Assembly (NCBI GenBank): GCA_049512935.1
Contig: JBEKWR010000002.1
Location: 1 to 64,000 of the forward strand
DNA from: Candidatus Bathyarchaeia archaeon
Lineage (GTDB): Archaea; Thermoproteota; Bathyarchaeia; Bathyarchaeales; Bathycorpusculaceae
Reading direction: 5' to 3'
Length of the DNA stretch: 64,000 nucleotides
The notes beneath the pieces are model-generated. The model did not search any database, was not told the DNA's origin, and saw nothing but the letters and a program-made list of their open reading frames with translations. Within the stretch, counting starts at the first letter, position 1; every line of letters starts with the position of its first letter. Made by a program: the position numbers and the translations under genes. Shown one piece after another: positions 1 to 64,000 of this stretch.

Positions 1-1002
1 ACAACAGGCGCACAACTATGGGGTCCAACAGCACTCCCAGGCGCAAGAGCATTTGACTCACTAGGAGCCAACTGTGTCGCAGCCAACGGCATCGACTACA
101 TATGGCTGTACGGAGGAGACGTTTACGCAGTCAACATCTATACAGGCTCTATTCTCTGGCACTACGCTACACCAAGCGGCGGAGAAGAATCGCCTTACGG
201 AACCGAACCATTATGGACATTCAGCGTCGGCACAGTAGCAGGCGGATTAGTCTTCGTCCCAGAAGGACACATGTACAGTCCACCACTGTTCCACGGCGCA
301 CAACAACTAGCACTGAACGCCACTAACGGACACCCCGTTTGGAGCGAACTTGCCTTCGACGTAACAAGTGCACCAGCAGTCTCAGACGGCGTCGCAGTAA
401 CACTCAACGCATACGACAACCAAATATACGCGTGGGGCATGGGTCCAAGCAAGACAACAGTCGCTGCACCTGACGCAGCCGTGTCAACCGACGCGCCGAT
501 AACTATAACAGGCACAGTCATGGACATCTCGGCAGGTTCACAGCAAAATGCAGTCGCAGCAAACTTCCCCAACGGTCTACCATGCGTTTCCGACGCGAAC
601 ATGAGTGCATGGATGGAATACGTCTACATGCAGCAGCCAATGCCAACCAACATCATCGGAGTCCCAGTCACCGTTAGCGTACTTGACTCAAACGGCAACA
701 GCCACGTAATAGGCATCGCAATGACCAACGCCATGGGAACATGGGGCTTAAACTGGACACCTAACATCCCAGGCAACTTCACCGTCACAGCAACCTTCTG
801 CGGCACAAACTCGTACTTTGGATCTTCCGCCACAACATACTTCTGCGCCAGCGCACCGGCAACAACACCAGCACCAACTGCTTCGCCTATTTCAGGCCTT
901 GCATCGACAGGGAGCCTGATGTTGGGAATAGCAATAGTAGTGATCGTTATTGTCATTGTCGGCGCAGTCCTAGCAGTACTGATGCTAAGAAAACGACCAT
1001 AA
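1..1002 (+). CDS. PQQ-like beta-propeller surface protein, 3' part (5' end outside window), C-terminal TM anchor
   Basis: Frame 1 is open from base 1 (TTGAQLWGPT...VYAVNIYTGSILWHY...) into ORF 271..1002. Ig-like domain, P/T-rich linker, hydrophobic helix, basic tail RKRP. Confidence 0.85.
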   Translation, partial: TTGAQLWGPTALPGARAFDSLGANCVAANGIDYIWLYGGDVYAVNIYTGSILWHYATPSGGEESPYGTEPLWTFSVGTVAGGLVFVPEGHMYSPPLFHGAQQLALNATNGHPVWSELAFDVTSAPAVSDGVAVTLNAYDNQIYAWGMGPSKTTVAAPDAAVSTDAPITITGTVMDISAGSQQNAVAANFPNGLPCVSDANMSAWMEYVYMQQPMPTNIIGVPVTVSVLDSNGNSHVIGIAMTNAMGTWGLNWTPNIPGNFTVTATFCGTNSYFGSSATTYFCASAPATTPAPTASPISGLASTGSLMLGIAIVVIVIVIVGAVLAVLMLRKRP

Positions 1003-1023
1003 GTCAAAAGGCCAAAAAAATCA

Positions 1024-1050
1024 TTTCCCCTTTTTCCTTTTTTTGTTTTT
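1024..1050 (+). terminator. Archaeal oligo-T terminator
   Basis: T-rich tract tttcccctttttccttttttgttttt just after the stop codon. Confidence 0.55.
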
Positions 1051-1187
1051 CAACTACAATGAAGAAGATGCTAGGGCGCAAGGCTCTGTTAATTTAGATT
1101 TTTCAGACAAATGCGCCGTTGATCGTATTTGCGGAAACGCTTAAAACCATCGAGCCACAATTAGCGGTTGAAAAGGAGGAATATCTT

Positions 1188-2564
1188 TTGGTTTCAACAG
1201 GACAAGGCAAACCGACCGTGGACGAGTTACTTGCCAAAGCCAAAAAGCCCGCGCAGCTTGCCACGCCGATGCACAGGTTCTATGAGGGGAAAATGCAGGT
1301 TATCCCAAAATGCGCGATTCGAAGCGTCGACGACTTCGCGATTTGGTACACGCCAGGCGTGGCGGCGCCATGCAGGGAAATTCAAGCTGACCCTGACAAA
1401 TCCTTCGAACTGACCAACCGATGGAACTCTGTGGCTGTGGTTTCAGATGGAACCCGCGTTTTAGGTTTGGGCGATATTGGTCCTGAAGCTGCGTTGCCTG
1501 TGATGGAGGGAAAAGCGCTCCTATTCAAGTATCTGGGCGGGGTTGATGCGTTTCCAATTTGCCTAAGAACCAAAGACCCCGACGAAATAGTTAAGATTTG
1601 CAAGGCTTTAGAACCCTCTTTCGGCGGCATTAACCTTGAGGACATTGAAAAACCCAAGTGCTTCCACGTTCTTGAAAGCGCCAGCGCGCAGCTCAAGATT
1701 CCCGTGTGGCATGACGACCAGCAGGGCACCGCCACCGTGATTTTGGCGGGGTTAATGAACGCCTTCAAGATTGTAGGCAAAAAACCGCAGGAAAGCCTAA
1801 TCACGCTGGTAGGTTCGGGAGCAGCAAACATCCGCACGGCTTACGTTCTCATGCTGTGGGGAGTCAAGCCGGGCAACATAATACTTGCCGACAGCAAAGG
1901 CGTCGTAGACAGGACCAGAAAAGACATCACCAAAGAAGAAGACCCGTGGAAATATGACGTGACACAGAAAACCAACGGCGAAGGCAGAACGGGTCCTATC
2001 CAAGAAGCCTTCAAAGGCGTGGACGCGGTCGTTGCAGCTTCAAAGCCGGGTCCAGACACAATCAAGAAGGAATGGGTTAAAACGATGGCTAAGGACGCAA
2101 TTATCTTTGCGTGCGCTAACCCGATACCTGAAATTTGGCCTTGGGACGCTGAGGAAGCCGGAGCAAGAATCGTGGCGACGGGGAGAAGCGACTTTCCCAA
2201 CCAAGTGAACAACAGCTTAGGGTTCCCAGGCATCTTCAGAGGCGTACTGGACGTGAAGGCGAAAACCGTCACGGACACCATGTGCATCGCAGCCGCGCAG
2301 GAACTGGCAAGCTACGCCGAAGAGCGGGGAATAAGCGAGACGGATATTTTGCCGAAGATGGACGAGTGGGAAGTTTTCCCGCGTGAAGCCGTCGCGTGCG
2401 CGCTAAAATCGATCGATGAAGGCGTCGCAAGAATCAAACCGTCAAGACAAGAACTGCTTGACCGAGCCACAGCTATAATCCTAAACGCCAGGCAATCAAC
2501 CGAGCTGCTTATGAAGCATGGCTTAATCAGGCAGCCGCCAGAAGAAAGCAGCCTTCTCAAATAA
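1188..2564 (+). CDS. NAD(P)-dependent malic enzyme
   Basis: Motifs YTPGVA, GLGDIG, MEGKA, NLEDI, HDDQQGT, GSGAA, NQVNN. TTG start at 1188 follows GGAGG. Confidence 0.95.
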   Translation: MVSTGQGKPTVDELLAKAKKPAQLATPMHRFYEGKMQVIPKCAIRSVDDFAIWYTPGVAAPCREIQADPDKSFELTNRWNSVAVVSDGTRVLGLGDIGPEAALPVMEGKALLFKYLGGVDAFPICLRTKDPDEIVKICKALEPSFGGINLEDIEKPKCFHVLESASAQLKIPVWHDDQQGTATVILAGLMNAFKIVGKKPQESLITLVGSGAANIRTAYVLMLWGVKPGNIILADSKGVVDRTRKDITKEEDPWKYDVTQKTNGEGRTGPIQEAFKGVDAVVAASKPGPDTIKKEWVKTMAKDAIIFACANPIPEIWPWDAEEAGARIVATGRSDFPNQVNNSLGFPGIFRGVLDVKAKTVTDTMCIAAAQELASYAEERGISETDILPKMDEWEVFPREAVACALKSIDEGVARIKPSRQELLDRATAIILNARQSTELLMKHGLIRQPPEESSLLK

Positions 2565-2582
2565 TCTGCCTTTTGTAAGCTT

Positions 2583-2780
2583 TTAGAAAGGCGTGGACGA
2601 AAAAGGCTTAGCTTTTTCCGAATGCGGAAGCATGACGGCTCCAGTACCCGCAGGCGGCATTTGCATGCTGTGTGCCACGGCTAGGGCTATTGCCCATGTT
2701 ATGTCGTCGTGGCTGTTCTGTGGGTGGCTGAACTGTAGGTGCCCGTTTTTGGTGTAGGTGTACTTTTGCTTTTGAGCTGT
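2583..2780 (-). pseudogene. Terminase large subunit C-terminal remnant (copy A)
   Basis: Reads KYTYTKNGHLQFSHPQNSHDDITWAIALAVA, the HDDxxxALALA nuclease motif. No start codon; frameshifted upstream relative to the copy at 41293. Confidence 0.7.
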
Positions 2781-2849
2781 TGCATCAACGCCAACCAAGC
2801 AAACAACCCCCAGCAGCCCACACAAAAATAAGCACAAATAACGCCCAAA

Positions 2850-3040
2850 CCTCGAAAGTCGCAACCCGCAAACACCTTCAAGCCCCAAACCCAAGAAGCA
2901 ACCCAAAACGAACACTGATTGTCGACGGGTAGGGGGGAGGGGGTCTAGTATTAGTGACAGAATTCCAACACAAATATGGGTCGCGCCAAAGCGGAAAGTC
3001 GCAACTTTCCCGTAGCAAAAGTCGCAACTTAAAAATTAAC
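2850..3040 (+). repeat. Dispersed repeat copy A (AAAGTCGCA motifs, 40-bp core 2994-3033, G-rich motif 2927-2952)
   Basis: Core gaaagtcgcaactttcccgtagcaaaagtcgcaacttaaa is identical at 4060-4099 and 42604-42643. Confidence 0.9.
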
Positions 3041-3162
3041 CCAAAAACCATCCTAAAACCCTTCAGAAAAAGCACCTGAAAAATCCGCAAAGCCGAAAAA
3101 CTTAAGTGTTGAGAGCTTGTAGTTTCTGTCTTAGAACTAAAAACACATGGATGTTGAATCAA

Positions 3163-3714
3163 TTGGCTGTTGAAGGTTTTTTCGAAAACAAAAGGCAACC
3201 TGTAGAAGCAAAAGTCGGCGATTTAACCCCACAATCTAAAGCGGTTAACGTTACGGCCAAAGTTGTATCTAAAACTGAGATTAGGGAAATCCCAATGGGC
3301 AGAGACGGCTCTCCCCACAAGGTTAGCGACGCGCTGGTCGGCGACGAAACAGGCGTAGTGTACCTGACACTTTGGGACGACAACATTGAGAAAGTCAACG
3401 AAGGCGACAGTTTACGCGTGGAAAACGGCTATGTAACTCTTTTCAAAGGCAACATCCGCCTGAACATCGGCAAATACGGCAAGCTTGAACCAGCAAAAGA
3501 ACCCTTAAGCGTCGAAGTAAACACAGAAAACAACGTGTCAAGCAAAACATACGAGCAGGAACGCAGACCATTCAGAGGCGGCGGCGGAAGAGGCGGATAC
3601 GGCGGCGGTGGTAGAGGACGCGGTGGCTACGGTGGAGGCGGCGGCGGATACGGTGGCAGAGACAGAGGCGACAGAGACCGACGCGGTGGCGGCGGCTACA
3701 GACCCCGATACTAA
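3163..3714 (+). CDS. ssb: Single-stranded DNA-binding protein (single OB fold, RG-rich tail)
   Basis: VNVTAKV...VGDETG...LTLW...VENGYV...LNIGKYG OB fold, followed by an RGG/GGY tail. TTG start at 3163 is likely. Confidence 0.9.
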   Translation: MAVEGFFENKRQPVEAKVGDLTPQSKAVNVTAKVVSKTEIREIPMGRDGSPHKVSDALVGDETGVVYLTLWDDNIEKVNEGDSLRVENGYVTLFKGNIRLNIGKYGKLEPAKEPLSVEVNTENNVSSKTYEQERRPFRGGGGRGGYGGGGRGRGGYGGGGGGYGGRDRGDRDRRGGGGYRPRY

Positions 3715-3924
3715 GCATAGAGCTCAGAGTGTTGAAAAACAACCTAACTCTTTTTGCCTTTTTATTTTCCTTTATTGAATCTAATTTCTATTTTGCACCT
3801 TGCCAGATTACCAAGGCTATTTGGGCATATCTAATCACAGGAGCAGCTCAACCGTTTTGTCACCACACCTGCAAAGAACCAAAAAAACCCCAGCAAACCC
3901 GAACCCGCCGCCGAGAAACCTCAC

Positions 3925-4102
3925 CTGCCCATAACCGACAATAACCGCAACATGGAGTCAACATTGAAAGTCGCAATCCGCCCATGCGAAAGTCGCAACC
4001 CGCAAACGCCTTCAAGCCCCAAACCAAGAAAGCAACCCGAAACGCAAAGAACTTAGGGTGAAAGTCGCAACTTTCCCGTAGCAAAAGTCGCAACTTAAAA
4101 AT
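3925..4102 (+). repeat. Dispersed repeat copy B
   Basis: Near-identical to 42471-42643. AAAGTCGCA motifs at 3967, 3989, 4061 and 4084. Confidence 0.9.
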
Positions 4103-4159
4103 TCAGCGAAAAACCAACCGCCGAAAACACGCAACAAAAACAAAAAATAAGAAAGGGTA

Positions 4160-4438
4160 TTAAAGAGGAGTGATCCTCACAATGTTTCGCTTCTCAAGCC
4201 TACGCAACGCATCCAAGCACTCATCCTTCTTCTCGCCAGTAATGTTCAAGCTAAGCATAATCTCCTTCACCGAAACCTCGTTCCGCCCAAAGTTCTGATG
4301 CCGCTTATGCAAATGCTGCACAATAGACTTCTCAAGCTTACCGCAACGCCAAGTACTGTTACGAATCAAAACAACAATCGTGCGAACCAGCGTCTGCTCG
4401 TTAGATTTTCTTCCTCGCGACTCTCCCACCCGCTCCAC
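4160..4438 (-). CDS. Hypothetical small protein, possible winged helix
   Basis: 92-aa ORF downstream of rimI on the same strand; C-terminal DALRRLEKRNIVRI looks wHTH-like. Confidence 0.5.
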   Translation of the reverse strand: MERVGESRGRKSNEQTLVRTIVVLIRNSTWRCGKLEKSIVQHLHKRHQNFGRNEVSVKEIMLSLNITGEKKDECLDALRRLEKRNIVRITPL

Positions 4439-4499
4439 CGCGATTTACAGCGCATCAACATTTTTAAACGTATCCCCAAATTGGGTAGGGCATAACGAG

Positions 4500-4964
4500 T
4501 CAGCACCTTTCACTTTTGAAGGTTTTTTTAAGAAACAAGCCATGCTTATTCCCGTAGTATTTCGCTAATTTACTGATCTTTTCGTACCCAGTGCTCAAGT
4601 AAAGCTTTAACGCAGCCAAATTGTCCTCTCTAACTTCCAATCGACACTCATTTATGCCTTTTTCCTTAAGAATCTCCTCCGTTTCCCGAAGCATTCTGCG
4701 CGCCATTCCTCTCCGCCTGTAAGACGGCGCGACGTTTATAGTGATTATGTGACCGTACAGCGTGTCGTTTTCATTTTCCACTTGCGCTATTATGAACCCA
4801 GCTATCTCATTGTCTGCTTTAGCCACCAACGCAATGCTGTTGTAGTCTGTCAGCAAGTAGGATAACTGCCGTTTCGTGAAGGCCTCGCGGTCGAAGCATT
4901 GAGACTCAATTTCGCTAAGCTTATCAAGCAACCTGATAGAAGCGGTTTCAATTTTTATTTCCAT
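4500..4964 (-). CDS. rimI: Ribosomal-protein-alanine N-acetyltransferase (GNAT)
   Basis: GHIITINVAPSYRRRGMA, LEVREDN..A..LY...GY, KYY motifs. Confidence 0.9.
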   Translation of the reverse strand: MEIKIETASIRLLDKLSEIESQCFDREAFTKRQLSYLLTDYNSIALVAKADNEIAGFIIAQVENENDTLYGHIITINVAPSYRRRGMARRMLRETEEILKEKGINECRLEVREDNLAALKLYLSTGYEKISKLAKYYGNKHGLFLKKTFKSERC

Positions 4965-4973
4965 TTTTGCGTC

Positions 4974-6062
4974 TTAAGAATTATTTGGCAAAGGGTCAAT
5001 TTTAATTTTTTCCGTGTTCGTCACGGTTGATAACGCAGGTTTCAGTTCAAGCCATTGTTGAGCTCCAAAGCCTATGATGAAGAACAACCACAAGGTTATG
5101 ATTCTTGTAAGTATGGTTGCTGTTGCGGCGATTGCTCCTGGAACGCCCATTGAAATGTAAAGTGTGGTCATTACTGCCTCTGGAAGCCCAACTTCAAACG
5201 GTATACCCACAGGAATCGATTTGACAGCTAGGAATATGGCTGAAGTAACGATGATTACGCTTATCGAAACTGCATGATTCAGCGACATGAAGACAAGAAA
5301 GGGAATGCTTAGGCTAAAAAACCAGGATAAAAGCAAATAGAACAGCGAGAAAGCAATGGCTCGCGGCGTATGACGGAACTCTTTCATTGAATCATGAAAG
5401 TGCGTCGTGATTTCAACGGCTTCTTCCTTCAATTTTCCCAGTTTTATTCTTCCCTTGCTGATTTTCTGGGTGAAATTCGTTAGCCAGTTGATTCCTTTCA
5501 GGGTCCATTGCTCTTTTAAAGACAAAACGGCCATTAGAATGAGTATGACTATTATTACTGCTGCTACCAGTATTATGAGGTTGAAAACCAACGGGTTAAC
5601 GTTGCCTCCGAAAGTGAGAAGCACTAAACCTGAGATCAAGGCAACTGCGTTTATGGTGGTGCCGATGAACCTGTGAGTGTAGAGTGAAGCCACTACTTTT
5701 CCGAACGAGCCGCATTTGTCTCTTGTGAGTAGGTACGTTCGGGTTACTTCTCCGCTGATTGATTGTGCTGGAACGATTGTGTCTACGTACATGCCGTACC
5801 AGACGTAGAGGTAGGCTCGGGTTATGGTCATTTTTATGGAGAGGTGGTTGGTTAGGACGCGCCAAGAGATTGTGAAGAACAATACTTGGAGTAGGCCGAA
5901 GAGTATGGCTATTGAGTAGATGATTGGGTTGGCGGTTTTTGCTGTTAGAAATATTCCTACGATGTTGACGTTGAAGAGGTAGATGTAGATGAAGAACCCG
6001 GCTAAACCTAGCAGTGGGAAAATAATCATTTTCCATGATAAGTTCGGTTTAGGAGGCTGCAT
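4974..6062 (-). CDS. Lysylphosphatidylglycerol synthase TM-domain (UPF0104) flippase-like protein
   Basis: Multiple TM helices; P...SGE..R and P..VG..E motifs. Confidence 0.85.
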
Positions 6063-6360
6063 ATGGCTTTCGCACCGGTTTACACCGAGTTTGTGCAGTT
6101 ACAATTATATACTTTGCCATAATCCATGCCAACGCTTCTTCGGATGCACGCATGTGTTAAAAGTTGGTTTTGAATGGTTTTTCTTCTGGCTATTTTTTTG
6201 GGTGGTTTTTCTGGAGAAATTTAGGCTGCGACTTTTCCCGTTTGTAACTTGTGCTTGTCCAGTTGGCTGGGGTTGGCGGTTTAGAAGCTTTCGTGACCTT
6301 GGTGTTGGTGATGCAATAGCTTTTTTAAGTTTCACTTTTAATTATTTCCGCGGTGCAAGC

Positions 6361-7392
6361 ATGGCAGAAGAAGTTTGGGTTCCGATGGATGGCGACACCT
6401 TTGTGACGAAAGACGGGTTCATCCTGAACACTTTCGGCTACGAGCATCCAGACGATCGCGTGTTCGCGTTTCTCAAGTACATCCCAGCCAAGTACAGGGA
6501 GCTATTCAACGTGCAGATGCTGGAGCGCACATGGAAGTTCGGCGGCAACCAGCTTTTCAGGGCTGAGCGGCTTTACACGGCGAAGAATTACCAGACGTTC
6601 ATCGAGGCTTTCCGCAGAAACTTCCCAGACTACCTTTACTTCTGCCCCTACCGCAGCAAGGAACTAATCACGGCGCCGCTGGATCGCATAGAGCGGGTGT
6701 TCGTTCCCAAAGACCGCTTGGTGTGGCTGATGAACCTGCCTAAACGCGACAAGCTGCAGCAGATGGCGCTTGACCTCATCATTTTAATCTCCAACGAGTC
6801 AGGCGTGGACCTAAGCGACCTGGGGGTTCACGGCTCCATCGCGCTGCAGATGCATGCGCCCGAATCCGACATTGACTTCGTCGTTTACGGCACCGAAAAC
6901 TTCCGCATGGTAGAAGAAGCAATAGCGAGGCTTGTCAACGCTGGAAAACTCAGCTACATCGTGGGCAACCGCATCGAAGCCGCAAGAAAATTCCAAGGCA
7001 GGTACCAGGGAAAAATCTTCATGTACAACGCCACCAAAAAACCTGGGCAAATCAAGGAAAAATATGGCGCTTACCGCTACGTTCCGCTTGACCCCGTGAG
7101 GTTCGAAGCCATCGTCAGCGACGACGCGGAAACCATGTACCGCCCTGCAACCTACGGGATTTCAGGCTACAAGCCTCTGGATGGCCAGTCTGAACTTGAA
7201 CTGGACAAGATACCTGTTCAGGTTGTTTCCAATATTGGGCTTTACAGAAACGTTGCCCGATGCGGCAGCACGATCAGGGTGTCTGGCAAACTTGAACGGG
7301 TCGAATCCACATCGTCCAGCCAAGTTTATTATCAAGTTGTTGTGGGGACAGCTACGTCAGAGGAAGAATACATTTGGCCAGTGACAACGTAG
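6361..7392 (+). CDS. Predicted nucleotidyltransferase, COG1665-like (paralogue 1)
   Basis: GVHGS...SDIDFVVYG Pol-beta motif; N-terminal DGD..VT.DG.I...FGYEHP domain. ATG at 6361. Confidence 0.85.
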
Positions 7393-8450
7393 GGTTACGG
7401 GACCGCGACGCCATCGAAACCGCTGAAGGCTTAATCTTCCGCGTCTTCGGCTACTCGCATCCGCCAGGCGCCTACATCTGCGATGCAGAGTACGCTTCAG
7501 CAAAAATCTTCGACTCCAAAGACCCCAGGGCGCCGAGAACGGGCAAAGGGCAGCTTTACTACAAATTCTACAACGACGAAGGAATGAAACTCGTCGCGAA
7601 AAAATACCCGCAATACCAAGTTTTCCACGAAATGCTAGGGTTGAACCTCGTCGGAGTTAAAAACGGCTCGATCGCAGAGGCAAGGAAACCCGAGGTGCGG
7701 CTGCAGAAGCTGCTTGAGGCGGGGCCGACAGATGACTTGCTGGCGGCTATGGAACGAGTCCTCATGATATCGCTCAACAATTCAGGCTTGAAAACGGAGA
7801 ACTTCGGCGTCTTCGGCTCCATGCTGCATGGGTTTCATCACCCAAAGTTTTCCGACATAGACCTGATAGTTTACGGCAAAAAAGAGAACGCCACAATGAG
7901 AAAAACACTCCAAGCCTTGTACGCAGACAGCCAGTCTGGTTTTCATAACGAGTTCGAATCCGACCAAGCCATGGAGGGCAAGGATTGGCGTTTCAAAAAC
8001 TTCACGGTTGAAGACTTCGTTTGGCATCAGCGCCGAAAGCAGATTTACGGGTTGTACGACGATAAGGCAAGCGGGCGAACCATTAAAGCCGAGTTTGAAC
8101 CCGTGAAGGCTTGGGGCGAAATCGAATCTGAATACGACCCGCAAACACGCATTAAGCAGAAGGGCTGGGTGAAGCTTAAAGCCCGAGTTACAGCCGACGA
8201 CGAAGCGCCTTTTATCCCGTCGATCTACGGCATCGAACCCCTGGAAGTCTTAGGCGGCGCAAAAGAAGCAGCCCAGGCACGGCGGGTTTTCTCGTTCATG
8301 GAAGAGTTCCGTCAGCAAGCGCAAAGAGACGAAGAAATTATTGTGGAGGGTAACTTGGAAGAGGTTGTGTCGCCAAAGGAAAGCTTTCATCAGGTTACGT
8401 TGACTTATTGCCCGCGCTACTACGAGCAAGTCCTCGAAGTGCAACATTAA
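7374..8450 (+). CDS. Predicted nucleotidyltransferase, COG1665-like (paralogue 2)
   Basis: [19 protein letters not shown]; GVFGS...SDIDLIVYG. Overlaps the paralogue 1 stop. Confidence 0.85.
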
Positions 8451-9466
8451 GCTCGGGAAAGAACCATGTAATCCGACGGCTTGTTCCCAAGGATTAAACG
8501 GTAGTGTTCGCTGCCTGTTTTTTTGTTGGTGACCAGTTCAACTTTTCCCTGAGCCTCAACCGCCTCGCCGTTCGCTGCTTGCTCGCAGAACCTGCCGCGG
8601 AACGAAACAATCTCAGCTATTGGCTGCAACTTGGGTCCCTCAACAACATTGACTTCTTCCAGTTTGTAGACACAGGGCGTGAAAAGCGATTCGGTGCTGT
8701 CGGCTATTTTGGCGGTTACTTTTGCGTAGCCGCTGTTCTTGAAGCACACGTCTCCGTACTGCTCGTCGATTTCGCGCCAATCTTTCACGAAGCGGACGAA
8801 GTAGTCGGTGCCCATGAACTTGCCTTGGAACGCCTTGCGGCTTTCGACCAGAACGAAGTCTTCGAAGCTCATTTGCGTATCCTTCGAACGAAAAGCGAAA
8901 AGCTCCCGCAGTTCGGCTCGGCTGTAAGGCTTAAACCCCGATTTTTCATCCTTGAATAGCGTCTGCAACGCAGCGTAAGCCTTCCTGCAGTTCTCTGCCC
9001 CGTAAACCAGCGGGTCGATGTCTGACTTCTCCGTTGTCAGTCCTGCCATTATGGAGCCAGAGATGCCTATGCAGCTCCATGGAGTTTTTGCTTCCGCCTT
9101 CAACGTTTCTGCCAGCTTTAGCGCCTTATTCTCCAGCACTGTCAGGCCTTTGGCTGTGCGCAGAGACCAAAGCTTCTCTTCGGGTTTGTAGTGCTCAGCA
9201 ATTTGGGAAACTGGGACCTCACACATCGTTTCGCCGAACACAGGGTCAAAAACGATGAGGTCAGGGTGGTTTTCCCGCAGGTACCTGAACCTGTCGCCGA
9301 GGCTGTAGACCTTGCCGTAGAGGCTGTCTTTGCCTTTTCTCGTGCCTTCTGGCGAGGGAACGAAACGTGGAAAAGCGATGATTTTGCCTGCTGGATGGAC
9401 TAAGCCTTTAACGTCAAAAACCACGCCGCTTTTCGTTTTGATTAAGTCGCCTTCACGTGCTCTCAA
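8447..9466 (-). CDS. Predicted nucleotidyltransferase, COG1665-like (paralogue 3)
   Basis: REGD.IKT..G.VFDVKGLVHP; GISGS...SDIDPLVYG; SFRGRFCEQA. TTG start at 9466 is likely. Confidence 0.85.
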   Translation of the reverse strand: MRAREGDLIKTKSGVVFDVKGLVHPAGKIIAFPRFVPSPEGTRKGKDSLYGKVYSLGDRFRYLRENHPDLIVFDPVFGETMCEVPVSQIAEHYKPEEKLWSLRTAKGLTVLENKALKLAETLKAEAKTPWSCIGISGSIMAGLTTEKSDIDPLVYGAENCRKAYAALQTLFKDEKSGFKPYSRAELRELFAFRSKDTQMSFEDFVLVESRKAFQGKFMGTDYFVRFVKDWREIDEQYGDVCFKNSGYAKVTAKIADSTESLFTPCVYKLEEVNVVEGPKLQPIAEIVSFRGRFCEQAANGEAVEAQGKVELVTNKKTGSEHYRLILGNKPSDYMVLSRA

Positions 9467-9495
9467 ACAAACCACTGCTTGTAGTTTTCTGATAA

Positions 9496-9506
9496 GTTTA
9501 ATAAAC
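9496..9506. promoter_or_regulatory. Candidate bidirectional TATA box
   Basis: gtttaataaac lies midway in the ~70-bp gap between divergent NTase-3 and citG and reads TTTAATAA / TTTATTAA on the two strands. Confidence 0.45.
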
Positions 9507-9537
9507 CTTCTTTGCGACAATTATGTCGATGCGACTA

Positions 9538-10485
9538 ATGAATGACTGTGAAAAGGCCCAGCACATCTCCAAATGCTTGCAGCTCGCGATTCTTCTTGAA
9601 GTCAGCGCCGAAAAACCAGGCAACGTCAACTTAACCTCGAGTTTCGAGGGAACAACTTGCCAGCACTTCTTAGCTTCAGCCATCGCTGCAGGACCAAGTT
9701 TCCAAGAAGCCGCTTACCGCGGAACCCAGGTAACAGAAGGCAAACTGCCAGTCAACGACGTTGAATTGGGACAACTTATAAAATCCTGCGCCAAAGAAGT
9801 TAGCGATTGGCAGAACGGCGGGAACACGATTCTCGGCACCATAATGCTGTTGATGCCGATAGCCGTCGCAGCAGGAATGACGCCGACAGGGAAAGATGCC
9901 CAGATAGATTTTTCTCTTTTGCGCAGAAACATCGGCTTGGCGGTTAAAGGAACAACGGCTTGGGACTCAGTTCACCTTTACGAGGCAGTTGACATTGCCA
10001 GCCCAAGCGGGTTAAACAAGGCACCAGACCTCGACGTAACCGACTCTCAGTCCAAGGAGCGCCTGCTAAAAGAGAACGTTACCTTGTTTGAGGTTTTCCG
10101 GTTGGCGGCATCATACGACGATATCTGCGCAGAATGGGTCAACAATTACCCCGTAACCTTCGACTTAGCCTATCCGTACCTTGCGGAACAACTGAGAACT
10201 AAACCCTTGGACACCGCGGTCGTTCACACTTTCCTAAAAATCCTCTCAGAGCGTCCCGACACGTTCATTGCGCGAAAAGTCGGCAGGGAAAAAACGTTGG
10301 AAGTTTCAGCGGGTGCCAAGGCTGTTTTGGAACTCGGCGGGTTAGACACAGCGAATGGCAAAGAAAGCCTCAGGCGGTTTGACCGTAAACTGCGGTCAAC
10401 CCAGAACAAGTGCAATCCAGGAACCACTGCAGACTTAACAGCCGCCGCGCTGGCGCTCTGCACCCTAAATGGATACCGACCCTGA
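9538..10485 (+). CDS. citG: CitG-family triphosphoribosyl transferase (archaeal type)
   Basis: LEVSAEKPGNV, GNTILG and C-terminal NPGTTADL motifs. Confidence 0.9.
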   Translation: MNDCEKAQHISKCLQLAILLEVSAEKPGNVNLTSSFEGTTCQHFLASAIAAGPSFQEAAYRGTQVTEGKLPVNDVELGQLIKSCAKEVSDWQNGGNTILGTIMLLMPIAVAAGMTPTGKDAQIDFSLLRRNIGLAVKGTTAWDSVHLYEAVDIASPSGLNKAPDLDVTDSQSKERLLKENVTLFEVFRLAASYDDICAEWVNNYPVTFDLAYPYLAEQLRTKPLDTAVVHTFLKILSERPDTFIARKVGREKTLEVSAGAKAVLELGGLDTANGKESLRRFDRKLRSTQNKCNPGTTADLTAAALALCTLNGYRP

Positions 10486-10583
10486 ACCTGCAGGTTTAAT
10501 TTGAAGGCAAGCCAATTTTTGGGAAGACTTTTTAAAACGTGCCTGTTAGTTTTAAGCCTATGTACATGAAAGCCTTCCACAAC

Positions 10584-11084
10584 ATGGTCAGGAGCAGGCG
10601 GTTTTGGACATGGACGATTGGAGGCGCAGTCATCTATGCCATCCCCGCCGCGATTCGAATCGCAACTGGCAGCGTTATCTTGCCCGTGTTGAGTTTGGTC
10701 GCGACTCCTTGGATCGGCATGTACGTTCCCGCGAATCTGGTTGAGAAAATTTTGGTTAATGCATTTTTCCCCGGCGGTGCAGGTGCTGTTGCAGGCGAAA
10801 TCTTTTTTTCAAACGCCCGCTCCAAAATCCTTGTGAGACGGGAAAAGTACGTTGCCCGTCTCTGCGGGGCTTTGTTGGCGGTGACTGTTTGGTCGCTGAT
10901 TCAGCTTTCAGGCGGCTTGCTGGATATTGCTGGGTCATGGGGCGGCAACCTCTTTGAGTACCCCTCGGTATTTCCGCTTAACTATCTTTTGGCTTCGCTT
11001 TCAATTTTTACCCCTACCATCCTTGGCTTCCTTAAAGACAAAATCTCATGGGTTTATCACAGGCTAAAACCTCACGCGCACTAA
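10584..11084 (+). CDS. Hypothetical membrane protein
   Basis: Several hydrophobic helices; start uncertain (10539, 10560 or 10584). Confidence 0.7.
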   Translation: MVRSRRFWTWTIGGAVIYAIPAAIRIATGSVILPVLSLVATPWIGMYVPANLVEKILVNAFFPGGAGAVAGEIFFSNARSKILVRREKYVARLCGALLAVTVWSLIQLSGGLLDIAGSWGGNLFEYPSVFPLNYLLASLSIFTPTILGFLKDKISWVYHRLKPHAH

Positions 11085-11272
11085 CGGATACACACCTTAG
11101 GCTGAACTTTGGTTTTTCTTTAACGTTAACAAGCGAGGTTTTCGTTGCCATATTGAGCTTCTCTGTTTCAGCTCTGACCCTTATAAAAGGGGATACATAG
11201 GCTCACATGGTTTCGTGATGTTACCAAAACAAGGGAGGCTTTATGATTATAAGCGAGAAAAACGAATAGTGT

Positions 11273-11848
11273 TTGGGGAGCAGTTTGCAGTTTCAACGAG
11301 TCGCTATTTATCTTCCGCTTTTGGGATTGCTTATTTTGGTTATTGCTCTTTACTTGCCTCAGATTTTTGTTAGCAATGTTCCTGGTTTGTCTTCAATGAG
11401 TTTTATGGATAAGACCACTGTGCTTCTCACGTTCGCGCTTGCTTCTTTTGCGGCAGTTGAAGGCTATTCAACATTCATGCGTGCTTCCATGGAAACTAAA
11501 TGGCATAAACTTGAAGATGCTAGAAACGAACTGGAGAAAGCTTATGGTCCATTGTACACATTGCTGAACAAAATCACTTCCTCAAGTGATGAAAAGAAAG
11601 GTTTTTGGCTGGAATTTGATGAGAGAAAAAAGGTTGATGAGATTATGGCAACGTACCCTTTTATGTTTTCATCTCAAATCAGCGAGTTGTGGCAACAAAA
11701 AATACGTAAACTCGGAACTTTGCTTGGAACTTCCGATGTCAGGTCTGTTCAGGAAATAAATCTGGATGTGTATGTTGAACTTAGAAACTTGATCAACTCG
11801 GAGTATGCTCGCAAAGTCACCGAATATCATAAGCTTCTGAAGACATAA
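11273..11848 (+). CDS. Hypothetical protein with two N-terminal TM helices
   Basis: 191-aa ORF, hydrophobic N-terminus, helical C-terminus. Confidence 0.7.
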   Translation: MGSSLQFQRVAIYLPLLGLLILVIALYLPQIFVSNVPGLSSMSFMDKTTVLLTFALASFAAVEGYSTFMRASMETKWHKLEDARNELEKAYGPLYTLLNKITSSSDEKKGFWLEFDERKKVDEIMATYPFMFSSQISELWQQKIRKLGTLLGTSDVRSVQEINLDVYVELRNLINSEYARKVTEYHKLLKT

Positions 11849-12031
11849 GAAGCCTATTTTGACTCTGCTTCGGGAGTCCCCTGCATGGATGTGTCTAAAG
11901 CATTTCTTTCCAATTGCATATAGCGAAATCAAGGCAGTTTCTGGTGAATGGAAAGAAAAATACTTAGCCTAGCAGCAGATTTATTTGCAGATTCCGATAA
12001 GATTAAATTTGTATCGCACTCACAGGGTACT

Positions 12032-15000
12032 ATGGACGTTAGCCAAGCGGAAAAGCAGCTAAGATGGCTTGAAGCAGCGAAATCTATAGAGCAAAATCTG
12101 ATGTCTGAATCTTGCACTGACAACATTGCTGCTGAACAGTGGCAAAGAATCGGCTTTTGTTACTCCTTTGCTTCCAGGCAGGCAGGAGATGTTGAAGATT
12201 TTAAGAAGTTGAGTCTATTATCAGTTGAGGCTTATGAAAAAGCAGCGAACCTTTACAGCGAAAATAAAGGGAAACGCGCTGCATGCTTTTCTTTTGCTGA
12301 ATACACTCGCTCTTGGCTATCGCCAAATTCTTCCGAAAAATCACGCATTTTGGAAAACTGCCGTAAATTTGGGCAGAATGCTCTTGAAGAATTCCGCGAT
12401 TCTGGCGATGACCTAAACTACGGAACAACAGCCAACACTTTGCTAGTATGCTTCTTTGAGTGCTGCAACATTGGTCCCACCTTGGAGGATAAAAGAAAAA
12501 TTGTTCAAGAAGGATTAGACTATGCGGATAAAGCAATCTCGGCATTATCGAGAACTGAGAAAAGCAGCGAGCTGGTCTTTGCTGTATCCGTAGCCAGTCT
12601 TCTTGCATGGTATGCTGCAAACATAAGTGAACACGAAGAGGAAAGAAAAGAATTTGCTATGCGATGTTTAAATTTTTCAGAAAAAGCCCGTGTTCTTTCA
12701 AAGGATGTTAGCGACCTCTATGTCAAGGCTATTTCACTGTGGGCAAAGACTCTTTCCACCCTTTTCTTCACTCAAAAGATTGAGTCTTGTAGCGAGTATG
12801 CTAAAGAAATGTTGCGGCTTGCTTCAGATGCTAGAGACAATTACTACAAAGGTGTTGCACTCTATCTCCTTGCATTCGTTTCAGATTGGATGGTTCCTGG
12901 CGAAGCTAACCCAGAGAAAAAGAGAGCACGATACGAAGAGATTATCAGATATTCTGAAGAAGGCATCAAGTACCTCAAATTGGTTAGCAATGATTCTCTT
13001 GCTGCAGATACCTACAGGTTCTACGCTGAAAGCCACTTTTACTTGGCACAGGAGTTTGCTCAAACCCCACTTGAAAAGCTTGCCCTCTCTAAAAAAGCCA
13101 TGCGGATAGGAGAAAAAGGGTTAGAGTTCGCAGTTAGGTCAGGTTCTCCAGATTCACTTGGCTCAGTGCTGCATGCCTTAAGCAAAGCATATCATTATTA
13201 TTCACTTCTTGAGCCAAGGAAAGAGGAAAAACCAATGCTGCTAAGAGACGCATTGGGCTATCGAAAAGAATATGTCCGAACAGTAGAACGGGCTTTTCCT
13301 TCAAACATCTGGATTCTTGGAGTCGGCTTGTTTTATGCGGGGAAAATAGAGGCTGATTTGGCTAACATGGAAAAGACTTCTGAAAACAAAGTCTTGCTTC
13401 TTGAAAGTGCAATATCTGATATTGACGCTGGAGTTACTTACTGCGACAAGTGGACTGCGTCAAGGCCTGTTTCCTCTCTTGTTGCAACAGTTGCCGATTT
13501 CGAGGACGCATATGGCGGAATTTTAAACGAGCGTTACTTACTGACTGAGCAAAAAGAAAGTTTAGAAAAAGCCAACAAAGTCTTCAATAGTGCGGCTGTG
13601 AAGTTTAGAAAAGTTGATTTGCCCAGTCGTGTTGCAGAGTCCTATTGGAAAATTGCAGGAAATCTAGATCAGGTCTGTGACTATGAGGGAGCAGCAGAAA
13701 ACTTTGAGAACGCCTTCGCTGGTTATAAAGCGGCTGCTCAGAAAGTTCAACTCTTCGGTGATTTTTATCTCGACTATTCCATTTATATGAAGGCGTGGAA
13801 TGAGATTGAATCAGCCAAGCTTGCTCATAACAGCCAAGAATTTGCGCTTGCGATGCAGCATTATGAGCGTACTTCGAATCTCCTTAAACAATCGAAGCTT
13901 TGGGGCTACTTGTCTTCTAACTTCCAAGCGTGGTCATTTTTGGAGCAGGCGGAAGACCTTAGTCGAAAAGAAATGTCCATGGAGTCGGTTGAAGTTCTCC
14001 AGAAAGCCATCAAACTTTTTCAGGAGTCAAAATGCATACTTAAAGTTGAACTTGACAAAATTGGTCGTAAAGACGAAAGAGAATTGGTTGAAAGATTAAT
14101 CAAAGCTTCAGCCATAAGAGAACAATATGGTTGCGCCAGAATTGCTGTTGAAGAAGCCAAAATTCTTGACATGCACGGCGAGCATAAGTCAAGTTCTGAA
14201 AAATACGGGTCAGCGGCTGAGATGTTCCGAAAGATCACGGAGGTGAGTTCTGAGGAAATTGGGAAAGAGCTAAGACCCCTCGTTTTTCTATGTCAAGCGT
14301 GGTGCAAAATGACTTTGGCAGATTCCAAGCATTCGCCAATACTTTACGAGGAGGCTGCTGAGCTTTTCAGGAGGGCTAAAGAGAGCACTACTGGGGAATC
14401 TGCTGGATTGTTGACGTTGGCTCATAGCACATTTTGTGAGGCTCTTGAGGCTGGAACCGAGTATGAAATCACCAGAAACATGGCGATGTATTCAGAAGCT
14501 AAAAAATACTTGCAGGAAGCTGCAAACTACTATTTGAAAGCGGGTTTTGAGGCGTCTTCGGAATATGCTCAAGCAACAGAACGCCTGTTGGATGCTTATG
14601 TGTACATGGATAATGCCAAAAACGAAATGGATTCGGACAAAGAGTCACGGTTATATTTGATGGCTGAAAAGGTGCTGCGTGATTCGGCTGATTGCTTTAC
14701 TAAGGCGAAATATCCAAGTAAGACTGAGCAGGTTATGCAGCTTCTTCAAACAGTCAGAGAAGACAGGGAGTTAGCCGTGTCGTTGAGTGAAGTGCTTCAT
14801 GCGCCCTCAATAACCTCGTCAACTGCTAGCTTTGCAACATTAAGCCCCGATGAAGAAACAGCAGCGGGGCTGGAGAGATTTGAGCATGGAGAAATCCAAA
14901 CCAAAGTAGTTCAGCATGGAACTGCCTTCAAAGTTGGGGAAGTTATAACTTTCGAAATTCAAATCTTGAACGTTGGAAAAGAAGCAGTTTCCTTGAACAG

Positions 15001-15928
15001 GATCGAAAATCTTCTTCCAGCAGGTTTTCAGCTGATTGGAAAACCCGATTACAGTTCTTTTGAAGGTCTAAATCTTCTGTTGAAGGGAAAACGGCTTGAA
15101 TCACTGCAGATAGATGAAATAAAAATTGCTTTGCGGTCAATCAGGAAAGGTATCGTTGAAGTCGAGCCGAGGATTGTGTGCATTGACGAAACGGGGCGCC
15201 AATTTTTCTACGATACGGAACCCGTATCATTTAACGTTTCAGAGGCGACTCTTTCAGGTCGTTTAAGTACGGGTTACGCGGACCTTGACAATTTGATGCT
15301 TGGCGGATTGCCCGAGAATTACGCGGTTATCTTAACTTCGCCTTCCAGCGATGAACGAGAACTGCTCATTAGACGTTTCCTTGAAGCTGGCGCAAAAGCA
15401 GGTCAAACCACTTTTTACATTACTGTTGAAGCCGGCATCGCAAAGGATTTGGCGGAGAATTTCCAATCAAACTTTTATCTTTTCATCTGCAATCCAAGAG
15501 CAGACGTGATGGTCAAAAATCTGCCCAACATTTTCAAGCTGAAGGGCGTAGAAAGCTTGACTGATATTGATATTGCTTTGACGAAGTCTTTTCGCTTGCT
15601 GGATCCCGCAAAAGTTGGTCCGAAAAGAGCTTGTATTGAAATTGTTTCAGATGTTTTGTTGCAGCATCATGCGGTTGTTACTCGAAAATGGTTAAGCGGG
15701 CTGATTCCCGAGTTGAAGTCTAAAGGGTTTACTACGTTGGCGGTTGTTAACCCTCAGATGCATCCTCAGGAGGAGGTTCAGGCGATTCTTGGTCTCTTTG
15801 AGGGAGAAATTAGGGTTTCCGAGAGGGAAACCGTGAAGGGTTTGGAGAAGGTTTTGAGGATTCGAAAACTTTACAATCAGCGTTATATGGAAAATGAATT
15901 GGTTTTGGACAGAGATAAACTGGAATAG
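12032..15928 (+). CDS. Large TPR-like helical-repeat protein with Ig-like domain and degenerate C-terminal KaiC/RAD55 domain
   Basis: About 950 aa of A/E/Y-rich helical repeats, a beta-sandwich (ITFEIQILNVGKE), then LSTGYADLDNLMLGGLP with SPSSDER replacing Walker A. Start 11948 or 12032. Confidence 0.8.
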   Translation: MDVSQAEKQLRWLEAAKSIEQNLMSESCTDNIAAEQWQRIGFCYSFASRQAGDVEDFKKLSLLSVEAYEKAANLYSENKGKRAACFSFAEYTRSWLSPNSSEKSRILENCRKFGQNALEEFRDSGDDLNYGTTANTLLVCFFECCNIGPTLEDKRKIVQEGLDYADKAISALSRTEKSSELVFAVSVASLLAWYAANISEHEEERKEFAMRCLNFSEKARVLSKDVSDLYVKAISLWAKTLSTLFFTQKIESCSEYAKEMLRLASDARDNYYKGVALYLLAFVSDWMVPGEANPEKKRARYEEIIRYSEEGIKYLKLVSNDSLAADTYRFYAESHFYLAQEFAQTPLEKLALSKKAMRIGEKGLEFAVRSGSPDSLGSVLHALSKAYHYYSLLEPRKEEKPMLLRDALGYRKEYVRTVERAFPSNIWILGVGLFYAGKIEADLANMEKTSENKVLLLESAISDIDAGVTYCDKWTASRPVSSLVATVADFEDAYGGILNERYLLTEQKESLEKANKVFNSAAVKFRKVDLPSRVAESYWKIAGNLDQVCDYEGAAENFENAFAGYKAAAQKVQLFGDFYLDYSIYMKAWNEIESAKLAHNSQEFALAMQHYERTSNLLKQSKLWGYLSSNFQAWSFLEQAEDLSRKEMSMESVEVLQKAIKLFQESKCILKVELDKIGRKDERELVERLIKASAIREQYGCARIAVEEAKILDMHGEHKSSSEKYGSAAEMFRKITEVSSEEIGKELRPLVFLCQAWCKMTLADSKHSPILYEEAAELFRRAKESTTGESAGLLTLAHSTFCEALEAGTEYEITRNMAMYSEAKKYLQEAANYYLKAGFEASSEYAQATERLLDAYVYMDNAKNEMDSDKESRLYLMAEKVLRDSADCFTKAKYPSKTEQVMQLLQTVREDRELAVSLSEVLHAPSITSSTASFATLSPDEETAAGLERFEHGEIQTKVVQHGTAFKVGEVITFEIQILNVGKEAVSLNRIENLLPAGFQLIGKPDYSSFEGLNLLLKGKRLESLQIDEIKIALRSIRKGIVEVEPRIVCIDETGRQFFYDTEPVSFNVSEATLSGRLSTGYADLDNLMLGGLPENYAVILTSPSSDERELLIRRFLEAGAKAGQTTFYITVEAGIAKDLAENFQSNFYLFICNPRADVMVKNLPNIFKLKGVESLTDIDIALTKSFRLLDPAKVGPKRACIEIVSDVLLQHHAVVTRKWLSGLIPELKSKGFTTLAVVNPQMHPQEEVQAILGLFEGEIRVSERETVKGLEKVLRIRKLYNQRYMENELVLDRDKLE

Positions 15929-15984
15929 CAGTTCTGAAGTGGTTTGCTGTTTTTAAAATGGTGGGATGCCACAAGAATGTGTGG

Positions 15985-16743
15985 CTATTTTTCTCTCAAG
16001 ATTGACATTGTTGGGAACACTTCGATCCCTGTTCTGTCAATTGTGTACGGAACAAGGTTTGGATTTACACTTACGCCTCGCATTTTTTCAACTTGCATCC
16101 CCCTTGCAGTGGTTCCTCCAATGAAGAGGGTTTGCATTATGACAACGCCGTGAACTAGAAATTCTTCATCTGAGATTTTTCGTTCGAGTCCCAGTTGACC
16201 CAGTTCTGTGGTGACGAGGATTGTGCCGCCCATGTCTGAGAGGGCTTCAATCAAATCTATGCCGGCAGTTCTTCGTTCGGTTGTGTCTGTGAACCTGTAG
16301 AACATTGAAGCAAGAGTGTCTATCACTACCCGTTTCGCATTTATCTGTTTGATCTTTAATTGCAGTTCTTCTACTAGTTTGTCAATTTCAAGTGATTTGC
16401 CTCGGAGACTGCTTGATTCGGTTTTCATCATTTTTTCTTTCAACATGGCTACTCTTGATAGTCGGGTAGCGTCTACAAATGCGAACTTGCCTTCTTCCTC
16501 GGCTTTCTTGAAGTCCCAGCCGAAGTTGAGCATTTCAGAGTAAAAGTGATTTTTGGCTTCGTCTAAACTGACTAGTATTCCGTTTTCGTTGAAGTCAGTG
16601 ATTCCTTTGTAGAGGAACTGTGCTGTGAGAACGGTTTTTCCAGTGCCTGGTCCTCCTAAGATCAAGATTACTCTCCCTTTCGGGAAACCTCCACTTACCA
16701 ATTCGTCTAATCCTGGAACTCCAGTCGGCGTCGTTTCTGACAA
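15985..16743 (-). CDS. KaiC/RAD55-family ATPase
   Basis: TGVPGLDELVSGG, Walker A GGPGTGKT, Walker B VVIDT, KMRG motif. Confidence 0.92.
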   Translation of the reverse strand: MSETTPTGVPGLDELVSGGFPKGRVILILGGPGTGKTVLTAQFLYKGITDFNENGILVSLDEAKNHFYSEMLNFGWDFKKAEEEGKFAFVDATRLSRVAMLKEKMMKTESSSLRGKSLEIDKLVEELQLKIKQINAKRVVIDTLASMFYRFTDTTERRTAGIDLIEALSDMGGTILVTTELGQLGLERKISDEEFLVHGVVIMQTLFIGGTTARGMQVEKMRGVSVNPNLVPYTIDRTGIEVFPTMSILREK

Positions 16744-17003
16744 TTAGTTCACCGTCAAAAAAGTCTTTTATTACATATTTATAAGTTGTGTTGAAAAAGT
16801 TTTTGCCCTGTGCCTTTTTCAAACGTGTATTTTTGTTTGGGTTTGGTTGATTCAACGGATTTGCAGTTTTTTGGCAAAGAGGATGTTTCCACACCAAGAT
16901 AGCGGCAAGATATATACTATTTAGATAAAACTTATATCCCCTAAAAAGCATATAAGCGCTTGCTGTAAATATAACTCGTTCAATTCAATTTGTTTCGTGA
17001 GGA

Positions 17004-20000
17004 GTGAGGGAGCAGACCTTGAGGAGAAAAAGACTGTACACTATGCTTGCACTAGTTCTCTTGACTGGCATTATGGTTTTGGTGTTCCTTGGAGCATTTA
17101 ATGTGGCTAAAGCAAACAATCAAAGCAGTGATTCAAACGGAGACCCCAACACATGGTCCATGTTCCGCAACAACTTAAGCCACACAGGCTACACCTCGTC
17201 CACTGCTCCAACAACAAACATGTTGAAATGGAGTTACAGAATAGGCGGCGGCGTTGAGTCGTCTCCTGCCGTTGTCAATGGGGTAGTTTATGTTGGCTCA
17301 AATTGGGGTGACTTTTGCGCTTTTAATGCCTCAACTGGCCATAAGATTTGGGACTATGTAAGAGGCGGTGGAGGCTTTTCGTCCCCTGCCGTTGCTAACG
17401 GCGTAGTCTACGTGGGGTCAACGGACGACAACGTGTATGCTCTGAATGCTTCAACTGGCAGTTTCATTTGGAGCTACCCAACTGGAGACGAAGTGATGTC
17501 TTCCCCTGCGGTGTCCAACGGTGTGGTCTACGTAGGTTCATGGGACGATAATGTCTATGCTCTTAACGCTACAACAGGTGGCGAAATATGGAGTTACACA
17601 ACGGGTGACCGCGTATATTCGTCTCCTGCAGTTGTTAGCGGTGTGGTCTATGTAGGCTCAGACGACGGCAACCTTTATGCCCTTAACGCCACAACAGGCA
17701 ACATAATATGGAGTCACTTCAACGACGACACAGTTGACTGGGTCGCTTCTTCTCCCGTCGTTTCTAACGGCGTTGTCTACACCGCCTCATACTTTCACGG
17801 ATATGTGTACGCATTGAACGCTTCAACAGGTAACGAAATATGGAGCTGCACATTAGACGGCGGAGTATTTTCGTCCCCCGCTGTTGTTGGCGATGTCCTC
17901 TACGTCGGCGGGAGCTACGGTAACGTGTATGCGTTGAATGCTTCAACCGGCGGGCAGATTTGGAGTTTCTTTGCTGGTAACAGCGTGTGGTCTTCTCCTG
18001 CTGTTGCCGACGGTATAGTCTACATAGGCTCGGAGAACAGTAACGTCTATGCTTTGAATGCTTCCACAGGCAGCCCGATTTGGAATTACCAAACGAACGC
18101 CGTAGTGGATTCCTCTCCTGCTGTCGCTGATGGCGTGGTCTACATAGGCTCCGATGACGGAAACGTGTACGCTTTCGGTACGCCCAATTATAGTGCCTCT
18201 GCCTTGTTCAGCAGCATCAATCAGGGGCAGACTGACCTCTTAACTTCATCTGCAACTAGTGGTGACTGGTTTGTTTATCCTCCACGAAGTGAGGGCTACG
18301 AGGAAATTTATGATTCGTCTCCTGCAAGCTACGTTTTTAATTCCTCAGGAGCTCCTTTGGGAACTTGGCGCTTTGAGATTCAATCGACCGACGACACAGG
18401 CGCAATCACATACTCTAACGTTGTTACGGTGACGGTGAATCGTGCTTTGGCTGCTCCGACGGTTTCTGCTTTGGCGAACCCGATTGATCAGGGTCAGAGT
18501 AGCGTTTTGATTTCTTCGGCTATGTCAACGGGCGCGCCGCCTTACTCGTATCAGTGGTTTAGCGAGGCTCCAAGTGCCTCCGGGTTTTCACCTATTCAGG
18601 GCGCAACCTCTGCGAATTACATGTTTGATTCTACAGGAGCGACTTTGGGAACTTGGAGTTTTAATCTACAGGTGAATGACAGTACGGGTGTCTCTGTAAC
18701 TTCTAATACGGCTACGGTTGTGGTCAACGCTGCGGCGCCTTCTGTTGATGCTTGGTCGATGTTTCATCACGACCTAAGCCACTCTGGCTACTCAACTTAT
18801 GCAGGCCCAACGACAAACACAGTAAAATGGAGCTTCTACACAACAGGCGACAGCGTAGAATCGTCTCCCACTGTTGTTAACGGCGTAGTCTATGTAGGCT
18901 CAGGTTGCGGCTATGTTTATGCCTTGGACGCAACAACAGGTAATCAAATCTGGAACTTCTCAACAGGCGGCTGGGTGGAGTCGTCTCCTGCCGTTGTCGA
19001 CGGCGTAGTCTACATAGGCTCAGAAGATGGCAACGTCTATGCCTTGAACGCTGCAAACGGCAACCAACTCTGGAACTACACAACAGGCGGCGGTGTGGAT
19101 TCATCTCCCCGTGTTGTCAACGGCGTAGTCTACATAGGCTCTGGCGACAGCAACGTGTATGCTTTGAATGCTTCAACAGGCAGCATGATATGGAGTTACA
19201 CCACAGGTGGTGGCGTATGGTCTTCTCCTGCCGTTGTCAACGGCGTGGTCTACGTAGGCTCATTCGATGGCAACGTCTATGCCTTGAACGCTTCAACAGG
19301 GGCATACATCTGGAGCGACGCAACGGGCGGCTTGGTGCGGTCTTCTCCTGTTGTTGTTGGCGGCGTAGTCTATGTGGGCTCATTTGACGACAACGTATAT
19401 GCTTTTAATGCCACGACAGGCGCAAGAATATGGATCTCCGCAACATTTGGTTGCATAGTATCTTCTCCTGCTGTTGACGGTGGCGTGGTCTACGTAGGCT
19501 CAGAAGATGGCAACGTGTATGCTTTGAACGCTGCAAACGGCGACCAACTCTGGAGCTACACAACAGATGGCCGAGTGATTTCATCTCCCGATGTTGCAAA
19601 CGGCGTGGTCTATGTAGGCTCAGATGACGGCAACCTGTACGCTTTGAACGCTACAGACGGCAACCCACTCTGGAGCTACACAACTGGCGGCGTTGTGTGG
19701 TCGTCTCCTGCTGTTGTCGGCGGCGTAGTCTACATAGGCTCAGAAGCCAATTACGTGTATGCTTTAAACGCAACAACAGGCACACAAATCTGGAGTTGCT
19801 TTATAGGTGGCTCTGTAGATTCGTCTCCCACCGTTGCCGGCGGCATGGTCTATGTAGGCTCATACGACGACAAGGTGTATGCTTTGGACGCTGCAACAGG
19901 CGACATAATGTGGAGCTATCCAACTAGTGGTCCCGTGTGGTCCTCTCCTGCTGTTGCAGGCGGCGTGGTCTACGTAGGCTCGGATGATGGCTGCGTCTAT

Positions 20001-23000
20001 GCTTTGAACGCCACAACAGGCTCCCAAATTTGGAGCTACCAAACAGGCGACTGGGTGGAGTCCTCTCCTGCTGTTGTTGGCGGCGTGGTCTACGTAGGCT
20101 CGGGTAACGGTAACGTGTACGCTTTGAATTCTGCAAACGGCGACCAACTCTGGAGCTACACAACTGGCAGCGGGGTGTATTCTTCTCCTGCTGTTGTTGG
20201 CGGCGTGGTCTACGTAGGTTCAAGCGACGGTAACGTGTACGCTTTAGACGCTGCAAACGGCAACCAACTCTGGAGCTACACAACTGGCAGCGGGGTGAAT
20301 TCTTCTCCTGCTGTTGTTGGCGGCGTGGTCTACGTAGGTTCAAGCGACGGTAACGTGTACGCTTTAGACGCTGCAACAGGCTCCCAAATTTGGAGCTACT
20401 CAACTGGCAGCTGGATAGGTTCTTCGTCTCCTGCTGTTGCAGGCGGCGTAGTCTACATAGGCTCAGTCGGAGGCACCGTGTACGCTTTGAACGCTGCAAA
20501 CGGCAACCAACTCTGGAACTACACAACAGTTCGCTGGGTGGAATCGTCCCCTGCTATTGCAGGTGGCGTAGTCTACATAGGCTCGGGTGATGGCTACGTG
20601 TACGCTTTTGGCTCATCAACTTTAACTGCTCCCACCGTTTCGGCTTCGCCTACCACGGTGGATTGTGGCCAGACATCAAGTTTGACTTCTTCCGCTGTGA
20701 CGACGGGCACTTCTCCCTACAGTTATCAGTGGTTTGAGATGGCTCCCGACGGAACCTATGTTGCAGTGGGGACAAATTCTGCAAGTTTTAATTTTGCTAC
20801 TGATGGCTCTACAGCTGCTGGCAGCTGGAACTTCATACTTCAGGTGACCGACAGCACAGATGCGGCGGTAAACTCAACTGCGGTCTCTGTGACTGTGAAT
20901 GCATCGCTCTACGCTCCGGTTGTAAACCCAGCAGGTCCGGTTGATCAAGGTCAAACTGCAGTTGTGTATGCAACTCTGTCAGGAGGGGGCACGGCTCCTA
21001 TCACGTACGAGTGGTTTGAGAAGGCTCCCGACGGAAACTACGTTGCTGAGGGCTCGGGTGATGCTCCGGGTCTTTTCTACTTTGCAACTTCAGGCTCCAC
21101 GGCGACCGGCAGCTACAGTTTCATCCTCCAACTAAGCGACGCTACAGGTGCAGCGGTTAACTCAACCGCCCGATCAGTCACGGTCAACGCTGCGCTTGTG
21201 CCTCCCACAGTGACGCCTTCGTTTGGCACGGTGGATAGAGGTCAGACTTCAGTCTTGTCCTCGTCGTCTGTGACTTCGGGCACGTCGCCCTACACGTATC
21301 AGTGGTTTGAGAAAGACCCGAGCGGTAACTACGTTGCAGTGGGCACGAATTCAGCAGGCTTCAGCTTCAGCACCACAGGCTCGACTGCAACCGGCGTATA
21401 CCTCTTCGTTCTCCAAGTAACTGATGCCACGAACGCGGCAGTAAACTCTACTGCAGTTTCTGTCACGGTGAACGCTTCCCCGACTGTCACGGTGAGTGGC
21501 AGCCCTTCGCCTGGGACGATCGGGGTACCAGTCACCTTCACCGCTGTCGGTTCCGGCGGCACGGGAACTTTGACTTACAACTGGTACATCGGTTATACCG
21601 AGGTTCAAAGCGGATCAAGCAACACCTACACTGCTACTCCAACTTCAAGCGGTTCATTCTCTGTTAATGTTTCAGTTACCGATAGCTTAACTGAGACTTC
21701 CAATCAGGTCACTGGATCCGTTTATGTCAATCCATCTGTCACGTATAACTTCGCGTCGCTTTCCTCGTCAACCATAGATTATGGTGGTTCGGTAACCGAC
21801 GCAGTGACACTTGAATTAGGTCTTACCGGACCAGTTGCTTCTGGAGCCACTGGATCTGTAACATTTTACTGGTCAACCGACGACGCCACCTGGAATCAAT
21901 TTGATGTAGAAACCCTAGTTGACGGTTCAGCTACTTCCGCTGCGTTCGTTCCCGCTGCTTCTGGAACCTACTATATCGAGGCTGCTTACCCCGGCGACTC
22001 CAACTATTTGCCTTCTTCTAGCACGTCAGATTTGACTGTGAACAGTGCCCCTTCAGCGAGCATTTCTCCCGGTTCATGGACGATGGATGTTGGGCAGTCT
22101 ACGACGTTTACTGCCACTGCCTCTGGCGGTTCAGGCACTTACACGAATTACCAGTGGTACGCGAATGGGCTATTAGCTCAGTCTGGGAGCGCGTCAACGA
22201 TGACTTGGGGGTCTCCAAACGCAGGCACTTTCTTGATTACCGTGAAGGTTACTGACAGTTATGGTGTGACTTCTGTTCTGTCTTCTGCTGCGACTGTTAC
22301 GGTGAACTCTGCGCTGACTGCTCCGACCGTGACAGCTACTCCAGCTACGGTTGATCGGGGTCAGACTTCAGCTTTGACTTCTACGGCTGTCTCGACTGGC
22401 ACTGGTCCGTACACTTATCAGTGGCTTGAGAAGGTTCCTGGCGGAAGCTACGTTGATGTCGGCTCGAATTCTGCGAGTTTCAACTTTGTTACTTCCCAAT
22501 CCACAACCACAGGCACTTGGAGCTTCATACTTCAGGTGACCGACAGCACAGGTGCAGCGGTAAACTCAACTGCGGCGACAGACTTGGTCAATCCTGCGTT
22601 GGCTGCTCCGACAGTTACGCCGTCTCCCAGCACGGTGGATCAGGGTCAGACTTCGGCGTTATCATCATCAGCCGTAACCACGGGTACTTCTCCTTACGCT
22701 TATCAGTGGTTTGAGAAGGCTCCTGGCGGAAGCTACGTTATTGTCGGCGCGAATTCTGCAGGCTTCAGTTTCGCCACAACTAGTGCAACGGCTACGGGCA
22801 GTTGGAACTTCATGCTTCAAGTGACTGACAACGCTGACACAGCGGTAAACTCTACTGCCGTGGCGGTTGCGGTAAATGTTGATCCGACCGTAAGTATCTC
22901 CCCCACTGTTCCGCTCACTTTGGATGTCGGGCAGCCCCAAACGTTTACGGCAACCAGCTCTGGTGGAACAGGAACACTGAGTTACCAATGGTTCCTAGAC

Positions 23001-24014
23001 GGTTCTGCTGTTTCCGGCGCGACTGGCACAAGCTACACTTTTACTCCTTCATCGACCAACTCCGCTTCGATCTATGCGACTGCCACTGACAGTCTAGACG
23101 TGACATCAGCTACATCTAACACCGTGTCTGTTTCGGTGAACCAACTCACAGTTGACGCTTCAGTCAGCGGCTCTAACGGCGCCATTAGTCCAAGCGGAAG
23201 TGTCCCCGTTAACTATGGCGGCACTCAAGTTTTCACTATCACGCCGAATACTGGATACCAAATTGCAAGCATCACAGTTAACGGTGGTTCGGTGCCTGTT
23301 ACCTCACCTTCCGGCCAAACGGTTAGCGTCACCAACGTTCAGGGCGCAGATACAATCTCAGCAACGTTTACACTAGCACCTGTATCAACTCCGACCACAA
23401 CACCAACTGCGACCCCTTCACCATCGCCTACACCGACAACTACTCCAACAGTATCGCCAACTTCGTCACCTACGGCATCATCACCATTTTCATCGAGCCT
23501 TGTAATTCCCGTCGTCGGAGGAGTCGTTGTAGCCTCTTTAATCATCGCAGCGGTAGCCACCGGAGCAGGCAAAGCCTTCCTCGCCAAACTAAGCGAAACA
23601 ATTCTCCAAAGACTAAGACACATCTTCAAAATTGGAAAAGCCAGCATATCAGTGCCCAAAGGAGTAAACATCACAGTTCATCCCCATCCTGACGTTCAAC
23701 TGATATTTAGCGAAGTAACCAAGGCTGGAGCGGCAAAAGCAACTCCACTGACGAGTTATCCGTCGCTGCCTCACGGCGAGTCATTCATCAAAGGAACCGT
23801 ATTTGACATTAAAACCTCCGCCGCCTTCACTGGAAAGGCAACCGTCGGCATTCACTTTGACGGCTCCGGATTAAATGACGCGCAAAAAATGGCGCTGAAA
23901 GTATTTCGAATACACTCGGCTTCTGTCTGGGAAGACATAACAACACACATCGACCTAAAAAACAACATTGCATACGGCGCTACAGACCACTTCTCGATAT
24001 TTGGAGTTAGATAA
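17004..24014 (+). CDS. 2336-aa surface protein: two PQQ-like beta-propeller arrays, Ig/PKD-like repeats, TM anchor, C-terminal domain
   Basis: Signal peptide; 8 + 15 SSPAV.GGVVYVGS.DG.VYAL repeats; repeated TGT.PY.YQW...FILQVTD domains; P/T linker; TM helix. Confidence 0.9.
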   Translation: MREQTLRRKRLYTMLALVLLTGIMVLVFLGAFNVAKANNQSSDSNGDPNTWSMFRNNLSHTGYTSSTAPTTNMLKWSYRIGGGVESSPAVVNGVVYVGSNWGDFCAFNASTGHKIWDYVRGGGGFSSPAVANGVVYVGSTDDNVYALNASTGSFIWSYPTGDEVMSSPAVSNGVVYVGSWDDNVYALNATTGGEIWSYTTGDRVYSSPAVVSGVVYVGSDDGNLYALNATTGNIIWSHFNDDTVDWVASSPVVSNGVVYTASYFHGYVYALNASTGNEIWSCTLDGGVFSSPAVVGDVLYVGGSYGNVYALNASTGGQIWSFFAGNSVWSSPAVADGIVYIGSENSNVYALNASTGSPIWNYQTNAVVDSSPAVADGVVYIGSDDGNVYAFGTPNYSASALFSSINQGQTDLLTSSATSGDWFVYPPRSEGYEEIYDSSPASYVFNSSGAPLGTWRFEIQSTDDTGAITYSNVVTVTVNRALAAPTVSALANPIDQGQSSVLISSAMSTGAPPYSYQWFSEAPSASGFSPIQGATSANYMFDSTGATLGTWSFNLQVNDSTGVSVTSNTATVVVNAAAPSVDAWSMFHHDLSHSGYSTYAGPTTNTVKWSFYTTGDSVESSPTVVNGVVYVGSGCGYVYALDATTGNQIWNFSTGGWVESSPAVVDGVVYIGSEDGNVYALNAANGNQLWNYTTGGGVDSSPRVVNGVVYIGSGDSNVYALNASTGSMIWSYTTGGGVWSSPAVVNGVVYVGSFDGNVYALNASTGAYIWSDATGGLVRSSPVVVGGVVYVGSFDDNVYAFNATTGARIWISATFGCIVSSPAVDGGVVYVGSEDGNVYALNAANGDQLWSYTTDGRVISSPDVANGVVYVGSDDGNLYALNATDGNPLWSYTTGGVVWSSPAVVGGVVYIGSEANYVYALNATTGTQIWSCFIGGSVDSSPTVAGGMVYVGSYDDKVYALDAATGDIMWSYPTSGPVWSSPAVAGGVVYVGSDDGCVYALNATTGSQIWSYQTGDWVESSPAVVGGVVYVGSGNGNVYALNSANGDQLWSYTTGSGVYSSPAVVGGVVYVGSSDGNVYALDAANGNQLWSYTTGSGVNSSPAVVGGVVYVGSSDGNVYALDAATGSQIWSYSTGSWIGSSSPAVAGGVVYIGSVGGTVYALNAANGNQLWNYTTVRWVESSPAIAGGVVYIGSGDGYVYAFGSSTLTAPTVSASPTTVDCGQTSSLTSSAVTTGTSPYSYQWFEMAPDGTYVAVGTNSASFNFATDGSTAAGSWNFILQVTDSTDAAVNSTAVSVTVNASLYAPVVNPAGPVDQGQTAVVYATLSGGGTAPITYEWFEKAPDGNYVAEGSGDAPGLFYFATSGSTATGSYSFILQLSDATGAAVNSTARSVTVNAALVPPTVTPSFGTVDRGQTSVLSSSSVTSGTSPYTYQWFEKDPSGNYVAVGTNSAGFSFSTTGSTATGVYLFVLQVTDATNAAVNSTAVSVTVNASPTVTVSGSPSPGTIGVPVTFTAVGSGGTGTLTYNWYIGYTEVQSGSSNTYTATPTSSGSFSVNVSVTDSLTETSNQVTGSVYVNPSVTYNFASLSSSTIDYGGSVTDAVTLELGLTGPVASGATGSVTFYWSTDDATWNQFDVETLVDGSATSAAFVPAASGTYYIEAAYPGDSNYLPSSSTSDLTVNSAPSASISPGSWTMDVGQSTTFTATASGGSGTYTNYQWYANGLLAQSGSASTMTWGSPNAGTFLITVKVTDSYGVTSVLSSAATVTVNSALTAPTVTATPATVDRGQTSALTSTAVSTGTGPYTYQWLEKVPGGSYVDVGSNSASFNFVTSQSTTTGTWSFILQVTDSTGAAVNSTAATDLVNPALAAPTVTPSPSTVDQGQTSALSSSAVTTGTSPYAYQWFEKAPGGSYVIVGANSAGFSFATTSATATGSWNFMLQVTDNADTAVNSTAVAVAVNVDPTVSISPTVPLTLDVGQPQTFTATSSGGTGTLSYQWFLDGSAVSGATGTSYTFTPSSTNSASIYATATDSLDVTSATSNTVSVSVNQLTVDASVSGSNGAISPSGSVPVNYGGTQVFTITPNTGYQIASITVNGGSVPVTSPSGQTVSVTNVQGADTISATFTLAPVSTPTTTPTATPSPSPTPTTTPTVSPTSSPTASSPFSSSLVIPVVGGVVVASLIIAAVATGAGKAFLAKLSETILQRLRHIFKIGKASISVPKGVNITVHPHPDVQLIFSEVTKAGAAKATPLTSYPSLPHGESFIKGTVFDIKTSAAFTGKATVGIHFDGSGLNDAQKMALKVFRIHSASVWEDITTHIDLKNNIAYGATDHFSIFGVR
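20131..20370 (+). repeat. Near-identical 120-bp tandem duplication within the propeller array
   Basis: 20131-20250 and 20251-20370 differ at only 2 positions. Confidence 0.9.
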
Positions 24015-24088
24015 AAAAAACTCATTACCCATCTTTTCTTTTGATGGCATTAGAAGCCGTGCCAATGCAAAGGGTGGATTGGAAATTT

Positions 24089-25084
24089 TTAGGTTAATCC
24101 AAGCGAGTTCTTCATGACTTCCAAATCCAAATTGCCCGCGTGGAAGGTTTTGCCCGTTCTTGCATTCGTTATAGAGACAACTGCTGGAGCAAAAATGTTG
24201 GTGTCAACCTTGTAAAAGTCAAAACCCGCCTCTTTGAAGATATCTAGAAACCTCGGATTCTTCTGAGCTAACCTCTTAGCTTCCTGTAGCATTTCCGAAG
24301 CCGATGAGGGCGCCTGCTTAACTATGCTTTCCAGCTTCACTTCGTCTTCATAGTTGACTGTGTAGTTGGTTGTTCCGCCGTAGAGGATGGCGTCGTTTGT
24401 TCTACCCATAGCTTCTCCTGCATTTGGGTGCACTGGAACAATCGGCGCGTAGCCCCAAGCATGCTTTACAATCAACGGGTCAAGTTCTAGTCTTTCAAGC
24501 TTGTGAAGCCCTGTTTCCACGATTCTCCCGGAAACCTGAGTGACTCCTGAAAGGCTTGTGGTGGAAAACATGACGATGAAGAGGTTTTTGGGCGAGACGT
24601 TGCATTTTAAAGCAATCTGTTGGATTACAGGCTCGGGCGGCGCTTTTTCCGTTTCCAAGACAAGAACTGCTGTGTCTGATTCCTCTTTATAGTTGAGTTT
24701 TAAGTAAAGGTCTTTAGGTTTGAGGGCAAGTGCCCTAGCAGGACCCGAAGCAATAGCTGAGTAGTTGTCGCCTTTTATTTGCCAACCTGCGAACTGCGAG
24801 CCTAAAAGCGATAAGGCAGGGTGATCTGTTTGAACAAAGACCGATGGCAAAACCACGTCGCCATACTGCACTGGAGTAACAGTTGCTTTTCCGTACCCAG
24901 CAAGGCAAATTTCAGTTATAATTTCGCCTGCAAGAAATCCGCCCTCAGCCTTAATACCCGCATCTACCAACGTTGCGCCTGACTCTGTCTGCTCAACTAC
25001 GACGCCGTACTTATCAGATCCATCGCACATTTTTTTGAATAAGGCTAGAGCCGATTTGTTAAGGTTAATCTTGGATGTAGACAC
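24089..25084 (-). CDS. mch: Methenyltetrahydromethanopterin cyclohydrolase
   Basis: LGSQFAGW, SGPARAL, QVSGR.VETG.HK, AMGRTNDAILYGG, FDFYKVD..IFAPA motifs. Confidence 0.95.
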   Translation of the reverse strand: MSTSKINLNKSALALFKKMCDGSDKYGVVVEQTESGATLVDAGIKAEGGFLAGEIITEICLAGYGKATVTPVQYGDVVLPSVFVQTDHPALSLLGSQFAGWQIKGDNYSAIASGPARALALKPKDLYLKLNYKEESDTAVLVLETEKAPPEPVIQQIALKCNVSPKNLFIVMFSTTSLSGVTQVSGRIVETGLHKLERLELDPLIVKHAWGYAPIVPVHPNAGEAMGRTNDAILYGGTTNYTVNYEDEVKLESIVKQAPSSASEMLQEAKRLAQKNPRFLDIFKEAGFDFYKVDTNIFAPAVVSITNARTGKTFHAGNLDLEVMKNSLGLT

Positions 25085-25369
25085 TTAATGTTCCTCAGGT
25101 TGCTTAATGGACAATTACATTCAGCAAGCATAAATTAAGTTTTTCCTTGACACTAAAAGAAACCCTTAGACCACTCCCATCAAAAAGGCTAAAGCAAACC
25201 TTTCTTTCAGATTTTCCGTGAAGCAGGCCGTGGCTTCTACAAGATTGACCACGGCTTGTTCGCACCCGCAGTTCTAACCATAAACAACGCAAAAACAGGG
25301 AACACCTTCAAAGCAGGACAAATCAACCCTAATGTACTATCAGAATCCTTAGGATTCTAACCCTTTTTT

Positions 25370-25957
25370 TCATTTCAGCTTGAATCTTGAAAGAACAGGT
25401 ATTGCTATAGCAAATGCGACAGGTATCGTGTAAAGTGCTACCGTACCATTGAAGAGGGCGCCGAGTGGAATAAAAGCCAAGGCTGCCTCTGGCTTATATG
25501 AAAAGCCGACAGGGGACGGCTGTTGGAGCGTAAAGTAGTTTACGACTGACGTTATGGCAATACGGACAACGATGCCTAAGACTGTTGCAGATATGCTTAT
25601 CATTTTAGCATGCTTCTTAAGGATATCAGACAAGTTTTCCGTTTTGCAGCCCCGAGTTGCAATCAAGTAGGGGACATAGACGCCTAACATCATTGAAAGA
25701 ATTGCAACAAGGTTATAGACTGGCCCTAGCGGCGAAAAGCCCCCCGTGAAATAAATTGTCAAAATGACAGTGTTTATCGCGGATGTTATTAAGCCAGCTA
25801 TTGCTCCTAGGACTAAGAAAGCTACCACGATTGGTATTTCCCAGATTTGGTAGTAAAGGAAGGGTGCATAGGGCGCTGGAATTTTCGGCCCGGCTACATT
25901 TAGGGCCATAGTCAGCGCAACGAATATTATGATGAGTGCAAGTGTTTTGGTATTCAT
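25370..25957 (-). CDS. ECF transporter S-component-like membrane protein
   Basis: Six TM helices; IPAPYAPFLYYQIWEIP motif. Confidence 0.7.
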   Translation of the reverse strand: MNTKTLALIIIFVALTMALNVAGPKIPAPYAPFLYYQIWEIPIVVAFLVLGAIAGLITSAINTVILTIYFTGGFSPLGPVYNLVAILSMMLGVYVPYLIATRGCKTENLSDILKKHAKMISISATVLGIVVRIAITSVVNYFTLQQPSPVGFSYKPEAALAFIPLGALFNGTVALYTIPVAFAIAIPVLSRFKLK

Positions 25958-26101
25958 TTTTGCTTGTCTCGTGTGGTTGTTGAAATCCGTCGTTAGCTAT
26001 TTAAGAGTAGTTACTCAAAAAAACGTAAGAGAAATCGGGTAGAATCAGGGCTAAAATTGATAAATAAGCCCACAATAACATTAGATAAGCAGTGAAACGT
26101 A

Positions 26102-27355
26102 TTGACTGAAACAATCATCAAGTTCACCTCACCCAGCGAAGTTAAACCTTGGCTGGAAGACAAAACAAACTCGATCATCTCGCCAGTGCATACCCAAGCC
26201 AAAAAATTAAGGGACGACATGAACGTGTCAATCCAAAGCGTCGCCGACGTAAGCAAGCTACTCCTGGATAACAGCACAAGAGAAATCGAAAGAAGAAACA
26301 TGAAAGTGTACAATCGAGCCCGAGCCCTAAACAAGCTTGCGCACCTGTTTGTTGACAGACTCAAAAAGCTTGAGACGCCTGAAGAAATCTCGTACGATTC
26401 GTTAAGCAAGTACGCTCAGGAAATCCAAAAAGTCTTCATTGTATTCGATATAGACATCAAGAACTGGTTTCCGAGAATCTCGCCATTCTTCATAATGGAT
26501 AGAAGACGATTTTTGACCGTCTACGAGAAGACTAAACAAACCCACACGCTTCTTAACGACTTTATCACAAAAGAGTACGTCAAAACTAAAACCTTGGAGG
26601 AAGCCTTCAACCTGCTGAATGAACTCCAAAACGTACAGCAACAGCAGGGAACGATAGGCGACGAAAAAGAACAGATAAAAAACGAGCGGCTGCCAATCGA
26701 GAAGGAAATCGCTGAGTTAGAACAGAAAATTGACGAGTTGAAAACCAAGGGACCCATCGACTCTTTAAACATGGCGAATAGTGAAATATGCAATTTAACT
26801 AACGAGTTAAAGCATTCTCTCAGGTACTTGCAGAAACCATTCATCAAGATGCAGGCGTTAGCCACCAGCGGCGGCGGAGGGGGGGTAACTCCTGACCAGC
26901 TGAGCAGGGTAAACCAGTATTTGGATGCGCCTTTTGACGCTTTTTTGACAGAGCAGAACGGGTACCCCGAACTGAGAGAAATCCTGGAGAAACTTCAACA
27001 TCTCCTCGCTGAAGACAAGTTGAAGCTTAAAGAGGACAAGGCGCGCAAAGCGGAGCAATCGATAAACGAGATAGTCAAGAACGACTCGCTCATTCAGCTT
27101 CAAGCCAGATGCGTGGAGATGGCAAACAGAAGAGACCAGCTGTTGGCTTCTCCAGTGATGGATGAGACAAAACGGTGCCTAGCCGTTTACCAGCAGCAGC
27201 TTGACCAGTTAAAGATGCGGAAAACAAGCATCGAAACCCACGAGGCAGTCAAGGAAAACGCGTACAACGACACATCGGACAGAATCGGCAACCTAAAAAG
27301 AACCATTGAAAAAGACATTTACAATTCTATAGACATTAAAGTTCAAATCCCATAG
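26102..27355 (+). CDS. Hypothetical coiled-coil protein
   Basis: 417-aa E/K/Q/L-rich helical ORF, 10 bp upstream of the phosphatase. Confidence 0.8.
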   Translation: MTETIIKFTSPSEVKPWLEDKTNSIISPVHTQAKKLRDDMNVSIQSVADVSKLLLDNSTREIERRNMKVYNRARALNKLAHLFVDRLKKLETPEEISYDSLSKYAQEIQKVFIVFDIDIKNWFPRISPFFIMDRRRFLTVYEKTKQTHTLLNDFITKEYVKTKTLEEAFNLLNELQNVQQQQGTIGDEKEQIKNERLPIEKEIAELEQKIDELKTKGPIDSLNMANSEICNLTNELKHSLRYLQKPFIKMQALATSGGGGGVTPDQLSRVNQYLDAPFDAFLTEQNGYPELREILEKLQHLLAEDKLKLKEDKARKAEQSINEIVKNDSLIQLQARCVEMANRRDQLLASPVMDETKRCLAVYQQQLDQLKMRKTSIETHEAVKENAYNDTSDRIGNLKRTIEKDIYNSIDIKVQIP

Positions 27356-27365
27356 TCAACCGCCC

Positions 27366-28295
27366 GTGTCCCGTTTGGATTTATCCTCACTTCTCAAAGA
27401 AGCCCTAAACGTTCAAAGCAGCGTCTTCATCGAAACGTTAGACGAAGCCGCGCATTTGTTACAGAGTGAAAACGGGCACGTCGGCAATTTAACAATCACT
27501 AACCGTTTAGTCACTCTTGAACCGCTTGGCGAAGCGTTGGTAATAGGCGATTTGCACGGGGACTTCGAAAGCCTCGCAGTGATGCTTCAGGAAAGCAGGT
27601 TCCTGCGAAAAATGGAAGAAACAAGCGATGCAACCCTGATTTTTTTAGGCGACTACGGCGACAGAGGAGACAAACCAGCCGAAGTTTACTACACGATTCT
27701 GAAGCTGAAGCTTGCTTTCCCAAAAAAGGTTGTTCTTTTAAGGGGAAACCATGAGGGACCAGCAGATTTGACGGCTTCTCCGCATGATTTACTCCTTAGA
27801 TTCCAAGCAAGGTTCGGTCAAGACGGCAGGCTTGTTTACGATAAAACTCGCTCTTTATGGAGTTGCCTGTACAACGCCGTGTACGTTGAGGGTCGGTTTT
27901 TGATGGTTCACGGCGGCGTCTCAAAGGAAATCAGCAGCCTTCAAGATATCGCTCGAGCCCGAGACAGTAGCAACGAGGGTTTGCTGGAAGAATTACTGTG
28001 GAACGACCCAGCCGAAGGAATGAAGGGGGTTTCTTTTTCCCCAAGGGGCGCAGGAAAACTCTTCGGCAAAGATGTAACAAAGATGGTTCTTGAACGGTTG
28101 AACGCTAAAATCCTGATAAGAGGACATGAAGCAAGCAGCGTAGGCTTCAAGATCAACCATGGCGGGAAAGTCTTAACTCTGTTCTCAAGGAAAGGCGATC
28201 CATACTACAACAGGTACGGAGCCTTCTTGCAGTTACCGCTCACCGAGAAACATGAAAACGTCAAGGAACTCATCCCGTTTATCCACAAGTTTTAG
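27366..28295 (+). CDS. PPP-family Ser/Thr protein phosphatase
   Basis: GDLHG, GDYGDRG, LRGNHE, HGG, LWNDP, RGHE motifs. Confidence 0.92.
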   Translation: MSRLDLSSLLKEALNVQSSVFIETLDEAAHLLQSENGHVGNLTITNRLVTLEPLGEALVIGDLHGDFESLAVMLQESRFLRKMEETSDATLIFLGDYGDRGDKPAEVYYTILKLKLAFPKKVVLLRGNHEGPADLTASPHDLLLRFQARFGQDGRLVYDKTRSLWSCLYNAVYVEGRFLMVHGGVSKEISSLQDIARARDSSNEGLLEELLWNDPAEGMKGVSFSPRGAGKLFGKDVTKMVLERLNAKILIRGHEASSVGFKINHGGKVLTLFSRKGDPYYNRYGAFLQLPLTEKHENVKELIPFIHKF

Positions 28296-28435
28296 CCTGA
28301 CGTTACCTTCAACGGCGTGAACTGTGCATAATTGTTTCTGCTCGGCGCACAATGGATTTAACCTAAATGTTTCCTGCTGAACATTGATTAATTGCTAAGT
28401 CATTAGAGGTTAAAAGACAGCGAGAGGTTTAACGA

Positions 28436-29443
28436 GTGCCAAGCGAAAATGCCATTGAAACAATCAACCTGACGAAAGTGTTCAAGTCAAAAATTCCTTT
28501 GCCCGGGCACTTTAAGCGCAAGACGGTCACCGTGAACGCCGTCGACAACCTAAACCTCCAAATCAAGAGGGGCGAACTATTCGGGCTTCTCGGACCCAAC
28601 GGCGCGGGAAAAACCACTCTGGTCAAGATGCTCTGCACTCTTCTTCCACCCGACCGCGGAACCGCGTTAATCAACGGCTACGACATCGTCAAGCAGCAAA
28701 TGCAGGTTAAACGTTCACTTGGCACACTTTTCAGCGTCGGCGAACGCGGCTTCTTTTGGCGCCTTAACGGGTACAGAAACCTTGAGTTTTTCGCTTCAAC
28801 CTACAACGTGCCGAGGCAGAAGAGGCAGCAGCGGATTATGGAAGTGTTAAAGCTTGTAGGGCTTGAGAACAGCACCTTTGAGCTGTACCAGAGGTATTCA
28901 GGCGGAATGAAAAGGAAACTTGCGCTGGCTAGAACCCTGCTTCCTGACCCGCCCGTGATACTCCTTGACGAGCCGACGACAGGTTTAGACGCGATTTCCG
29001 CCCGCACCGTGCGGGACTTCGTTAAACGAACCGTTCAGGAAACAGGCAAAACCGTGCTCTACACCACCCACTACATCGAGGAGGCATCGCAGATCTGCAA
29101 CAGAATCGGCATTCTCAAACAAGGCAAAATAATCGCCCTCGGCACGCCCGACGCGTTGAGGGAAAAAATCAAGAAAGAAGAGTCAATCAACCTAACGCTT
29201 GAACAAGTCACGCCGGCTCAAATCGAAGAAATGCGTTCCCTGCAAGGAGTCATCGAACTCACGGAAAGAACCGAGCCGAACCTGTTGCCGGGTCAGCAGG
29301 CGCTGTACATTCAACTGAAAAGCGTTGACATGCTGCCTCAAATCTTCGACTACATTTTTGAACGGAAAATCAAGCTTGTGAACTTCAAACGTGACGAACC
29401 CACCTTGGAAGACGCGTTCATAGAGCTAACTAACAGGGCGTGA
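28436..29443 (+). CDS. ABC-2-type transporter ATP-binding protein
   Basis: GPNGAGKT, YSGGM, LLDEPT motifs. Confidence 0.95.
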   Translation: MPSENAIETINLTKVFKSKIPLPGHFKRKTVTVNAVDNLNLQIKRGELFGLLGPNGAGKTTLVKMLCTLLPPDRGTALINGYDIVKQQMQVKRSLGTLFSVGERGFFWRLNGYRNLEFFASTYNVPRQKRQQRIMEVLKLVGLENSTFELYQRYSGGMKRKLALARTLLPDPPVILLDEPTTGLDAISARTVRDFVKRTVQETGKTVLYTTHYIEEASQICNRIGILKQGKIIALGTPDALREKIKKEESINLTLEQVTPAQIEEMRSLQGVIELTERTEPNLLPGQQALYIQLKSVDMLPQIFDYIFERKIKLVNFKRDEPTLEDAFIELTNRA

Positions 29444-29447
29444 AGGC

Positions 29448-30245
29448 ATGGGCGCGTACGACGAGCTTGAAAAAATCTGGTACTTCATGAAACGAGACAT
29501 GATCAGCTTCTCAACTTACAAGACAAACATTGCCATTCTGGTTTTCAGCGCAGTTTTCGGCGCGTTATCCTACGCGTACCTCGGGCAAAGTTCGGTTAAC
29601 CAGCTTGTGTTGCAGGAGTTCCACACGAACTTCACAACTTACCTGCTTATCGGGTTGGCGTTCAACACGTATCTTGGACAAGCCCTTACGCTGGTGCAGA
29701 AAACCATCAATCCCTGGGCGCTTGAGGAAGTCCTGGTTTCACCCACCAGCCTAACAACCTTCATCATCGGCAGTTCACTCTGGGGTTTCGTCTGGAGCAC
29801 CGCGGTCGTGGCAGTTTACCTGCTCATCGGCGTGTACATCTTCGGCATAACGCTAAGCATCAACGTAGTCGGCACGCTGATCGTGCTGGCGCTGGGAATC
29901 GGCACGTTCATCGGCTTCAGCATGATCGGCTCAGGCATACTGATCCTAACCAAACAAGGCGACCCCGTTGCAGCACTCATACCCATCGTGACAAGCCTTT
30001 TTGGAAACGTTCTTTTCCCGCCGCAGGTTCTGCCCACTTTCCTGCAAGTAATCGCCTACGTTACTCCGCCATACTATTTCTTCACGTCCATCAAGCTCAT
30101 ACTGACAGGCGCAACCATCGCATCGATACTGCCTGACATAGAAATTTTAGCCGTGATGTGCGCCGTCATAGTTCCGTTAGGCTACGGGGTCTACGCGTGG
30201 TGCCTCAAAACAGCGAGGAAAAACGGAACACTATCATGGTTCTAG
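29448..30245 (+). CDS. ABC-2-type transporter permease
   Basis: Six TM helices; in operon with the ATPase. Confidence 0.9.
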   Translation: MGAYDELEKIWYFMKRDMISFSTYKTNIAILVFSAVFGALSYAYLGQSSVNQLVLQEFHTNFTTYLLIGLAFNTYLGQALTLVQKTINPWALEEVLVSPTSLTTFIIGSSLWGFVWSTAVVAVYLLIGVYIFGITLSINVVGTLIVLALGIGTFIGFSMIGSGILILTKQGDPVAALIPIVTSLFGNVLFPPQVLPTFLQVIAYVTPPYYFFTSIKLILTGATIASILPDIEILAVMCAVIVPLGYGVYAWCLKTARKNGTLSWF

Positions 30246-30751
30246 ACAATTTCAAAATTAAATTTTCGCTTTAACAAGTCGCTGATTATTTTCCATTCTG
30301 AGGACGTAACTTTAAAATTAGTTCCTTGAGATTGCCGGAATATTGTCATATTCTGCAATCCCGGTATTTTCCTCAACTCTTTGCTCGTAAGTGCCGTTAC
30401 AAGAGTTAGTTTTAGCTGATAGTTAATTACTACTCTCAGAGCTTCTTTGCCCCTGTCAGACACCGAAGCCCAATACTTCGTTGATTCTGGTGACTCCTTC
30501 ATCATTCGAGGAGCAGATATTATTCTACCAATAGCATAAATACCCCTTTCAAACCGAGCCTTCCAAATTAATCCGATGTCTCCAACTCTTATTTCATCAC
30601 TAAAACGGTTAACTAACCAAGTATCTTCCTTCAAGTTTTCATTACAAAGTGCGTCATAGAATCTATACCTAAGCGGATTAGCTTGGAAAATCCAAACTCT
30701 TGGCTCCTCTCTGTCTCTAGTACTGGACCTTAGCGCCTCTTCCTCGACCAT
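30242..30751 (-). CDS. EVE domain protein
   Basis: WIFQANP..Y, W.V......I..GD...IW, GIYA.G.I, QGTNF.VT..EW..I motifs. AT-rich. Confidence 0.8.
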   Translation of the reverse strand: MVEEEALRSSTRDREEPRVWIFQANPLRYRFYDALCNENLKEDTWLVNRFSDEIRVGDIGLIWKARFERGIYAIGRIISAPRMMKESPESTKYWASVSDRGKEALRVVINYQLKLTLVTALTSKELRKIPGLQNMTIFRQSQGTNFKVTSSEWKIISDLLKRKFNFEIV

Positions 30752-30773
30752 CTTTAAACACATTTCTTTGTAT

Positions 30774-32480
30774 CTATTTCATGATGTTTATTTTATACGC
30801 TTTTTGTAAATCTATTTCGAAAGCGGCGACTGGGTTTTCAAGCTTCCACGCCTCAAGCACGGCTGGGTTGATTTCGCCCACGAAGCCCACTTCGACGCCG
30901 CCCACGAGAACCGCGCCCACTCTGCCTTCAATGAAACTCGGGTGAGCGGCTTCTTTTATTTGCCATTGAACCCCAAAATTCATGAAGAAAGCGTCCAAGG
31001 CTGACTTTATCTCGGTGAAGTTCGCGTTCGCATGTGTTGTTGCAGCGCAGACCCATTCCTCATCCCTCGTCTTCGTCTCGGACAATTCGTCAAGCAACGT
31101 AACTTTTCCCAGCTCAAAGATCTTTTGGGGAAACTCTACGCTTTGGTTGTTGCTGAGGAACCCCATCAGGCTTGGCAGGAGCCAGTTGCGCAGGCAAGTC
31201 ATGGTTGCGACTTTCGGGTTGGCAACTTCAACGCACGCCGTTTCCTTCACGTTCATCTTGCCAAACAAGGTTTCCTTATCTGTCAGCGTATAAGTCAGGA
31301 TTTCTTGGTAGCCTAAGCCAACCAAAAGTTCCCTTGCAACGTCGATTTGGCGTTGGTCAGGTTTTGCCCTGCCAGTTGTGGGCATTTCGCGCCAAACGCA
31401 CTCGATGTTGTTGTAGCCGAAGGCGACTGCGACGTCCTCAACGAGGTCAACCTGATGCATCACGTCAACGCGGTAAAATGGCACGACAACGTCCACGGTG
31501 TCCCCATGCGTTTTCCCGATGCCTAAGCCCGCCGTCAACAGCAGCTCGCCGATCTGTTTAGCTGAAAGCTTCAGCCCCAACAGCCTGTTCGTGTACTCCA
31601 CGCTCAGCGGCACGGTGCGGCTGCTAAAATTGGGCGTAGACTCATCCATGCGCTTGTACCCGTTGCCTTCAGGGTAATGAATCGTGGCGGAGAAGGCTTT
31701 TCCGCCGCGGTCAATCAACGCGGCAGCCACAAGGTTCAGCGTGTCAACGACGGTTCTGTGCACTGTGCCCGTGACTTCAACCAGCAGGTTCCGCGATTCC
31801 TCAGTTATCTTGCCTAAATCGTTCGAGTTGATTATCGGCGGAAAAGACAGGATTTTTCCTTCCGAGTCATACAGCATCGGGTAAAGCGGGTTCTTTTTAA
31901 CTATGTGCCCGTACTCGAGACCTTTCAGGTGCCGCTCAAGAATCTCGTTCAGCGTCAGTTTCTGGTCGAACCCTAAAGGAACAAAACTTACCTCGCTGGG
32001 GTTAACCGCCCTATATTCTATTGGCGGCTTAATCATGTGGAAGTTGTAGATGCCGATCGAGGTTTTCTGGCGGTTCCTTCCGAAGGTTTTATCCAGCTTA
32101 TCCTGCATGTGCATCAGCCCCCGAATGACCGCGTCGCTTAACTGCACGTCTTTAATGACGGCGCAGGCGATGAATGGGCGAATATCGAAGAGTTGTGCGT
32201 CCACGTTGACGTCAACGACTGGTTTCTCCGCGGTGTACAGCCTCGCTCCCTTTTCCAACCCAAGATAACAGCGCAGCCCTCTGGCTAATCCTTCCGCACT
32301 CCACAGGTCGGGGCGGTTGGTGTCCTTCATTTCGATGCTTACGGTGCCTTCCTGCTCGTTGAAAAGCTTCACTTCGCCCTTGACGTTGGCAAGGATTTCG
32401 TCGAGCCGCTCCATTTTCCAGTGCAGGTCCAAGCCCAGAAGCCGCTCAAGCTCCAAATAATCCAGGTCGATCGTCGGCGT
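30774..32480 (-). CDS. pheT: Phenylalanine--tRNA ligase beta subunit (apparent ACG start at 32480)
   Basis: DTNRPDLWSAEG, SFPPIINS, R.DV.H..D.VEDVA motifs. The N-terminus extends to (M)PTIDLDYLELERLLG. Confidence 0.95.
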   Translation of the reverse strand, partial: TPTIDLDYLELERLLGLDLHWKMERLDEILANVKGEVKLFNEQEGTVSIEMKDTNRPDLWSAEGLARGLRCYLGLEKGARLYTAEKPVVDVNVDAQLFDIRPFIACAVIKDVQLSDAVIRGLMHMQDKLDKTFGRNRQKTSIGIYNFHMIKPPIEYRAVNPSEVSFVPLGFDQKLTLNEILERHLKGLEYGHIVKKNPLYPMLYDSEGKILSFPPIINSNDLGKITEESRNLLVEVTGTVHRTVVDTLNLVAAALIDRGGKAFSATIHYPEGNGYKRMDESTPNFSSRTVPLSVEYTNRLLGLKLSAKQIGELLLTAGLGIGKTHGDTVDVVVPFYRVDVMHQVDLVEDVAVAFGYNNIECVWREMPTTGRAKPDQRQIDVARELLVGLGYQEILTYTLTDKETLFGKMNVKETACVEVANPKVATMTCLRNWLLPSLMGFLSNNQSVEFPQKIFELGKVTLLDELSETKTRDEEWVCAATTHANANFTEIKSALDAFFMNFGVQWQIKEAAHPSFIEGRVGAVLVGGVEVGFVGEINPAVLEAWKLENPVAAFEIDLQKAYKINIMK

Positions 32481-32481
32481 T

Positions 32482-34014
32482 TTAGGTCACCTCTTTCTTT
32501 CTCAGCCAATCAAGGTCCTGGCTGAAAATCATCCTTATGTCCTCGATGCCTGCCCGCATCATGAAGAGGCGGTCAACGCCTAAACCCCACGCGATGACGG
32601 GTTCCTTTACGCCGAGGGGCAAGGTGACTTCGGGTCGAAATATGCCGCTGCCGCCAAATTCCACCCAGCCGTAGCCTTCCTTGTACGCGCTGAGTTCCAC
32701 GCTGGGCTCGGTGAAGGGGAAATAGTCGGGTTTGAACCGTACTTTGTCGGCTCCCGCGATTTCCAAAGCGAACTTGCCGAGCACGCCCAGAAGATCTTTG
32801 AGGGTTAGGTTTTCGTCGATGATTATGCCTTCCACCTGGTTGAATTCGGAAAGGTGAGTTTTGTCGATTAGCTCTGGACGGTAAACCCGTGCGATGCTGA
32901 AGTGCTTGCTTGGCACAGCGAATTTTTTTGCCGCAAGCGTTCGCGCGCTAAGGCACGTTCCGTGACCACGCAGGATTAGTCGTTGAGCCGTTAGGAGAGA
33001 GTACTTGTACCCCCATCCCGTGGAGCCAGTGGTCCACCCGTCTTCATGCGTTTCCTTCACCTGCTCCAAGGCTTGGGCGTGCATGCTTACGTCGCCGTAC
33101 GCGGGGTCCTTCGTGTAGTAAATGTCGCTTTCCTCTCTTGCAGGGTGATCCTGCGGCACGAAAAGAGCGTCAAAGTTGAAGAAGCCCGTTTCAACCGCCG
33201 TGCCCGTCATCTCCTGGAAACCCAACTGCACCAGTTTAGCGCGGACTTCGTCGAGAAACTGGAGGTAGGGATGCTTCTTGCCGGGCCAAGTTTTGGCGAC
33301 GGGCGCTTCAATGTTGTACTTTTGAAGTTTTGAGGTGTGCCATTTGCCAGTGATGATGAGTTCAGGCGTGAGCTGCGTGATTTCCTGCGGGGCGGTTTTG
33401 GCTTCGGCGGCGGCTTTTTTGCCTTCCGCGGTGATTTGCAGCGTGCGGCTTGTTTTAGGTTCGATAGAAAGAACCTTGCGTTTCTTCAGCAGTTCAGCAG
33501 CCTGTTTCAGTTCATCCTGTTTGAATTCTTCAAGCGCCGTCTGCCCTTTCTCATTTACGATTGCGAGGAGTTTCTCATCTTCGCCCTCTGGGATGAAGGC
33601 TTGGTGAATAAAGTTTTCAGCGACTCGCAGGGTGTTGTCGCTTGACGTGTAGAGCGCCCATTTTTTTCTTATCGCCCAGCCGAGCGCGATTTGGATGAAC
33701 TGAGCCTCAATGCCCGCCTGCTTCGCCGCTTCTTTGAGGTCTGCTGACCCGCCCTGCGCCGCCACGGCTCGCATCAGGCTGCGTTCAGGCAACCCGTTTT
33801 TGGAGTAAGTTTCCCCCTCAGCGGTCAGTTTGATGACGTTCTGGTGTTTTGCGTGTATGCCAATGAGGCTTTTTTCCTGCAGGGTCAGAGCCGTGCGCAT
33901 GACTGCCGTGTCTTGCATGCCTGTTTTTTCGATTAGCTGCTCTACCGAGGCGTCTCCGCCGACCGCCTGCAAGGCGCATAGGAGTTGTTGTTCCTGCGTT
34001 CTGAGTTCAACCAT
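32482..34014 (-). CDS. pheS: Phenylalanine--tRNA ligase alpha subunit
   Basis: FNFDALFVPQDHPARE, THLSEFNQVEG, YFPFTEPS, GSGIFRPEV, AWGLGVDR motifs. Confidence 0.97.
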   Translation of the reverse strand: MVELRTQEQQLLCALQAVGGDASVEQLIEKTGMQDTAVMRTALTLQEKSLIGIHAKHQNVIKLTAEGETYSKNGLPERSLMRAVAAQGGSADLKEAAKQAGIEAQFIQIALGWAIRKKWALYTSSDNTLRVAENFIHQAFIPEGEDEKLLAIVNEKGQTALEEFKQDELKQAAELLKKRKVLSIEPKTSRTLQITAEGKKAAAEAKTAPQEITQLTPELIITGKWHTSKLQKYNIEAPVAKTWPGKKHPYLQFLDEVRAKLVQLGFQEMTGTAVETGFFNFDALFVPQDHPAREESDIYYTKDPAYGDVSMHAQALEQVKETHEDGWTTGSTGWGYKYSLLTAQRLILRGHGTCLSARTLAAKKFAVPSKHFSIARVYRPELIDKTHLSEFNQVEGIIIDENLTLKDLLGVLGKFALEIAGADKVRFKPDYFPFTEPSVELSAYKEGYGWVEFGGSGIFRPEVTLPLGVKEPVIAWGLGVDRLFMMRAGIEDIRMIFSQDLDWLRKKEVT

Positions 34015-34682
34015 TTTGGCGCGTGCCTTCTACGTGGTTCTTTTTGAGGTTTGTTAAGGGATAGTTCCTTCGCCTCAAATAAAAGCATGCTGATGAGTCT
34101 TGACCATGCAAGAGAGAAGCAGAAGGCTGTCTTGAGGCTTTTTTGGCGCTATACCGCGCGTTAGGACGTTTTATTCTTTTTTTTTGCCAGTTAAGAGGGG
34201 TTTTTTCTTCAGAAATTGGCTGGTCTGTTTTCATTTCAGCCCTAAGCGGACTTGAGATCCAAAAACCTCTTATTTAAGATGCTTGTTCATTTTAAAGCAG
34301 GTTTTTTCAAAACTCTAATCCCCTTCTTAAGCGCTGGTTGCCAGTAGAAGGTTGGTTAAGGGCTGTCTGGAACCTTCAGGAAGAGAGAAGGGGGTGAACC
34401 AGAAGGCAACCCTTAACCAGATTGGTAATCAATCGAGTTAGCATAAAAAGCTTTGCATTAAATTACTTTTACCTATGAACAATTCGCTGAGTTTTAAGGG
34501 TCTAAACTGAGTTTGCGCTATCGCAGTCAACCTGCTGAAAAATGTTATTCGTAGAATCCACCGAGCTTTCAGCAGAACAACCATCACCGTTGAACTGCCG
34601 CCAAGTTTGCGGATGAAAAGTTTGCTTAAGGCGGAAGCTAACGTTTTACTTTGAAACCGCTTTTTGAGGGGGCTAAGCCTGC

Positions 34683-34862
34683 TTACGCCATTGCTAATTT
34701 GCGCAGCCCAATTCTTTCTAAGTCTTCGCACTCGTCGCAGAGGTCAGACGTGGGTCTGCTGAAGCGTTTGCGAATGACCGCCCGCGGGTACTGCTTGCAG
34801 TCTTTCTGCCAATGCCACCTGTCAGGCTCAGGACCCTTAACATACTCCACATTCTCCGCCAA
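34683..34862 (-). CDS. Small putative Zn-binding protein (WH...C / CxxC)
   Basis: MAENVEYVKGPEPDRWHWQKDCKQY...LCDEC; TTG start after a GGGAGG ribosome-binding site. Confidence 0.6.
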   Translation of the reverse strand: MAENVEYVKGPEPDRWHWQKDCKQYPRAVIRKRFSRPTSDLCDECEDLERIGLRKLAMA

Positions 34863-34978
34863 TCCGAAACCTCCCACAAAGAGCCTCAATCAACACAATA
34901 TAGTATACAACAACTATTATTTCTAATTTGCCAATCCCTTAAATAGGGACAAAAAAAGGTTGGTTAGCGACGCAGAGC

Positions 34979-35083
34979 TTATTTTGCCTTTCCAGCTTTC
35001 TTAGCGCAGGCGCTACTGCAGTACTTGCTTTTAGCATCAAACGTCGTGTAAACCCGTTTGCAAACTGGACATTTCTTATCCAA
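34979..35083 (-). CDS. 34-aa zinc-finger microprotein (CPVC...YCSSAC)
   Basis: Manual translation MDKKCPVCKRVYTTFDAKSKYCSSACAKKAGKAK*; GAGG upstream. Not in the ORF track. Confidence 0.65.
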   Translation of the reverse strand: MDKKCPVCKRVYTTFDAKSKYCSSACAKKAGKAK

Positions 35084-35207
35084 ACTCAACAACCTCTTAA
35101 CAGCATTGTGGTACGCTGGACTTAAAACTTTTTTGCGAAAAAACCCAAAACTAACCTGAAGCCAACTCTGTTTTTAGAGCACCCGCAGTTCAGCATGTGT
35201 TTTTGGG

Positions 35208-35390
35208 TTAAGTGTTGTTCAGGATTAAGTCTGCCTTCGGCGCTTCGTTCCTAACAAGGTTAACCGCGTTCTCGCAATCCGACCTGTTATGGTAGCCCTC
35301 GCAGCTTTCAGCGATGACTGCGCCGTTGCCTGCCCTCAGCTGCCACCTGAACAGCCGAGCGTTATCCTTGTACACCTCAAACTGAGCCAT
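35208..35390 (-). CDS. YegP/DUF1508-family protein
   Basis: FEVYKD....FRWQLRA.NG.VIA.S.EGY.N...C..AV motif. Confidence 0.85.
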   Translation of the reverse strand: MAQFEVYKDNARLFRWQLRAGNGAVIAESCEGYHNRSDCENAVNLVRNEAPKADLILNNT

Positions 35391-35403
35391 AAGAAAACCT
35401 GCC

Positions 35404-36441
35404 CTAAACAGGTATAGCGTCCAAGTCACATATAGCTTTAACCGAACTGCCGCTGGAAGGCTTTCTAAAGTTTCTTCGTCTGGTCCTTACCAAGATGAGA
35501 TAAACCGCTACAGCCATCACTATTCCCACCGAGAAAACCCCGACTGTTTCAGCGATTGTAAAGGCACTTCGAGCTGCCGCGCCATCGGAGCCCGTGGGAA
35601 CTGTCGCATTATTGGGGTAGCCGCGGCTTTCCCAGTATCCTAGGTAGCTTGAATCGTTTGACACATCGATCTGCGTTACCCATTTTATCCATTTGTATCC
35701 ATATTGGTCAGGAGGCACAAGCGCGAGTGGAAACCCTGCCGCGGCGGGGAGAGTTACGTTGTTCATTTTGTAAGCTAAGGTTATGTTGTTCTGTTCCACG
35801 TAGCTTAATGGAAGCGATGTGGTGTAGCCGTCGGCGGCTATGAAGATAAGAGTGTTCGCATCTGGGCTGACGCCTGCCTCTTTGATGAGGTCGCTTACAA
35901 GGACTCCTTGCCATAAGCAGGTTACGCTCCAGCCTTCTACGCAGAGAAGTGTGGAAACATTCTGGTACAACGTGAAGTTATTGAGTATGTCGCTGTACGT
36001 ATATTCTACAGGTTGGTTTACGAGACCGGTGATTGTTAAGTTGTAAGTCGCCTCGTCTATGTGTTGTGTTCCATCGATTGCAACGTCGGGGTGTAGAGCG
36101 ATATCTTCAACGAAAGTGCTGATTGACGTCAATTGTTGACCATCATACTCGGTAACTTCTCCCGGGTAAAGCCCAGAGGGCAGCGGTGGTGGTGGCGTAA
36201 AACCACCTGTTAGCATCGACGGAGGATATGGCGAAGCAGACGGCGTCGCGGATGTACCTGGGGCGGAGGGTGAAGAAGACGCCGTAATTGTCGGTGTTAA
36301 GGAAGCAGTTGGAGTGGGGGACGGTACGAGCGTTACGGAAGGCTTAGAAACGTTCTGAGCAATAAACAGCGAAACAACCAGCGCCGCCACTAACAAAACC
36401 ACAACCAAAACTAGTCTTACATGCCGCTTAATTACCTGCAT
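35404..36441 (-). CDS. Membrane-anchored molybdopterin oxidoreductase (sulfite oxidase/MsrP-like)
   Basis: LLCVEGWS Mo-ligand Cys, DGYTTSLP, GFP..LV.P..YGYKWIKW, GYWE.RGY; N- and C-terminal TM helices. Confidence 0.88.
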   Translation of the reverse strand: MQVIKRHVRLVLVVVLLVAALVVSLFIAQNVSKPSVTLVPSPTPTASLTPTITASSSPSAPGTSATPSASPYPPSMLTGGFTPPPPLPSGLYPGEVTEYDGQQLTSISTFVEDIALHPDVAIDGTQHIDEATYNLTITGLVNQPVEYTYSDILNNFTLYQNVSTLLCVEGWSVTCLWQGVLVSDLIKEAGVSPDANTLIFIAADGYTTSLPLSYVEQNNITLAYKMNNVTLPAAAGFPLALVPPDQYGYKWIKWVTQIDVSNDSSYLGYWESRGYPNNATVPTGSDGAAARSAFTIAETVGVFSVGIVMAVAVYLILVRTRRRNFRKPSSGSSVKAICDLDAIPV

Positions 36442-36548
36442 TTCAAACTAATAATGAGAATGCCTTCATATTTATCTGTAACGCGCGTGCGTTCCTCCGC
36501 AGGCATCCTTTTCAAAACATGTTTCAGGAAGTTATAAAAGCGTGTTCG

Positions 36549-36568
36549 TCCCACATGGTATTGTGGGA
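36549..36568. promoter_or_regulatory. Inverted repeat, likely TA operator
   Basis: tcccaca-N6-tgtggga immediately before the antitoxin start. Confidence 0.55.
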
Positions 36569-36572
36569 AAAG

Positions 36573-36818
36573 ATGGAGCAATTAACAGTTAAAGTAGATT
36601 CAAAAGGCAGAATTTGCATTCCAGCCGAAATAAGAGAAGAATTCGGAGACACCATCACCATCAAGAAAACCCAAGAAGGCTACATGATAATTCCCGGCAA
36701 ACGCCAAGATTTTCTTGAAGAGTTCAAAAAGTTAATCAATTCTGAGCCGAAGCGTAAAGGTAAACCAAAACTTGCAACTCCAGAAGAAATGAAGTCAGTT
36801 TGGAGAACCGCCAAGTGA
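36573..36818 (+). CDS. AbrB/MazE-family antitoxin
   Basis: VKVDSKGRICIPAEIRE motif. Confidence 0.9.
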   Translation: MEQLTVKVDSKGRICIPAEIREEFGDTITIKKTQEGYMIIPGKRQDFLEEFKKLINSEPKRKGKPKLATPEEMKSVWRTAK

Positions 36819-36937
36819 AACATCAGGACAATACTGAAAAGCTGCTCAAAATGATCAATTCTAAACATCGCCGAACAGGTAAGCCTGAAAATTGGCCCCC
36901 TGAAAAGATGAAATCTATTTGGTGCAAAACCCAATGA
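36815..36937 (+). CDS. 40-aa peptide paralogous to the antitoxin C-terminus (candidate mini-antitoxin)
   Basis: MKHQDNTEKLLKMINSKHRRTGKPENWPPEKMKSIWCKTQ*; GTGA and ATGA overlaps with the neighbouring genes. Confidence 0.6.
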   Translation: MKHQDNTEKLLKMINSKHRRTGKPENWPPEKMKSIWCKTQ

Positions 36938-37371
36938 TTATCGGCTTAGACACCAACGTACTATGCTACGCCCTTGACCCAGCATATCCTGAACATGAAA
37001 ACGTGAGACATTTATTGCTCAATCTCTCACCAGAAAACCTCATTGCCCTAAACCCGACTGTTCTGCATGAGGCTTATCACACGCTCGTTAACTACTTAGA
37101 ATGGACCCCTGAAGAAGCCGCCAAAAGACTCACCGCACTTTTGAATCACCCATTTATCGAGTTCTATAACCAAACACAAAAAACCAGCCTAATCGCACTA
37201 AACCTGGCAGTAAAACACAACCTCGACGGAAGAGACGCCCTCATAATAGCCAACTTCTTAGCAAACCAAACACCCATCATGTACACCCACGACAAAAAAC
37301 TCCTAAAACTACAAAAAATAACCTGGAAAAACACCAGCTTAACCCTCAAAGACCCAACAACACAAGGCTAA
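36934..37371 (+). CDS. vapC: PIN-domain toxin
   Basis: LDTNVL, E, DALI.A, THD acidic PIN residues. Confidence 0.9.
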   Translation: MIIGLDTNVLCYALDPAYPEHENVRHLLLNLSPENLIALNPTVLHEAYHTLVNYLEWTPEEAAKRLTALLNHPFIEFYNQTQKTSLIALNLAVKHNLDGRDALIIANFLANQTPIMYTHDKKLLKLQKITWKNTSLTLKDPTTQG

Positions 37372-37486
37372 AGACAAACCTCTAAAGTAACCTGAATTTG
37401 AATTCTATTTACTGCGTTGTTGGTTCGTTTTGTTTATATATTCGAACTTTGACTATGCATGTGCAAAAAGAAGGAATATCTAAAAG

Positions 37487-37927
37487 ATGGGTTCTAAGTC
37501 ACCAAGGGGCGAATTCGCCGCAAGGCAGTTAGCTAGGAAACGGAAAAATTTCCGTTGGCACGATCGTTACTTTAACCGTCGCATGCTTATGCTCGACGAA
37601 AAAGTTGACCCGATGCAGGGTGCACCCCAGTCACGGGGCATCGTTCTGGAGAAAGTCGGCGTTGAATCTAAACAGCCGAACAGCGCCATCCGCAAATGCG
37701 TCCGCACGCAGCTTATCAAGAACGGAAGGACCATCACGGCGTTTTTGCCGGGAGATGGCGCGCTCAACGTTGTTGACGAGCACGACGAGGTCGTTGTTGA
37801 AGGCATCGGCGGGACAAGAGGCGGCGCAATGGGAGACATTCCAGGAGTCCGCTGGAAGGTCGTCATGGTTAACGGCGTAAGCCTAAACGAGCTCGTTTAC
37901 GGGCGTAAACAGAAGCCAGCGAGGTAA
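37487..37927 (+). CDS. rps12: 30S ribosomal protein S12 (uS12)
   Basis: [20 protein letters not shown] motifs. Confidence 0.98.
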
Positions 37928-37933
37928 AATGGT

Positions 37934-38524
37934 ATGACACAAGCATCAGTCGCTCAACCTCAAGAAATCAAGCTTTTCCAGAAATGGAGCTTCAAAGACA
38001 TCAAAGTCGAAGACATAGGTCTGCAGCGGTACCTGAACTTGACCCCGATGGTTGTCCCCCACAGCATGGGACGCCACGAGCACCAAAGATTCCGCAAGGC
38101 AAAAGTCAACATCGTGGAACGATTAATCAACAACCTCATGCGTCCAGGCAAGAACGCGGGCAAAAAAGCCAAAGTAACCAACATCGTCAAGGAAGCCTTC
38201 GAAATCATCTACACGCGCACGGGCAAAAACCCCGTTGAAGTTCTCGTGAAAGCCGTTGAAAACGCGTCGCCATGCGAAGACACAACACGCATCAGCTACG
38301 GCGGAGTCGTCTACCACTTGTCCGTTGACGTCGCGCCGCAAAGACGCATAGACCTAGCAATCAGACACATAACCGAGGGCGCAAGGCAAGCCAGCATGAA
38401 CACTCCGCGCAGCATACAAGAAGCAATTGCAGACGAACTGATCCTGGCGGCAAACAAGGACATCAAGAGCGCAGGCGTAGCAAAACGCAACGAAATCGAA
38501 CGCGTCGCGCAATCCAGCAGATAA
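37934..38524 (+). CDS. rps7: 30S ribosomal protein S7 (uS7)
   Basis: IVERLIN, NPVEVLV.AV.N..P.ED, VDVAPQRR.DLA, ERVAQSSR motifs. Confidence 0.98.
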   Translation: MTQASVAQPQEIKLFQKWSFKDIKVEDIGLQRYLNLTPMVVPHSMGRHEHQRFRKAKVNIVERLINNLMRPGKNAGKKAKVTNIVKEAFEIIYTRTGKNPVEVLVKAVENASPCEDTTRISYGGVVYHLSVDVAPQRRIDLAIRHITEGARQASMNTPRSIQEAIADELILAANKDIKSAGVAKRNEIERVAQSSR

Positions 38525-38668
38525 AACAACTTCCCTTTTTACCGTTCAAATCTACTTTTCCTTTATTCTAACAAGCAAGCTTTGACCCTTCATATGCAAA
38601 GTTGAGACAGACAAAAGCTGCCTAAGCCTGATCCAAGCCCTAAACCTAAAAAGCTGCCCGAAACAAGC

Positions 38669-38730
38669 CCTGACTGGCGACGAGGGGAGGAGGTCTACTA
38701 TTTACATCAAAATCCCATTGTAAATATGGA
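38669..38730 (+). repeat. Partial degenerate copy of the dispersed repeat (G-rich segment)
   Basis: ctgactggcgacgaggggaggaggtctactatt...aaatatgg aligns with 2915-2979 ctgattgtcgacgggtaggggggagggggtctagtatt...aaatatgg. Confidence 0.65.
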
Positions 38731-38869
38731 TTTGGTTCTTTCGGGGTGGTTGCTAGCTGCCCTCAGCGGGGGATGGCGGGTGCTTTTCTTTCGGTTTCCC
38801 TGAATATGCGGGGGTTTGATTAGAAATAGTCTTAAAGTTGACGGTGGAATATTACTTTACGAAGTTTGT

Positions 38870-40057
38870 ATGCCGACTAATTTGCCGCCTGAAGCGTTGG
38901 ACAAATGGGAGCTAGTTGAAGCTGCTCATACGCCTAGAGAAAAAATGGATGCCATGATTGAGTTCCTAAAGTATGTTCCACATCACAAAGGCACCATGAA
39001 ACTGCGGGGCGAAATGAACAGGAAAATTTCTCTTATCCGCGCGGATTTAGACAAGAAGAAACGCATGGGCACGGGCAAAAGCAGCGGCGGACCGAAGCTT
39101 TCTGTTGAAAAGGAGGGTTCTGCGCAGATTGCTTTGATCGGCGTGACCAACGTGGGTAAGAGCTGTTTGATGAGTGCCACCACCAACTCGAAAGTGGTAG
39201 TTACGCCGACGCCTTACAGCACTCATGAGCCAGTGCCAGGCATAATGAACTACGCGGATGTGCAGTTCCAGATTGTTGAAGCCCCAGCGGTGATGGAAGG
39301 CAGCGCCGACGGGCGAGCAGCAGGTCACGTTACGCTTGGTTTAGCGCGCAATGCCGACGCCGTGATTCTGATGGTTGACTTGTCCCGTGACCCAATCGAG
39401 CAGTTGGATCTGGTTTTGGCGGAGCTGGAAAAAAGCCGCGTGCTCGTAAGCAAGCCCAGCGGCAAGGTGGTTATTGACCGCCGCCATGCTGGGGCAGCAC
39501 TGAGGGTTATTCTTGTCGGGAAGCTTTTGGATTGCAGCATGCAAGATGTTGAAGATTTGCTTCGCAGCTACAAGATAAACGATGCCACAGTGAGAATCAG
39601 CGGCGACGTGCGGCTTGACGACGTGGAGGACGCCATTTTTGAGACCACGACCTACAAGCCCGCGGTGATTGTTGCGAACAAGCTGGATTTGAAGGGCGCA
39701 GCGGCGAACCTGCGGCTTCTGAAGCAGTACGTGAACGAGCGGTTGCCCGTTGTCGCCATGTCCTGCGAGCAGAAAACTGGGATTGACGAGTTGGGCCGGG
39801 CGCTCCTGGAAAGCTTGCAGGTTGTTCGTGTTTACACAAAGGAGCCTGGGTCGCATAGGCCGACTGGACGCCCGTTCGTGCTTAAGCGCGGCGCCACAGT
39901 TAACGATTTGGCGAAGAATATTCATAAGGAGCTGGTTTGGAACTTTTTGTTTGCGATGGTTTGGGCTAAACGTTTGCCTTTCAGCCCCAAGAAAGTCGGG
40001 TTAGGCTTCGTTTTGGAAGACGGGGACGTAGTGGAAATCCACGCGAAAATAGGTTGA
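38870..40057 (+). CDS. DRG/OBG-family GTPase with TGS domain
   Basis: MPTNLP start, G1 GVTNVGKS, NKLD, RVYTKEP and a C-terminal TGS domain (LEDGDVVEIH). Confidence 0.92.
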   Translation: MPTNLPPEALDKWELVEAAHTPREKMDAMIEFLKYVPHHKGTMKLRGEMNRKISLIRADLDKKKRMGTGKSSGGPKLSVEKEGSAQIALIGVTNVGKSCLMSATTNSKVVVTPTPYSTHEPVPGIMNYADVQFQIVEAPAVMEGSADGRAAGHVTLGLARNADAVILMVDLSRDPIEQLDLVLAELEKSRVLVSKPSGKVVIDRRHAGAALRVILVGKLLDCSMQDVEDLLRSYKINDATVRISGDVRLDDVEDAIFETTTYKPAVIVANKLDLKGAAANLRLLKQYVNERLPVVAMSCEQKTGIDELGRALLESLQVVRVYTKEPGSHRPTGRPFVLKRGATVNDLAKNIHKELVWNFLFAMVWAKRLPFSPKKVGLGFVLEDGDVVEIHAKIG

Positions 40058-40107
40058 TAAAAAGCTAAGTTTTGTGTCGCGTTTGCGACCTTTTTTTAAA
40101 AAAAGGG

Positions 40108-41070
40108 TTATGGTGGGGGCGGTGGAGGCGGCGGTGGCGGAAGCGGCTGCTCAGCCTGTCCTTTCTTTCGGCGTGTTCTCAGAAGCATCAGAACGGCGAG
40201 GACGACTACTATCACGACTACTGCGGAGACTGCGCCGTACGTTACCAGCGAGTTAACGGGGGTTGGGGTTTGTTTTGGCTTTGACGAGGAAGATGGTGAG
40301 TTGTTTGGTGTGGGTGTGGGTGAGCCTGTGTGTGACGTTGGCGGCGGGCTTGTCGAAACGTATTCGACTAGGACGGCGTAGCTTTTGACGTCGTTGGACA
40401 GTGAGGCTGAGTTGTCTGTGGGCGATGCGATGAAGGGCACTTCGCTGTCAGGCGCAAGCGCTGTAGACAAGTAGCCTGTGTAGTTCATTCCTATGACTTT
40501 TTCTGAAGCGTCGTAGAACGTTGTTGCGACCCAGACGTTGTCGGCTGTTAGGCTGCCGTTGTTTATGACGTTTCCTGTGACGGTGTACACGCCACTGTTG
40601 TCAAAGCCGCTCAGGCTGTTTGTTGATAGGTTTTGGTATACTGTTTGGTTTGTGGCGTCGGCTATTGACACTCTGAGGGTAACGTTGGTGACGCTGCTTG
40701 TGTAGCTGTTGTCTTGGGTGACGCTTTGTACGGGGTTGAAGTCGGCGTAGAAGGGAGCTTTATATCCAGGAAGCAAAGGTACCGCTAAAACTGGGTAGTC
40801 GACTTCGTTCAGTACGTTACCTGAGGAGTTTAAGGCCTCGCCATAAATGTAAATTGTGCCAAGGGTCGTCGTTCCAGTGTTCTCGACTTCGCCGACTACG
40901 ACTAAATCGCCGATGTATCCTGCTAGGACGGTGTTTGTGGGCGAAGTGTACCATTTGTAGCTGAGGATGGCGGCGTCTGTTGTTTGTGCTTTCGCGTTCG
41001 GTGCTGATAGGGCGGCAAATGCGCTTATGACTAAAATTACAAGGATTACGGATGCTACTATTTTCTTCAA
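40108..41070 (-). CDS. Secreted membrane-anchored protein with FxLYD-like domains and a polyproline tail
   Basis: Signal peptide; two VVGEVENTG / VTGNVINNG...TFYD domains; TM helix; C-terminal polyproline run. Confidence 0.8.
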   Translation of the reverse strand: MKKIVASVILVILVISAFAALSAPNAKAQTTDAAILSYKWYTSPTNTVLAGYIGDLVVVGEVENTGTTTLGTIYIYGEALNSSGNVLNEVDYPVLAVPLLPGYKAPFYADFNPVQSVTQDNSYTSSVTNVTLRVSIADATNQTVYQNLSTNSLSGFDNSGVYTVTGNVINNGSLTADNVWVATTFYDASEKVIGMNYTGYLSTALAPDSEVPFIASPTDNSASLSNDVKSYAVLVEYVSTSPPPTSHTGSPTPTPNNSPSSSSKPKQTPTPVNSLVTYGAVSAVVVIVVVLAVLMLLRTRRKKGQAEQPLPPPPPPPPPP

Positions 41071-41292
41071 TTTATCCTCACTCGAAATAAATATTTCCCT
41101 TTAGAACCATCATAGTCAAGTAAACAGTTATTAAACTTTTTCAAAATTAACCCCAAATTTTACCCGTTCCCCGCTCGTGCAGCGGAGCCCGTGTTGGGGC
41201 TGCTTGTTTCTCAGCGGCGCTTTTTGTGGTGATTTTTGGTCACACGCGCGCGCTTTTCACAAAAAGACTCCAAAATAATCCTTAAAGAACAC

Positions 41293-41490
41293 CTAAAAAG
41301 GAGAGGGCGAAAAAAGCTTGGCTTTATCTGAATGCGGAAGCATCACGGCTCCTGTACCCGAAGGGGGTATTTGCATGCTGTGTGCTACTGCTAGAGCTAG
41401 TGCCCATGTCGTGTCGTCGTGGCTGTTTTGTGGGTGGCTGAACATTAGGTGTCTGTTTTTGGTGTAGGTGTATTGTTGCTCGTTTAGCTG
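41293..41490 (-). pseudogene. Terminase large subunit C-terminal remnant (copy C)
   Basis: QLNEQQYTYTKNRHLMFSHPQNSHDDTTWALALAVAHSMQIPPSGTGAVMLPHSDK...; colinear with 2583-2780. Confidence 0.72.
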
Positions 41491-41567
41491 TTAGCAACGC
41501 TCTCAATCGTCGAAGACTTGGATGCCAACAACGTTTTATATACGGACATTGTATATACATTTCTCGT

Positions 41568-41792
41568 ATGTCAGAAGTAATTACTGTTAGAGTCAAAAAG
41601 ACACTGAAAGAAAAAATACGAAAACACAGAATAAACGTCAGCAAAACCGTCAGAGAAGCTCTCGAAGATGAAGTCAAGAAGCGGGAAAACGCTGAACTAT
41701 CCCAAGCCATAACTCAAATGAAAGCTGTCTTACAAAAGATCCCAGATGACGAAATCGTGAAAGCCATAAGGGAATCAAGAGACCAACGATGA
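41568..41792 (+). CDS. vapB: RHH/CcdA-like antitoxin
   Basis: VITVRV...LKE.....INVS..VR.ALE; ends IVKAIRESRDQR with an ATGA overlap onto the toxin. Confidence 0.88.
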   Translation: MSEVITVRVKKTLKEKIRKHRINVSKTVREALEDEVKKRENAELSQAITQMKAVLQKIPDDEIVKAIRESRDQR

Positions 41793-42295
41793 AACACTGT
41801 CTGATTGATGCAAGCGCATTCATGCTTTTAATCAAAAAAGCCGACCCCAAAAGCACGATCAAATTCCTCCAAGACTCCAGCATTCTCGATTTAACCTACT
41901 ACGAGGTCGGGAACGCGGTTTGGAAAGAAAGCGTTCTTACAAAGCTGCTAACGCCAGACGCCGCGAAAACCCTACAGAGAACGGCTGAAACCGTTCTGGC
42001 AAAAATCGACCGAATAAGCGGCGAGGCAGATAGCTTCGAAAAAATCATGGAAATAGCCCAACTTGAGAAACTCACTTTTTACGATTCAAGCTACATTCAT
42101 TTCGCCAAAGAAAAAGGGCTCCAACTCATAACCGAAGACAAAGAACTCAAAACAAAAGCTCAAAAATACGTCAAAGCCCAAACCGTGACAACAGCCATTT
42201 TAGGAAAATCGTTCGGCACAGACAGAGAACGCATTAAACCCTTCACGGAAACAGACCGCGGCGAAGACTGCAACGAGTGGAAAAAAGGGTCTTAG
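41789..42295 (+). CDS. vapC: PIN-domain toxin with C-terminal extension
   Basis: LIDASA, YEVGNA.WK, TFYDSSY, LITED..L, plus an extra ~35-aa tail. Confidence 0.9.
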   Translation: MKHCLIDASAFMLLIKKADPKSTIKFLQDSSILDLTYYEVGNAVWKESVLTKLLTPDAAKTLQRTAETVLAKIDRISGEADSFEKIMEIAQLEKLTFYDSSYIHFAKEKGLQLITEDKELKTKAQKYVKAQTVTTAILGKSFGTDRERIKPFTETDRGEDCNEWKKGS

Positions 42296-42382
42296 CCTTT
42301 TCTGAATGGGGAAGCGTCACGGCTCCGTCTCCTGAACAGGGTGCTTGCATGCTGCGGGAACACTGCTGAAGCCATAGCTAAT
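42278..42382 (-). pseudogene. Degraded terminase-tail remnant (copy D)
   Basis: ggaaaaaagggtcttagccttttctgaatggggaagcgtcacggctcc...ttgcatgctg aligns with 2596-2670 and 41307-41380. Confidence 0.65.
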
Positions 42383-42470
42383 CTCAAAAGTCGCTATCCC
42401 CAAGAGCCTTGCCTTCCAAAGTGGAAAACCAAAACCCAAGCAAACCGAGCATGCCCTGGGAAACCGCCGC

Positions 42471-42645
42471 GCCCATAACCGACAATAACCTCAACATGCA
42501 GTCAACATTGAAAGTCGCATTCCGCCCATCCCAAAGTCGCAACACGCAAACACCTCCAAACCCCAACCCAAAAAAACAACCCAAAACACAAAGCGCCACG
42601 GCGGAAAGTCGCAACTTTCCCGTAGCAAAAGTCGCAACTTAAATT
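42471..42645 (+). repeat. Dispersed repeat copy C
   Basis: Matches 3927-4099; AAAGTCGCA at 42511, 42533, 42605 and 42628. Confidence 0.9.
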
Positions 42646-42987
42646 TTTTCAGGAAAAAACAAACCAAAAAATCAGAAAACCGAAATCCACTCATAAGAAA
42701 AACCAAAAAACAAACCCGAAAAACCAGACGACAGATTCGCGTTAGATGGACGACAACAGAAAAATTTTTATGCTCTCACACCCATTTTTTGGTAGGGAGT
42801 GGCGAAGCAATAGTCAAATCCGACGATTTGGCTCCGCCGCGGGCAAATATGCAGCCCTCTTCCTTTCCAAATTCTCGAGAACCTGCTTTCCCAAAGTCAA
42901 AGCATCGGCAACAACAAAGGGAATTTAGTCGAGGGATTAGAAATAGACAATCAACATTCTGTACAAGAACTTTCTGAACTTCAAAAA

Positions 42988-44484
42988 GTGAAGTTGAAAC
43001 TTGAGGAAAACGCAGAAAAATACAGGTATCTCGTCAAGTATGCCCCAGTAGGAATCTGTGAGCTTAATCTTTCACCGCTAAAGTTTGAAAGCGTCAACGA
43101 TTCAGCATGCCAAGCGTTGGGTTACAGCGAGCAAGAACTGCTTGTCATGAACCCGTTTGACCTTCTCTACGGCCCAAGCAAAAAACGCTTCGAAGGGCGA
43201 ATTGCAAAAGTTTTGAAGGGCAAAAGAATCGATGAGCCAGTTGAGTATCATGTTAAGACAAAAGATGGCAGGGGAATTTGGGCTTTCTTCAACTTCAAAT
43301 TCACTTACAAAAATGGGAAACCAGAGAACGGCCTGGCAATTGCACAGAACATTACAGCCCGCAAAAGAACAGAGCAGCAACTTGTCCTGTCAGAAATGAG
43401 ATTCCGAAGGCTCTTTGAGACAACCCGCGATGGAATCATGGCTCGAGACCTGAAAGGGCGAATGATCAACTGTAATTCAGCCTACGCCGAGATGCTCGGT
43501 TACACCAGAAAAGAGTTGAGAAACCTCACGGTTCACCAGCTACTGCCCCCAGAGTGGCATGAGCAAAGGGAAAGAGTCGTCGGCAAAGTGCTACAGACTG
43601 GGCACTCCATAGTTTTCGAAAGGGAATACAAACGCAAAGACGGCTCAGTTTTTCCAGCGTCAGTCCGAACTTGGCGTTTGACCGACGGAAAAGGAAAAGT
43701 GATCGGAATATGGTCCATTGTGCGAGACATCAGCCAGCAGAAGGCACTCCAGAAGAACCTTGAAGAACAAGCTGAGAATCTGGAGCGGCTTGTTGAAAAG
43801 AGAACAAAGCAGCTTAAGGATTCGGAGCGTTTAGCAGCTATCGGCCAAACCGCGGGCATGGTGGGGCATGACCTGCGCAATCCCCTGCAAACAGTCATCG
43901 GCGAGTTGTATCTTGCAAAAGCTGAGGTTGATTCGCTGCCTCAAAACGAGATTAAATGCAATTTGCTTGAGAGCATTCATGTGCTAGAAGAGCAAGCCGT
44001 CTACATGGACAAGATTGTCTCCGACTTGCAAGCCTTCGTGCGACCCGTCAAAATAGTAAAAAACTCAGTTATCCTCAAAGAAGCCGTTAATGACGTTCTC
44101 GCGTCAATCGCTATCCCAGATAACATCGCGGTGCAGATGCAAATTAAAGATAATTTAGCCATTAAAGCCGACCCTCAACTTCTAAAACGGGTTCTCATCA
44201 ACCTGGTGACAAACTCGGTGCAAGCCATGCCGAAGGGCGGAAAACTCTTCATCAAGTCGCAGGTTAACCGTGACGGCTACGTTTCAATCTCCGTGGAAGA
44301 CACAGGCGTGGGGATACCTGAAAAGATTAAACCTAAAATTTTCACTCCACTTTTCACCACCAAACCGAGAGGCCAAGGCTTCGGCTTAGCCGTCTGCAAA
44401 CGGGTGATTGAAGCGCACGGCGGCACCATCAGTTTCGAAAGCCAAGAGGGCAAAGGCGCAAAATTCACGATTCAGTTTCCTTGA
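42988..44484 (+). CDS. PAS-PAS sensor histidine kinase
   Basis: Two PAS/PAC domains, H-box GHDLRNPL, N-box NLVTNSVQA, DTGVG, FTTK, G.GL. The frame is open back to 42814, so the start may be earlier. Confidence 0.95.
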   Translation: MKLKLEENAEKYRYLVKYAPVGICELNLSPLKFESVNDSACQALGYSEQELLVMNPFDLLYGPSKKRFEGRIAKVLKGKRIDEPVEYHVKTKDGRGIWAFFNFKFTYKNGKPENGLAIAQNITARKRTEQQLVLSEMRFRRLFETTRDGIMARDLKGRMINCNSAYAEMLGYTRKELRNLTVHQLLPPEWHEQRERVVGKVLQTGHSIVFEREYKRKDGSVFPASVRTWRLTDGKGKVIGIWSIVRDISQQKALQKNLEEQAENLERLVEKRTKQLKDSERLAAIGQTAGMVGHDLRNPLQTVIGELYLAKAEVDSLPQNEIKCNLLESIHVLEEQAVYMDKIVSDLQAFVRPVKIVKNSVILKEAVNDVLASIAIPDNIAVQMQIKDNLAIKADPQLLKRVLINLVTNSVQAMPKGGKLFIKSQVNRDGYVSISVEDTGVGIPEKIKPKIFTPLFTTKPRGQGFGLAVCKRVIEAHGGTISFESQEGKGAKFTIQFP

Positions 44485-44486
44485 AG

Positions 44487-44783
44487 TTAAGGCTCAACCA
44501 TTTCTTTCTGCTGTTCGGTGCCTCTGAGCCGTTGCCTCAGCGTGTAGGCGAAGGCGATGAACCAGAAGCCGACGCTTACCCACCCCAGTATGAACCCGAC
44601 GATGTTGCCTAAGATGTAGTAGGCGATTTGGAAGCCCACGAGGGAGACAAACGTTAGGAATGAGCCGGTGATGCTGTAGCCTCGAAGGGCATTTCTGTTT
44701 CTTATGACGGCGCGGAGCATGAGCAGTAGGGCTGTGAAGTTGATGACGCTGGCGATGCTTAACACTAAATTTGCGGTGTTCAT
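44487..44783 (-). CDS. Small three-TM membrane protein
   Basis: 98-aa hydrophobic ORF. Confidence 0.7.
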   Translation of the reverse strand: MNTANLVLSIASVINFTALLLMLRAVIRNRNALRGYSITGSFLTFVSLVGFQIAYYILGNIVGFILGWVSVGFWFIAFAYTLRQRLRGTEQQKEMVEP

Positions 44784-44917
44784 TTTCCCTCAATTTTCTC
44801 ACTGCCACAACGGCTTTGCTCAACTTAAGACTTGCGTCGCTCAAGTGAGCCGTGGCAAGTAAGATGGTTTAAATTCCATAGTAGCTATTAGCATAGGTGA
44901 CTGAGAAGGGGAAGAGG

Positions 44918-45067
44918 ATGGAACACAAAAAAATGATTTCGGGCGACTGCGTCGGGTGTGCAATGGAGCAGCCATGCGTCAGAACTTACCGAAGGGTTTC
45001 TTTCGGAGAAAAAGTCTACTGCCCAGACGGGACAATGCACCTTGTCGACGAAGCAAGTCTCGCATAG
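44918..45067 (+). CDS. 49-aa Cys/His-rich microprotein
   Basis: MEHKKMISGDCVGCAMEQPCVRTYRRVSFGEKVYCPDGTMHLVDEASLA*; purine-rich ribosome-binding site and upstream TTTAAA. Confidence 0.6.
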   Translation: MEHKKMISGDCVGCAMEQPCVRTYRRVSFGEKVYCPDGTMHLVDEASLA

Positions 45068-45315
45068 GCTGGTTCAAAAGGGAATAAAGCTCGTTTTTTG
45101 AGCGTTTTTTGTTGGTATTTGTGGTTGTTTTTGGTTGTAAATACTAGGGTAGGTCTACGGGAAGGGGCGTTTCCAATAGGGCTTGGATCATTTGCTGTTC
45201 GTTGAATGGACGCTGGAAAACGTTTTCTTTCCCTGCAGTTTCCAGATTTTTCGGTGGGTTTCTCTGGGAAATTCAGGTATCAATGGATTTATACCTGATC
45301 GGCATCCCTTAACCT

Positions 45316-45648
45316 ATGCGCATCATCGAAAAATACGCGCTGCCTACGCAAACCCGCCTGCTCATCGTAGCGCTGGATAACCCGACCAGGCAAGCCATCC
45401 TCGTCCTGCTCAGCCAATGCCCCGACTTCTCCTTCACCGAAATCCAAAAGACCCTTGGCTTGGAAAAACACGCCCTCACCTTCCACCTCAAAAAACTCTT
45501 CGCCGCCGCCTTGATCGCCCGCCGCCTCGAAGCAGGCACCCACAAATACTCATACTACACCGTAACGCCGCTTGGAAGCCGAATCCTCGCCAGCCTCAGC
45601 AACCCGCCAACGCAGCCAGCACCTAAGAGCACTAAAAATCCGAAGTGA
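45316..45648 (+). CDS. ArsR-like winged-helix regulator
   Basis: ALDNPTRQAIL..L, SFTEI, LTFHLKKL, Y..T..G motifs. Confidence 0.8.
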   Translation: MRIIEKYALPTQTRLLIVALDNPTRQAILVLLSQCPDFSFTEIQKTLGLEKHALTFHLKKLFAAALIARRLEAGTHKYSYYTVTPLGSRILASLSNPPTQPAPKSTKNPK

Positions 45649-45792
45649 AGCCAACAACGAAAAATCTCGACTTGATAGGCGTTATTTGAACCTAGACGGC
45701 CTTTCAACCATCTTAGCAATTGCTCCATCGCTTAAAAAAGCAAAACCCATCTTTTGAGGGGGTTACCAAGTTTCGAGCGTTAATCCTCAATT

Positions 45793-46062
45793 TTAGATAA
45801 GTTTTGAGAAGTCATCGTATACTTTCTTTCTGTGACCGACAAAAAGTACGGTTACTTCGCTTCGGTTTGGATCAATTTCATAGATAGCTCGGTAGTCACC
45901 CGACCTTATGCACCAGTAATCTGAAGGGTGTAGCGGTTTTCCCGCTTTGAACGGGTCCTCTGCGAGTTCTCCAAGCGCCTTTTTTAACCTCGCTTGATTT
46001 GCTAGGTCTATCTTCCTTAATTCTTTAGCAGCGTTCGGATGTAGCAAAACCTTGAAAACCAA
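45793..46062 (-). CDS. relE: RelE/ParE-family toxin
   Basis: A.KEL.K, IRSGDYRAIY.I, VGHRKKVY motifs. Confidence 0.92.
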   Translation of the reverse strand: MVFKVLLHPNAAKELRKIDLANQARLKKALGELAEDPFKAGKPLHPSDYWCIRSGDYRAIYEIDPNRSEVTVLFVGHRKKVYDDFSKLI

Positions 46063-46066
46063 AAAC

Positions 46067-46285
46067 CTAAGCTTCCTCTAACGGAACCAACTTTTCTGGA
46101 TGTTTCTTTGCTTCTTCGCTGCGCTTATTTAGAAGCTCATAGAACTTGCGGGTTTTCTCGCGTTCTTCGTAGAGGCTTATTATCGTCTTTATGGCGTCGC
46201 TTCGGCTTTTAAATCGTCCCTCAGCTACCCAACTGTCGATTTCAGCAATCATTTCTTGAGGCAGTCTTAACTGAACTTGAGCCAT
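46067..46285 (-). CDS. Ribbon-helix-helix antitoxin
   Basis: VQLRLP......ID..V..G.F.SRSDAI; directly upstream of relE. Confidence 0.9.
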   Translation of the reverse strand: MAQVQLRLPQEMIAEIDSWVAEGRFKSRSDAIKTIISLYEEREKTRKFYELLNKRSEEAKKHPEKLVPLEEA

Positions 46286-46295
46286 TAAGGGTCAC

Positions 46296-46315
46296 TGTAA
46301 ACAATAGTGTTTACA
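46296..46315. promoter_or_regulatory. Inverted repeat, likely operator of the RHH-RelE operon
   Basis: tgtaaaca-atag-tgtttaca between the putative TATA box and the start codon. Confidence 0.6.
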
Positions 46316-46394
46316 AATCCACTTAAAGCTTTGCCCAATACAGCCAATACAGCCCTAAGATGAAAATTAACAGCCGAGCTCTACTACAATCTTA

Positions 46395-47090
46395 TTATTT
46401 CGCACGAATAGACGCCCCACACTGCTTGCAGAATGAGGCTTGTGCCTTGTTCTTTGTTCCGCAACGGCTGCAAGTCAACTCTGAAGAAGGAACATTCACC
46501 GTTTCTTCACCAAGTCTTTTGCCGCAGTTCTGGCAGTAGACCGCGTCGATATCGTTGCTGGCGCCGCAAGCCTCGCAGAGAGACGCCGCCTGGTTTTCGC
46601 CGTAAAGCGCGGTCCATTTGCCGGCTATCCAAAGCTTATCTTTCAAGCCCTCCACCGTCGGAATTATCTCGATTAACTGGTCAAACTGCTCTCCATTGGG
46701 AGCAAATTTCGATTCACAATCTTGGCTCAGTATCACAAACTTCGGCGTTTTTCCCCAAACCAACTCGACCTTTTCGATTTCCTCGACTGTATAGAAACAG
46801 CTTTTCTTGCTCAGCTTCAACAGGTCGTCTAAAGAAAGGTCTTTTATTTTTTCATCAATCGATTCCCTGTTCTCCGTCTTTTCCGTGTATTGCGCCACGG
46901 GAGCAGGCACCCCAAACGCTGAAGGCATATAAGAAAGCGTCTCTTCGGTCTCCGACTCAAAACGTTCCGCCCTACCCAAGCAAACAATCCCAACACGCCT
47001 ATCAGTAAAATAAACATCATACCTGGTGCGAACATCAACAGGCAAAACGACATCTTTAACGATTCCCAACAACCTTTCAGAAGTTGACAT
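46395..47090 (-). CDS. Double zinc-ribbon domain protein
   Basis: CEACG...YCQNCG and CSRCG...FCKQCG at the C-terminus. Confidence 0.85.
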   Translation of the reverse strand: MSTSERLLGIVKDVVLPVDVRTRYDVYFTDRRVGIVCLGRAERFESETEETLSYMPSAFGVPAPVAQYTEKTENRESIDEKIKDLSLDDLLKLSKKSCFYTVEEIEKVELVWGKTPKFVILSQDCESKFAPNGEQFDQLIEIIPTVEGLKDKLWIAGKWTALYGENQAASLCEACGASNDIDAVYCQNCGKRLGEETVNVPSSELTCSRCGTKNKAQASFCKQCGASIRAK

Positions 47091-47180
47091 GTATTGAGTT
47101 CCTCATCAGATGGTTCTTGTTTTCGCTGATTCATAAGGTTTCTTGTAGGTTATGCTCGCGCGCCTAGTTGGGAGACAAAC

Positions 47181-47231
47181 TGGTGGGACGGGGGGGGATT
47201 TGAACCTATGATCGCATGCGCTCCAAGCGTG
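47181..47231 (-). pseudogene. Decayed tRNA 3' half (att-like remnant)
   Basis: Minus strand: cacgc-ttggagc-gcatg stem-loop, ggttcaaatcc T-loop, ends cccacca; no 5' half. Confidence 0.7.
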
Positions 47232-47624
47232 TTACCATGATTCTATTTGCAAGCCCTTTATTCTCTTAAAGTGAACCTGATTACGGGTAACCAGCGTCAA
47301 ACCGTTCTCAACGGCTATTGCAGCTATCATGGCGTCTCTGAAGTCTATTGTTTCCCCTTTGGCCGCCAGTGTCGCAGATATTTCAGCCGCTTTCCTTGAG
47401 GATGCAAAATCTAAAGGAAAAACGGTTAGCCTCTCAAGCAGCTTTGAGGTCTCCTTCAAGTTTTCCTGTTTTCTTTCTGACTTGTTAGCGCCAAAGAAGA
47501 GTTCAAAGGCATTAACCGAAGTAGTTGCGCCCCTGTCTTCTTCATCTATTTTGTCGACTTTTTTCTTTGCCTCTTCTTTGCCGCGTAAGATGGCGATGAG
47601 GATGTCAGTGTCCAGACATTTCAT
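47232..47624 (-). CDS. vapC: PIN-domain toxin
   Basis: LDTDILI, FEL..G, DAMIAA.A, LVTRN..HF.RI.GL motifs. Confidence 0.93.
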   Translation of the reverse strand: MKCLDTDILIAILRGKEEAKKKVDKIDEEDRGATTSVNAFELFFGANKSERKQENLKETSKLLERLTVFPLDFASSRKAAEISATLAAKGETIDFRDAMIAAIAVENGLTLVTRNQVHFKRIKGLQIESW

Positions 47625-47844
47625 TGCAAATTCTCTCTTGAGCAGTTTGCCATCCTTTGGCGAGCTCAGCTTTGATGACTTTTTCTTCTTCGTCTGTCAT
47701 TTTCCAGGTTCCGAAGCAATCTGAGATTTTGCCTGACTTCTTGGTTATACGCAGAATGATGTCCGTGAAGCTTTCCTTGCCCGTTTTTTCGCGGCGTAGT
47801 GCTTCGTATGCCTCGTCTTTTATTGAAATGGTTTTTGTGCCCAT
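47605..47844 (-). CDS. vapB: VapB-family antitoxin
   Basis: MGTKTISIKDEAYEAL...K...ESFTD.I.R motif. Confidence 0.9.
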   Translation of the reverse strand: MGTKTISIKDEAYEALRREKTGKESFTDIILRITKKSGKISDCFGTWKMTDEEEKVIKAELAKGWQTAQERICNEMSGH

Positions 47845-47853
47845 AAATATGTA

Positions 47854-47869
47854 TGTGTACATGTACACA
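47854..47869. promoter_or_regulatory. Perfect 16-bp palindrome, likely TA operator
   Basis: tgtgtacatgtacaca about 10 bp upstream of vapB. Confidence 0.65.
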
Positions 47870-48035
47870 GATAAACATTGCTCACTTATGATGTGGCAAA
47901 ATAGGGGTGTCTGAATGTTTATGGCGGCGACGTTGGAGTTTGCACCCCGCGGTCTTGGCTTTATCCTATTTTGCTTTTTTGGTAGGAAAATCTTTTAGGG
48001 TAGGATAGTTTTATTCTTAACGAGGAGCAAAAAGC

Positions 48036-48275
48036 ATGCAAACGTTGGATGTCAGTATTGTGAAAGTCACGCGAAGAGGACAGACGACGATTCCTTTGGA
48101 AATCAGGCAAAAATGCGGAATCAAAGAAGGCGACCGCCTGCTCGTCGAACTTACAGACAAAGGGGTACTGTTCAAGCCTATACCGAAACTGCTGGATATG
48201 GCTGGGTTCATGGCTGGACACGGGACGCCTGAGGAAATAAAGAAGGAAATCGACAAGCTTAGAGAAGAGTACTAA
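48036..48275 (+). CDS. AbrB/MazE-family antitoxin
   Basis: VKVTRRGQTTIP.EIR...GIKEGD motif. Confidence 0.92.
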   Translation: MQTLDVSIVKVTRRGQTTIPLEIRQKCGIKEGDRLLVELTDKGVLFKPIPKLLDMAGFMAGHGTPEEIKKEIDKLREEY

Positions 48276-48276
48276 C

Positions 48277-48675
48277 TTGAAAGAAGTCATCGACACAAGA
48301 TTCCTGGCAGAATATTCCAACAGCACAAAGTCAGACGTGATAGAGAAAACGCATCGAAAATTAGACAGCCTAATCTCAAAAAAAGAAGGGATACTTCCTA
48401 CCATAGTTATCGCTGAAATGATACAGATCACCTGCGGAAGACTTGGAAAGGACATGGCTGGAAGCGTTTATCAAGCCCTGATTCAGAGCGGACTGGAAAT
48501 TCAAAATTTAACTCCGCAGATCGCTCAGCAAGCGGGACTTTACAAGTGTGTACACAGAAATTTGCCGATGGGAGATTGTGTAATCGCAGCCACCGCCCTG
48601 TTGAACCATGCAAGAGTTCTGTCAGATGACGCCCATTACGACTGCATAGAGGAAATCAAACGAGTCTGGATCTGA
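48277..48675 (+). CDS. vapC: PIN-domain toxin
   Basis: VIDTRF, IAE, DCVIAATA, SDD.HY motifs. Confidence 0.9.
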   Translation: MKEVIDTRFLAEYSNSTKSDVIEKTHRKLDSLISKKEGILPTIVIAEMIQITCGRLGKDMAGSVYQALIQSGLEIQNLTPQIAQQAGLYKCVHRNLPMGDCVIAATALLNHARVLSDDAHYDCIEEIKRVWI

Positions 48676-48682
48676 CAAAAAC

Positions 48683-48760
48683 TGGTGGACGAGCCGGGAT
48701 TTGAACCCGGGGCCTCCACGATGCCAACGTGGCGATCATACCAGACTGATCTACTCGCCC
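48683..48760 (-). tRNA. tRNA-Ala(GGC), CCA encoded
   Basis: gggcgag/ctcgtcc acceptor stem with G3:U70; anticodon loop ttGGCat; ggttcaaatcc T-loop. Confidence 0.97.
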
Positions 48761-48927
48761 AAAGCAGCTGGCTTCTAAACTTTAATCCGCGTCATTTAAT
48801 AAGCGTTTCTTATGCATTTTAAAAAAGAAGCTTAAAGGCGGGCAATGGGCATTTTGTTCAATCGTTAATGTCGGCGTAGCTTTTTATAATGCAATCGCAA
48901 ATAGAGAAGCCAAGCAAGGTGCCACAT

Positions 48928-49980
48928 ATGCCCAAGGTTAAAGTTGCATTGATCGGTGTTGGAAACTGCGCCTCAGCCTTCATCCAAGGCGTCGTGTACT
49001 ACCAGAAATTCAGCAAACCTGAAGAGTTCGTCGGGCTGCGCAACCCAGTTTTGGCTGGTTTAAGCCCGAAGGACATCGCGGTTGTCGCCGCGTTTGACGT
49101 TGACGCCCGAAAGGTTGGAAAAGACGTTTCTGAAGCCATTTTTGCCGCGCCGAACAACGCGCCCAAAGTGGCTGATGTACCCGCGCTAGGTGTTAAGGTC
49201 GCTAAGGGTCCGCTGCTTGACGGGTTGGGAGATTCAACTAAAGCCATAGTTCAAGTCAGCAGTGCCCCCGATGCAGATGTCACTAAGGTTCTCAAGGCTG
49301 CGGGCGCTGAAGTTATGGTTAATTTGCTGCCGAGCGGAGCCTCACAAGCCACGCAGTGGTACGCCGAGCAGGCTTTGGCGGCGGGATGCGCATTCGTGAA
49401 CGCTACACCGACATTTATCGCGAGCGATGCGGCGTGGGCGAAACGGTTCAGCGACGCTAAACTGCCGCTTGCCGGCGACGACTTGATCGATCAGATCGGC
49501 TCAACCGCGCTGCACAAGACGCTTCTTAAGCTGCTCAGCGACTGCGGCGTAAAGATCGAAGAGACTTACCAGTTGGACGTCGGCGGCGGAACAGAATCCG
49601 TGGACACGATGGATCGCACGCGCGACGCTAAACGCCAAATCAAAACCGAGTCGGTGGCTGCCTCGCTACCGTACAAGGCTGAGGTTGTGGCTGGCAGCAC
49701 GGACTACGTGGATTTCCTGCAGAACAAGCGTGACAGCTACTTCTGGATAAGCGGCGTCTACTTCCTCAACGCGCCGATGAAGATCGACCTCAAATACCAA
49801 ACAGTCGACGCGCCCAACGCGGGCAGCGTGCTCTTCGACGTTGTCAGAGCCATGAAGCTTGCGCTTAGCAAGAAAGTTAAGGGCGCCGTGGAACCTGTCT
49901 GCGCTTACGGGTTTAAGCGTCCGCCGCAGATTGTCCCGATTGAAGTTGCCGACAAAGAATTCGCAAAGTTTGTCGCGTAA
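48928..49980 (+). CDS. ino1: myo-inositol-1-phosphate synthase family protein
   Basis: IGVGNCASA..QG, AAFDVDARKVGKD, GDD...QIG.T, YQL.VGG, D.PN motifs. Confidence 0.85.
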   Translation: MPKVKVALIGVGNCASAFIQGVVYYQKFSKPEEFVGLRNPVLAGLSPKDIAVVAAFDVDARKVGKDVSEAIFAAPNNAPKVADVPALGVKVAKGPLLDGLGDSTKAIVQVSSAPDADVTKVLKAAGAEVMVNLLPSGASQATQWYAEQALAAGCAFVNATPTFIASDAAWAKRFSDAKLPLAGDDLIDQIGSTALHKTLLKLLSDCGVKIEETYQLDVGGGTESVDTMDRTRDAKRQIKTESVAASLPYKAEVVAGSTDYVDFLQNKRDSYFWISGVYFLNAPMKIDLKYQTVDAPNAGSVLFDVVRAMKLALSKKVKGAVEPVCAYGFKRPPQIVPIEVADKEFAKFVA

Positions 49981-50076
49981 ACCACATCAAACACAAAATA
50001 GCTTTATCATGTACTGGGCAAATAAGCGAAAAATTAAAAACAGAACTATCCACTAAACGCTAAGGAGACAAGCCAA

Positions 50077-50373
50077 TTGGATACCATAAGAAGACACTTC
50101 CTTCTTTGCGTAATTGGAGGCGCTTTCTGTGTTGCCTTCGGACTTTGGGCTTCAATAGTCAACCCCACAGGCATCAGCAATGCGTACACTCTTCCAGAGT
50201 TCCCATTTTTTGGGGAAATCTTGGTGGTCTTTGGTTTATACTTTCTTTGGAAATACCTTCCACCATTTGCTCATTGGAAAGGCTTTTTAGGCTACATCAA
50301 ATGCCCACATTGTGGATCCCTTGTTAAAGAAGACGGGACTGTTTGCAAGTACTGTGGAAAAAAACTCGGTTAG
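50077..50373 (+). CDS. Small membrane protein with a C-terminal zinc ribbon
   Basis: Two TM helices, then CPHCG...CKYCG. Confidence 0.7.
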   Translation: MDTIRRHFLLCVIGGAFCVAFGLWASIVNPTGISNAYTLPEFPFFGEILVVFGLYFLWKYLPPFAHWKGFLGYIKCPHCGSLVKEDGTVCKYCGKKLG

Positions 50374-50470
50374 CAAAAGGCTCCAACTTGGATGACAAAT
50401 AACTTAACGATGTCCCATCGAGGATAGTCATATTAGGAAGAGTTTGCCTGAGTGACTAAAGTGTTACCGC

Positions 50471-51004
50471 ATGGAATTCATGAATGTCATAACTTCACGG
50501 AAAAGCGTCCGGGACTTTTTAGGCAAAGCGGTTGAGGAAGAAAAGTTGATGAAAATCTTGGAGGCTGCGAGGCTAGCGCCTTCCTGGGCTAACAAGCAAG
50601 GATGCAAATACGTTGTGGTAAAGAATAAATCTACAATCAACGAGTTAGCAACCGGGTTCACCAGTTGGCTAAGCGAGGCGCCCGTCATCTTGGCTGCGTG
50701 CATTGACCCCAAAGACTCCGGCTCGCACAACGGCATGGATTACTACCTTGTAGACGTGGGCATATCAATGCAGCAGCTTGTTTTGGCGGCAACGGACTTG
50801 GGGCTTGGAACCTGCTGGATAGGGGGATTCGACGAGGACAAAGTTAAGAAAGTTTTGGAGATACCAAGCAACATCAGGGTTGTTGCGTTGACTCCTATAG
50901 GGTACCCGGCACCAATGAGTGAGAGAAGCAAAACCGTGCGCGAATTCGTCAAGGCATTTCAAAGAAAGCCGCTGGAAAGCATGGTTCACCGAGAAAAATG
51001 GTGA
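50471..51004 (+). CDS. Nitroreductase family protein
   Basis: RKSVR.F, ARLAPSWANKQ, GLGTCWIG, IGYP motifs. Confidence 0.93.
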   Translation: MEFMNVITSRKSVRDFLGKAVEEEKLMKILEAARLAPSWANKQGCKYVVVKNKSTINELATGFTSWLSEAPVILAACIDPKDSGSHNGMDYYLVDVGISMQQLVLAATDLGLGTCWIGGFDEDKVKKVLEIPSNIRVVALTPIGYPAPMSERSKTVREFVKAFQRKPLESMVHREKW

Positions 51005-51024
51005 CGGACCTTCAGCGTTGACCG

Positions 51025-52125
51025 CTAAAGTTTTCGTAGTTCAGCCAGCACTTTTTCCCTGAACCCGTTATATTTCAGCGTGTCTTTGAGGTAGTTTATG
51101 GTTTTGACAGGAGTCGGGTCTACGCCGCGCAGCACCGCCAAGTAGACGCTTGCAAAGTCGCCGATCAGCGTAGTTGAAAGCATCCGTGCCAAGCGGCTTT
51201 TGCCTTGGGCTTGAACCTCAAGCAGACCAACACCCGCTTGTTCCATCAGCTCTTTCGTGATTTCTATCCTGCTCTGAATCGCAACTGGTTCCTCCTTGTC
51301 TCTTAAGAAAATCGCCGAAAAAGATTTAGCGAGCTCACCCGCGCGCTCCCAACCCACAATCTCGTTGTGGTTCAGTTCGCTGAAAACGTCCCATTTCGCT
51401 GGAACCTTGCTGTTCTCGTTGAACTGCTGCTTGTAACGCATAGCGACGCTGCGGTACATGCCGAACCCGTAGATGACAGGCGAGGTTTGCCCGATGTTTA
51501 AGGCTAAAGCTTTCGAGTAGTTTTCTACCGTTGCCTTCTCAGGCGCGTTGTCCACGCCGATTTTTTCGAGAAGCTGCACGGCTTCCGAAAGCTCCTCTAA
51601 GGCGCCCGAGACCAAACCCATCTTCTCCACGTAAACCAGAAGGGGAACCATCAGGTAGGGCAATGCCGCCCTTGGAGGCATGCCAGTTGGAACACGCAGG
51701 TACGGCACGTTTAGGCGTTCAGCGTTTTCAAGCAGGGCGCCTCCGCTGCTGACGCAGAAAATCATGCATTTCCGCTTCAACGCGTCAAGAAAGGCGCTGA
51801 GGGTTTCCTCGGTGTCGCCCGAGTAGCTTGTTATCAAAACGAGCGTTTTTTTGCCCGCGTACTCGGGAAGCTCGTATTCCCTGTTAACTTCAATGGGCAC
51901 GGCGGTTTGGTTTTTCGCCCAGTCCTTGAGGAGGTCGCCGCCGATTCCTGAGCCGCCCATTCCCGCGACAATTATGCTGCTCGGCTTAGGATAGTTGACT
52001 TTGACTTTGCCTGCTAACTCCTCAGCTTCACGGTAAAGCTTGGCGGAGTTAACGCAGAAGTTGACAGCGTTGCTCCTGTCTACCATCTTGATTTTTTGAA
52101 CATCGTCTAAAACGGGTGCAGCCAT
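51025..52125 (-). CDS. Bifunctional phosphoglucose/phosphomannose isomerase
   Basis: GMGGSG, SYSGDTEET, PRAA, R.K.Q.NENSK, ELNHNE, DP.PV..I..LK motifs. Confidence 0.93.
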   Translation of the reverse strand: MAAPVLDDVQKIKMVDRSNAVNFCVNSAKLYREAEELAGKVKVNYPKPSSIIVAGMGGSGIGGDLLKDWAKNQTAVPIEVNREYELPEYAGKKTLVLITSYSGDTEETLSAFLDALKRKCMIFCVSSGGALLENAERLNVPYLRVPTGMPPRAALPYLMVPLLVYVEKMGLVSGALEELSEAVQLLEKIGVDNAPEKATVENYSKALALNIGQTSPVIYGFGMYRSVAMRYKQQFNENSKVPAKWDVFSELNHNEIVGWERAGELAKSFSAIFLRDKEEPVAIQSRIEITKELMEQAGVGLLEVQAQGKSRLARMLSTTLIGDFASVYLAVLRGVDPTPVKTINYLKDTLKYNGFREKVLAELRKL

Positions 52126-52223
52126 TTCATGATTCCTCCAGTAACCCGCAATTTTATATCTAAAACCTTCCTTTTAAGCTCAGCGCAGAAGCATCAACCA
52201 AGCGGTAGGAAGCAAGAAAATTC

Positions 52224-53078
52224 GTGGATAAGAAGAAACTTACAATAGCCATTCCGGCGTCAACAGTCTCAGACACGCCTCATCTGAGGGAGAAAACCTC
52301 GAAGGTGGGATCGATCGGGCGGGCTGCGGCGATTTTCAGAGTGGACGAAATCATAGTTTACGCTGACAACCCTAAGGCTAACCAGGTGCGGGACCTGGAT
52401 TTCACCGCGCTTTTGCTGACTTATCTGGAGACGCCTCAGTACCTGCGCAGAAGACTCTTCAAACTTGAGCCTAACCTGCAGTACGCTGGAATTCTGCCGC
52501 CTCTGCGCACGCCTCCTCATCTTGTAAGCGGCAAAACAAGGGATTTGAAGGTCGGCGAGTACCGTGAAGGGGTCGTCGTTTCGAGGGCTAAGGACGGCTT
52601 GCTTGTGGACGTGGGCGTCGAGCAGCCAGCGATCCTAAGAGAAACCCAGCACGCGCAGGACGAACGCTTAACCCTGCAGGTCGTCAACGTTTCGGGGCGC
52701 GTTGAGGTCCAAACCGTAAACCGCAGCGACATAGAGGCTTACTGGGGCTTCAAGGTTCGCATGGAAAACAAGCCTTTCGGGCAGGTTGTGGCTGCAGGCG
52801 GGTTCGACTTGACAATTGCCACGGCTAGGCTCGGCGTCAACTTTAGAGAAGTTGCTGACAAGATCAGCGCGAAATGGAGCCAAGCCCACAGTGTTTTGGT
52901 CGCGTTTGGGGCGCCGTCGAGGGGTCTGCATGAAATCGCCGAAGACGAAGGCTTAAGGCTGGGGTCAATCGTCGACTTCGTCGTTAACACGATTCCTAAG
53001 CAGGGCACGGCGACGGTTAGAACTGAAGAAGCGCTGCTGGCTTCACTAGCCATCTTCAACGAACAATTTAACCATTGA
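52224..53078 (+). CDS. SPOUT-class RNA methyltransferase (MTH1/COG2106-like)
   Basis: RAAAIFRVDEI, ETPQYLR, AGILPPLRTP, FG.P..G, P.QGT.TVRTEEA motifs. Confidence 0.9.
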   Translation: MDKKKLTIAIPASTVSDTPHLREKTSKVGSIGRAAAIFRVDEIIVYADNPKANQVRDLDFTALLLTYLETPQYLRRRLFKLEPNLQYAGILPPLRTPPHLVSGKTRDLKVGEYREGVVVSRAKDGLLVDVGVEQPAILRETQHAQDERLTLQVVNVSGRVEVQTVNRSDIEAYWGFKVRMENKPFGQVVAAGGFDLTIATARLGVNFREVADKISAKWSQAHSVLVAFGAPSRGLHEIAEDEGLRLGSIVDFVVNTIPKQGTATVRTEEALLASLAIFNEQFNH

Positions 53079-53119
53079 ATCCCTAAAAAGAAGCCAAGCG
53101 TCTGCCCAGTCAGTTTTCT

Positions 53120-53701
53120 TTAGAGGCTGTTCTCTTTAATTTGCTTGTATCGGAAGCAAAACGTCAAGTGGTCGTTGACTAAACCTGCGGCTTGCATGAA
53201 AGCGTAGCATATTGTGGGTCCGACAAACTTGAACCCTCTCTTTTTCAGGTCTTGGCTCATTGCCCTTGACTCCTCTGTTTCCGCGGGCACATCTGCGAAG
53301 CTCTTGAAGCCGTTGTGGATTGTTTGTCCGCCCACGAACCGCCATATGTAGGTGTCGAAACTGCCGAATTCCTTTTGGACCTGCAGGAACTTTTCGGCGT
53401 TGTTTATGGCGGCTTTGATTTTCAGTTGGTTGCGAACTATGTTGGGTGTCGCCATTAATCTTTCAACGTCGAAGGCGGTGTATTTTGCGATTTTCTCGGG
53501 GTTGAAATTGTCGAAGGCTTTGCGGAAATGCTCTCTCCGCTGAAGTATAAGCAGCCACGTTAAGCCTGCCTGAAAACTGTCAAGGACTAAGAACTCGAAA
53601 AGCTTGCGGTCATCATGCAAGGGGATTCCCCATTCCTCGTCATGGTACTTAATGTAGAGCGGATTGGTTGTATCCCAGCATCTTCTCAGTGTTGAATCCA
53701 T
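53120..53701 (-). CDS. tag: DNA-3-methyladenine glycosylase I
   Basis: RC.W...YHDEEWG, FQAGL.W, GFKFVGPTI.YAFMQA.G.VNDH...C motifs. Confidence 0.95.
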   Translation of the reverse strand: MDSTLRRCWDTTNPLYIKYHDEEWGIPLHDDRKLFEFLVLDSFQAGLTWLLILQRREHFRKAFDNFNPEKIAKYTAFDVERLMATPNIVRNQLKIKAAINNAEKFLQVQKEFGSFDTYIWRFVGGQTIHNGFKSFADVPAETEESRAMSQDLKKRGFKFVGPTICYAFMQAAGLVNDHLTFCFRYKQIKENSL

Positions 53702-53825
53702 AAGGAGGGATAATTGCCTTGGTGTTTTTAAGGTTTAATCCAATGGCGACTCGGGGGCAAATGTCGGAAGGTTCTTTTCTGTTTTGGCTAAAGAAATAAA
53801 TGCGGCGCTGATAATTGCTCTGACT

Positions 53826-54989
53826 ATGGTCTACTTTGACATTGCCATGCCAATCACACTGTTTGTTGTGCTTGTCGTTGCTACGCTGCTAAACAAGCGT
53901 GTTGCTAGGAAACTGCAGTCAACTGTCGAAGAAAAAGAGCTCAGGACGAAGGATGTAATCCTCCTTGTAGTTTTCATGGCGATAGTGATTTCAGCCATAA
54001 CTTACTTTTCAATAGTTAATCCCGGTGCAATATTCGAAAATGTTCTGCTCATATTCTTCTTGTCCGCATACACCATGCTACTATTCACGATTTCCTACGT
54101 GTTCAGCAATATCCCCAAAGCAAGGGCGCAGTTGCTATCCGTCGGCTTCGGCGTGGCAAGCGCGATTTTGGGAGTAGCATGCGTGTTAGGCCCACTTCGA
54201 GATGCTTATACGATTTATAGGGTAGTGGCGTTTTTTGGGTTGACAGCCTTTTGTTTTGGCGTTGTAGTCTTTGAACAACTGAAGACTTATCCAAAGTCGA
54301 AATGGTATGTAGCTGCTCAGCCGCCGGCAATTTTCGTGCTATTATTTGTTTTTCTTAACTTCATCAATAATTCTGGCACTGTTGCATTATGGTATCCCGT
54401 TATTATGGATACTTTTGGGTTAACGTTTGCCGTCTTGATAATTCTGTATCTCAGCTCATTGTTCAGTTGGAAGACGGTGGGGCTCTTTGCCGTGCTCCTT
54501 ACAGCGATGGATATGATTCTGGTTTTCAGCGGGCCGATGGTTGCTGCTGCCAATACATTCACAGGTTTAGGCCTACCAGTTTTGGTATGGTTACCGAACG
54601 TTCCGCTGTTTCACTCTACGGCGGCAGGAAACATATTTGGGTTTGCACAAAATGGGCTTGGGCTAGGCGACTTTTTCTTTGCAGGAGTCTTAACAGTGCA
54701 AACATTCAACAAATTCGGCAGAAAAACCGCTTTCGCGGCTATTGTGGCTATTACTGTCGCATTTGCCCTTTGGGAAGCTTCTTTCCCATATACTCTGCCT
54801 GCGATAACCTCGTTCCTGAGGCTAAGTAAACCCCTTGAAGGTTTTCCAGCGACTGTATGTATCCTTAGCGGTTGGGCACCCATTATAGCCTTGAAGCTGC
54901 TTAGCGAAAGAAGAAAAGCATCGAAGATGCCGATTGTTAACCAACCGACTCAAACTTCCACCGAACAAAGCAGCTTGCCAACGCAATAG
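53826..54989 (+). CDS. Presenilin/signal-peptide-peptidase-like GxGD intramembrane protease
   Basis: Multiple TM helices; intramembrane MD, GLGLGDF, and FPAT at the PAL position. Confidence 0.7.
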   Translation: MVYFDIAMPITLFVVLVVATLLNKRVARKLQSTVEEKELRTKDVILLVVFMAIVISAITYFSIVNPGAIFENVLLIFFLSAYTMLLFTISYVFSNIPKARAQLLSVGFGVASAILGVACVLGPLRDAYTIYRVVAFFGLTAFCFGVVVFEQLKTYPKSKWYVAAQPPAIFVLLFVFLNFINNSGTVALWYPVIMDTFGLTFAVLIILYLSSLFSWKTVGLFAVLLTAMDMILVFSGPMVAAANTFTGLGLPVLVWLPNVPLFHSTAAGNIFGFAQNGLGLGDFFFAGVLTVQTFNKFGRKTAFAAIVAITVAFALWEASFPYTLPAITSFLRLSKPLEGFPATVCILSGWAPIIALKLLSERRKASKMPIVNQPTQTSTEQSSLPTQ

Positions 54990-55090
54990 ACGCGCTTTTT
55001 GGTTTTCAGTTTCTTAACTTTCAGCGTATAAAATGGAAAAATAATTGTTTTGGGGAAAAATTGTTATTTAAAAATAAGAGAGAGGCTGAT

Positions 55091-55417
55091 TTACCCGAAT
55101 AGGGCGCCTAATCCTTCTAACGCTGCTTCTTCTTTGGCTTTCTCTTCTTCAGCTTTCTTCTTCTTGTCCTCTGGAGCTGCTGCCGCTGGCTTTGCTTCTG
55201 CACCTGCCGCTGGAGCCGCAACTGGAGCCGCCGCCATCATCGTTGGTGCCGCCTTGATTGCCTCGTCAATGTTTACCTCGCTGAGTGAAGCGACGAGCGC
55301 TTTGACTTGAACCGCGTCAACGCTGATTCCTGCCGCTTTGAGAACGCTGGTTACTGAGTTTTCGTTTATTTCTTTCCCTGCCTTGTGAAGGAGCATCGCT
55401 GCGTAAATGTTTTCCAT
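55091..55417 (-). CDS. rpl12: 50S ribosomal stalk protein P1/L12
   Basis: [16 protein letters not shown], Ala-rich hinge, C-terminal GLGALFG. Confidence 0.97.
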
Positions 55418-55663
55418 ACCTTTTCACCTCTTCAACGGACTATTTTAACTTTTCAGTTGGTCAGACCCGCCTGTTTCGGGAAGGCTGGTCGTTACCTTGA
55501 ATCGGCAGTTGATTCTGCCACTTGCCGTTAGGAAAAAGACCCATTACCTTAAGAACCTTTCGTACATGAGTTGACTCCCATGACGTTTCCATTTTGAAAC
55601 CCGAAAAGCCCTCATAACGCTTATCTTTTAGACGCGCTACAATGGCAACGGGTTAATGATAAT

Positions 55664-56635
55664 ATGGGAAACGTTACGGTCGCCGTTCTCGGCGCTTTAG
55701 ATTACGGGGGCAGCATCGGCAAGAAAGGGACATCGACAGACATAACGTTCTACAACCTCAAGAGGGGCGAGGACACTGTTACCCTTATCGAGCCGACACG
55801 GTACCCTGAAAGGCTTGCGCCTTTGTTCTACGCTGTTTCGCTCTCGAAAAAAGCCATAGTCGTGGTTGACCAATTGGACGCTACCTTCGGCGAATGCCTC
55901 GTTATGCTTCAATGCTCAGACATAAAAAGCGGCTACTTCGTCCTAAGAAACTACATTCCTAAAGAAAAAATCGAGCCCCTCATCAAAGGAACCAGCCTTG
56001 AAAAATTCGAGTTCGTGGGCGACGACCCCAATTTTTTCCGAGAACAGCTCTTAGCTGAAGCCTCAGGGCAGAAACCCGTCGAAGTCGCGGCGGGGCAGCA
56101 GGCGGTCGGGACTGTTCCAGTTGACCACTCCTTCAACGTTAAAGGCGTCGGCGTCGTTGTGCTCGGCGTAGTTGCTTACGGGGCAGTGCAGAAACATGCA
56201 ACCCTAAACGCGTTGCCAGCCGGGAAGTCGGCGCAGGTCCGCTCGATACAGAAGCACGACGACGAGTTTGACGTGGCGGGCGAGGGCGACCGCGTGGGGC
56301 TTGCGTTGAAAAACATCGAAGTCGAAGATTTGGATCGGGGCGTAGTTTTAACAAATGACCCGTCAATCAAAGTTTCATCTAAGCTGGAAACGCAAGCGTC
56401 TCTCGTGAAGTATTGGCAGATGCCCATTAAGGAGGGAATGGTCATGCACGTTGGCCACTGGACGCAGTTCGTAACCGCCAAGGTCGAAGCCGTCAGCGAC
56501 GCGGGCGACTGGAGAAAACCATCGTTGACCTTAACGCTGGATAAACCGCTTGTCTACCACCCAAATGATAAAGCTGTCCTGATGTATTTGGAGGGCACCA
56601 AGCTCCGAGTGGCAGGGAACCTGACGCTATCTTAA
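55664..56635 (+). CDS. EF-Tu/SelB domain II-III protein with truncated G domain
   Basis: GKKGTSTDI, VDHSFNVKGVG.VVLG, RSIQ.HD, GDRVGLAL; lacks GHxDHGK and NKxD. Confidence 0.85.
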   Translation: MGNVTVAVLGALDYGGSIGKKGTSTDITFYNLKRGEDTVTLIEPTRYPERLAPLFYAVSLSKKAIVVVDQLDATFGECLVMLQCSDIKSGYFVLRNYIPKEKIEPLIKGTSLEKFEFVGDDPNFFREQLLAEASGQKPVEVAAGQQAVGTVPVDHSFNVKGVGVVVLGVVAYGAVQKHATLNALPAGKSAQVRSIQKHDDEFDVAGEGDRVGLALKNIEVEDLDRGVVLTNDPSIKVSSKLETQASLVKYWQMPIKEGMVMHVGHWTQFVTAKVEAVSDAGDWRKPSLTLTLDKPLVYHPNDKAVLMYLEGTKLRVAGNLTLS

Positions 56636-56649
56636 ATAAAACCAGTAGC

Positions 56650-57054
56650 ATGCATTCAGTTTGGAGAATCGATTTGCCTAAGAAAATAGCTCAACATGAC
56701 CCAGCGCCTCTCGAACGCCTATTTGGCTCATCCACGGCGCGGTTAATTGATTTCTTTACGCTATACGGTCAGTGGGACTACTCGAAAACAGACATAGCTG
56801 AAAACGCCGAAGTCAGCGTACGAACAGTTGCACGAGCTATTCCCTTCTTGGAAGAGCACGGAATGATAAAGAGGACTCGGATGGTAGGCAACGCGGAAAT
56901 GTACCAGACCAATAAGCAAAGCCCCATAATGCAGTATTTGAGCAAAGCTTCGCTGGCAATTGCAGATGTCGATGTGCGTCAAGAATTGAAGCGCCAAGGC
57001 TGCCTAAAAGAAGCTCAAACGAAGCAACATGAGATTAAACAAGTTGCCAAATAG
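56650..57054 (+). CDS. Winged-helix DNA-binding protein
   Basis: DYSKTDIAE.A.VS..TV..AI..LE..G.I..TR.VG.A.MY..N motif; start possibly 56674. Confidence 0.8.
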   Translation: MHSVWRIDLPKKIAQHDPAPLERLFGSSTARLIDFFTLYGQWDYSKTDIAENAEVSVRTVARAIPFLEEHGMIKRTRMVGNAEMYQTNKQSPIMQYLSKASLAIADVDVRQELKRQGCLKEAQTKQHEIKQVAK

Positions 57055-57334
57055 CCTTACTTAAAGACCTGATTCTTATACATTACAAAAACAAGAGTTA
57101 CCGCGAAGGGCTGCTTCTCTTTCCGCCGCGACTTTAAGCGCTAAAACCAAAATCGTATAGAAAATCTTAAGTTTCTCTTAATTTGTTAGGAAACGCTAAA
57201 CTTCGGTTCGGACAGCGGTTTAGCGATTGTAACCAAAGCAACCGCTATGTAGGTATGTAAAGATTTCACTTGTTTAATTAACGGTTTGATATGAAAAAGA
57301 TTTATTAATTGTAAACTACAAACTCGGCAATACC

Positions 57335-57988
57335 TTGAAACCAAAGAAGACTCCCTATTTGCAAACTCCAGATGTTCAACCAAACGATAGAAAAGGGTTT
57401 GCAGGTGTTCTTGGGGGAAAGCTGCGTTTTTTGGTTGTTTTCGCTGTTATTTACGGGTTAGTGTTTATTAATTATATTGACATTGCCTCGTCAGGTTTAG
57501 TGTACGGTTACCATTTATGGCTGGTTTTGATGTATTTTTTACCGTTCGTCGGCTTTTCAATGCTTAGCCTAAAGAATTGGAAGCTGACGGTTGGGTTGGG
57601 GCTTATCGCGTCGCTTATGAATGACGTGTTCTATCACTTCATGCAATACCTCGTTGGTTTGCCTACCAACTTGTCACGTTCCTACGATCTGTGGCTTATT
57701 CCCCAGAATGCACTCCTATTTCACATGAACTTAGGTTTCGCTGATGTACAGGTTATGTCATGGATGATGGCACTTTCCATCTACCTCAGAATCGCTGTTG
57801 TCGTCGGTTTGTTATGGAACTGGAACCTTGCAGGAAAATCCCCGATGGTAAGAAACGAAGAAGCGACCCCCAGGCTGGGTTTAGGTGGGTTAAATCGGAT
57901 ACCTTCCCGAATAAAACGCTTGCATAAACCTCACTCAATCAAGAATTTCGCGAAGAAAAAAGCGTCCACAAAAATGCTTGGTGACTGA
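57335..57988 (+). CDS. Hypothetical membrane protein
   Basis: About four hydrophobic helices. Confidence 0.7.
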   Translation: MKPKKTPYLQTPDVQPNDRKGFAGVLGGKLRFLVVFAVIYGLVFINYIDIASSGLVYGYHLWLVLMYFLPFVGFSMLSLKNWKLTVGLGLIASLMNDVFYHFMQYLVGLPTNLSRSYDLWLIPQNALLFHMNLGFADVQVMSWMMALSIYLRIAVVVGLLWNWNLAGKSPMVRNEEATPRLGLGGLNRIPSRIKRLHKPHSIKNFAKKKASTKMLGD

Positions 57989-58048
57989 TACTCGTCAAAA
58001 AAGAAAGCATAAATTAAGAACGCCCTCACCCATAAAAGCGGAAAAATT

Positions 58049-59188
58049 ATGTATCGAACTGGCGTTGCAAACCTGCCGCTCCACGGAGGAGACGCGCCCG
58101 CCTGGCTGACCGTGCGAATGCGTAAGCTAGCCAAGGAGATAGCCAGCATCATGATTGAAGAGCAGGGCACGGCAAAGTTTATCGAGCGCCTGTCTGACCC
58201 GTACTGGTTTCAAGCTTTCGGCTGCGTCTTAGCCTTTGACTGGCACAGTTCGGGTGTAACAACGGTCGTCACAGGCATCCTCAAAGGCGCTCTGTCGCCT
58301 GAAGAGCACGGCATCGCGGTCTGCGGCGGCAAAGGCAAAACCTCAAGGAAAACGCCCAGCGACATTGCTTTGGCAGGGGAAAAATTCGGCTTTTCAGAAG
58401 AAACCATCAAAACTCTCACTTACAACAGCAAAATGTCTGCGAAAATAGACAACACCGCCATCCAAGCGGGATACCAACTGTACCACCACGCGTTTCTTGT
58501 CACTCGGGATGAAAAGTGGGCGGTCATACAGCAGGGCATGAGCGAGGAGGACCACTCGGCAAGGCGTTACCATTGGCTATCCGACAAAGTAACTGACTTC
58601 GTTATTGAACCAGAAAACGCCATAGTAGGCGACGTAAAACGACAAAGTGCCCTAAACATGGTGGCAAAAGACAGCGAAGGCTCCCGTAAGGCTTCGGTTG
58701 ATTTGGCTAAAGAACCCACCCGCAAACTCATGAACCTCATCCAATCCGCCGCCAAACCACTGAACCAAGCCTCGCTGCAGAATTGGCTTCCCAAAACGGT
58801 TGAGGGTGACCCGTGGCAGCAAACCCTCAGCAGCCTTAACATGCCCCGCAACATTAACTGGGATACGTTGAGCCGAGCATACGAGTTTCAACCACGAAAC
58901 TACGAGGAACTGCTAAGCGTCAAAGGCGTGGGGCCAGCAACAGTCCGTGGTTTAGCGTTAGTTGCGGAGTTGATTTACGGGGAAAAGCCCAGTTGGGAAG
59001 ACCCAGTCAAATTCAGCTTCGCATTCGGAGGCAAAGACGGTGTCCCGTTCCCGGTTGACCGTAAAGCAATGGACGAATCAATCCAAATCCTCAAACAATC
59101 TGTGCATGAAGCCAAAATCGGTGAGAAAGAAAAATTGCGTTCGTTGGAGAGGTTAAGGCGGGTCGTTCCCGAAAACGCAAACTCGTAA
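58049..59188 (+). CDS. DUF763-family protein
   Basis: LPLHGG.AP.WL, DWHSSG.TT, LYHH, QQGM, ARRYHW, GGKDG.PFPV motifs. Confidence 0.92.
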   Translation: MYRTGVANLPLHGGDAPAWLTVRMRKLAKEIASIMIEEQGTAKFIERLSDPYWFQAFGCVLAFDWHSSGVTTVVTGILKGALSPEEHGIAVCGGKGKTSRKTPSDIALAGEKFGFSEETIKTLTYNSKMSAKIDNTAIQAGYQLYHHAFLVTRDEKWAVIQQGMSEEDHSARRYHWLSDKVTDFVIEPENAIVGDVKRQSALNMVAKDSEGSRKASVDLAKEPTRKLMNLIQSAAKPLNQASLQNWLPKTVEGDPWQQTLSSLNMPRNINWDTLSRAYEFQPRNYEELLSVKGVGPATVRGLALVAELIYGEKPSWEDPVKFSFAFGGKDGVPFPVDRKAMDESIQILKQSVHEAKIGEKEKLRSLERLRRVVPENANS

Positions 59189-59260
59189 GCTTGAACCTTT
59201 CTTTAAAAACGAATAACTTTTATTGTTGCAGGTTCACTTATTTGCCCTGTGCCTGGAGGT

Positions 59261-59438
59261 GGGGTCGTAGTCCAGCCAGGCTAAGACGACGGGCTCCAGA
59301 AAGCAAACATATAACGGGTTTGCTGACTCCGCGAGGAGAATGACGAATTTCCGGAGCGGTCTTGAAGAAACCCGTAAAGAACGGCTTCGCACTGTTCTTG
59401 GGTAAAGGTCGTCGGTTCAAATCCGGCCGGCCCCACCA
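59261..59438 (+). tRNA. tRNA-Trp(CCA) with two introns (59300-59369 at 37/38; 59376-59405 at 43/44)
   Basis: ggggtcg/cggcccc acceptor stem, acggg-ctCCAg|a-cccgt anticodon arm, aggtc variable loop, gtcgg-ttcaaat-ccggc T arm, CCA end. Confidence 0.9.
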
Positions 59439-59523
59439 AATCTTTTCTGTCTTGTAAAAACGGGACTTAGCTTTTTTTCATGACTGTGCTTATCAAAGTC
59501 GGAGTAGTTTCAAAAATATTTTT

Positions 59524-59545
59524 ATTATAGTTCTTTAGCTATAAT
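59524..59545. promoter_or_regulatory. Inverted repeat upstream of the putative TA operon
   Basis: attatag-N8-ctataat. Confidence 0.5.
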
Positions 59546-59557
59546 ACTATAGTCAAA

Positions 59558-60628
59558 ATGAAGTTGAAGATAATGAACAACGGAACGGTTCTGATCTTAG
59601 ATACGATAGCATCTCACTTAGGGGAGTCGCTGTCAATTAGCCAATTAACTGAAAAGATCAAGGAAAAGCATGGAACCGCCTACTATTCAAATACTTACAA
59701 AAAGCTCAAGGAACTACAAAAAGAAAAAATATTACTTATCGAAAGCCACGGTAATAGCTCGATCATAAAGCCAAATTTCGAAAACTCCTTAACTGTTGAC
59801 CGCTTAGTGGAAATGGAAATTGAAAAGAAAATTGGCTTTTTTAAAACAAGGAATCACCTATCAACTGTCATAGAGGATTTGAAGGATACTGTTAGCGACA
59901 GATATTTTGTCAGGTCCATTTGTTCCATTGACCCCTTAAGGAATCTTCAACTGAACAGGTTTGAATTACTTTTTATGCTTCTGTCGCCCGCTGACGCCGA
60001 ACGTGAGACAATTCAATTGTATAAGGATACGCTGCGCTTGCAGAATAAATACAATTTGAGAATTGACAGCCTAATTTTGACTGAAAATGATTTTTCATCA
60101 CTCATACGATCAAATGAGATAAACCCTCTCAGAGAAGCAATAGCTAACGAAACAGCCATCTTATACCCTGAAGCGTTTTGGGGCAAGATAAGGGAGATTT
60201 CTCAAGAGAGCACCATCAAAGTTATACAAAAAGAAACTAAACCGAGCAAGATTTCAGAGTCTGACTTGGTGGGCAATCTGTACAGGTTTGGTTACAAGGA
60301 ATTTGGGTCAACGATAGCTGAATCAAGTAAATATTGTGTCGAATACATCGTGACGGCTTTGCTCCTGTCTGGCGACGCGAGAAGGATAGATGCAATCCCA
60401 ATAGTCTTGTCAAAAAACAGCTTCAAAGAGAACATGTTAGCCTTCTTGAGCCAAAAATACAGGACTGCCGGAAAACTTTTGGGGCTACTAACGATACTGC
60501 AGAAAGTCTCGCCAAATGAACAAGTTGAGAGGGCGATTTCAATTTTGCGAACATTTGGTGAAAAAGAAATACCGGGCAATGAAAATAGCATAATCCGTAA
60601 CATGGAGTTGTACGATGCCATCAGATAA
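59558..60628 (+). CDS. wHTH plus degenerate NTase-like protein, putative type IV TA antitoxin
   Basis: N-terminal SISQL...Y..L..L.K..I wHTH; overlaps the downstream NTase; AT-rich. Confidence 0.65.
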   Translation: MKLKIMNNGTVLILDTIASHLGESLSISQLTEKIKEKHGTAYYSNTYKKLKELQKEKILLIESHGNSSIIKPNFENSLTVDRLVEMEIEKKIGFFKTRNHLSTVIEDLKDTVSDRYFVRSICSIDPLRNLQLNRFELLFMLLSPADAERETIQLYKDTLRLQNKYNLRIDSLILTENDFSSLIRSNEINPLREAIANETAILYPEAFWGKIREISQESTIKVIQKETKPSKISESDLVGNLYRFGYKEFGSTIAESSKYCVEYIVTALLLSGDARRIDAIPIVLSKNSFKENMLAFLSQKYRTAGKLLGLLTILQKVSPNEQVERAISILRTFGEKEIPGNENSIIRNMELYDAIR

Positions 60629-61138
60629 GAAACTGGACAAAAACGAATTATTCAGTCTGCTGAAGGTTTTTGATGAAGAGGCATCTAAGAATATTTGTCT
60701 AGTTGCGGTAGGTGGCACGGCAATGACACTTTTAGATCTCAAGCTTTCCACTAAGGATATAGATTTCACCGTTCCAAGCGCCGATAAACCCGAGTTTGAC
60801 AGAGTTAGAAATGCAGTGCCACACGGCTACAAGATAGATGTTTGGACAGATGGAACAATTTTTTGCATTACTCTGCCAGATGATTACATAGACCGCAGCA
60901 TCGACATAATAAGTTACAAGAAAATTCATCTGAAGGCACTGCACCCCCTTGACATAGTCGTCAGCAAAATAGCGAGGCTTGATAGCCATGACATCGAAGA
61001 CATCGGTGTGTACATCAAAAATACAATATCAGCAAAGAAGATATACAAAAAAGAGCAGCAACAGCGATCTATGTTTCTAAACGGGAAGACTATGAATACC
61101 AAGTTAAATGGGTTCTGGAAAACCTTTTCTCATGCTGA
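60615..61138 (+). pseudogene. DUF6036/AbiEii-like nucleotidyltransferase, frameshifted at the A5 run 61017-61021
   Basis: AVGGTAM...STKDIDF, D.VVSK.AR...D..DI motifs. A family-like C-terminus continues in another frame to TGA at 61138. Confidence 0.7.
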
Positions 61139-61266
61139 ATCAAGCGTTTAAGAAGAACCCTACCAAATTTTCTTTCATTGAACGTCGAGGGGCTTCCCAA
61201 AATCATCAATGGTATAAATGGGACAGATAAAAAAACAGATTTACGACTAAAAAACCAGCAAATTTC

Positions 61267-61833
61267 TTAATGCGTTTTAAGTTTGGCGATTTCTTTTTCT
61301 GTCGCCGCAAGCTCCTTTTGCACCATAGCCATAACCTCTTTGAAGTGTTTCTGCTTTTGCTTCAAACTTTCTAAGTCTTCTTTGGATTCTGGCCTGTTCT
61401 CATTTAGAAACGCGTCGAAGGGACTGGGCATCATAGGCATTGAAGCCTTTTTCGGTTCCACGTTTAGCACGTCTCTTGCGAATTCTTGAAAAAGCGAATT
61501 CATGCCGCTTGCGAGTTCACTCTGTTTGACCATGGCACTTCTGAGTATGGCTTCCCCTGTTTCCGTGATTCTGTAAACTTTTATTTTTCGGTTCTTTACC
61601 GTGGACCAGTCGCCCACTATGTACCCGGCTTTTTCAAGGTCTCTCAGTATCGGGTACATGCCGCCCGCTGTCGGCTTCCAGAAACCTCTGGTTTTGTCTC
61701 TGATTTCCTTCATTATTTCGTAGCCGTGTGCTGGCCGCTTGTTCAGGATGATTAGTGAGGCTACTCTGATGTACCCTTTCTGGGCTTCCTTGACCCAGTT
61801 GCCCGTTGTTTTCTCTTGCTCTTCAAATGTCAT
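61267..61833 (-). CDS. PadR-family transcriptional regulator
   Basis: HGYEIMK, P..G.MYP.L..LE..G, Y.IT..G motifs. Confidence 0.93.
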   Translation of the reverse strand: MTFEEQEKTTGNWVKEAQKGYIRVASLIILNKRPAHGYEIMKEIRDKTRGFWKPTAGGMYPILRDLEKAGYIVGDWSTVKNRKIKVYRITETGEAILRSAMVKQSELASGMNSLFQEFARDVLNVEPKKASMPMMPSPFDAFLNENRPESKEDLESLKQKQKHFKEVMAMVQKELAATEKEIAKLKTH

Positions 61834-61928
61834 TTGTTGTTTCCAAAACCATATTCTATTAACGGAATATTTATATTTTGCTTAAACATATTGCAACGAA
61901 TTATATTTCAACATATGCTGGTGCCAAG

Positions 61929-62978
61929 TTGGAACAGAAAAACGAAACGGAAACCTATCAGTCAAACGAATCAATCATCTCGGTAAAAAACCTTACCAAA
62001 ATGTTCGGCGATTTCGTAGCGGTGGACAGCATCTCATTCGACGTGAAGAAGGGCGAAATCTTCGGGCTGCTCGGCCCCAACGGCGCAGGCAAAAGCACGA
62101 CGCTGCGCATGCTCTCCACGTTAGCCCGTCCCACAAAGGGAACGGCAACCATAGGCGGATTCGACATCGTTAAGGAGGACACGGAAGTCAGGAAACTGAT
62201 AGGCATAGTTTCAGAAAAAATGATAATGTACAATCGCTTGACAGCCAGGGAAAACCTGGTGTTTTTCGGCAGCCTCTTCAACCTGCCCAAGGACGTTTTA
62301 AACAAGAGAATAGACGAGTTGCTTGAGCTGGTTCAACTCACCAAATGGAAGAACGCTCAGGTAGGCACGTTTTCGACAGGCATGAGACAGAGGATGAACG
62401 TGGTTCGTGCGCTGCTGAACATGCCGCAGGTGCTCTTCCTTGACGAGCCGACCCTCGGCTTAGATCCCCAATCGTCCGTTGAAATCCGAGAGTTCATTAA
62501 GAAACTCAACAGGGAAAACGGAACTACCATAATCGTGACGACTCACATGATGGTGGATGCTGATCTGCTGTGCGACCGAATCGGCATAATGGATCACGCC
62601 AAAATCGTGGCGCTTGACACTTCAACTAACTTGAAAAAGACAATTTCGGGAGCGGATACAACAATATTAAAACTTGAAATCGGAAACCTGTCACCCCAAA
62701 TAATTGAGGCAATCCAGGATTGCAATTGCGTAGACAGCGTTACTCAGGAAAACACGTTGCACTTGAAAGTTATCAGCCATGGTCAAGAGGCGTTCGACTC
62801 TGTAATTGATGCAATAAGAACATCGGGCGGAAAGATTAACTCCATGGAAAACCTTCAGCCAACCCTTGAGGACGTGTTCCTGCATATTACTGGTCATCAG
62901 GTAAGGGACAGCGCAGACCAGAAAATCCCCATGGAACAGCATAAGCACTACGGGGCTGCACCAAGCAGGATAAGGTGA
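61929..62978 (+). CDS. ABC-2 multidrug-type transporter ATP-binding protein
   Basis: GPNGAGKS, FSTGM, FLDEPT, TTH motifs; TTG start at 61929 is likely. Confidence 0.95.
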   Translation: MEQKNETETYQSNESIISVKNLTKMFGDFVAVDSISFDVKKGEIFGLLGPNGAGKSTTLRMLSTLARPTKGTATIGGFDIVKEDTEVRKLIGIVSEKMIMYNRLTARENLVFFGSLFNLPKDVLNKRIDELLELVQLTKWKNAQVGTFSTGMRQRMNVVRALLNMPQVLFLDEPTLGLDPQSSVEIREFIKKLNRENGTTIIVTTHMMVDADLLCDRIGIMDHAKIVALDTSTNLKKTISGADTTILKLEIGNLSPQIIEAIQDCNCVDSVTQENTLHLKVISHGQEAFDSVIDAIRTSGGKINSMENLQPTLEDVFLHITGHQVRDSADQKIPMEQHKHYGAAPSRIR

Positions 62979-62983
62979 TAGCG

Positions 62984-64000
62984 ATGGGAGCAAAAAGTTT
63001 ACTTTCGCATTCCTTCCGCATCGCTTGGAAAGACCTGACAGAACTGTTTAGGAACCGTTTGGGTCTGGTTCTGCTTATACTCATGCCGCTGTTCATGATG
63101 GCGATGATCGGCTTCATCTACCCATCCAGCAACACAACGATAAGCAATATGCCAGTTGCCGTGGTGAATCAGGATTCAGGCTTCAACGGCTTGACCCAGC
63201 CGAGCCAGTTCTTCATAAGCACCCTGCAGGGCATAAACAGTCAAACTCACATGCTGAAGCTTTCAAACGCCACAAGCTTAGACCAAATCAAATCTGATAT
63301 TCAGAACAGCAAGATAGACGGCGGCATAATCATACCCAGCAACTTCTCAACCTGCATAATCAACGGCGAACAAGGAACCCTAATTATCGTTACAGACCAA
63401 TCTAACCCGACGGTTTCCGCTGAACTGGAAGGCGCTTTGTCAGGTGTGTTCAGCGAGATGGGCACGGCTCTCGCACAGCATAACGTTCAAGGACTCTCAG
63501 CAGCCGTAACAGCTAACGAGTCTCTCGCAGTAGTGCAGCCCTACATCGTGAAAACGGAAGGGGTTGTTCCTGGAAACCAAAGCTACTTCAACTTCATTGC
63601 CCCTGGAATCATGGCGATGACAGTTATGATGAGCGTCATGACTGGGCTTCCTGTGGCAATATCTCAAGAGAAGGAAGTCGGCACCATGGACGGCATGATG
63701 GTTGCGCCAATCAACAGGTTATCCATCATTCTAGGAAAAGCTTTAGGTCAGACCGCTCGTGGCTTAATTCAAGGGGTCATAATAATGGCGTTGGCTATCG
63801 GGCTATTCGGGGTCGCAGTCCACGGAAGCATTCTACTTGTGTTTGGTTTGCTCTTGCTGGGCGTATTTTCATTCGTCGGCTTAGGCATCGTGTTGACGTC
63901 CCTCGCTAAGGATCAGGAAACGGCGCAGATGATGATGATGACGCTAATGTTCCCAATGATGTTCCTCAGCGGAGTAATGTTCCCACTACAGCAGATGCCA
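62984..64000 (+). CDS. ABC-2 transporter permease (3' end outside window)
   Basis: Open frame MGAKSLLSHSFRIAWKDL...EKEVGTMDGMMVAP...MFPMMFLSGVMFP running to the window end. Confidence 0.92.
   Translation, partial: MGAKSLLSHSFRIAWKDLTELFRNRLGLVLLILMPLFMMAMIGFIYPSSNTTISNMPVAVVNQDSGFNGLTQPSQFFISTLQGINSQTHMLKLSNATSLDQIKSDIQNSKIDGGIIIPSNFSTCIINGEQGTLIIVTDQSNPTVSAELEGALSGVFSEMGTALAQHNVQGLSAAVTANESLAVVQPYIVKTEGVVPGNQSYFNFIAPGIMAMTVMMSVMTGLPVAISQEKEVGTMDGMMVAPINRLSIILGKALGQTARGLIQGVIIMALAIGLFGVAVHGSILLVFGLLLLGVFSFVGLGIVLTSLAKDQETAQMMMMTLMFPMMFLSGVMFPLQQMP

Follow-up and report, generated by a model that had tools for sequence, protein, structure and literature searches.

The dRS3/RS arrays of Neisseria, which are the target of the Nf1/MDA filamentous prophage, are dispersed intergenic repeats, and the portion of PMC3898611 that deals with them describes them as places where phages integrate and where chromosomes are rearranged and genes exchanged. 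According to the same portion, the dRS3 unit is 20 bp long, has 6-bp inverted ends, is present in about 700 copies, and is used by a known phage integrase (PMC3898611). The Bathyarchaeia repeat described here, which we call module E, resembles these arrays in its dispersed intergenic position and in the proviral relics and synteny breaks that occur at its copies. It differs from dRS3 in its length (240-290 bp), the lack of inverted ends, its copy number (tens of copies), and its tie to the 5' side of core genes, and no recombinase was found for it in the DNA scanned. The Correia elements and REP2 repeats of Neisseria, as presented in the relevant part of PMC3898611, are similar to E in that they stand before unrelated genes; theirs carry transcription signals and protein-binding sites, and the reuse of promoters in prokaryotes is treated under the name of 'putative mobile promoters' in the corresponding part of PMC3575422. 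In that account, the inverted repeats of Correia elements measure 26 bp and are accompanied by a TA duplication (PMC3898611); E has neither feature in the copies examined. Furthermore, E differs from them in being concentrated on genes of the transcription and translation machinery and in occupying sites that are common to several species.

Repeated intergenic modules with A/T-rich boxes also occur in halovirus HF2, an archaeal head-tailed virus whose genome contains promoter-carrying intergenic repeats of 29 and 58 bp, as described in the pertinent section of PMC8707807. E, unlike the HF2 repeats, is mostly chromosomal. A comparable arrangement, in which phased direct repeats lie beside an A/T-rich box, is found in lambda cosB and in iteron origins. 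E shares with cos/pac regions the phased direct repeats, the A/T box, and, in one locus (L050), an adjoining terminase operon, and it differs from both cos/pac regions and iteron origins in that its A/T box measures 6-10 bp and that most of its copies precede host genes. No description of an E-like repeat was found in the literature searched, and the part of PMC10848311 that was covered mentions no such repeat under provirus, terminase, integrase, attachment, tRNA, or direct repeat.

Modules E and T in the window

The window, i.e. the whole stretch of 64,000 nucleotides analysed, is an archaeal chromosome segment that encodes MCH, both PheRS subunits, S12/S7, KaiC-like ATPases, and an Ssb-like OB protein. 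A sequence-only reading had proposed that it contains a dispersed composite repeat, made of a terminase tail, phased motifs, and a cos-like motif, and much of what that reading counted was recovered. All five motif pairs were found (2995/3018, 3967/3989, 4061/4084, 42511/42533, and 42605/42628), the 40-bp core is identical at 2994, 4060, and 42604 and has no further occurrence within the window, and the longer similar blocks are real (86% between 2584-2770 and 41294-41480; 88% between 3927-4099 and 42471-42643). Chance predicts 1.03 copies of the motif AAAGTCGCA in the window; there are 13, a number that none of 100 shuffles reaches. An extra single copy at 2855 had been missed earlier, and two isolated matches lie on the minus strand at 6227 and 31206. 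Profile searches resolve the composite into two separate modules, E and T, with three copies each in the window, and the single orientation claimed for the copies holds for all six profile matches, which lie on the plus strand. The composite consists of two unrelated modules side by side.

The first set of copies surrounds ssb. T(A) (2585-2805, coding on the minus strand), identified by profile match, translation, and TerL relatives as a 3'-terminal remnant of a terminase large-subunit gene, is followed on the plus strand by an A+C-rich T/E junction (2806-2852), whose first ~20 nt are common to the T/E junction of locus L006, and by E(A), which is interrupted. The left piece of E(A) (2853-2910, plus strand; repeat family D12, profile match) holds one AAAGTCGCAAC and an A+C-rich stretch, and the right piece (2983-3054, plus strand) holds the pair 2995/3018, the 40-bp core (2994-3033), and the A/T box. 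The insertion between the two pieces (2911-2982, plus strand), which holds a G-rich motif (2927-2946), is missing from copies B and D and from the 44 loci described below. Downstream of E(A) lies ssb (3151-3714, plus strand), which encodes an OB fold and a Gly/Arg-rich tail (Pfam Ssb-like_OB, 4.7e-17). E(B) (3843-4120, plus strand) is a full copy with pairs 3967/3989 and 4061/4084, located between two convergent genes, and has an orthologous copy in locus L032.

The second set begins with T(C) (41295-41517, minus strand), a second TerL relic that is 85% identical to T(A) and has stops upstream of codon -62. It is followed by a toxin-antitoxin pair (41568-42295, plus strand) consisting of a CcdA/RHH-like ORF (41568-41792) and a PIN-domain ORF (41789-42295), and by T(D') (42273-42385, minus strand), which comprises the stop-proximal half of T only. 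T(D') is fused directly to E(D) (42381-42666, plus strand), a full copy of the long form with pairs 42511/42533 and 42605/42628; an identical type of junction is present in locus L030. A PAS histidine-kinase gene begins 322 nt downstream of E(D).

The proposal that the repeats bracket ssb is correct insofar as E(A) and E(B) flank it, but ssb is the host's own conserved gene, at which E(A) points. With 2482 relatives, of which the best 120 are 80-98% identical, and contigs up to 695 kb, ssb was ruled out as viral cargo. An island bounded by copies B and D, which lie 38.5 kb apart, was likewise discarded, given that PheRS, S12, S7, and MCH lie inside. The G-rich motif taken for cos-like is present at 2927-2946, but its supposed degenerate copy near 38680 is weak (74% over 74 nt; 2879-2952 vs 38634-38702). 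This weak partial copy (38634-38702, plus strand), between the S7 gene and a GTPase gene, combines an A+C-rich piece of E with the G-rich motif, and the weak G-rich pair is missing from all fetched loci. As its two weak copies are confined to this window, the G-rich motif was dropped as a common module. Further copies of E at 38634-38702 and at 6100-6330 were dropped as well, the E profile giving no match at either place at E<=1.

Anatomy and distribution of module E

E is an A+C-rich, strand-asymmetric intergenic repeat of 240-290 bp, with an A+C content of 72-73% vs 50% in the whole window. It contains two pairs of the 11-mer AAAGTCGCAAC, spaced 22-23 bp apart inside a pair and 94 bp from pair to pair, the latter corresponding arithmetically to approximately nine helical turns. 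The pair-to-pair distance is exactly 94 bp in 28 of the 32 loci where both pairs were detected, and long-form copies have one more motif on the left. Every copy closes with an A/T box: in 39/39 pairs, an A/T run of at least 6 nt starts no more than 4 nt after the last motif. This A/T box is only 6-10 bp long. An alignment of 45 E copies reveals that the 11-mers and two other blocks are nearly invariant and that the spacers vary; the ends of E are low-complexity A+C sequence that cannot be fixed to the base in alignment. With respect to iteron origins, E has the phased repeats but not an A/T region beyond 6-10 bp, and no Rep, Orc1, or Cdc6 family member is encoded beside any E copy in the window and the neighbouring ORFs scanned.

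The motif-pair scan covered 185,579 species genomes, a collection to which the window's own genome does not belong, and yielded 50 loci, 44 of which also match E over 50-270 nt. Loci were found through the exact motif pair, were examined with 2 kb on either side, and are all on contigs of MAGs, which are present in peat and soil samples. Forty-two of the 50 are on contigs labelled Bathyarchaeota/Bathyarchaeia from eight MAGs (15, 9, 8, 4, 2, 2, 1, and 1 loci), while one is labelled Euryarchaeota, one Limnocylindrales, and six bacterial. All 44 non-bacterial loci match E and none of the six bacterial loci do, and the latter were therefore taken as chance hits. The E family accordingly comprises 44 loci in about ten Bathyarchaeia genome bins, which bears out the expectation that the repeat has copies beyond the window. 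The nearest locus to the window, L032, is 86% identical across the malic-enzyme gene. A collection of 50,697 phage records contained no match to E. The repeat is a chromosomal component of a Bathyarchaeia clade.

It is extremely improbable that a small RNA or a peptide is the product of E. In favour of one, public gene calls do translate E, and the matches to the T profile include several short 'proteins' that start with the translated motif. However, the last spacer of E is 13 to 15 nt long depending on the copy, a difference that would shift any reading frame. A structured RNA is ruled out by the lack of covariation (0 of 20 consensus-fold pairs covary among 30 copies), by single-copy folding (z of -0.82 and +0.87), and by the absence of a match to E in Rfam. 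Copies B and D contain no inverted pair of at least 10 nt, so that a MITE with inverted ends is ruled out for these two copies; copy A has one 12-nt inverted pair, located away from the ends and estimated to be at about chance level.

Position before core genes and homogenisation within genomes

Gene orientation was scored in 43 loci using ORFs of at least 80 aa, leaving out L044 (matches <100 nt) and the second copy in L013. E and the gene downstream of it have the same orientation in 32/43 loci (binomial p 0.001), and still in 24/34 (p 0.012) when orthologous loci are collapsed. Nineteen of the 32 co-oriented genes belong to 11 families, namely EF-2 and TFE (three loci each), RpoB, Spt5, SUI1, and proteasome alpha (two each), and EF-1a, RpoH, L3, L44e, and Lsm (one each). 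The remaining 11 copies have no co-oriented downstream gene; ten of these lie between convergent genes, as does E(B) of the window as an additional copy, and four face the 3' ends of Alba or S19 genes.

Orthologous loci preserve the spacing between E and its gene, which is 242/244/223 for EF-2, 137/141/133 for TFE, 375/376 for Spt5, and 354/350 for RpoB. As read from the upstream regions, the genes' own BRE/TATA-like boxes fall between E and the start codon, and E is therefore located upstream of core promoters, by 20 to about 300 nt, and is not the core promoter itself. On this reading, too, the six bases preceding the A/T box of E are unlike the BRE of the neighbouring genes. Thus, while E has promoter-like attributes, i.e. 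an A/T box in 39/39 pairs and co-orientation in 32/43 loci, the genes possess nearer BRE/TATA-like boxes of their own.

The explanation that we prefer, albeit tentatively and in the knowledge that it could well prove wrong, is that E is a putative protein-binding module upstream of core-gene promoters which also serves as a recombination substrate. E would offer arrayed sites to a DNA-binding protein that recognises a specific sequence, close to the core promoters of highly expressed genes on their upstream side, and could act as an upstream regulatory or promoter-associated module. Its dispersal would, in addition, make it available for gene conversion and crossing-over. That a protein binds E, that transcription is affected, and how E has recombined are all inferences. 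Archaeal activators act next to the BRE, and the spacing of E is therefore unusual for an activator site; this spacing and the 11/43 copies that have no co-oriented gene count against a regulatory role.

The spacer between the last two motifs of E is genome-specific. One variant is present in all three window copies, the ACTTACGCCA spacer occurs in 8/14 copies of one MAG vs 0/25 elsewhere, and the CCACAGGGCA spacer in 5/9 copies of another MAG vs 1/30 elsewhere. Orthologous E loci have the spacer variant typical of their own genome, and copies at orthologous sites resemble each other no more than unrelated copies do (0.70 vs 0.69). Sites of E are common to species and yet the spacer is genome-specific, which points to homogenisation of E within genomes. 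Identity over whole elements is higher within than between genomes by 2.6 points, a value reached in 43 of 2000 label permutations; this within-genome excess is small and tells against our preferred reading, as does the lack of a closer likeness between orthologous copies. The spacer pattern requires gene conversion, repeated replacement, or co-evolution with a binder. Together with the synteny breaks, genome-specific homogenisation is consistent with the role as a recombination site that had been suggested from the window alone.

A dispersed intergenic family with genome-specific subfamilies may also be expected of a selfish, non-autonomous, MITE-like element without host function that settles by preference ahead of strongly transcribed genes. 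We regard such an element as very unlikely, since copies B and D are devoid of terminal inverted repeats, no transposase is encoded nearby (window and 92 neighbouring ORFs), sites and distances are common to different species, and the 11-mers are almost invariant while the spacers vary.

Terminase genes and accessory DNA on the left side of E

T, approximately 210 bp long, represents the 3'-terminal part of a gene for the terminase large subunit (TerL). On the minus strand, T(A) and T(C) contain 62-63 open codons that run to a common stop. T(A) starts 19 nt past the point where the malic-enzyme gene stops, and its final 63 codons read open to a stop at 2583-2585. The minus strand of 2583-2774 encodes ...SHDDITWAIALAV... 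in this frame. Upstream of the open codons there are stops in copy C and unrelated sequence in copy A, and the T copies in L030 and L034 contain internal stops. The T peptides have no match in Pfam, even at E<=10. A profile of two T tails, searched against a library of 1.8 billion proteins, retrieved 64, of which 54 are shorter than 150 aa. Six long matches (354-545 aa) align near their C-termini with E-values of 2.5e-7 to 6.4e-4; Terminase_6N is found in all six and Terminase_6C in three of them. One relative, P0017, is 25-32% identical to the TerL annotated in Thermus phages P23-45, P74-26, and G20c. The terminase-like tail reported earlier is thus genuine in the sense of homology with TerL at its C-terminal end, even though Pfam does not recognise the fragment by itself. 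Its TerL-like part is limited to the first 37 residues (profile positions 2-37), and the last 26 codons match other T copies only. The homology is to the C-terminal RNase H-like nuclease domain of TerL, and a complete gene with an ATPase domain is not present. Judged by sequence, T is a pseudogene relic of the TerL gene of a head-tailed virus and not a terminase. The anatomy and distribution of the repeats and the TerL origin of T, i.e. the descriptive part of this study, are in our view established with high confidence.

T accompanies E in the window and in 5/44 loci, always on the strand of E. T ends sharply on its outer side at the TerL stop, and its inner limit is fixed in several loci; random decay does not account for either, which counts against our preferred reading.

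One of the 44 loci, L050, examined as 4 kb of contig CAWHDT010000006.1 with its left limit at position 22347, has an intact terL beside E: an intact terL N-terminus and a small upstream gene adjoin the left edge of E. The terL gene is preceded by a gene of 145-159 aa and an ORF of 133 aa, after which E follows on the other strand and points at a gene for an HTH_45 protein. Over 238 aa, the L050 terL shares 58% identity with P0024, and its N-terminus matches Terminase_6N (5e-15) and the PHROG 'terminase large subunit' (3e-34). The product of the small gene, which has 76 relatives on contigs up to 1.7 Mb, has Phage_term_sma as its best Pfam match (E 0.056, below cut-off) and no PHROG match; its structural model has a pLDDT of 67.9, and its best fold matches are at E 0.62 (PDB) and 0.069 (BFVD), with none at E<=0.001. 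The small gene is a candidate terS by position.

In L006, the T/E junction retains 42 nt of the upstream region of the L050 small gene (score 42, reached by none of 500 shuffles), and the distance between the upstream region of that operon and E is only about 100 nt. T-E is therefore likely to be the remainder after deletion of an operon, and it looks like the deletion product of a terS-like/terL operon abutting E. The window's T/E junction has its first ~20 nt in common with that of L006, and its direct comparison with L050 gives a score of 21, which is not significant vs 20.7 for shuffles. In the mechanism that accompanies our preferred reading of E, deletion of the terS-like/terL operon would leave T-E, and crossovers between E copies would carry T to other loci.

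Cos/pac sites of tailed phages are usually located upstream of the small terminase gene and terL. E might accordingly be a packaging-recognition (pac/cos-like) or operator region of a head-tailed Bathyarchaeia virus, with the phased 11-mers predicted to bind the small terminase subunit, and its chromosomal copies would be pseudo-pac sites or non-autonomous derivatives that could start packaging of host DNA. In L050, E occupies this usual place upstream of the small gene and terL, the L006 junction brings the upstream region of the operon to about 100 nt from E, the best Pfam match of the small gene is to a small terminase family, if below cut-off, and TerL relics stand beside E in the window and 5/44 loci, always on the same strand. 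However, an intact terL is present in only 1/44 loci, E stands at the same sites before EF-2, TFE, RpoB, and Spt5 across species, unlike scattered viral debris, there is no match to E in the 50,697 phage records, and the terS assignment is made by position only, with the model (pLDDT 67.9) finding no fold match at E<=0.001. We consider a packaging or operator region unlikely. The earlier proposal that the element derives from a viral packaging region therefore stands in part: a terL operon adjoins E in L050 and T is a TerL relic, but E itself occupies shared sites before core genes, at which it points.

The left flanks of E carry genes for TumE (4 loci), PIN, PemK, Cas4, and Cas6. The TumE copies are 91-95% identical, yet they stand before four different right-hand genes. 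In the window, T(C) and T(D') bracket the CcdA-like/PIN toxin-antitoxin pair; the left half of T occurs on both sides of the pair as direct repeats of 75 nt that are 77% identical (41295-42385). The window and L030 have a common layout, in which a full T is followed by toxin-antitoxin gene(s), a half T, and E; the T/E junction is the same and the cargo is different. The whole T-E(A)-ssb block is missing beside E(B) in L032, and the alignment yields no clean junction for the boundaries of this insertion. ARAGORN detects tRNAs only in L016 and L018, away from E, and Rfam detects no tRNA in L008 or L020. Alignment to the L018 tRNA-Arg indicates that the fragment in L020 is a 5'-truncated tRNA-Arg and that the one in L008 is more decayed. 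The suggestion of tRNA genes at the edges of E was rejected, as neither program finds any there, and the truncated tRNA-Arg-like pieces are kept as an observation that does not prove integration.

This one-sided arrangement is what may be expected if E were a multi-copy attachment or recombination target at whose left edge viruses and islands integrate, as they do at tRNA genes, in which case its genome-specific sequence would arise from repeated exchange with a co-evolving element. Toxin-antitoxin genes, Cas4, Cas6, TerL relics, and tRNA-Arg-like fragments (2 loci) are all to the left of E, the TumE genes (91-95% identical) precede E before four different right-hand genes, the window and L030 differ in cargo at a common junction, and L032 is devoid of the T-E(A)-ssb block. 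We nevertheless judge an attachment target to be improbable. Integrase, recombinase, and transposase families are absent from the window and from the 92 neighbouring ORFs scanned, in agreement with the earlier statement regarding the window, where 60 ORFs were scanned; no intact element between two att-like repeats is seen in the window or within 2 kb of the loci; the tRNA-like fragments are missed by ARAGORN and Rfam; and the promoter region heading any conserved operon is itself a synteny break. In our preferred reading, that of a protein-binding and recombining module, viral and accessory DNA gathers on the left, gene-distal side of E. Virus DNA and chromosome seem to meet and recombine at E.

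A further possibility, to which we give little credence, is that E is the recognition site of a resident, possibly domesticated, packaging machine of a head-tailed virus, whose terS-like protein would bind the 11-mers, and that the copies at core operons are dispersed pac/recombination sites. If this were true, segments beside the most conserved genes, or the accessory islands opposite, would be preferentially packaged and exchanged between cells. Such cell-to-cell exchange would also explain the homogenisation of E within each lineage, and would amount to a site-directed, GTA-like or lateral-transduction-like system in archaea.

The coordination of ribosome, translation-factor, and RNA-polymerase gene expression in archaea is poorly understood. 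E provides one conserved module before genes for EF-2, EF-1a, RpoB, RpoH, Spt5, TFE, L3, L44e, SUI1, proteasome alpha, Lsm, and SSB, a concrete 11-bp motif, and two candidate binders encoded beside it, i.e. the HTH_45 winged-helix protein of L018/L050 and the terS-like protein of L050. For annotation, it is important to note that public gene calls routinely mistake T and E for small proteins, as the 54 of 64 profile matches below 150 aa illustrate. E is dispersed non-coding DNA that is homogenised within genomes while its sites are kept across species, and it marks sites where proviral and toxin-antitoxin DNA piles up. As such, it bears on genome rearrangement and gene exchange in uncultivated Bathyarchaeia.

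Toxin genes, tRNA-like fragments, and an ORF beside E

Immediately to the left (the gene-distal side) of E, the A+C-rich intergenic repeat, a TumE-toxin gene was identified at four loci (L005:1238-1636, L013:2234-2632, L016:2249-2551, and L049:2245-2643), with protein identities of 91-95% among these genes from four MAGs. On the right of E, each of these loci has a different gene (EF-2, S19, a P-type ATPase, and one unknown), and the TumE-E arrangement appears to reflect either broken synteny at E or a small mobile unit.

At L008 (1835-1915) and L020 (2125-2215), 5'-truncated tRNA-Arg-like fragments directly border E on its left, in both cases on the strand opposite to E. Their anticodon loops read as TCT-like and CCT, and the L020 fragment, when aligned to the intact tRNA-Arg(TCT) of locus L018, spans the D loop through to the 3' end; neither fragment was called by ARAGORN or Rfam. 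At L050, where a terL N-terminus and a small terS-like gene (identity positional) lie beside E, a 133-aa ORF without a family or PHROG match (L050:1357-1950) is located between the upstream region of the terS-like gene and E. Comparison with L006, which carries a junction between a TerL-gene relic and E, suggests that this ORF was inserted into the spacer separating the terS-like gene from E.

G-rich motif, possible decayed copy, and other genes of the window

The window copy of E upstream of ssb, E(A), contains a 72-nt insertion (window 2911-2982) in which a G-rich motif is found. The sole relative of this motif, a weak copy, is found on the downstream side of S7 (38634-38702), and neither region has a match among the 44 loci carrying E. 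Upstream of the minus-strand gene at 4974-6062, the minus strand of 6100-6335 is A+C-rich, as E is, and includes one near-exact motif (6225-6235, one mismatch); an E profile search of the window gave no detection there, and the stretch could represent an ancient copy of E that is inverted and has decayed.

Three PIN-domain toxin genes are present in the 64-kb window (regions 36519-37371, 41568-42295, and 47235-47624), two of them accompanied by an antitoxin-like ORF: MazE-like at 36519-36818 in the first region and CcdA/RHH-like at 41568-41792 in the second. One PIN toxin-antitoxin pair immediately precedes the S12/S7 operon. A 2336-aa ORF (17004-24014) encodes numerous PQQ/beta-propeller repeats and, after them, Ig/PKD-like domains, and its DNA contains a repeat in 18-20 copies at 120-nt spacing; a similar protein, cut by the left window end, is encoded at 1-1002.

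Contig assignment and strand of E copies

Two contigs, DATHCJ010000039.1 (L031) and CAWDSY010000013.1 (L036), are labelled Limnocylindrales bacterium and Euryarchaeota archaeon, respectively. Both carry E, accompanied by archaeal genes (TFE or SUI1) that have orthologues at Bathyarchaeota loci, and are probably Bathyarchaeia contigs that were mis-binned or mislabelled.

Scan positions reveal a regional bias in the strand that E occupies along contigs (e.g. CAWHDT010000005.1 and CAWABA010000006.1). E is on the minus strand in all five copies of one 954-kb contig and on the plus strand in all three of a 461-kb contig, while a 945-kb contig has five plus-strand copies at 84-683 kb and a minus-strand copy at 898 kb. 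This regional bias may be tied to replication direction or to gene strand.
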